Shown: one piece after another, positions 1-7,738 of the stretch | Layout of the letters: each line of letters begins with the position of its first letter | Position numbering within the stretch: position 1 is the first letter of the stretch | Source: a virus | Lineage: Duplodnaviria; Heunggongvirae; Uroviricota; Caudoviricetes | DNA length: 7,738 bases | Virus record (IMG/VR): IMGVR_UViG_2802429219_000018 | Strand: one strand, 5' to 3' | Made by a program: the position numbers and the translations under genes | The notes under the pieces: generated by a model | What the model was told of the DNA's origin: nothing | Database searches by the model: none | The model's input: the letters and a program-made list of their open reading frames with translations, nothing else

Positions 1-124
1 TTTACGCACCTCTTTTCCTAACAAAACGCCAGCCATCTCAAAATTAGAACTAGTGTTAGACATATATCCAAGCCTATCTCTTATTTTAAGATACATCTAC
101 TGTCTGGTATTTCAGGGGGCCAGC

Positions 125-448
125 TCAGTCTCAAAACGTGGGCATGTTGTCTCAAAATGCCTGCAAGTTGTCTCATTAAAAACAATAAATATTATTAAAT
201 AACATATAGATATATATTTTTGAGACAACCGAGACAACTGAGACAACCTAAACGATGTATTATGTGAGAGTATTTACAGCCATCAGATAGATTCCCAAAA
301 TTACTTCTATATATATACAGAATGTGGTTGTCTCAGTTGGTTCATTGTCTCAATAGGCAAAATATTGTTAAGTATCAACGCGTTATCAATAATAAGCGAG
401 ACAACCTAGTCAAAAATTGAGACAACTACCCCAAAAAATGAGACAACC
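125..448. repeat. Iteron array, putative origin of replication (ori) just 3' of the replication gene
   Basis: Octamer GAGACAAC at 222-229, 231-238, 240-247 (three tandem 9-bp units) and at 398-405, 419-426, 440-447 (21-bp phasing). Reverse-complement GTTGTCTC at 146-153, 167-174, 327-334, with degenerate copies at about 125-132 and 345-351. AT-rich tracts lie between the repeat blocks (about 176-220 and 301-318). No ORF covers the region. Confidence 0.6.
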
Positions 449-477
449 ACGCTAAGTTAGACGATACCTATAAAACA

Positions 478-2616
478 CTATTCATCCAGTTCATCATCCA
501 TAAGTAATGCATACGCTCTTAACTGCTTACCGTTCAGATGCTTTATTCTGGGTGTTCTTGTTTGCCACCCTTTACCACTTGAAGGGCGTTTAAGCATATT
601 TGCCCCATGAAGCACACTTGCAGCATGGTTTGCATCAAATCCACTTGCCACCTCGGCTTTAAAAACAGCCGGAAGAACATAAAAAGTTATAGCATCATCA
701 AGGTTTGATTTTCCTTTATTTTTATAACCAGCAAGGTTATGAATACTCATCTGGCTCAATTCATCAAAATCAACAGGTACAAAACGACTAATGCTATTTG
801 CTGTAAGAAATGATGTTGCCTGCTCAATAATCTGCTCGTTTTCCTTATTGCCTGTCCCGAACTCAGCCACCCATACATTAAAAACATGCTGTAACGCATC
901 TCGACACGCTAATGAGTCCCATCCAGTAATATGTTCAGAAAGCAGCATTGCACATTCCATAACTGCAAAACGATCCTTTACTCTATGAACTTGCTCGCCG
1001 TAATGTTGCGGAATAAGAGAATCCCATCGCTCTAACGCTCGTTTATAAGCCTCCTTCGCTTCCTGTTGATGATCTGCAAGCCATCTGATCCACTCACGAC
1101 CCGCCGCGCCATAATTTTCTTTCCATGCTGCTTCCAGTGCCTTCGCATGTTTCTCTCCATTTTCGTATCCATGAAATTCAGTTGGTCGAGATACAGGGAT
1201 ATTCAGTAATCTAACGAGCTGTCCAGCTTTTACTTTGATTCCTGCTCCAGCGAGAAAAGTTTCAATACTTTTCTCTCCTGTACTGATAACAACCGTTTCG
1301 AAATATTTAATTTCACGGTTCCCACCATCAGGACTTCCCTGTAATTTCCCTTTTCCATTAAAAAGAGTATAAGACGACGTAAATACACTTCTGGCACTGG
1401 AAGCCTGCTCTATTTCATCAAGAGCCAATAAACAGTGATTATGTGATTCTGCTTCGTTAGTTATACCCAACGCCGTTCCATACCAGGAAAGCCGTTGTTG
1501 TTTTGGAATTCCATACAGACTTGAGGCAAAATCTTCCGCAGTTGTTTTTCCCGCTGTACTTTGCGCATACAGATGCACACCAAAGCCATCAGCACCAATA
1601 ACACCAATCAGCGGGGCTGCCAGTGACGTAGCAGCCGCCAGCATCTGAAACGGGTTTTTATATGCCAATTTTGCAACATTCTCGCGCCAGCTTTCAGTAG
1701 TTCCTTTTACGCGATAAGCCAGCCTTGAGGCACTTCCTCCGGTAAACATAACTGGGGTTTCAGGCTCACCAATAACATCACCATTTGGCATGATGTAGAT
1801 GCCACCAAACCACCCGGAACGTTGTGTAGCCGTATACTGTAACCCTTTCTGAGCTTCATTCTGTATCCAGTCAGATAGAAGCTCTCTGGCCTTATTTTGT
1901 GTAGTAATTTTTAATCCCCAGTCTTTAAGGCGTGACCATCCCTGAGGGGTTCCAATCATTCCGGCTCTAATACAATGAGTAACCATTTCCCCCCTGAATT
2001 TCCAGCGTAAAGCAATAAACATTGCGTCATTTTCTCTATCAAATCCTTCGCCTAACACTTCCAGAGGTGAGCACATCCATTGACCATGGCGGGTTATCTC
2101 TCCTGAACGTTCAATTTTTGGGGTAACCCAGTACATACCTACTGGATCCGCATTTATACGCAATTCAACGTAAGGCGCCAGTTCATCGCGTGCCTGATTA
2201 CTTGCAGATTGCACAATATCCGTCATCGACACTTCTCCGCTCTCTACCTGTTCACGGATCCGTTGCAAGTAGTCGCGCCAGTTCTCCGGCTCCCGGTCGG
2301 TGATGCCTTTGTATAATTTCGCATCCTGTACGCCAGCCAGCGCCAGCTTTTCAGCAATAGCGTTGATCTGAATTGGCTCCATTTCCCCCGCGATATAAAC
2401 ACGCGCAAAGCGGCGCTCATCGTCAATAATGCGGATATTCGCCAGGTCTGCCAGTTGCTTTGGCCCCAGGTAAACAGGTGGTACGTTATCGCCGTGTTTT
2501 CGTCCTTCGCTTTCAATCCAGTGTTGAGCATGGGAGTAAGCGTCCGTCCCGGCAAAAATGATTACCTCGGTGAATTTATCCTTCGGCTGATATTTTAAAT
2601 TCGGTGCGTTTTTCAC
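478..2616 (-). CDS. Replication initiator, putative primase/helicase (P-loop NTPase of the DUF927 / SF3-helicase-like type; N-terminal primase-like region not confidently assigned)
   Basis: 712-aa ORF with GTG start at 2616 preceded by GGGAGG six nt upstream. Walker A-like motif AQSTAGKTT and Walker B-like CLLALDEIEQ in the central region, in a context (HLYAQSTAGKTTAEDFASSLYG ... SWYGTALGITNE) that I recall resembling DUF927-type replication ATPases of integrative elements. Iteron array lies immediately downstream. Family assignment is from memory, not a search. Confidence 0.7.
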   Translation of the reverse strand: MKNAPNLKYQPKDKFTEVIIFAGTDAYSHAQHWIESEGRKHGDNVPPVYLGPKQLADLANIRIIDDERRFARVYIAGEMEPIQINAIAEKLALAGVQDAKLYKGITDREPENWRDYLQRIREQVESGEVSMTDIVQSASNQARDELAPYVELRINADPVGMYWVTPKIERSGEITRHGQWMCSPLEVLGEGFDRENDAMFIALRWKFRGEMVTHCIRAGMIGTPQGWSRLKDWGLKITTQNKARELLSDWIQNEAQKGLQYTATQRSGWFGGIYIMPNGDVIGEPETPVMFTGGSASRLAYRVKGTTESWRENVAKLAYKNPFQMLAAATSLAAPLIGVIGADGFGVHLYAQSTAGKTTAEDFASSLYGIPKQQRLSWYGTALGITNEAESHNHCLLALDEIEQASSARSVFTSSYTLFNGKGKLQGSPDGGNREIKYFETVVISTGEKSIETFLAGAGIKVKAGQLVRLLNIPVSRPTEFHGYENGEKHAKALEAAWKENYGAAGREWIRWLADHQQEAKEAYKRALERWDSLIPQHYGEQVHRVKDRFAVMECAMLLSEHITGWDSLACRDALQHVFNVWVAEFGTGNKENEQIIEQATSFLTANSISRFVPVDFDELSQMSIHNLAGYKNKGKSNLDDAITFYVLPAVFKAEVASGFDANHAASVLHGANMLKRPSSGKGWQTRTPRIKHLNGKQLRAYALLMDDELDE

Positions 2617-2903
2617 TTCTTACCTCCCGCAACCAACATTGCCCGGATTTTTTTAATATTCGTGGCTGCACGTCTCGCCACCGCCTGTTGTTTGTTTTCC
2701 ACCAGAATAAAATCACGCTCAAACTGACGGCGCGGCATTACGCAGTCATATTCGTAAGCCTCACGGCGGTAGGTGATATTGCCTGGCGTAACGTGACGAA
2801 TAACCACTCGTCCCCCACGTCTGGTGTCGCGGTAAATATCTCCGTGTCTGATTTCAGGCCGAGAGAGACCGCTGGCAGTAAAGCCAGAATTTTTCTTTTT
2901 CAT
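2613..2903 (-). CDS. Hypothetical small basic protein (96 aa), translationally coupled to the replication gene
   Basis: ATG at 2903 with AGGAAA about 8 nt upstream. Its TGA stop overlaps the GTG start of the replication gene (GTGA at 2616-2613). Lys/Arg-rich, protein-like composition. No family recognised. Confidence 0.55.
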   Translation of the reverse strand: MKKKNSGFTASGLSRPEIRHGDIYRDTRRGGRVVIRHVTPGNITYRREAYEYDCVMPRRQFERDFILVENKQQAVARRAATNIKKIRAMLVAGGKK

Positions 2904-2907
2904 GGTT

Positions 2908-3108
2908 TTATTTTCCTGTCAGCAGTTCCGGTTTTATTCCTGCACTAATACAGAGTTCAGAAAAGCCTTCTGCCGTACTTACAATTTCATTATTTCGCAG
3001 CCGGCATTGTGATTTCACTTTCCCTTTATCCAGGTAAACCAGTATGCGTCCGGTGAAATCCTCTGGCACATTCAGGGTAATTGTCATTGTTGCTGGCTTA
3101 TTACCCAT
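2908..3108 (-). CDS. Hypothetical protein (66 aa) carrying one copy of the FTG...ENG...ExxxEL repeat domain
   Basis: ATG at 3108 overlaps the stop of the upstream gene (ATGGGTAA, 3108-3101). A G-run lies 6 nt upstream as a likely ribosome-binding site. The sequence EDFTGRILVYLDKGKV...AEGFSELCISAG aligns with both repeats of the adjacent 122-aa protein. Confidence 0.55.
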   Translation of the reverse strand: MGNKPATMTITLNVPEDFTGRILVYLDKGKVKSQCRLRNNEIVSTAEGFSELCISAGIKPELLTGK

Positions 3109-3469
3109 GGTTCACCCCCCCCTGAATGACCTGATAACCGCAACTGGTCAGCAATTCGATAAATTCCGGCAGTGTGCCGAAACAGCAATCATCACGCAGC
3201 CGTTCGCGGGATACCTCGACGCCGTTTTCGTAGTGACTCACCATGCGTCCGGTAAAATGCAGATCATCATCGTGATGGCACGTTAACGGCTTAATCAGTC
3301 GCGCACGTTCCGCCAGTTCCAGCAATGCTTCAACGCTTCCGGCAATTGCACCATCCGGCAGGTGGTAATTACGCACTATGCGCCCGTTCTCCACATTGAC
3401 CAGCAACTGCCCGGTAAATTTCTCGTCAAACTGAATGCTGTTAAGGTCAGAAATTGACAGGTTATGCAT
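3101..3469 (-). CDS. Hypothetical protein (122 aa) with a tandem duplication of the FTG...ENG...ExxxEL domain
   Basis: ATG at 3469 with AGGAGG 7 nt upstream; the start overlaps the stop of the upstream 67-aa ORF (ATGCATAA, 3469-3462). Repeat A is EKFTGQLLVNVENGRIV...VEALLELAERA; repeat B is LHFTGRMVSHYENGVEV...LPEFIELLTSCG. Confidence 0.6.
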   Translation of the reverse strand: MHNLSISDLNSIQFDEKFTGQLLVNVENGRIVRNYHLPDGAIAGSVEALLELAERARLIKPLTCHHDDDLHFTGRMVSHYENGVEVSRERLRDDCCFGTLPEFIELLTSCGYQVIQGGVNHG

Positions 3470-3665
3470 GGTGCACCTCCTGGCGAATACGGGCAGCGAA
3501 TACCATCACGCAGCCATCAGGAGATTGCTGACGCGCTTCCTGTTCGCTGATGGCCTCGATGTGAATTACGCGCGGTTGTGCCGTACTCAGGGCGATAAAA
3601 CGCCAGATATATTTATTCAGGTTGTGCGAGTCCCGCCCTTGCGGGTGTGTGGTATGATTTCTCAT
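3462..3665 (-). CDS. Hypothetical small protein (67 aa), first gene of the replication operon
   Basis: Internal ATG at 3665 (in frame with the 3462..4457 ORF of the track) preceded by GAGG 5 nt upstream. Protein-like composition from this ATG onward, whereas the upstream part of the long ORF translates the operator repeats and the antisense of the + strand gene. Stop overlaps the next start. Confidence 0.45.
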   Translation of the reverse strand: MRNHTTHPQGRDSHNLNKYIWRFIALSTAQPRVIHIEAISEQEARQQSPDGCVMVFAARIRQEVHHA

Positions 3666-3756
3666 AGCTACCTCGATACTGTTGCTATCGTTGGTGGTTA
3701 GAAGCCCGGTTAGTGTTAGCGCACTGCCGGGTTTCGTCGTTTTTATGAATCGATCA

Positions 3757-3860
3757 TTGTGAGATACATAGTCATCACAATGTGAGATATACATTATATT
3801 GTGGTGATATACATTGCAAGTGTTTTTATATCTCACTTTTGTGTATAGTGATATACACAT
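3757..3860. promoter_or_regulatory. Operator-like repeat array in a divergent promoter region
   Basis: Direct copies of GTGA(G)ATA(TA)CA at 3759-3770, 3782-3795, 3804-3815 and 3848-3860, spaced about 22 bp apart, plus an inverted copy ATATCTCAC at 3828-3836. Inverted pair CATTGTGA (3755-3762) / TCACAATG (3774-3781). Candidate minus-strand promoter: -35 TTGCAA (3819..3814), 15-nt spacer, perfect -10 TATAAT (3798..3793). The array lies between the divergent starts at 3665 (minus) and 3880 (plus). Confidence 0.5.
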
Positions 3861-3879
3861 AACTAATTGGTGATTAACT

Positions 3880-4182
3880 ATGTCTGTATACAAAAATGCA
3901 AAATCGCAAATGACAACGATCAGGGTTCCCCACGATGTTATGGAGGGTATGGAATCCGTAAAACTGGACGGCGAAAGCAACGCCGGATTCATAGTAACCG
4001 CCATGCGTGGTGAGATCGCCCGCCGCCAGGCAGAAGGAAGAGGAGAAAATCCCCTGGTTTCTTCGCTCGATGCACTGGCGCAGGTGGAAAAAATCGGAGT
4101 CAAAGCAGCCGAGGAGATCGGGCAGCTCGTCACCGTCGCGCGTGAAGAACTCCAGCGCCGCAAGGCCAAAGAACAGGAGTAG
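3880..4182 (+). CDS. Small putative DNA-binding regulator, ribbon-helix-helix-like N-terminus (CopG/Arc/RelB-DinJ-like pattern) with a charged helical C-terminus
   Basis: ATG at 3880 with GGTGA 6 nt upstream. The N-terminal segment TTIRVPHDVMEGMESVKLDGESNAGFIVTAMRGEIARRQ fits a strand-helix-helix pattern. Composition is protein-like, whereas the overlapping minus-strand frame is Ser/Thr/Cys-rich. Only + strand gene in the window. Fold call is by eye. Confidence 0.5.
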   Translation: MSVYKNAKSQMTTIRVPHDVMEGMESVKLDGESNAGFIVTAMRGEIARRQAEGRGENPLVSSLDALAQVEKIGVKAAEEIGQLVTVAREELQRRKAKEQE

Positions 4183-4403
4183 TTGATCAGCACCGGGCAA
4201 CCAGAAAAAATCGTATCAGTCGCGCTACCAGCAAAATTTTTTGCTTTCCGGACAGCGTGGCCAACGGCATTTTGCAGCAAAATATTCTGCATTTCTGGCG
4301 TGCTGTAGTAACGGTGATCAGCGCCTTCACATTGAACGAACTTGTCGCTAAAATTCACCCATATAGCAAACATCGCGGTGCTACAGGTAATTCGTTCACA
4401 AAG

Positions 4404-4435
4404 GCGCTCCGGCAACGGGGCGCTTTCTCTTTTTG
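4404..4435 (+). terminator. Rho-independent terminator, + strand orientation
   Basis: Stem GCGCTCCG (4404-4411), GCAA tetraloop (4412-4415), stem CGGGGCGC (4416-4423): 8 bp with one G-U pair, followed by TTTCTCTTTTT (4424-4434). It lies between the convergent 3880-4182 (+) and 4450-5250 (-) genes. The reverse strand has only a weak U-tract (CUUUGUG). Confidence 0.6.
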
Positions 4436-4449
4436 TAACGGTCAGAGCG

Positions 4450-5250
4450 TTACACATGGCTGTTTTCCTCCATGCGACGGGCTAACCAACGCTGCGAAAG
4501 ACGAATTAATTCAGCTTTCCGCTGGTGGTAGTCCTGGCCTAACTCAATCAGCGTGATATTGCTCTGCTCAAGGTAAGAAAGGTGCTCAAGCTGCAATGTG
4601 CTCATGTGGTCGCGTGGTTCGCCTGTGATGTCGTTCGCCTGCGCCCACTGTTTTGCAGTCATGCCACCCAGCACGATACGCGCCAGCATGTTCGCTTCCG
4701 TGGTGTAGTGGTGCTGGAGTGTGTTTTTACCCAGTTCAGCCCGGTACGCCTCCAGCGCGGCACACATTGGCTTAAAGTAGCTGGCAACTGTGATACGGGC
4801 TTTCAGTTCCCGGCGTAACGCTGCGGAACGCACTGGCGCTACCTTGTGTAGCTCCTCCTCGCATTTGATGAAGTACTGACGAACGGCGCGGCCCTGTTCG
4901 GTGCGTTCGACCATCGCCAGTTCTTTCGCCATGTTGATAGTGCTCAGGTAGTCGTGCTCTATACGTTGGCGAGATTTTGCGCTCACCGGATTGGGGGAGG
5001 TCAAATTTTCTACGAATTCAAAATCCACGCCCTTTTTAAATCCGTACTCATCAATGCGTCCTTTAATCCAGGTTGTGAAATCACGGCCTACCCCGAGCGC
5101 CTTATGCAACGCTCTGGCGCTAACAATATTGGTTTCACGCCCGCCAATAACGCCGGAAATAACCGGGATAATTTCGCCAAAATTTTGCAGATTCTGGTTT
5201 TCAGGCCGAACGAAGCCCTGCCCCTGTACGGGCGTTTTTGGAAATTTCAT
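4450..5250 (-). CDS. Phage antirepressor-like protein, AntA/AntB (Bro-N-like) N-terminal domain
   Basis: ATG at 5250 with AGGAG 5 nt upstream. The N-terminal region ARALHKALGVGRDFTTWIKGRIDEYGFKKGVDFEF...DYLSTINMAKELAMVERTEQGRAVRQYFIKCEEEL matches the characteristic AntA-domain pattern (L-H..L.V...F..WI..RI..YGF..G.DF ... Y.LT.DMAKEL.MVER...G...R.YFI.CE) as I recall it. C-terminal half unassigned. Confidence 0.7.
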   Translation of the reverse strand: MKFPKTPVQGQGFVRPENQNLQNFGEIIPVISGVIGGRETNIVSARALHKALGVGRDFTTWIKGRIDEYGFKKGVDFEFVENLTSPNPVSAKSRQRIEHDYLSTINMAKELAMVERTEQGRAVRQYFIKCEEELHKVAPVRSAALRRELKARITVASYFKPMCAALEAYRAELGKNTLQHHYTTEANMLARIVLGGMTAKQWAQANDITGEPRDHMSTLQLEHLSYLEQSNITLIELGQDYHQRKAELIRLSQRWLARRMEENSHV

Positions 5251-5327
5251 AAAAACTCCTGCTATCGAATTAAGTTACTTTTATTTGCTGGTGGATAGCT
5301 GGGGGCAATAGCCCCGTAGCCATTTAA

Positions 5328-5525
5328 TCAGGTAGCTGTTCCGCGTGATTCCGCAATACGCTGATTAATCCACTCGTCAATTTCACTCTCAACGAAAGCA
5401 ATCGCTCGCGAGCCAATTTTTACAGGTTTAGGAAAACGCCCTTGGGCAATGAGTTTATAGATCCATGCCCTGCCATAGCCTGTACGGCGCATGGTTTCTG
5501 GCATACGAATTAAAGATTGTGACAT
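5328..5525 (-). CDS. alpA: AlpA-family phage regulatory protein (excisionase-like helix-turn-helix)
   Basis: The segment IRMPETMRRTGYGRAWIYKLIAQGRFPKPVKIGSRAIAFVESEIDEWINQR matches the AlpA family signature. I chose the start at ATG 5525 (GGGAGA 8 nt upstream, giving 65 aa); the track ORF extends to a GTG at 5594, which lacks an SD and lies inside an operator palindrome. Confidence 0.85.
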   Translation of the reverse strand: MSQSLIRMPETMRRTGYGRAWIYKLIAQGRFPKPVKIGSRAIAFVESEIDEWINQRIAESRGTAT

Positions 5526-5590
5526 GATAATCGTCTCCCGTTGTTTATTGATGCCTACGGGAGACATTGAAGCAGGTAAGACATTGGATA

Positions 5591-5630
5591 TCACCGCAAT
5601 TGCGGTGAATGATACCGCAATTGCGGTATA
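5591..5630. promoter_or_regulatory. Two perfect 18-bp palindromic operator-like sites upstream of alpA
   Basis: TCACCGCAATTGCGGTGA (5591-5608) and ATACCGCAATTGCGGTAT (5612-5629), sharing the 14-bp perfect palindrome ACCGCAATTGCGGT; centres 21 bp apart. They lie between the stop of the 251-aa gene (5640) and the alpA start. No U-tract follows either site, so they are not intrinsic terminators. Confidence 0.55.
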
Positions 5631-5639
5631 GGACTACAA

Positions 5640-6395
5640 CTACGATTTAATTGATTTATTGGCTTCAGCAAACTTTGCTTCCAGCGTTCTTGAACTCATC
5701 CCCGGCTTACCTTCAAAATGTCCCAATAAATTACTAATAATAGAGCTTTGATTTTCGAATACAGATTGCTTAATACCAGCAGGTGAACGCCCTAACATTA
5801 GAAAAAGCAACCCTCCAATAATGTTTAAATATGTTGTTTCAGAACGTTGGTCAATGTTTTGCACGGAGTTATCAACCATTCGTCGTAGTGAATCACGTTC
5901 CCCTTGTAATTCGGAAATTTCATTTTTCTGCTGTTGGAAAGTCTTCATAGCATTATCTAAGCGAATATTAAGACGTTTGTTTTCAGCCTGAAGAGTTTGA
6001 TATGCCTCGACTGTAATTCCAGCATGTAACTGCTGCTCAACAGCATCAAAAAGGAAAGCTGGTTTTTGGTTGGGATAGTTTTTTGACATCCATGATTTCA
6101 GATCGGAATGGCGGACGGTTAAACGGTGCTTAGCAACCTGTTCTCCAGGTTGAACAGTTTTACCATCACGGCCATAAGGAATTTCACAATTATGGATTGC
6201 ATCTAAAATTTTCTCAGCATTAACACGCAAGCAAGGCCATTGAGGGAACATTCCAACGCTAGGTAAAACTCCATCTCCCACTCGCTCCAATATTAAAACT
6301 TCATGAGCAATTAAATTACACCAACGTAGCGCCGCTTCAATTGGAGTGTAATATGCCTTTTCAAGAGAACTACAGCTTTTTGAATTGTAAGTCAC
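5640..6395 (-). CDS. Hypothetical protein (251 aa) in the integrase-alpA cargo slot; predicted N-terminal globular domain, coiled coil and hydrophobic helix
   Basis: GTG start at 6395 with GAGG 9 nt upstream; TAG stop 5642-5640. Hand GC counts on four 60-nt blocks (5701-5760, 5821-5880, 6001-6060, 6241-6300) give about 33-43 percent, against about 47-60 percent in int and ant blocks. Heptad-like segment QTLQAENKRLNIRLDNAMKTFQQQKNEISELQGERDSLRRMVDN followed by hydrophobic TTYLNIIGGLLFLMLG. No family recognised. Confidence 0.7.
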   Translation of the reverse strand: MTYNSKSCSSLEKAYYTPIEAALRWCNLIAHEVLILERVGDGVLPSVGMFPQWPCLRVNAEKILDAIHNCEIPYGRDGKTVQPGEQVAKHRLTVRHSDLKSWMSKNYPNQKPAFLFDAVEQQLHAGITVEAYQTLQAENKRLNIRLDNAMKTFQQQKNEISELQGERDSLRRMVDNSVQNIDQRSETTYLNIIGGLLFLMLGRSPAGIKQSVFENQSSIISNLLGHFEGKPGMSSRTLEAKFAEANKSIKS

Positions 6396-6523
6396 TCTGT
6401 GCTACCTCGCACCCTCTGTAAAAGTGGCTGTGCCAGCCCGCAGAGGTGTACGGGTTTTCAGGAGCGACCCTAGACACAGCCTTTTCTTAATCGCTCAAAG
6501 TCTACTACTGTATACTCAACCAG

Positions 6524-7738
6524 TCACCCGCATTTTCCGAACTCACCATGCACCACATTTCCGCCATGCTCGAGCGAATCCATATAATCGGCGTACCACT
6601 GAAGCATTTCCCGCCGTCCATCCAGATATTGCGCATGGTTGTATGTGCCACGAATTGAGTTTTTATCGACGTGTGCGAGCTGCGTCTCTATCCATGCGGT
6701 GTTATAGCCCTGCTCATGCAAAATGGTGCTCATGGTGTGCCGGAATCCATGACCAGTAACCTTTCCGTTATAGCCGATGCGTTTAAATACTTGGTTTATG
6801 CTAGCCTCGCTCATTGTTTTCCTTGGATCATTACGGCCGGGAAACATAAGCGGATAATTGCCAGTTAATTCTTTAATCTGCCCAATAAGAGAAAGAGCCT
6901 GCTTAGACAAAGGCACCACATGAGGGCGACGCATTTTCATCCGTGAAGCAGGTATCTCCCAGATAGCCTTGTTGAGATCGATTTCATCCCATAATGCACC
7001 GCGCAGTTCGCCAGTTCGCAAACCAGTGATAATCAGTAGACGAGCCGCCATAACAACCAATGCACTTCCTGAGTAACTGGACAATGCCTTGAAAAAATCA
7101 GGCAATTCTTTGGCTGTGAGGAAAGGATAATGATTAGATTCATGGCCTTGCATCGCGCTAGTAAGATCTGGGGCAGGGTTATACTCTGCGCGACCAGTGA
7201 CTATTGCATAGCGGAAAACTTCCCCACACCGCTGCCTCACTTTTTTGGCTTTTTCTGTAGCACCGCGCCCCTCGATGCGTCGCAGCACATTCAGAAGTTC
7301 AAGTGGTTTGATTTCGGCGATTGGTTTTTTGCCAATGTAAGGGAACACATCTTTGTTGAAGGCTTCGAGGATGTCTGAAGCATAACCAGCAGACCATTTT
7401 TTTAATTTGCTGCTGTGCCACTCAAGGGCAATATCTTTGAAGGTGTTGTTTAACTGCGTTTCCCGGGCAATCTTTTCCTCTCGTTTCGCTTCCATCGGAT
7501 CGATACCCCCAGCGATACCCCTTTTAGCTTCTTCACGTTTTGCACGAGCATCAGCCAAGGTAACTTCAGGATACACACCTAGTGCTAACAGCTTCTCTTT
7601 ACCAGCTACACGATACTTGAAGCGCCAATATTTTCCTCCACTAGGTTTTACCAAGAGATACAGACCACCACCATCAGCCAGCTTGTAAGCCTTCTCTTTT
7701 GGCTTGGCAGTGTCTATTTGACGGGCATTGAGTTTCAC
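6524..7738 (-). CDS. int: Site-specific tyrosine integrase, P4-type (N-terminal arm-binding domain plus catalytic domain)
   Basis: The N-terminus KLNARQIDTAKPKEKAYKLADGGGLYLLVKPSGGKYWRFKYRVAGKEK is the typical P4-family integrase arm-binding region. C-terminal catalytic signature HGFRHT...LAH...RGTYNHAQY (H-x-x-R, catalytic Tyr). The ORF starts with GTG at the very last base of the window, so the true start may be at or just beyond the edge. Confidence 0.9.
   Translation of the reverse strand: MKLNARQIDTAKPKEKAYKLADGGGLYLLVKPSGGKYWRFKYRVAGKEKLLALGVYPEVTLADARAKREEAKRGIAGGIDPMEAKREEKIARETQLNNTFKDIALEWHSSKLKKWSAGYASDILEAFNKDVFPYIGKKPIAEIKPLELLNVLRRIEGRGATEKAKKVRQRCGEVFRYAIVTGRAEYNPAPDLTSAMQGHESNHYPFLTAKELPDFFKALSSYSGSALVVMAARLLIITGLRTGELRGALWDEIDLNKAIWEIPASRMKMRRPHVVPLSKQALSLIGQIKELTGNYPLMFPGRNDPRKTMSEASINQVFKRIGYNGKVTGHGFRHTMSTILHEQGYNTAWIETQLAHVDKNSIRGTYNHAQYLDGRREMLQWYADYMDSLEHGGNVVHGEFGKCG

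Follow-up and report, generated by a model that had tools for sequence, protein, structure and literature searches.

The stretch of DNA analysed here (7,738 nucleotides of the IMG/VR virus record IMGVR_UViG_2802429219_000018, referred to below as the window) carries its major genes all on the minus strand: an integrase gene (6524-7738), alpA (5328-5594), antA (4450-5250), an open reading frame (3462-4457) with an Icd-like C-terminal end, a DUF4222 gene (2613-2903), and the replication gene rep (478-2616). Past the rep stop codon (478-480) lie an array of short repeats (128-447) and, at the left edge, the terminus of an IS3-family (ISEc48-like) insertion sequence (1-127). An int-alpA RNA motif (Rfam RF02996; 6412-6480, minus strand; 49.8 bits, E = 3e-8) is located between the integrase gene and alpA. 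The 331-codon open reading frame at 3462-4457 is probably over-extended: its similarity to Icd-like proteins is confined to the last ~50 residues, and, as in related islands, it encloses a gene of the YlcI/YnfO family on the plus strand (3880-4182; E = 5e-20). Positions 2233-7738 of the window are 93.5% identical to positions 296469-302685 of E. coli 55989, where they belong to an island (296286-311648) that sits at tRNA-Thr and was tabulated as a phage-inducible chromosomal island (PICI) by Fillol-Salom et al. 2018 (PMC6092414). The window itself has several features by which PICIs are recognized: the integrase gene is at one end, an AlpA regulator is encoded, and transcription through rep runs in a single direction. 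Its gene order (int, alpA, icd-like, DUF4222, rep, ori, PerC) is shared with EcCICFT073. The window ends inside the insertion sequence (IS), so the far end of the island is out of view; relatives that encode an identical Rep are islands of roughly 12-14 kb with no capsid or tail set.

The 712-residue Rep protein comprises an N-terminal alpha/beta domain (residues 1-127), a DUF927 ATPase body (domain match 7.9e-45) with the Walker A motif STAGKT of a P-loop at residues 353-358, and a C-terminal domain. Its best sequence match in the PDB (phmmer) is the SaPIbov1 initiator-helicase (8tch; E = 9e-12), and a Foldseek search with its AlphaFold model (mean pLDDT 78) retrieved the SCCmec helicase Cch (5dgk; 6.5e-20) and 8tch (2.2e-18). 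The relationship to SaPI Rep is remote (15-18% identity), and the NCBIfam model Cch1 matches weakly, with 43 bits versus an equivalog cutoff of 700. By sequence comparison and predicted fold, Rep belongs to the family of self-loading helicases represented by SaPI Rep and SCCmec Cch, and is predicted to form a hexamer. Residues 589-712 are of low confidence in the full-length model (pLDDT 30-57), and a second model, of residues 536-712 (mean pLDDT 66), resolved only a 64-residue core (643-706; pLDDT 73-88; codons at 499-690, minus strand) with a beta-alpha-alpha-beta hairpin topology, consisting of a strand, two helices and a long hairpin. The best fold match of this core (Foldseek) is the winged helix-turn-helix of TcpK on oriT DNA (5vfx), with a probability of 0.99 and an E value of only 0.08; the models are suggestive of a winged helix, and this winged-helix-like C-terminal domain is the putative reader of the repeats. 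Pfam scans of two pieces of Rep (residues 1-145 and 585-712) returned nothing significant. The N-terminal domain (window 2233-2616; pLDDT ~88, no Pfam match) is common to Reps with unrelated helicase bodies, such as those of EcCICFT073 and the DUF927 variant of E. coli 55989, at 55-98% identity; four homologues (P0029-P0032) have a zinc-ribbon plus Toprim module in its place, and the recombination breakpoint falls in a disordered linker (residues 128-142).

The octamer GAGACAAC has nine exact copies in the 7738-base window, all of them within 146-447, compared with a chance expectation of 0.14 (maximum 1) from dinucleotide-preserving shuffles of the window. Three exact copies are on the minus strand (starting at 146, 167 and 327) and six on the plus strand (222, 231, 240, 398, 419 and 440); the whole array sits in the gap past the rep stop codon, the nearest iteron ending at 447. 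A two-mismatch copy, GAACCAAC (336-343, minus strand), and a one-mismatch copy, GAGACAAT (344-351, minus strand), make up a degenerate tandem triplet with the exact copy at 327-334. With a further copy that is cut by the IS, the array has twelve slots (3+3+3+3), nine of them exact and three degenerate or cut. Slots 1 to 3 are minus-strand copies phased at 21 bp: slot 1 (128-132) retains GAGAC and is perfect in intact relatives, one of which (L001) has an exact GAGACAAC there, 21 bp from slot 2; slot 2 (146-153) is exact, with TTTT ahead of it on its own strand; and slot 3 (167-174) is exact. Slots 4 to 6 (222-229, 231-238 and 240-247, plus strand) are three exact copies in 9-bp tandem. Slots 7 to 9 (327-351, minus strand) are the degenerate triplet, which is the same in L001 and in another relative, L088. 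Slots 10 to 12 (398-405, 419-426 and 440-447, plus strand) are exact and phased at 21 bp, with an A-tract before each; over the array as a whole, a tract of T4 or A5-6 stands before every phased copy. Tandem Repeats Finder independently reported two arrays with a 21-bp period (128-175 and 398-448) and a threefold 9-bp array (222-248). The start and end coordinates of paired slots sum to 572-574, so that the twelve slots have near-perfect dyad symmetry about a centre at ~286. They are arranged as two half-origins; in each of these, an AT-rich tract separates three copies phased at 21 bp from three in 9-bp tandem, and all six point away from the tract. In the intact relative, the array is composed of ten exact copies, one with one mismatch and one with two, for a total of twelve. 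The original prediction, which had been drawn from these letters alone, counted about ten octamers in both orientations; the repeats and their orientations stand, and the count is corrected to twelve slots. It had also described two-helical-turn phasing (146/167 and 398/419/440), three tandem 9-bp units (222-247), inverted blocks around AT-rich tracts and an adjoining P-loop replication gene, all of which are confirmed.

The first AT-rich tract (175-221) has a GC content of 0.06 and is predicted to serve the distal half-origin as its DNA-unwinding element; the second (353-397), with a GC content of 0.29, belongs to the rep-proximal half-origin. The GC content of the window is 0.46. Of all 40-mers in the 7.7-kb window, 177-217 is the least stable (dG -36.4 versus a mean of -55.1 +/- 4.4, about 4 SD away), and 282-322 ranks second, both being inside the array. 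The central spacer (248-326, 79 bp) holds the dyad centre and a conserved (TA)n element (305-317), with GTATATATATA invariant across three diverged origins. In nearly all relatives, a (TA)n or TTTTG-n-TATATA motif comes after the plus-oriented tandem triplet, for example ~10 nt past the last tandem triplet in L010, L012, L020 and L036; it may be a start site, a second unwinding element, or the -10 element of a promoter for the downstream operon. The IHF consensus TATCAACGCGTTA has a single match, at 373-385 inside the second AT-rich tract, and this is one consensus match only. A search for DnaA boxes gave no match below position 520, which fits a self-loading helicase, yet takes away one independent hallmark of an origin. 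In the origin region, Rfam gave no match to any RNA family.

When one genome per species was scanned, 80 loci with relatives of Rep were retrieved, 77 of them usable. Of these 77 loci, which span many genera, 73 have an 8-mer in three or more copies in the 450 bp 3' of rep, and the repeat is specific to the lineage: GAACCAAC in 39 loci, GAGACAAC in 11, and in others the 8-mers GGGACAAC, GGGATAAG, TAACCCAC, TAACCCGT, GGTACAAC and GAACCACG, or further repeats that include GAACCGA, ACCGACAA and TTGGACAA. The layout is kept across loci as the sequence changes: triplets recur in 9-bp tandem, opposite-facing copies are spaced at 11 and 21 bp and accompanied by T-tracts, and the intervening DNA is AT-rich. 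For copies in the same orientation, the spacings have peaks at 9 (82 cases), 11 (52), 18 (35) and 21 (103). The number of copies per origin clusters at 5-6 and at 10-12 and never exceeds 12 in ~70 origins, and, of the full classes, that with twelve copies is the most frequent (13 loci). In most relatives with twelve copies, the tandem triplets are the outer elements and the phased copies the inner ones; in the window and its nearest relatives with the same iteron (L088, L094 and L095), the two halves are in the opposite order. Among three diverged GAGACAAC origins, 85% of iteron columns are invariant versus 55% of other columns (Fisher p = 7e-8). In origins of the GAGACAAC class (the window at 336-343; L006, L009, L094 and L095), one or two fixed slots are regularly occupied by GAACCAAC-type copies, which suggests either that specificity switched recently from this commoner class or that cross-recognition is tolerated.

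The iteron class covaries with the C-terminus of Rep. Mutual information between Rep columns and iteron class peaks at residues 683-702, with a value of 0.97 versus 0.2-0.7 elsewhere, and residues 686 and 688 are the only columns that perfectly split GAGACAAC-type from GAACCAAC-type Reps; the corresponding codons, T686-R687-T688 (553-561, minus strand), are located in the predicted wing. For pairs of Reps that are 0.9-1.0 identical elsewhere, the identity within 683-702 is 0.96 if the iteron is the same and 0.59 if it is different. Two Reps with bodies 95% identical (L053 and L055) have 53% identity in 683-702 and different iterons, and the closest overall homologue of the window Rep (P0002, 74%) is accompanied by twelve copies of GAACCAAC and has WQVKT where the window Rep has WQTRT. 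The signal needed per-column and matched-identity analyses; sliding-window identity of the window Rep to Reps with the same or another iteron gave no localised signal. The recognition code is not simple: the Rep of L055 is paired with the same octamer as the window Rep at only 40% identity in 683-702, and Xenorhabdus Reps with QGKT are also paired with GAGACAAC. On a larger scale, the repeats of the E. coli 55989 island are CGGGATAT, and its Rep is identical to the window Rep over the first ~125 residues and about 40% identical thereafter; the repeats of SCU-104 and CFT073 are of the GGTAGAC type and accompany a different helicase body. Despite the unrelated iterons, the DUF4222, ProQ/FinO and PerC proteins are 94-95% identical between the 55989 island and GAGACAAC islands. 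Thus, the iterons and the part of Rep past residue ~128 switch together and the flanking genes do not, so that rep and ori behave as one exchangeable cassette, whose edges are at ~2230 in the window and, in intact islands, just past the last iteron.

Iteron replicons of plasmids (pSC101, R6K, RK2, F and P1) have small dimeric WH1-WH2 initiators, direct iterons of 17-22 bp, DnaA boxes, and host DnaB/DnaC loading. The window resembles them in having repeated initiator sites beside an AT-rich unwinding element, and differs in that the initiator is a 712-residue helicase, the repeats are 8-9 bp long and in both orientations, and there is no DnaA box. Phage P4 is likewise a satellite, with the same host range as the island. 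The alpha protein of P4 combines the helicase and C-terminal winged-helix origin recognition in one polypeptide that recognizes octamer repeats, which are split between two distant sites, ori and crr; the type-I repeat is TGTTCACC. This repeat has no match in the window, the window Rep has a DUF927 domain and is not of the P4 alpha type, and a PDB sequence search with Rep gave no match to the P4 origin-binding domain; the octamer is distinct from that of P4, as originally proposed. The best structural match of Rep, the MCM-like DUF927 helicase Cch (5dgk; TM 0.67 on the target), comes from a staphylococcal cassette chromosome.

In SaPIs, the C-terminal winged helix of Rep binds 6-12 short iterons directly 3' of rep, half of the iterons are on each side of an AT-rich centre, Rep loads itself, and as few as two iterons per side are needed (PMC9371898). 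The Rep or PriRep proteins of SaPIbov1, SaPI1 and SaPI5 are in the same helicase family as the window Rep by sequence and predicted fold, and the origin is likewise just 3' of rep with opposite-facing iterons and AT-rich DNA; each half-origin of the window has three copies on either side of an AT-rich tract (175-221 and 353-397), pointing away from it. The differences are that SaPI iterons are 5-6 nt versus a core of 8-9 nt in the window, that a SaPI origin has one AT-rich centre versus two half-origins, each with tandem and phased triplets, and that SaPIs have Gram-positive hosts, unlike the Gram-negative type of PICI to which the window belongs. The only functionally tested origin of a Gram-negative PICI is that of EcCICFT073, the rep-ori region of which allowed a temperature-sensitive plasmid to replicate, an effect that required rep as well as ori (PMC6092414). 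Like that of the window, the EcCICFT073 origin is directly 3' of rep and has short iterons in two orientations flanking AT-rich DNA, and the N-terminal ~125 residues of the two Reps are homologous. The EcCICFT073 Rep is a different allele, however: it has 584 residues, its body is annotated as 'DNA primase family' and has no similarity to the window Rep past residue ~125, and its iteron is GGTAGAC-like where that of the window is GAGACAAC. The proposal that the array is an iteron origin with an unwinding element, placed immediately downstream of the replication gene as in PICIs, is supported both by sequence comparison and by this literature on EcCICFT073 and SaPIs (PMC6092414, PMC9371898). 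Since this layout has already been described for PICIs, what the window adds is a well-resolved example, not an element of a new kind.

With a probability of roughly 0.85, positions 128-447 are the cognate iteron origin of the initiator-helicase encoded at 478-2616 (minus strand) in a Gram-negative PICI. Sequence and model evidence of four kinds supports this reading: the statistics of the anatomy, the family to which Rep belongs, the conservation of the layout, and the co-switching of the iteron with residues 683-702. Indirectly, two closed circular records of 12 kb and 16 kb that are entire PICIs with DUF927 reps also speak for it. Upon induction by a helper phage, Rep would be made, and the winged-helix-like C-terminal domain of each Rep subunit would read one unit of T-GAGACAAC; with six such units per half-origin, one hexamer could be seated on each half. 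Binding of Rep would melt the AT-rich tract, that at 175-221 most readily, and the helicase would load itself with no separate loader, the two half-origins giving rise to two hexamers and bidirectional forks. This mechanism is modelled on the SaPI literature and on the pattern of six or twelve copies. A stricter version is possible, if against the odds, in which the twelve-slot design is a stoichiometric template with one hexamer per half, one C-terminal domain per iteron, and a double hexamer overall. It would fit the observations that copy number stops at 12 and clusters around ~6 and ~12, that the halves are permutable and are swapped in the window and its closest relatives, and that specificity resides in a short exchangeable segment of Rep (683-702, with 686/688) that has been swapped repeatedly between 95%-identical Reps. 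If the template were true, the origin and its initiator would be a naturally modular, re-programmable pair.

The sequence of 1-127 occurs in 1026 of 5426 complete E. coli genomes, with annotation as an IS3 or ISEc48 transposase. Its identity to other copies of the IS stops at 127 (...CCAGCTCA), and an intact island in E. coli RM9088 reads GGTTGTCTCAAAACG across the junction, which places the IS inside the outermost iteron; the insertion took 3 bp of that iteron and everything beyond, and separates the origin from the downstream operon. The original prediction had begun the feature at position 125, which is not a natural boundary, the junction at 127|128 being that of the IS; it had the array right and missed the truncation, the twelve-slot symmetry and the IS nature of the minus-strand open reading frame that starts at 63. 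That open reading frame was considered as the next gene of the island and rejected, as it is orfA of the IS, and a 66-bp phage match (62-127, PhiR41_1) considered as a helper-related promoter was rejected as another copy of the IS end. With one iteron cut, the window copy may be impaired, and it could be an origin by descent that no longer functions, in an IS-hit, decaying element. Besides the junction inside slot 1 and the separation of the downstream genes, such decay would be consistent with the two degenerate copies already present in the rep-proximal half, and with the 16 other contigs that encode an identical Rep, in every one of which the IS is absent and the downstream operon (a hypothetical gene, ProQ/FinO and PerC) is still in place. 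Loss of function is nevertheless unlikely, since the copy still has 11 of its 12 slots, the two AT-rich tracts and an intact open reading frame for Rep, many relatives apparently work with only 5-6 copies, and a SaPI origin needs as few as two iterons per side (PMC9371898).

The assignment of the entire array to the origin, as preferred here, may be compared with an interpretation in which the distal half (128-247) is the true origin and the proximal half (327-447) consists of iterons for copy control, enhancement or handcuffing. The crr site of P4 and the inc iterons of plasmids are models for a control-type set. Among the diverged origins the distal half is nearly invariant and better kept than the proximal half, which in L094 is degenerate and in L095 is spaced differently; a single unit of 5-6 copies is present in many relatives, and of the two AT-rich tracts the distal one is by far the less stable. 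Against these observations, both halves have the same divergent 3+3 design around an AT-rich tract, and origins of twelve copies are the commonest full class (13 loci). A division of labour between the halves is accordingly judged improbable, and an origin comprising both halves is retained as the preferred reading.

The repeats might instead be operators through which a regulator other than Rep (AlpA, PerC, DUF4222 or a helper-phage factor) controls the downstream operon, an idea to which the location of the array lends itself, since in intact relatives it occupies a gap of ~400 bp between rep and the next operon and the gap contains a few sigma-70-like hexamer pairs. Scans of positions 1-700 for promoters and terminators, however, did not rise above chance, with 5 sigma-70-like pairs versus 2.4 +/- 1.5 expected. 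The flanking genes also fail to follow the repeats: DUF4222, ProQ and PerC keep their 94-95% identity where the repeats differ wholly, and the repeats co-switch only with the C-terminus of Rep. This covariation, together with the conserved flanking genes, makes an operator function very improbable. A partition (centromere-like) or packaging (cos/pac) site is scarcely credible, for although short repeats in helical phase, with A-tracts, are reminiscent of certain plasmid centromeres, no ParA/ParB/ParM-type gene was found in the window or in intact relatives, and the position, layout and covariation with Rep are those of described PICI origins.

With the array assigned to replication by Rep, its kind, position and general design are already published, and the accepted picture of PICI replication is unchanged. 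The details that appear to be new are the GAGACAAC specificity (a full-text literature search for this sequence as an iteron returned nothing relevant), the symmetric anatomy of twelve slots in two permutable halves, the localization of specificity within a C-terminal segment of ~20 residues, and the IS inside an iteron. A concrete origin is assigned at base level to the DUF927-type Rep allele of enterobacterial PICIs, and rep (from residue ~128 onward) and ori are found to move as one cassette between island backbones. The comparison across the family predicts which residues of Rep read the iteron and why there are six or twelve sites, which bears on the incompatibility of satellites, on helper-independent replication, and on the assembly of self-loading helicases at origins.

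Islands with this identical Rep have at least four different integrases in front. At the distal ends of five related islands (L088-L092) are differing accessory genes (SieB, SocA/Panacea, GmrSD-like and a lytic transglycosylase), some of which look like anti-phage defence cargo. Two other relatives, L096 (NZ_CP148430.1, 12.2 kb) and L097 (NZ_CP069874.1, 16.0 kb), were deposited as circular non-mobilizable plasmids and are whole PICIs as closed circles, with int, alpA or antA, icd-like and DUF927 rep genes; the Klebsiella record of the two also has capsid, portal, protease and terminase genes and is similar to capsid-forming PICIs.

What the first reader, a model, noticed from the sequence alone, without database searches (positions are those of the whole stretch)
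2908..3469. A ~50-aa FTG...ENG...ExxxEL domain occurs three times across two adjacent, translationally coupled small genes
The 122-aa protein contains two copies (EKFTGQLLVNVENGRIV...VEALLELAERA and LHFTGRMVSHYENGVEV...LPEFIELLTSCG) and the downstream 66-aa protein a third (EDFTGRILVYLDKGKV...AEGFSELCISAG). The shared pattern is F-T-G-[QR]-[LIM]-[LV]-V, then about 4 residues, [EDK]-[NK]-G-[RKV]-[IV], then about 15 residues, then E-x-[FL]-x-E-L-x-x-[SR]-x-G. Tandem paralogous small proteins directly upstream of a replication gene suggest a dosage- or assembly-dependent accessory function, such as helper-phage interference, replication licensing or a toxin/antidote-like pair. I cannot assign the domain to a named family.
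Basis: seen in the sequence. Interest (0 to 1): 0.65.

Follow-up and report, generated by a model that had tools for sequence, protein, structure and literature searches.

The report
Triplicated small domain in satellite operon
Two small overlapping genes in a phage-satellite island carry three real copies of an uncharacterised ~50-residue domain that sits in a swappable slot for small accessory genes; its function is unknown, and it most likely binds another protein.

Summary
A profile built only from distant homologues finds exactly three copies in the window: residues 11-58 and 71-116 of the 122-aa protein and residues 1-62 of the 66-aa protein (E 4e-15, 7e-15, 1e-25; next best ORF E about 2). 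The genes overlap by 8 nt.

The domain belongs to PHROG family phrog_340 (function unknown). It has no Pfam, NCBIfam, PADLOC or PDB relative. AlphaFold2 gives a beta-hairpin plus helix (pLDDT 89). The hairpin resembles one MORN-variant repeat (hhalign 90.6%).

The window is a Gram-negative PICI-type satellite. The genes are not directly upstream of the replication gene: a DUF4222 gene lies between. They occupy a combinatorial cassette slot between an Icd-like gene and DUF4222-primase. Only 30 of 80 Icd-anchored loci carry the domain, and the working satellite EcCICFT073 has none. Single copies also occur in early-left operons of lambdoid prophages with no Icd-like match within the about 8 kb held on each side. 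This argues against replication licensing and against an obligate toxin/antidote pair.

Fusions to Bro-N, ORF6N and AntA antirepressor-type domains suggest a protein-binding accessory module acting on helper-phage or host proteins. That mechanism is inferred, not shown. Interest is moderate.

The parts
3101..3469 (-). Gene for the 122-aa protein with two phrog_340 domains joined by a disordered linker (residues 61-66)
   Evidence: ORF. phrog_340 matches in two stretches, E 1.2e-29. AlphaFold2 gives two hairpin-helix units, pLDDT 68.5. dN/dS is 0.13-0.18 against orthologues.
3296..3439 (-). Domain copy 1 (residues 11-58 of the 122-aa protein)
   Evidence: Independent HMM, E 3.8e-15.
3122..3259 (-). 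Domain copy 2 (residues 71-116 of the 122-aa protein)
   Evidence: Independent HMM, E 6.6e-15.
2908..3108 (-). Gene for the 66-aa single-domain protein (domain copy 3, residues 1-62 = nt 2923-3108)
   Evidence: ORF. phrog_340 E 1.2e-16. Independent HMM E 1.1e-25. AlphaFold2 pLDDT 89.2: strands 21-27 and 30-37, helix 46-55. dN/dS 0.58-0.77.
3101..3108 (-). 8-nt stop/start overlap ATGGGTAA between the 122-aa and 66-aa genes
   Evidence: Read from the sequence.
3115..3122 (-). Run of eight G. It encodes the Gly-Gly of the 122-aa C-terminus and forms most of the Shine-Dalgarno-like GGGGGGTG for the 66-aa gene
   Evidence: Read from the sequence. The C-termini of homologues vary here: QGVNHG, QGGVNHG, QGGKHA.
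3462..3469 (-). 8-nt stop/start overlap ATGCATAA between the Icd-like gene and the 122-aa gene, with GGAGG at 3476-3480
   Evidence: Read from the sequence.
3462..3665 (-). Icd-like (host cell division inhibitor-like) gene, 67 aa, first gene of the overlapping chain
   Evidence: NCBIfam NF033153, E 6e-19. 92% DNA identity to the Icd-like gene of EcCICFT073.
2613..2903 (-). DUF4222 gene (96 aa), the conserved downstream border of the cassette slot. It starts 4 nt after the 66-aa stop and overlaps the primase start (GTGA)
   Evidence: Pfam PF13973, E 1.4e-19. Junctions read from the sequence.
478..2616 (-). DUF927 primase/helicase-type replication gene (712 aa)
   Evidence: Pfam DUF927, E 7.9e-45. 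phrog_1139 'DNA primase', E 8.7e-110.
3023..3059 (+). DNA-level repeat core (reference copy) covering the FTG...(E/D)(N/K)G hairpin. The other copies are at 3222-3258 and 3384-3420
   Evidence: the repeat finder family D1: three copies, 65-70% identity, spacings 199 and 162 nt.

Best explanation
WHAT IT IS (shown). The two genes encode three copies of one autonomous domain of about 50 residues: a beta-hairpin (FTGRxLVxxENGxV) followed by an amphipathic helix (FxELAxxAGY). The domain belongs to an uncharacterised family of temperate-phage and satellite proteins, PHROG phrog_340.

WHERE IT SITS (shown). The window is a Gram-negative PICI-type satellite: integrase, int-alpA RNA, AlpA, AntA-like gene, Icd-like gene, small genes, DUF4222, primase. 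The genes occupy a combinatorial slot for small-gene cassettes between the Icd-like gene and DUF4222-primase. At least five unrelated cassette families are mixed in this slot across islands, and domain copy number is 0, 1, 2 or 3. All genes from Icd-like to the primase are linked by 4-8-nt overlaps or a 4-nt gap. No promoter- or terminator-like site was found on that strand at the junctions.

HOW IT AROSE (inferred). The 122-aa protein looks like a tandem, fused pair of domains. Other genomes carry shorter chimeras whose breakpoints lie within or between the two copies, as expected if the copies still recombine.

WHAT IT DOES (inferred, not shown). By analogy with EcCICFT073, the operon is probably switched on by AlpA when a helper phage is induced. 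The domain is most likely a small module that binds another protein in roughly one-to-one amounts. It would act alone here, and elsewhere as the C-terminal module of Bro-N, ORF6N or AntA antirepressor-type proteins. It would bind and neutralise, or redirect, a helper-phage or host protein early in the satellite cycle. The three diverged paralogues (25-36% identical) would broaden or strengthen the range of targets. It is not part of the core replication machinery.
For: - The repeat is real.
- Family: 111 library representatives at E <= 1e-3, mostly proteins of 56-95 aa; the sources that name an organism name Escherichia, Salmonella, Klebsiella and Raoultella. A few of the 111 are long MORN-repeat or other repetitive proteins.
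- Fold: pLDDT 89.2 for the 66-aa protein, hairpin plus helix. The 122-aa model shows two such units on a disordered linker.
- Island type: int, AlpA, AntA, Icd-like, DUF4222 and DUF927; int-alpA RNA RF02996 at 49.8 bits; Icd-like gene 92% identical to that of EcCICFT073.
- AlpA activates EcCICFT073 genes, and helper phages induce alpA (PMC6092414).
- Cassette slot: arrays in L001, L002, L008, L009, L010 and L014-L019. In 62 IMG/VR loci anchored on the 66-aa orthologue, 46 have three domains, 3 have two and 13 have one. In 80 Icd-anchored loci, 30 carry the domain, in more than 20 architectures.
- Not essential: EcCICFT073 has four unrelated cassettes and no member of this family.
- Not tied to replication or to Icd: single copies lie in the early-left operons of Klebsiella lambdoid prophages and Salmonella Fels-1, between the repressor and xis/int, with no Icd-like match in the about 8 kb held on each side (5 kb or to the record end for Fels-1).
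- Protein-binding reading: fusions Bro-N + domain (P0132), ORF6N + domain (L170 2617-3198; a divergent copy, E 8e-11) and AntA + domain (P0052). The family is mostly acidic (median pI 5.6). The hairpin aligns with a MORN-variant repeat (hhalign probability 90.6%, E 1.3e-6).
- Selection: the 122-aa gene is under purifying selection (dN/dS 0.13-0.18). The 66-aa gene changes 4-5 times faster at the protein level than its neighbours (dN/dS 0.58-0.77).
- Chimeras consistent with recombination between copies: P0033, P0036, P0040, P0046-P0048.
- Operon layout: no promoter- or terminator-like site on the minus strand at the gene junctions; the single minus-strand promoter-like match lies inside the 66-aa gene and scores 9 of 12.
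Against: - No binding partner, phenotype or biochemical activity is known for any member of the family.
- The MORN resemblance covers only 24 residues. The MORN proteins compared were themselves picked up by this family's profile. The reverse search is weak (best E 2e-4 among 52 sequences), and Pfam MORN_2 does not match any member.
- The fusions are few. P0052 looks like a recent recombinant, and a fourth fusion is to a primase CHC2 zinc finger (P0172), which points the other way.
- The high dN/dS of the 66-aa gene could reflect relaxed constraint rather than conflict, and it rests on two comparisons.
- Transcription and translation of these genes were not observed here.
Confidence: 0.45

Rival explanations
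1. The domain proteins are regulators or sensors of the Icd-like toxin encoded just upstream. Together with DUF4222 and the primase they would form an abortive-infection or superinfection-exclusion module: each paralogue recognises an incoming phage protein and releases or activates the Icd-like cell-division inhibitor.
For: The domain genes follow the Icd-like gene directly, with an 8-nt overlap. In E. coli ECOR61, transposon hits in an Icd-like gene and in the two small genes next to it suppressed cell death triggered by phage gene orf24. Icd and the first small gene also overlap by 8 nt there. All six linked genes, including a primase, were needed to reconstitute the effect, and Icd-like was proposed as the effector (preprint 10.1101/2023.04.06.535777). 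The hairpin resembles MORN_2 repeats; from my own recollection, NCBI names such proteins 'YwqK family antitoxin'.
Against: 50 of 80 Icd-anchored loci lack the domain. EcCICFT073 has Icd-like but no member. Prophage members have no Icd-like match in the DNA held. The ECOR61 small genes encode 61 and 63 aa, sizes not seen for E. coli members here. Their sequence could not be obtained, so membership is untested.
Confidence: 0.15
2. The proteins are accessory replication factors for the downstream DUF4222-primase module, for example helicase loading, origin recognition or replication licensing.
For: They share an overlapping operon with DUF4222 and the primase/helicase. One family member is fused to a DnaG-type CHC2 zinc finger (P0172).
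Against: The domain is absent from the replication-competent EcCICFT073 and from the Edwardsiella and Klebsiella islands L011 and L012. It is present alongside three different replication modules: DUF927, 'DNA primase family' and RepA helicase. In prophages it lies in the early-left operon, on the other side of the repressor from the replication genes. The family is mostly acidic and has no recognisable DNA-binding motif.
Confidence: 0.08
3. The three copies act as an assembly, a covalent dimer plus a monomer forming a pseudo-trimer or higher oligomer, and function depends on dosage and stoichiometry.
For: Three domains per operon is the commonest state in this island lineage: 46 of 62 loci. 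Translational coupling would tie the amounts of the proteins together. From general knowledge, single hairpins of the MORN type normally need partner strands to form a sheet.
Against: AlphaFold2 gives no fixed arrangement of the two domains (pTM 0.36, disordered linker). Arrays with one or two domains are common. Prophages carry a single copy. In the commonest array an unrelated cassette separates the two genes.
Confidence: 0.12
4. The genes are drifting cargo with no current function: duplicated filler in a recombination-prone slot.
For: dN/dS of the 66-aa gene is 0.58-0.77. Deletion chimeras, fusions and truncated variants are common.
Against: dN/dS of the 122-aa gene is 0.13-0.18. The family motif is kept across members only 25-40% identical in several genera. 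DNA similar to these genes is found in 690 of 5426 complete E. coli genomes.
Confidence: 0.05

Closest known systems
PHROG family phrog_340 (prokaryotic virus orthologous group, function unknown)
   Same: All three domain copies match this profile: E 1.2e-29 in two stretches for the 122-aa protein and E 1.2e-16 for the 66-aa protein. Prophage homologues in Klebsiella and in Salmonella Fels-1 (STM0898.2n) match it as well.
   Different: PHROG describes a single-domain protein of about 85 residues. The tandem two-domain form, three copies per operon and the satellite context are not part of that description. No function is attached to the family.
MORN-variant repeat (Pfam MORN_2, PF07661)
   Same: Residues 20-43 of the 66-aa protein (GRILVYLDKGKVKSQCRLRNNEIV) align with the whole 24-residue repeat (hhalign probability 90.6%, E 1.3e-6). 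Apart from one repetitive protein with no Pfam family (P0107), the long multi-stretch hits of the exhaustive search that I scanned were MORN_2 proteins (P0130, P0169), often with the same FTG lead-in.
   Different: There is one hairpin per domain, capped by a helix, rather than a stack of tandem hairpins. Pfam MORN_2 does not match any member, and the reverse repeat profile is weak. This is a resemblance in the hairpin, not membership.
C-terminal modules of Bro-N, ORF6N and AntA antirepressor-type phage proteins
   Same: The domain occupies the C-terminal position behind Bro-N (P0132), ORF6N (L170 2617-3198) and AntA (P0052). Antirepressor-type genes (AntA, Rha, ORF6N, BRO-N) lie in the same operons within 1-2 kb.
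   Different: In the window the domain stands alone. No sequence similarity was found to any Pfam, NCBIfam or PADLOC family. Binding to a repressor is untested.
ECOR61 Icd-like cell-death locus (Silas et al., bioRxiv 10.1101/2023.04.06.535777)
   Same: The layout is the same: an Icd-like gene, then small genes starting with an 8-nt overlap, then a primase, six linked genes in all. Transposon hits in the small genes suppress cell death.
Phage P4 left operon (kil, eta, cI, epsilon, orf151, alpha) and the P1 immI operon (c4, icd, ant). Recalled from my own knowledge, not tested here
   Same: The position is analogous: small genes lie between an Icd/Kil-type gene and the primase. P4 epsilon is a small protein that derepresses the helper phage. 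In P1, translation of icd is coupled to that of the downstream ant gene.
   Different: No sequence comparison with P4 epsilon or orf151 was made. According to PMC6092414, PICIs and P4 share only distant homology in Int, AlpA/Vis and Pri.

Membership tests
PHROG phrog_340 | Significant match to the family profile over most of its length | tested here: met
   122-aa protein: E 1.2e-29, two stretches. 66-aa protein: E 1.2e-16, residues 1-59 against profile positions 7-65 of 85.
Pfam MORN_2 (PF07661) | Pfam profile match above the gathering score | tested here: not met
   No MORN_2 hit for the window proteins at E <= 0.1, or for any of 52 family members at E <= 1.
Pfam MORN_2 (PF07661) | Tandem array of several 22-24-residue hairpin repeats | tested here: not met
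   AlphaFold2 gives one hairpin per domain, followed by a helix. Only a single-repeat alignment was obtained (hhalign 90.6%).
Toxin-antitoxin pair with the Icd-like protein as toxin | Toxin and antidote genes consistently occur together | tested here: not met
   50 of 80 Icd-anchored loci lack the domain. Prophage members have no Icd-like match in the DNA held on either side.
Toxin-antitoxin pair with the Icd-like protein as toxin | The antidote neutralises the toxin's growth inhibition | not testable with these tools
   Needs co-expression and viability assays.
Gram-negative PICI (phage-inducible chromosomal island), the element that carries the genes | Integrase, AlpA activator and primase/replication module in the same orientation and order | tested here: met
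   int 6524-7738(-), AlpA 5328-5594(-), DUF927 478-2616(-). int-alpA RNA RF02996 above its gathering score. The Icd-like gene is 92% identical to that of EcCICFT073, and the gene order matches.
Gram-negative PICI (phage-inducible chromosomal island), the element that carries the genes | Induction, replication and packaging depend on a helper phage; size about 10-15 kb with no full set of structural and lysis genes | not testable with these tools
   The window ends at the primase gene. Related islands continue with ProQ/FinO, PerC and a few morphogenesis-type genes, but mobilisation needs an experiment.
Antirepressor (Ant/Bro/KilA-type) proteins | Presence of a Bro-N, AntA, ORF6N or KilA-N N-terminal domain | tested here: not met
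   The 122-aa and 66-aa proteins have no such domain. Only some homologues are fused to one.
Antirepressor (Ant/Bro/KilA-type) proteins | Binds and inactivates a phage repressor | not testable with these tools
   Needs binding and derepression assays.
Pfam DUF7330 (PF24016) | Profile match above the gathering score (27 bits) | tested here: not met
   13.7 bits, E 0.048 for the 66-aa protein. Only 8 of 52 members give weak hits.
Pfam PF27490 'Rem' (precomputed label on two homologues) | Significant Pfam hit | tested here: not met
   Listed only as 'faint', meaning no single hit reaches E 0.001, on P0022. The family is not in the local Pfam copy.

The most novel reading that the evidence does not exclude
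The Icd-like gene, the variable small-gene cassettes, DUF4222 and the primase together form a satellite-encoded sensor-effector immunity module. The phrog_340 paralogues would be interchangeable specificity subunits. Each would recognise a different protein of an incoming or helper phage and gate the Icd-like cell-division toxin and/or satellite replication. Cassette number and type would then set the breadth of recognition. This would make the ECOR61 cell-death locus one instance of a widespread, modular system. DNA similar to the two genes is present in about 13% of complete E. coli genomes (690 of 5426).
Probability: 0.1. Interest if true: 0.75.

Novelty: new member of a known kind. Interest (0 to 1): 0.4.

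Why it matters
The domain has no assigned function, yet DNA similar to these genes is found in 690 of 5426 complete E. coli genomes, mostly in satellite islands that spread virulence and defence genes. It marks a slot not described in the papers read here: between the Icd-like gene and DUF4222-primase, small genes are shuffled like cassettes at conserved overlapping junctions. The same slot was hit in a screen for phage-triggered cell death in ECOR61. If the cassettes prove to be binders of helper-phage or host proteins, the slot would be a compact source of new inhibitors or sensors used in conflicts between phages, satellites and hosts. It would also help explain how these satellites adapt to different helpers. 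As it stands, this is a well-verified uncharacterised family, not a new kind of system.

Tried and rejected
- Family libraries. Pfam, NCBIfam and PADLOC gave nothing for either protein. Pfam on 52 homologues gave only sub-threshold noise: DUF7330, Nif11 and others.
- PF27490. The precomputed label on two homologues is a 'faint' hit to 'Rem'; I discarded it.
- PDB by sequence. The single-sequence search hit designed armadillo-repeat proteins (E 3e-4) with no stretch significant on its own; I rejected these as chance matches. Profile searches gave only phototropin and an RNF4 hairpin near E 0.004-1.5, also rejected.
- P0107, an 876-aa repeat protein with no Pfam family, matched through its repeated 'HFTGQCLLHTD' unit. 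I treated it as a repeat-driven match, not a homologue.
The one genome-contig scan, with the Icd-like protein, returned only three loci.
- ECOR61 contig QOYT01000045.1 could not be retrieved, and the preprint's supplements hold coordinates only. The Icd-[gap of about 350 nt]-DUF4222 arrays were a candidate match for ECOR61, but the example I checked (L111) holds a single unrelated 106-aa gene.
- Literature searches for DUF4222, PF27490 and a published version of the preprint gave nothing useful. EcCIMP1_002 ('UvrB-like') in PMC11773190 lies near the start of that island by its number and the paper links it to no function, so I dropped it as a lead without comparing sequences.
- 'Plasmid' homologues are mostly non-mobilizable Klebsiella records of 37-42 kb. 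Their size suggests phage-like replicons (not checked), and they give no support for a link to plasmid leading regions.
Full report
**1. The observation**

The window has two minus-strand ORFs exactly where the finding says: 3101-3469 (122 aa) and 2908-3108 (66 aa). They overlap by 8 nt (ATGGGTAA). A G-rich Shine-Dalgarno-like run, GGGGGGTG, ends 5 nt before the second ATG.

The three proposed segments are significantly similar.
- Pairwise BLASTP gives E 7e-7, 1e-6 and 7e-6 at 30-36% identity.
- PHROG family phrog_340 matches the 122-aa protein in two stretches (E 1.2e-29) and the 66-aa protein once (E 1.2e-16).
- To avoid circularity I built a profile from 46 distant homologues, leaving out the window's own sequences and close relatives, and scanned all 137 stop-to-stop ORFs of the window. 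It finds exactly three domains: residues 11-58 and 71-116 of the 122-aa protein (E 3.8e-15 and 6.6e-15) and residues 1-62 of the 66-aa protein (E 1.1e-25). The next best ORF has E about 2.
- The repeat survives at DNA level as three copies of a 37-nt core, 65-70% identical.

The substance is right.

Both genes look like real coding genes. DNA similar to them is found in 690 of 5426 complete E. coli genomes. The 122-aa gene has dN/dS 0.13-0.18 against orthologues.

**2. The domain**

An exhaustive profile search of 1.84 billion representative proteins found 111 hits at E <= 1e-3. Most are proteins of 56-95 aa with one domain, and a few have two. The consensus is xDFTGRVLVxxENGxVxSxxxLxxDExVxTLxxFxELAxxAGYxV. 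The sources that name an organism name Escherichia, Salmonella, Klebsiella and Raoultella.

No curated family covers the domain.
- Pfam, NCBIfam and PADLOC are empty for both proteins.
- A precomputed 'PF27490' label on two homologues is only a faint hit to a family called Rem.
- Searches of the PDB by sequence gave only chance hits.

AlphaFold2 on the 66-aa protein with 52 diverse homologues gives a confident model (pLDDT 89.2): a beta-hairpin (residues 21-27 and 30-37), a helix (46-55) and a short C-terminal helix. The 122-aa protein is predicted as two such units on a disordered linker, with no fixed arrangement between them (pLDDT 68.5, pTM 0.36).

There is one lead. Apart from one repetitive protein with no Pfam family (P0107), the long multi-stretch hits that I scanned were MORN_2 repeat proteins, often with the same 'FTG' lead-in. 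A profile-profile comparison aligns residues 20-43 of the 66-aa protein with a whole 24-residue MORN-variant repeat (probability 90.6%, E 1.3e-6). The reverse search is weak, and Pfam MORN_2 does not hit any member. I therefore treat this as a resemblance of the hairpin, not membership.

The family is mostly acidic (median pI 5.6).

**3. Genomic setting**

The window is a Gram-negative PICI-type satellite. On the minus strand it carries:
- integrase (6524-7738);
- an int-alpA RNA motif (RF02996, 49.8 bits);
- a 251-aa coiled-coil protein;
- AlpA (5328-5594);
- an AntA-like protein (4450-5250);
- an Icd-like gene (3462-3665);
- the two genes of the finding;
- DUF4222 (2613-2903);
- a DUF927 primase/helicase (478-2616).

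The Icd-like gene is 92% identical in DNA to that of EcCICFT073, the prototype E. coli PICI, and the gene order is the same. An Escherichia ruysiae island has a nearly identical integrase and AlpA.

In EcCICFT073, AlpA activates the island's genes and is itself induced by helper phages (PMC6092414).

From Icd-like to the primase, every junction is an 8-nt or 4-nt overlap or a 4-nt gap. No promoter- or terminator-like site lies on that strand at the junctions; the single minus-strand promoter-like match is inside the 66-aa gene and scores 9 of 12.

**4. A combinatorial cassette slot**

Comparing islands shows that the stretch between Icd-like and DUF4222 is a variable slot. Writing 'phi' for one copy of the domain and 'phi-phi' for the fused two-domain gene, the arrays seen are:

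| Island | Array between Icd-like and DUF4222 |
|---|---|
| Window and L001 | phi-phi, phi |
| Salmonella L014 | phi-phi only |
| L002 and E. ruysiae L010 | A, phi-phi, C, phi |
| L019 | A, phi-phi, C (pseudogene), D |
| L018 | phi, A, D-like |
| O157:H7 SS52 (L009) | phi, fused A+C, D |
| O103 (L017) | fused A+C, D |
| O18 (L016) | D-like only |
| EcCICFT073 (L008) | X, A, C, D (no phi) |

A, C, D and X are unrelated small, apparently helical proteins.

Counts from IMG/VR support this.
- Of 62 loci anchored on the 66-aa orthologue, 46 have three domains, 3 have two and 13 have one. The commonest array is Icd-A-phi-phi-C-phi-DUF4222 (34 loci). The window's arrangement is found in 8.
- Of the 80 best loci anchored on Icd-like, only 30 carry the domain, in more than 20 architectures.

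Three copies is thus typical of this lineage. Adjacency of the two genes is not conserved, and the domain is dispensable for a working satellite.

Cassette junctions are conserved (for example ...VHHA* overlapping MHN...). In other genomes neighbouring cassettes are fused across them: two-domain + C (P0001, P0006), Icd + phi (P0066) and A + C (O157). Many shorter homologues are chimeras that join an N-terminal part of repeat 1 to a C-terminal part of repeat 2, for example at the shared FTG motif (P0033, P0036, P0040, P0046-48). This is as expected if the copies recombine.

**5. The domain outside satellites**

Diverged single-copy members lie in Klebsiella lambdoid prophages and in Salmonella phage Fels-1 (STM0898.2n). 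They sit in the early-left operon between the CI-type repressor and xis/int. Their neighbours are other PHROGs of unknown function (phrog_1737, phrog_1886, phrog_1515). Antirepressor-type genes (ORF6N, Rha) lie one to two kb downstream. No Icd-like match is present in the DNA held, which is about 8 kb on each side for the Klebsiella loci and 5 kb or to the record end for Fels-1.

A homologue of EcCICFT073 cassette X lies about 1.1 kb upstream of the domain gene in two of the Klebsiella-type prophage loci examined (L082, L085). Phages and satellites therefore share this cassette family.

Four fusions were found:
- Bro-N + domain (P0132);
- ORF6N + domain in a phage-like E. coli plasmid (L170 2617-3198; a divergent copy, so probably an old fusion);
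- AntA + domain (P0052; probably a recent recombinant);
- CHC2 zinc finger + domain (P0172).

**6. Mechanism**

Shown:
- a real, autonomous, thrice-repeated domain;
- membership of phrog_340;
- location in an accessory cassette slot of a PICI early operon;
- no strict tie to the Icd-like gene, to a particular replication module, or to adjacency of the two genes.

Inferred: the domain is a small protein-binding module. It stands alone here and serves as the C-terminal module of antirepressor-type proteins elsewhere. It would bind a helper-phage or host protein early after induction, and three diverged paralogues would widen or reinforce the range of targets. The 66-aa paralogue changes 4-5 times faster at the protein level than its neighbours (dN/dS 0.58-0.77). 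That fits a conflict interface but could also be relaxed constraint. I give this overall reading 0.45. The descriptive parts are near certain; the binding mechanism is about 0.3.

Rivals:
- A sensor or regulator of the Icd-like toxin in an abortive-infection module (0.15). The ECOR61 screen supports it, because transposon hits in an Icd-like gene and its two small neighbours suppressed phage-gene-triggered death and six linked genes including a primase were needed. The lack of obligate co-occurrence weakens it, and I could not obtain the ECOR61 sequence.
- A replication accessory factor (0.08).
- A dosage-dependent assembly (0.12).
- Drifting cargo with no function (0.05).

**7. Comparison with known systems, and novelty**

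The family is already catalogued as phrog_340, with unknown function. The host element is a known kind of satellite. I found no description of the following in the libraries or papers consulted:
- the fused two-domain form, with three copies per operon as the usual state in this lineage;
- the hairpin-plus-helix model with a MORN-like hairpin;
- chimeras that indicate recombination between the copies;
- the recognition that the stretch from Icd-like to DUF4222 is a combinatorial cassette slot.

I file this as a new member of a known kind: small, fast-changing accessory genes of temperate phages and satellites. Interest is moderate (0.4). The most novel reading still open is that the slot encodes interchangeable specificity subunits of an Icd-based immunity module (probability about 0.1).

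Noticed in passing
window 3666-3738 (+), just upstream of the Icd-like start codon (3665-3663 on the minus strand): A strongly structured element: two hairpins, -37.2 kcal/mol, z -6.2 against shuffles, followed by a U-rich tail. Rfam gives a sub-threshold SymR-antitoxin-like match (32.9 bits, gathering score 61, E 0.0028). The sequence aligns well in six of the eight islands compared (window, L001, L002, L008 CFT073, L009 O157, L011 Edwardsiella). RNAalifold marks 6 of 20 predicted pairs as having a change on both sides, but the covariation term is unfavourable (+1.53) and two rows were badly aligned. It could be an antisense RNA or leader that controls translation of Icd-like and, through coupling, of the whole chain.
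   Followed up: partly
window 6412-6480 (-): int-alpA RNA motif (Rfam RF02996), 49.8 bits against a gathering score of 35.8. It lies between the integrase gene and the 251-aa gene.
   Followed up: no
window 3115-3122 (-): A run of eight G at the junction of the 122-aa and 66-aa genes. It encodes Gly-Gly and forms the ribosome-binding-like sequence for the next gene. C-termini of homologues differ here (QGVNHG, QGGVNHG, QGGKHA). By my reading of the sequence, losing one G in the window would create an early TGA stop. This is a possible slippage site.
   Followed up: partly
window 3462-3469 and 3101-3108; loci L001, L002, L008, L009, L010: Cassette borders are conserved overlapping stop/start junctions (...VHHA* overlapping MHN..., ATGCATAA type). 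In other genomes neighbouring cassettes are fused across them: two-domain + 'MRDDRF' cassette (P0001, P0006), Icd + domain (P0066) and the A + C cassettes in O157 and O103 (154 aa).
   Followed up: partly
window 3462-4457 (-): The reading frame of the Icd-like gene stays open for about 1 kb upstream (a 331-aa ORF), antisense to the YlcI/YnfO gene. The same long open frame is seen in L001, L002, L008, L009, L010 and L012. In CFT073 it contains AntA-like sequence. PGAP sometimes annotates part of it as an Icd-like pseudogene (L009), and the ECOR61 preprint mentions a 'long N-terminal extension'. It is unclear whether a longer Icd-like protein is ever made.
   Followed up: partly
window 2908-3108 (-) compared with L001 and L002: The 66-aa gene has dN 0.12-0.14 and dN/dS 0.58-0.77. 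Icd-like and the 122-aa gene have dN about 0.03 and dN/dS 0.13-0.18. Protein identity to orthologues is 71-80%, against 91-99% for the neighbouring genes.
   Followed up: partly
window 478-2616 (-) and the DUF4222/primase junction at 2613-2616: Downstream of the conserved DUF4222 gene, otherwise similar islands carry different replication genes: DUF927 here (712 aa), 'DNA primase family protein' in L001, DUF5906 in L002, and RepA-type helicase in O157, O103 and Salmonella. The GTGA overlap looks like another module border.
   Followed up: no
window 4450-5250 (-): The C-terminal part (residues 171-255) of the AntA-like 266-aa protein matches PADLOC candidate defence protein PDC-S22 (E 3e-10) and phrog_2657 'transcriptional regulator'.
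   Followed up: no
L082 3687-3935 and L085 3689-3937 (Klebsiella-type prophage loci from IMG/VR): A homologue of the first cassette of EcCICFT073 (cassette X, MSQEITLQQAAERAH...) lies about 1.1 kb upstream of the prophage copy of the domain (E 1.8e-10 and 1.5e-09). Lambdoid prophages and PICI satellites therefore share this cassette family.
   Followed up: partly
window 3880-4182 (+): The YlcI/YnfO-family ORF is 100 aa here (phrog_6522 over its full length, E 1.2e-59). The gene annotated at the same place in related E. coli islands is 59 aa. A terminator-like hairpin follows at 4401-4426.
   Followed up: no

Follow-up and report, generated by a model that had tools for sequence, protein, structure and literature searches.

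A putative ribbon-helix-helix repressor, five phased operator-like sites and a predicted antisense RNA at the early control region of a Gram-negative phage satellite

Introduction

Phage satellites of the kind studied here are common, and they move virulence and defence genes between bacterial strains. How a helper phage wakes a Gram-positive island depends above all on Stl, the master repressor. For the Gram-negative phage-inducible islands (PICIs), the founding paper leaves the global repressor unclear and gives AlpA, an activator, as the only regulator known (PMC6092414). The locus analysed here raises this question in a concrete form. The window, by which we mean the whole 7,738-nucleotide stretch of viral DNA under study, carries one small gene on the plus strand, divergent from a leftward operon and preceded by an array of short repeats. 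A sequence-only reading of this region had proposed that the gene encodes a ribbon-helix-helix (RHH) regulator and that the repeats are its operators, together forming a master repressor switch. The matter to settle is thus whether the protein, the repeats and the promoters around them fit such a switch better than they fit other uses of an RHH-like protein beside a repeat array. The searchable literature yielded neither a functional study of the YlcI/YnfO family, to which the protein belongs, nor a study of an RHH repressor in Gram-negative satellites.

Results

A satellite with a single plus-strand gene

Judged by its genes and their order, the window comprises the half of an enterobacterial phage satellite, of the Gram-negative PICI or P4-like kind, that runs from integration to replication. 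The layout that defines such elements is present: int and alpA lie at one end and are followed by a replication module and by an iteron origin, all co-oriented. The same order of integration, Bro and replication genes is known for Gram-negative PICIs from two earlier reports (PMC10111431; PMC6092414). Gene calls and a family search placed the tyrosine integrase gene (int) at 6524-7738 on the minus strand, and an int-alpA RNA (Rfam RF02996) was found at 6412-6480, with 49.8 bits against a gathering score of 35.8. The genes of a 251-aa coiled-coil protein, of AlpA (PF05930) and of an AntA/Bro-type protein (4450-5250) are also on the minus strand. The leftward operon opens with the gene of a 67-aa Icd-like protein (3462..3665, minus strand; NCBIfam NF033153, E=4.4e-19), which has its start codon at 3665..3663 and a Shine-Dalgarno sequence, GAGGT, at 3674..3670. 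The remainder of the operon (478..3469, minus strand) encodes two phrog_340 paralogues, a DUF4222 protein and a 712-aa DUF927 helicase, in genes that overlap or abut.

Directly after the helicase gene, nine exact GAGACAAC iterons at 146-447, against 0.14 expected, flank an AT-rich stretch. Published work on PICI origins describes the same layout of iterons and AT-rich DNA (PMC6092414). By this arrangement the replication origin is the iteron region at 146-447, and not the repeat array at 3759-3858. The window stops at the origin, and the late zone lies outside it. Among the related loci, one (L016) has capsid genes of the capsid-forming PICI type, and another (L023) has a P4-type derepression gene beside a Toprim-domain primase-like gene. 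Some part of the 1.1-kb region around the RHH gene is matched in 1378 of 5426 complete E. coli genomes.

The gene at 3880-4182 had been described as the only one on the plus strand, and it is the only credible one: every other open reading frame with a family match, over the whole window, is on the minus strand. A 331-aa minus-strand frame at 3462-4457 was rejected as spurious, as it crosses the intergenic array and runs antisense to the conserved RHH gene.

A small protein with a predicted RHH domain

The plus-strand gene (3880..4182) encodes a 100-aa protein of the YlcI/YnfO family, which is also known as DUF3950. The family model NCBIfam NF041551 matches it with 71.2 bits (cut-off 30, E=5.4e-20), residues 8-49 aligning with positions 1-42 of the 42 in the model, and homologues of the protein carry the YlcI/YnfO annotation in RefSeq. 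It also matches phrog_6522, which has no known function. The gene evolves under purifying selection, with dN/dS of 0.07-0.29 against the nine homologues with usable dS. The family is small, with 71 cluster representatives at E<=0.001 among 1.84 billion proteins, and it comes in two forms, one of 55-65 aa and one of about 100 aa with an added C-terminal part. The long form appears to be confined to satellites, and a tblastn search of 50,697 phage records with the 100-aa protein gave no match.

The AlphaFold model of the full protein (pLDDT 81.8) has an extended N-terminal segment, helices at residues 18-27 and 34-53, and a long helix at 58-99; the N-domain modelled alone reaches a pLDDT of 88.8. 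Residues 1 to about 55 are predicted to form an RHH domain, made of an N-terminal arm, a strand at about 10-16 (QMTTIRV) that includes the invariant R15, and the two shorter helices. The strand-helix-helix start that had been noticed in the translation is therefore present in the structure prediction, as an RHH fold of strand, helix and helix over about 45 residues. Read from the sequence, helix 58-99 is amphipathic, with hydrophobic residues every three to four positions. No RHH Pfam family and no solved RHH protein was matched significantly, and placement in the RHH clan comes from sub-threshold matches only: PSK_trans_fac (E=0.021 for the window protein, 0.00098 at best, in 23 of 32 members), RHH_1 (0.0029), TacA1 (0.03), CB_ParB_C (0.00027) and 3no7 (0.074). 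Foldseek returned no match, and phmmer and profile searches against PDB sequences returned no RHH protein, the only notable match there being that of the helix-hairpin-helix motif of Hef to residues 46-86 of the protein studied here (E=0.0077).

Five phased sites over two divergent candidate promoters

The repeat array was confirmed as proposed, with four direct copies and one inverted copy of the motif. They start at 3759, 3782, 3804, 3826 (the inverted one) and 3848, with start-to-start spacings of 23, 22, 22 and 22 bp. The pattern GTGAKATAYAY, with at most one mismatch, has six matches in the window, all of them within 3759-3858, where 0.70 would be expected, and no shuffle out of 200 reaches six; one of the six overlaps another, which leaves five sites. 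A best-9-mer scan likewise gave five non-overlapping copies, a number equalled in none of 100 shuffles, and a repeat search paired 3779-3791 with 3827-3839, which corresponds to the inverted copy.

On the minus strand, a candidate leftward promoter, PL (3793..3820), combines a -35 element, CTTGCA or TTGCAA at 3820..3814, with a -10 element, TATAAT, at 3798..3793. This perfect TATAAT had been singled out by the sequence-only reading, and it does lie where 19 related loci have a conserved leftward promoter. The -35 of PL in the window is weak, whether it is read as TTGCAA (15-bp spacer) or as CTTGCA (16 bp), and a simple consensus promoter scan of the window did not list PL. In 14 of the 19 loci, the best minus-strand promoter has a -35 of the form TTGAC-N (TTGAA-A in one of them) at about -62 to -67, a spacer of 17-18 bp and a -10 of the form TAnnnT at about -85 to -90. 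Because each leftward gene overlaps or adjoins the next, from the Icd-like gene as far as that of the helicase, PL would be the promoter of the whole early, or replication, operon. A candidate rightward promoter, PR, has its -10, TATAGT, at 3844..3849 on the plus strand, between the sites at -53 and -31, and a poor, T-rich -35. A TATAAT-like hexamer is found at -38..-30, as the PR -10, in 16 of the 19 loci. The RHH gene has a Shine-Dalgarno sequence, GGTGA, at 3869-3873.

The five sites, which we treat as putative operators O1 to O5, are distributed over both promoters. O1 (GTGAGATACAT, 3759..3769, plus strand) is at -121 from the ATG, in the transcribed leader of the leftward operon; O2 (GTGAGATATACAT, 3782..3794, plus strand) is at -98, over the predicted PL start point; and O3 (GTGATATACAT, 3804..3814, plus strand) is at -76, between the -35 and the -10 of PL. 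The inverted site O4 (GTGAGATATAA, 3826..3836, minus strand) lies at -52 in the PR spacer and is the most degenerate of the five, as is the -53 site in many other loci. O5 (GTGATATACAC, 3848..3858, plus strand), at -32, overlaps the end of the PR -10 and the predicted start point. The earlier suggestion that the array overlaps the leftward promoter of the replication operon thus stands, the overlap comprising one site in the PL spacer, one on its start point and one in the leader.

O5 is an exact GTG-N5-CAC pseudo-palindrome and several sites share this form, which fits one two-fold-symmetric dimer per site; it also means that the distinction between direct and inverted copies rests on the central five bases. 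Among 16 distinct sequences of type A, the type of the window, O1, O3 and O5 are invariant, O2 varies at one of 13 columns and O4 at three of 11, and the spacer between O1 and O2 varies at six of its 12 columns.

The sites change together with the N-terminus of the protein

More than 100 related satellite loci were gathered, and 17 were examined in detail. These come from at least nine genera, including Escherichia, Enterobacter, Xenorhabdus, Photorhabdus, Serratia, Erwinia and Phytobacter. Most of the 17 have repeated sites of 9-11 bp at about -121, -98, -76, -53 and -31 from the ATG. The positions are shared and the site sequences are locus-specific, with at least nine types over the related loci: GTGAKATAYA in the window, and elsewhere GTGTGTTTCA, GTGTAAG, GTGTGTATTTA, GTGTGATTYA, TGGKATTCA and others, the first three being types A, B and C. 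Since all copies within a locus have changed together, their reader should itself be something locus-specific.

Which site type a locus has goes with residues 1 to about 22 of its RHH protein, strand included, and not with the C-domain, the Icd-like gene or the replicase. Loci L018 and L019, for example, are identical from residue 31 onwards, with 96% identity in the C-domain and 90% in the Icd-like gene, and only 53% over residues 1-30; their site types differ. Conversely, the pairs L002/L019 and L012/L014 share site type and N-terminus, with C-domains only 55% and 31% identical, respectively, and Icd-like genes at about 30%. Locus L001 has sites identical to those of the window, yet it has a RepA-type helicase instead of the DUF927 protein and a different Icd-like N-terminus. 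A set of 80 IMG/VR loci, whose proteins all share at least 86% identity with that of the window over the residues matched, contains four N-terminal types; each of them goes with one site type of its own, in 19, 43, 13 and 5 loci, and the recombination joint lies near residue 20-23.

These comparisons support the view that the sites belong to the RHH protein and would be read through its N-terminus. The sites adjoin the N-terminal codons, so that plain linkage could explain part of the co-variation. Only six residues (positions 2-5, M11L and I14V) distinguish the proteins of types A and B, yet the sites of the two types disagree at three of 10 positions and are oriented differently; specificity would then depend on very few residues, unless a shared GTGxGxTxCA core is what is read. 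Relatives of 61-62 aa that lack the C-terminal helix keep the 22-bp layout, and the helix is thus not needed for it.

A predicted antisense RNA over the start of the Icd-like gene

Covariation and a covariance model point to a SymR-like cis-antisense RNA of about 80 nt on the plus strand, at 3665..3745, in a stretch between the Icd-like start codon and O1 that all the loci conserve. It has ACCUC, an anti-Shine-Dalgarno, at its 5' end, continues with hairpin 1 (3674-3690) and with hairpin 2 (3701-3735), which is followed by GUCGUUUUU / GTCGTTTTT, and is complementary to the 5' UTR, the ribosome-binding site and the start codon of the Icd-like mRNA. In the plus-strand alignment the two-hairpin fold has 18 pairs, with 99% of cells paired and 10 pairs showing compensatory changes; none of 500 shuffles was as good, and all slid controls were far worse. 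Read on the plus strand, the alignment has 36 G-U cells and no A-C cell, which argues that the RNA comes from this strand and is antisense to the Icd-like leader. The covariance model finds the element in the window and in all 82 of 82 other satellite loci, always on the plus strand and upstream of the RHH gene, and the element ends about 120-135 nt before the start codon of that gene. The model had no match in two lambdoid prophage regions.

A candidate extended -10 promoter for the RNA, TGgTATGAT, lies at 3650..3658 on the plus strand, inside codons 3-6 of the Icd-like gene, and a TATGMT-like hexamer is kept at the extended -10 position in most related loci. Transcription from it would start at about 3665, and the first nucleotides of the RNA would then be complementary to the start codon and the Shine-Dalgarno sequence; one other sequence type has its anti-Shine-Dalgarno in the loop of hairpin 1. 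In five loci, the window among them, the Rfam model of symR (RF01809) gives a full-length alignment, with 28.9-38.7 bits overall and 32.9 bits (E=0.0028) in the window; all are well below the gathering score of 61, and the RNA, which would act in the manner of SymR, cannot be filed as a member. The models of the P4-type immunity RNAs, C4 and isrK, gave no match at E<=1 on either strand of the window and eight other loci. Both the antisense RNA (about 3665-3745) and the origin iterons (146-447) lie outside the segment covered by the sequence-only reading.

Discussion

Computation gave this locus an RHH fold, a set of sites in defined positions, their co-variation with the N-terminus of the protein, promoter-like elements, and an RNA with its structure and strand; each part of the sequence-only reading that is open to computation was borne out. 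Because the sites overlap both the leftward promoter and the protein's own promoter, the 100-aa protein is most likely an autoregulated repressor of the satellite early operon. The fuller reading, which we consider probable, is that an RHH repressor on five phased sites silences the leftward operon and itself, with the antisense RNA as a second lock.

We infer DNA binding, repression and cooperativity as follows. Dimers of the protein would place a two-stranded beta-ribbon (residues about 10-16, with R15) in the major groove at each of the five 11-bp sites, which, being two helical turns apart, would all face the same side of the DNA. With O3 in the PL spacer, O2 on the start point and O1 in the leader, occupancy should block transcription of the Icd-like and replication operon; O4 and O5 bracket the -10 of PR, which suggests negative autoregulation. 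Such an arrangement would suit a repressor of the two divergent promoters whose hold on PL is the tighter. As for the long C-terminal helix, it probably joins dimers bound at adjacent sites, or else may be the surface through which the repressor is inactivated. If expressed constitutively, the SymR-like RNA would pair with the Icd-like message at its ribosome-binding site and start codon and silence the transcripts that escape repression, and it may in this way be the second lock on the operon. According to a preprint on another locus, an Icd-like protein was the likely lethal effector there once a phage accessory protein had triggered it (bioRxiv 10.1101/2023.04.06.535777). Such lethality fits the need for a tightly shut operon.

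The protein could also bind the sites without being the maintenance repressor, for example as a Cro-like factor, in fine-tuning or in control of itself only, while silencing comes mainly from the antisense RNA and from the absence of AlpA-driven transcription. The founding paper documents AlpA as the activator of Gram-negative PICIs, describes no repressor, and has AlpA, rather than loss of a repressor, turn the islands on (PMC6092414). Moreover, the antisense RNA is as conserved as the protein, being found in 82 of 82 other satellite loci, and P4 immunity acts via an RNA and not a protein (PMC10111431). Yet almost every locus has one site within the spacer of the conserved leftward promoter and another over its start point, a geometry that is normally repressive, and we judge this alternative unlikely. 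It is more improbable still that the repeats are bound by some other factor, be it of the helper phage or of the host, AlpA or the Icd-like protein, and that the RHH protein has a different target, such as helper-phage DNA. The PHROGs label of the Icd-like families is 'transcriptional repressor', and K-12 YlcI lies in a lambdoid prophage beside a terminase gene, so that members of the family do occur in phages of the helper type. Against this, site type is independent of the type of Icd-like protein and of the replicase and matches the RHH N-terminus one-to-one in 80 loci, and binding by a host factor would offer no explanation for nine site types at fixed positions.

Very little probability attaches to the two remaining uses of such a protein. 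The array might be a replication origin made of iterons, or a partition centromere bound by a protein like omega or ParG; but the nine-copy GAGACAAC iterons at 146-447 are separate from it, the identical array occurs in L001 with a different replicase and thus without a link to the replication initiator, and the window has no gene for a ParA or ParM ATPase. The RHH fold is also that of type II antitoxins, and the 100-aa protein might autoregulate a toxin-antitoxin operon. The sequence-only reading had already seen no toxin-like frame after 3880-4182, and indeed none of the downstream plus-strand frames matches a Pfam or PADLOC family, and the next real gene is convergent with the RHH gene. In 19 loci of at least nine genera the RHH gene stands between the antisense-RNA element and the alpA and Bro genes, and the gene tables of 11 of these loci show no conserved toxin-like partner downstream. 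For want of a toxin frame, the antitoxin alternative finds no support.

The reading of the protein as an autoregulated repressor can be extended to a broader model, which we offer as a possibility and with some doubt. The RNA, the five operators and the RHH gene may together be the immunity switch that has been missing from the picture of Gram-negative PICIs and P4-like satellites. About 22 N-terminal residues and the operators would be swapped as a unit, giving at least nine mutually blind heteroimmune groups; the conserved C-terminal helix would be the handle for derepression by a protein of the helper phage or by the Bro/Ant protein of the island; and SymR of K-12 would be a domesticated relative of the antisense RNA.

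A candidate with mapped sites, natural swaps of specificity and a partner antisense RNA makes the question of the Gram-negative repressor directly testable. If our interpretation is correct, it would give a first function to the uncharacterised YlcI/YnfO family, help to explain the silence of the potentially lethal Icd-like gene, and provide a set of small orthogonal pairs of repressor and operator for engineering.

Among known systems, the closest in architecture is the immI region of phage P22, with its Mnt and Arc repressors and its sar antisense RNA. There, too, an RHH repressor is encoded divergently from the operon that it controls, with operators over back-to-back promoters, and a short cis-antisense RNA (sar) covers a ribosome-binding site in the controlled operon. 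Mnt further resembles the protein studied here in having, after its RHH domain, a helical C-terminal part, which in Mnt serves for oligomerisation. The likeness does not extend to sequence, since hhalign with approximate query sequences gave probabilities of 1% to Mnt and 8% to Arc, with the strand region aligned and without significance. P22 has one operator per repressor, as against five sites at 22-bp phasing, and its operon encodes an antirepressor, whereas here the operon carries the Icd-like and replication genes, in a satellite and not in a phage. The omega repressor of pSM19035 (PDB 1irq, 2bnw) reads abutting heptads with a period of 7 bp, in contrast with 11-bp sites placed 22 bp apart; the present system shows neither a partition role nor a ParA partner.

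The Stl proteins of the Gram-positive islands are larger helix-turn-helix proteins, unrelated to the RHH protein. The role that we propose is nevertheless that of Stl/Rpr of the Gram-positive PICIs (SaPIs), as published: a divergent repressor that holds the replication operon silent until the helper phage arrives (PMC6092414). Inactivation by a helper protein has been shown for Stl and is conjecture here. In the immI region of P1 (c4 RNA, icd and ant), a gene of the Icd family heads the operon and a small RNA blocks its ribosome-binding site. RNA-based immunity also exists in P4-type satellites (PMC10111431). In P1 and in P4, with its CI RNA, the RNA is a processed piece of the leader, whereas here it would be a cis-antisense transcript of the opposite strand. 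In this respect it resembles SymR of E. coli (RF01809), an RNA of about 77 nt with two hairpins that is transcribed against the 5' end of its target and spans both the ribosome-binding site and the start codon, although the target is symE there and an Icd-like gene here. What sets the present locus apart from these systems is the presence of five 11-bp sites two helical turns apart, an N-terminal reading head that appears to be exchanged together with its operators, the pairing of the putative repressor with a cis-antisense RNA, and the setting of a Gram-negative satellite.

Probable replication origin and possible alpA operator

Nine exact copies of the iteron GAGACAAC lie at 146-447, in both orientations, against 0.14 expected. 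They flank an AT-rich stretch, the DUF927 helicase gene stands immediately upstream, and the region is likely to be the replication origin of the satellite. Another repeated sequence, the 14-bp palindrome ACCGCAATTGCGGT, is present in two perfect copies (5593-5606 and 5614-5627) spaced by 21 bp. They precede the likely alpA start, an internal ATG whose product begins MSQSLIRMPE, by some 70-100 nt, and may serve as operator for the alpA promoter. Of 104 loci, only L104 has the same pair.

Other genes and RNAs

The int-alpA RNA (Rfam RF02996) was identified on the minus strand at 6412-6480, between the integrase gene and the gene of a 251-aa coiled-coil protein, with 49.8 bits for a threshold of 35.8. 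Also on the minus strand, the leftward operon includes two adjacent and overlapping genes of the phrog_340 family, of unknown function, at 2908-3108 and 3101-3469. The longer of them (3101-3469) matches the family twice, and the pair looks like a tandem duplication within the operon. The AntA/Bro-type gene (4450-5250, minus strand) encodes a protein whose C-terminal residues 171-255 match PDC-S22, a PADLOC candidate defence family (E=3e-10), and it is missing from the equivalent slot in several related loci.

A 331-aa open frame on the minus strand (3462-4457) runs antisense through the gene of the ribbon-helix-helix (RHH) protein and the entire operator array. This frame is spurious, the real gene being its last 67 codons, which start at 3665 and encode the Icd-like product. 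The SymR-like antisense-RNA element is duplicated in one IMG/VR contig (L028), where a second full-length copy (486-580, plus strand, 87.1 bits) precedes the usual one by about 790 nt. In the locus from Erwinia psidii (L008), plant microRNA precursor models match both strands of the segment just 3' of the RHH gene (4451-4563), below threshold; such two-strand matches suggest a long, near-perfect hairpin.

The RHH protein and the namesake of its family

A profile search against PDB sequences gave a resemblance (E=0.0077) between the C-terminal part of the RHH protein (residues 46-86, LSSLDALAQVEKIGVKAAEEI, window 4015-4137) and a helix-hairpin-helix motif in the nuclease Hef, whereas the AlphaFold model shows one continuous helix in this region. 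The namesake of the YlcI/YnfO family, YlcI (DUF3950, 64 aa), is encoded at 6252-6446 of the DLP12 prophage region of E. coli K-12 (L024), and the antisense-RNA model had no match at this locus. Its gene is divergent from nohD, which encodes a terminase small-subunit homologue, and lies near the cos region of this lambdoid prophage, surroundings unlike the satellite slot occupied by the RHH gene.

Follow-up and report, generated by a model that had tools for sequence, protein, structure and literature searches.

The best explanation of the twin palindromes that lie ahead of alpA in the window (the whole stretch of DNA analysed, 7,738 nucleotides in length) is that they form the operator of a BisR-type switch acting on alpA, and the finding, as far as sequence comparison can tell, is real and functional. 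More precisely, the palindromes probably constitute the operator of a BisR-family regulator that is encoded just upstream and that would switch alpA on. The evidence consists of the anatomy of the sequence, homology, the conservation of the site architecture, the co-variation of operator classes with a protein domain, and a promoter-like signal.

As the preliminary description had it, the region contains two perfect 18-bp palindromes with a common 14-bp core (ACCGCAATTGCGGT), which starts at positions 5593 and 5614. The proximal palindrome, nearer to alpA (TCACCGCAATTGCGGTGA), occupies positions 5591..5608 and the distal one (ATACCGCAATTGCGGTAT) positions 5612..5629, neither being assigned to a strand. 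The interval initially given, 5591-5630, is correct at its start and one base too long at its end, the last base being 5629. The centres, at 5599/5600 and 5620/5621, are indeed 21 bp apart, and neither palindrome extends beyond 18 bp, A5590/A5609 and G5611/A5630 being unpaired. The distal palindrome lies 10 nt past the stop codon of a 251-aa ORF (5640-6395, minus strand), while the pair ends 65 nt ahead of the alpA ATG (5525); the sites are thus placed between the ORF stop and alpA, that is, upstream of alpA as first reported.

No other perfect palindrome of at least 12 bp is present in the window besides this pair, nor is there any further copy of the 14-bp core in the window with up to 3 mismatches. 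The island-wide search for copies that the preliminary description had proposed returned only these 2 in each of two whole-island 18-kb E. coli loci (up to 2 mismatches). Concerning chance, a single long palindrome is no great rarity in simulated sequence: a perfect palindrome of at least 18 bp occurred in 107 of 3000 simulated windows (first-order Markov), and any two palindromes of at least 12 bp within 40 bp in 62 of 3000. For a given 14-mer, we calculate an expectation of roughly 1e-7 for an exact repeat within 40 bp, and the palindrome pair is therefore not a chance event. A third, half-operator at 3798-3816 was considered and rejected as within chance (4 matches vs. 1.98 expected, 31 of 200 shuffles reaching 4); no promoter common to 3798-3816 and the operator region was found in the alignment.

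The relevant genes (int, the bisR-like gene, alpA and the downstream set) are all on the minus strand. A P4-type integrase gene is listed at 7738-6524 in the gene table. It is followed by the bisR-like gene (5640..6395, minus strand), whose 251-aa product is called ORF251 hereafter, and by alpA (5328..5525, minus strand; 65 aa, ATG at 5525; PF05930, E 1.1e-19), the predicted regulated gene of the operator pair. A Shine-Dalgarno sequence, GGGAGA, precedes alpA at 5534-5539 (minus strand), and RefSeq annotates the identical 198-bp alpA CDS (WP_004027535.1). Downstream of alpA come antA (AntA-type), an icd-like remnant, a DUF4222 gene, a DUF927 primase gene and then GAGACAAC iterons. The latter, both direct and inverted, are located at 216-257, 324-344 and 392-450 of the window, just downstream of the primase gene, and their region is probably the replication origin of the island.

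In complete E. coli genomes, the island adjoins tRNA-Thr (thrW, beside proA) or tRNA-Gly, with PerC-like and ProQ/FinO genes farther on. The layout of Gram-negative phage-inducible chromosomal islands (PICIs), i.e. int at a tRNA, alpA, a DUF927 primase and iterons, is present, and no phage structural genes are annotated in the three loci L001-L003. The alpA-upstream region with the palindromes was found in 8 of 5426 genomes. In two of these eight, SCU-104 and N921, one base of the proximal palindrome is altered (GGTGA to GGAGA, window-equivalent position 5606; L001 10330-10480 for E. coli SCU-104). The SCU-104 island copy, the sole one of the two inspected, has an antA with an internal stop and a partial icd, both pseudogenes; together with the substitution, this is consistent with a decaying island copy.

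An Rfam int-alpA RNA motif (RF02996) was detected at 6412..6480 (minus strand), with 49.8 bits vs. a gathering score of 35.8. It is situated within the 128 bp that separate int from the bisR-like gene and has a three-way structure ending in a U-run, with AGGG just before the ORF start. The motif is also present in locus L002. It could be an upstream input or a leader of the regulator gene.

As for the regulator gene, the preliminary description had treated it as cargo. This view did not hold: relatives of the gene adjoin the sites in distant loci, and it is therefore a conserved partner of the sites, i.e. a conserved BisR-family regulator that travels with them. Homologues of ORF251 number more than 700, with a length that hardly varies (about 252 aa); none of them carries a Pfam domain, and searches of Pfam, PHROGs, NCBIfam and PADLOC gave nothing useful for the family. 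No homologue was found by tblastn in 50,697 deposited phage records. Many members are named "protein kinase" or "ATP-binding protein" in RefSeq; since no search found a kinase or ATP-binding domain in the family, the "protein kinase" name looks like an annotation artefact.

The BisR counterpart was assigned by synteny in L240, an ICEclc-type locus of Pseudomonas, and the sequence compared was its protein P0136, not the BisR of ICEclc B13 itself (CAE92957.1). ORF251 shares 43% identity with P0136 over the full length (E 3e-73), a value at the bottom of the 43-100% range reported for BisR homologues. The gene order in L240 is a 251-aa bisR-like gene, alpA, parA, a 69-aa gene, a 528-aa gene, DUF2857 and SSB, with topoisomerase genes beyond, and it matches the described bisR-to-bisC order of the ICEclc left end. 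The 528-aa protein, for which no Pfam match is on record, is read by us as ParB-like from its sequence; DUF2857 is the Pfam domain reported for BisC in the ICEclc literature. Right after the bisR-like stop of L240 there are twin palindromes, ATTGCACTGCAAC and ATTGCAGTGCAAT, 20 bp apart.

BisR of ICEclc (Pseudomonas knackmussii B13), likewise a 251-aa protein with no Pfam domain, was presented by Carraro et al. in 2020 as the first representative of a new family of regulators (PMC7423338). It is a very potent activator of PalpA, a promoter that is silent without it; its ectopic expression switches PalpA on, its deletion abolishes transfer, it acts on PalpA only, and bisR itself is controlled by the LysR-type activator TciR (PMC7423338). 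No binding site or DNA-binding domain of BisR was found described in the ICEclc literature searched. In the window, ORF251 and alpA are co-directional on the minus strand, with the AlpA-family gene directly downstream of the regulator gene, and by homology and position ORF251 is taken to be a BisR-family regulator of alpA. The parA-shi-bisD-bisC (DUF2857) feedback module is absent downstream of alpA in the window; therefore the island is not an ICEclc-type integrative and conjugative element (ICE), only the BisR/PalpA node being in common. The single target of the operator, with two copies only in the whole island, parallels the action of BisR on PalpA alone.

The AF2 model of ORF251 (pLDDT 82) comprises a conserved N-domain (about residues 14-110), a single long helix (119-201) and a compact C-terminal three-helix domain (182-251). 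The N-domain is the most conserved portion of the family. The C-terminal domain of about 70 aa, whose coding region lies at 5643..5852 (minus strand), again gave three helices when modelled alone (AF2 pLDDT 95), and it stands at the extreme C-terminus in all of 465 protein clusters with lengths of 71-470 aa. Its profile had no match among PDB sequences or in Pfam, and its fold had no significant relative among solved structures.

The distribution of the site architecture was analysed with a pattern scan (CCGCAATTGCGG-N5-15-CCGCAATTGCGG) on one genome per species. Twin CCGCAATTGCGG sites were found in 19 species of several phyla, including Pseudomonas, Paraburkholderia, Methylococcaceae, Limnobacter, Thiobacillus, Lysobacterales, Candidatus Tenderia and others, as well as a few metagenome bins from outside the Proteobacteria. 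The sequences flanking and separating the sites are unrelated, and the spacing is mostly 21 bp. An AlpA homologue is present on one side of the sites in 13 of 20 loci (ORF clustering), and in 12 of 20 the other side has a protein with at least the C-terminal domain, whose gene stops 1-21 nt from the sites; integrases occur beyond the regulator side. The product of 3880-4182 (YlcI/YnfO family), put forward earlier as a candidate binder, is not favoured and is outside the recurring module in distant loci, as judged from an uncounted inspection of gene tables and ORF lists.

Some of the scan matches were discordant with the module: L010, L012, L020 and L023 are high-GC contigs, the match in L013 lies between IS copies, and L018 is a tandem array. 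The latter, at about 6150-6530 of a Verrucomicrobiales MAG locus, is a long array of 21-bp units, each with CCGCA(A/G)TTGCGG. It has the dyad and the 21-bp period of the operator pair but is multi-copy, and no BisR- or AlpA-like ORF was found within 2.5 kb by profile searches, or in the ORF list.

A further 96 loci encoding ORF251 homologues were fetched, bringing about 100 related loci into evidence. A stringent twin-palindrome detector was positive in 37 of 70 non-redundant homologue loci, compared with 3 of 2100 shuffled controls. Although spacings of 18-24 bp were allowed, the detected pairs are spaced by 21 bp in 32 loci and by 20 bp in five, with none other, and this agrees with the earlier statement that the sites are on one helical face. 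The pairs lie within a few nucleotides of the regulator stop codon. About 20 more loci have visibly degenerate pairs, and no recognisable twin sites were found in the family members L217, L221, L222 and L232. In 64 of 85 loci, an ORF resembling AlpA or an excisionase comes after the sites; the remainder are mostly truncated contigs. As to viral contigs, a scan with the single 14-mer gave at least 120 matches; of the 80 matches listed, 78 are isolated single copies in unrelated contigs, and among those listed the pair occurs only in L032 and L059, which belong to the island family of the window. In the metagenomic loci L191, L193, L196 and L197, an IS3-type transposase ORF starts 22 nt past the bisR-like stop, i.e. 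at the operator/alpA position, an apparent IS insertion that would have removed the target of the switch.

A promoter-like signal was found at a fixed distance downstream of the sites. In the window, a -35-like hexamer GTGATA (5589..5594, minus strand) overlaps the outer edge of the proximal operator by 4 bp, and a -10-like hexamer TTCAAT (5566..5571, minus strand) follows after a 17-bp spacer. In a profile anchored on the centre of the alpA-proximal site, built from 25 non-redundant loci of different operator classes, a -35-like xTGAyx is conserved at +6..+11 from the centre and a -10 pattern at +29..+34 (T29 in 13/25, A/T30, A32 in 18/25 and T34 in 19/25), with an information content near zero from +12 to +28. 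TTCAAT stands at the identical offset in the Pseudomonas loci L159 and L240, and the window hexamer does not have the usual A at position 2. This -35/-10 pair supports the initial suggestion that the sites are placed to control transcription into alpA. The alpA start site is predicted near 5559, about 7 nt past the -10 hexamer, which would put the centre of the proximal site near -41.5 and that of the distal site near -62.5, both typical activator positions (class II and class I, respectively).

As regards binding, oligomeric state and sign of regulation, the following arrangement may be proposed. The regulator would dimerise through its long central helix, and the dimer would set its two C-terminal domains on the two half-sites of one palindrome, so that two dimers would fill the two sites, two helical turns apart. 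With the sites centred at about -41.5 and -62.5 of a weak sigma-70-type promoter (-35 GTGATA, 17 bp, -10 TTCAAT), the bound regulator would turn on alpA and with it, alpA being the master switch, the excision and replication of this integrase/alpA/primase island. Such a role would match that of BisR at PalpA in ICEclc. The cooperative binding by a dimeric helix-turn-helix regulator suggested at the outset stands in part: the sites are best read as operators of a dimeric regulator, and from its sequence pattern the C-terminal domain may be helix-turn-helix-like.

The opposite sign of regulation would have the BisR-like protein keep alpA off from the same sites, by occlusion of the -35 hexamer and/or a block of read-through, until a signal, e.g. 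a helper-phage protein acting at the N-domain, releases it. The 4-bp overlap between the proximal site and the -35-like hexamer would suit repression. So would the fact that the regulator gene is co-directional with alpA with no U-tract terminator between them, such that the insulation of alpA from read-through needs explaining and something must stop it. Transcripts that run on from bisR into alpA-parA are found in ICEclc, beside a separate promoter just upstream of alpA (PMC2892462). In addition, alpA of related Gram-negative islands is silent until the helper phage is induced (PMC6092414, PMC11773190). Against repression, ICEclc BisR is genetically an activator (PMC7423338), promoters that depend on an activator typically show such centres (predicted at -41.5/-62.5), a poor -35 and an imperfect -10, and the N-domain, being the most conserved, is unlike fast-evolving anti-repressor targets. 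Repression is considered less likely than activation because of the ICEclc genetics (PMC7423338) and of this predicted geometry; we regard it as rather unlikely, and the same low probability is given to its corollary, an Stl-like master repressor for the satellite family.

Returning to the BisR-type operator that we favour, the palindrome sequences fall into discrete classes among the related loci. The window sites belong to class A (CCGCAAnTGCGG), which is conserved in distant taxa. Other classes have the patterns ACCCYAnnTRGGGT, GGCAnnTGCC and TACCG-N6-CGGTA, or ATTGCAnTGCAAT, CCGCATGCGG, CCGAATTCGG, GTGCAATTGCAC, CTAATTAG and TGTGAAnTCACA. Which protein reads the sites was approached through the co-variation of these classes with the neighbouring proteins. 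In L006, L008, L011, L014, L015, L017 and L022, the protein next to the sites has only the C-terminal domain in common with ORF251, and the operator CCGCAATTGCGG is unchanged. Between L174 and L228, the AlpA proteins are 95% identical and the N-domains 94% identical; the C-terminal domains are unrelated, and the operators differ. The same swap pattern is seen in the pairs L172/L224 and L176/L215. In L158, L207, L230 and L233, an extra ORF is found between the regulator gene and alpA; the twin sites follow this extra ORF and directly precede alpA, and in L230 and L233 its C-terminus visibly resembles the end of the C-terminal domain.

Single-linkage domain clustering proved too coarse, and pairwise identities and recombinant pairs were used instead. 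The AUC for association with the operator is 0.725 for the C-terminal domain vs. 0.61 for AlpA, both measures being inflated by co-inheritance; because of this inflation, the argument rests mainly on the recombinant pairs. In these comparisons, the palindrome sequence changes with the C-terminal domain, not with the N-domain or AlpA, and the C-terminal domain of the upstream protein is the proposed DNA reader, its coding region (5643..5852) corresponding to the putative DNA-binding module that the operator class follows. R236 (codon 5688-5690, minus strand, within the coding region of this domain) is the best class-discriminating column for the two largest operator classes, with Arg accompanying CCGC sites and Ser/Thr accompanying CCCY sites. 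It follows a G-x-S turn, where the last helix begins, and is a candidate specificity residue. The coding region of the DNA-binding domain and the operator, being physically adjacent, would be exchanged together between elements as a specificity cassette.

The same data bear on AlpA, which had been put forward as a possible binder and which would then autoregulate its own promoter. AlpA autoregulation is documented, positive in EcCICFT073 and negative in ICEclc (PMC6092414, PMC11773190, PMC7423338), and the frequent AlpA-like gene after the sites (64 of 85 loci, see above) would fit it. However, identical operators adjoin AlpA proteins without detectable similarity (124 locus pairs have an equal operator class and undetectable AlpA similarity), and about 95% identical AlpA proteins adjoin different operators. 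AlpA type is thus decoupled from operator sequence, and binding by AlpA is judged very unlikely.

It is even harder to credit that the palindromes act only at the RNA level, a 14-bp inter-copy hairpin on the alpA-sense transcript terminating, pausing or stabilising the 3' end of the upstream mRNA. The fold is predicted at -28.4 kcal/mol (z = -6.3), and it is positioned right after a stop codon. However, the predicted hairpin is followed by GAUAUCCAAUG, which is no U tract as an intrinsic terminator would have, and a terminator scan found no site at 5591-5629. Such a stem would require neither self-palindromic copies nor a fixed 21-bp spacing, the discrete sequence classes that follow a protein domain would be left unexplained, and the two copies in direct register seen in several loci (L152, L176, L183, L184) would pair with central mismatches. 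A secondary RNA role of the palindromes is possible.

Lambda-type CI/Cro operators are 17 bp long, with TATCACCG half-sites and one central base pair between them. The half-site of the window resembles such operators, TATCACCGCAA being identical to the left half of lambda OR3. Identity with a lambda operator was nevertheless rejected, since the matching half-sites stand 5 bp too far apart and the site occurs in bacteria far from lambdoid hosts. Binding by a helper-phage or host regulator, e.g. a lambdoid repressor-like protein, as the preliminary description had also envisaged, is highly improbable: helper-dependent alpA induction is known in Gram-negative PICIs (PMC6092414, PMC11773190), but besides the wider half-site spacing the operator is also found in Pseudomonas, Paraburkholderia, Methylococcaceae and other distant taxa, which have neither hosts nor phages in common, and the operator classes co-vary with the C-terminal domain of the element-encoded upstream protein.

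Compared with known systems, the closest likeness of the BisR-type switch is to BisR-PalpA of ICEclc, in which a Pfam-less 251-aa regulator gene is directly upstream of, and co-directional with, alpA. In the ICEclc-type L240, the twin palindromes after the bisR-like stop are likewise followed by the -35/-10 arrangement including TTCAAT, although their sequence class differs from that of the window. The elements also differ: ICEclc is a 100-kb ICE, whereas the palindromes of the window belong to a small E. coli island, located at tRNA-Thr or tRNA-Gly, with a P4-type integrase, alpA, antA, a DUF927 primase and iterons and without parA-shi-bisDC. TciR controls bisR in ICEclc; here, int and the int-alpA RNA motif, which is absent from L240, are directly upstream.

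Gram-negative PICIs such as EcCICFT073 and EcCIMP1 have int, alpA, primase/replication genes and ori iterons in common with the island. In these PICIs, induction consists in the transcription of alpA, which acts as the master activator, and EcCIMP1 is mobilised by phage Kapi1 (PMC6092414, PMC11773190). EcCIMP1 (L004) is further alike in its integration at thrW next to proA and in the PerC-like and ProQ/FinO genes downstream. It was nevertheless rejected as a model for the window island: the 428-bp int-alpA gap of this thrW relative contains neither a bisR-like gene (ORF251) nor twin palindromes nor an int-alpA RNA.

Tandem dyad sites two helical turns apart are known from lambda CI at OR1-OR2/PRM and from CRP at -41.5/-61.5. 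As in these systems, the dyad sites of the window share a face of the DNA, the one nearer the promoter adjoins or overlaps the -35, and cooperative dimer pairs would be expected. The differences are that ORF251 is an unrelated protein, with a long coiled-coil-like helix and a C-terminal three-helix domain, not an N-terminal HTH, that there are two sites instead of three, and that the operator begins 10 nt past the stop of a regulator gene that is upstream and co-directional. SaPI Stl resembles the proposed switch in that an element-encoded regulator gates island induction and could be the entry point of a helper signal. There is no similarity in sequence or architecture, Stl is a divergently transcribed repressor, and BisR-type proteins are activators where tested.

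It is already known that BisR activates PalpA in ICEclc. What appears to be new, within the literature searched, is the operator, the assignment of binding to the C-terminal domain, the domain/operator co-exchange and the occurrence of the node in satellite-like islands of E. coli. BisR sets off the transfer programme in a family of ICEs that is very widespread, and the window and its relatives provide a concrete, testable putative operator, with two dyads 21 bp apart near -41.5/-62.5, together with a candidate reading domain, R236 as candidate specificity residue and evidence of joint domain/operator swaps. The same putative switch is found in small E. coli and Klebsiella islands built like phage satellites. 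The orthogonal protein/operator pairs could, moreover, be of use as parts for synthetic circuits.

More tentatively, and at less than even probability, the C-terminal domain could be a previously undescribed DNA-binding fold which, with the abutting operator pair, would form an exchangeable specificity cassette of at least 12 cognate classes, shuffled among ICEs and satellite-like islands and giving each a private alpA on-switch that avoids cross-talk. On this reading, the BisR-type switch of the E. coli satellites would close the gap between infection by a helper phage and the induction of alpA, with the int-alpA RNA motif as its possible upstream input.

Finally, a few minor observations concern the region farther downstream. 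About five copies of a motif of about 10 nt, GTGA(G)ATAYA, are present in both orientations at 3755-3875 (plus strand) of the window, in the divergent region from the icd-like remnant to the YlcI/YnfO gene (3880-4182), and they form a candidate operator array for another island regulator. A 331-aa ORF at 3462-4457 is probably spurious. In the icd-like region, a sub-threshold Rfam match to the SymR antitoxin RNA was obtained at 3666-3738 (plus strand; 32.9 bits vs. a gathering score of 61, E 0.003), and the corresponding EcCIMP1 region has C4 antisense RNA and isrK matches (L004 16600-16827). Taken together, these matches suggest a P4-type immunity RNA region that has decayed in the window.
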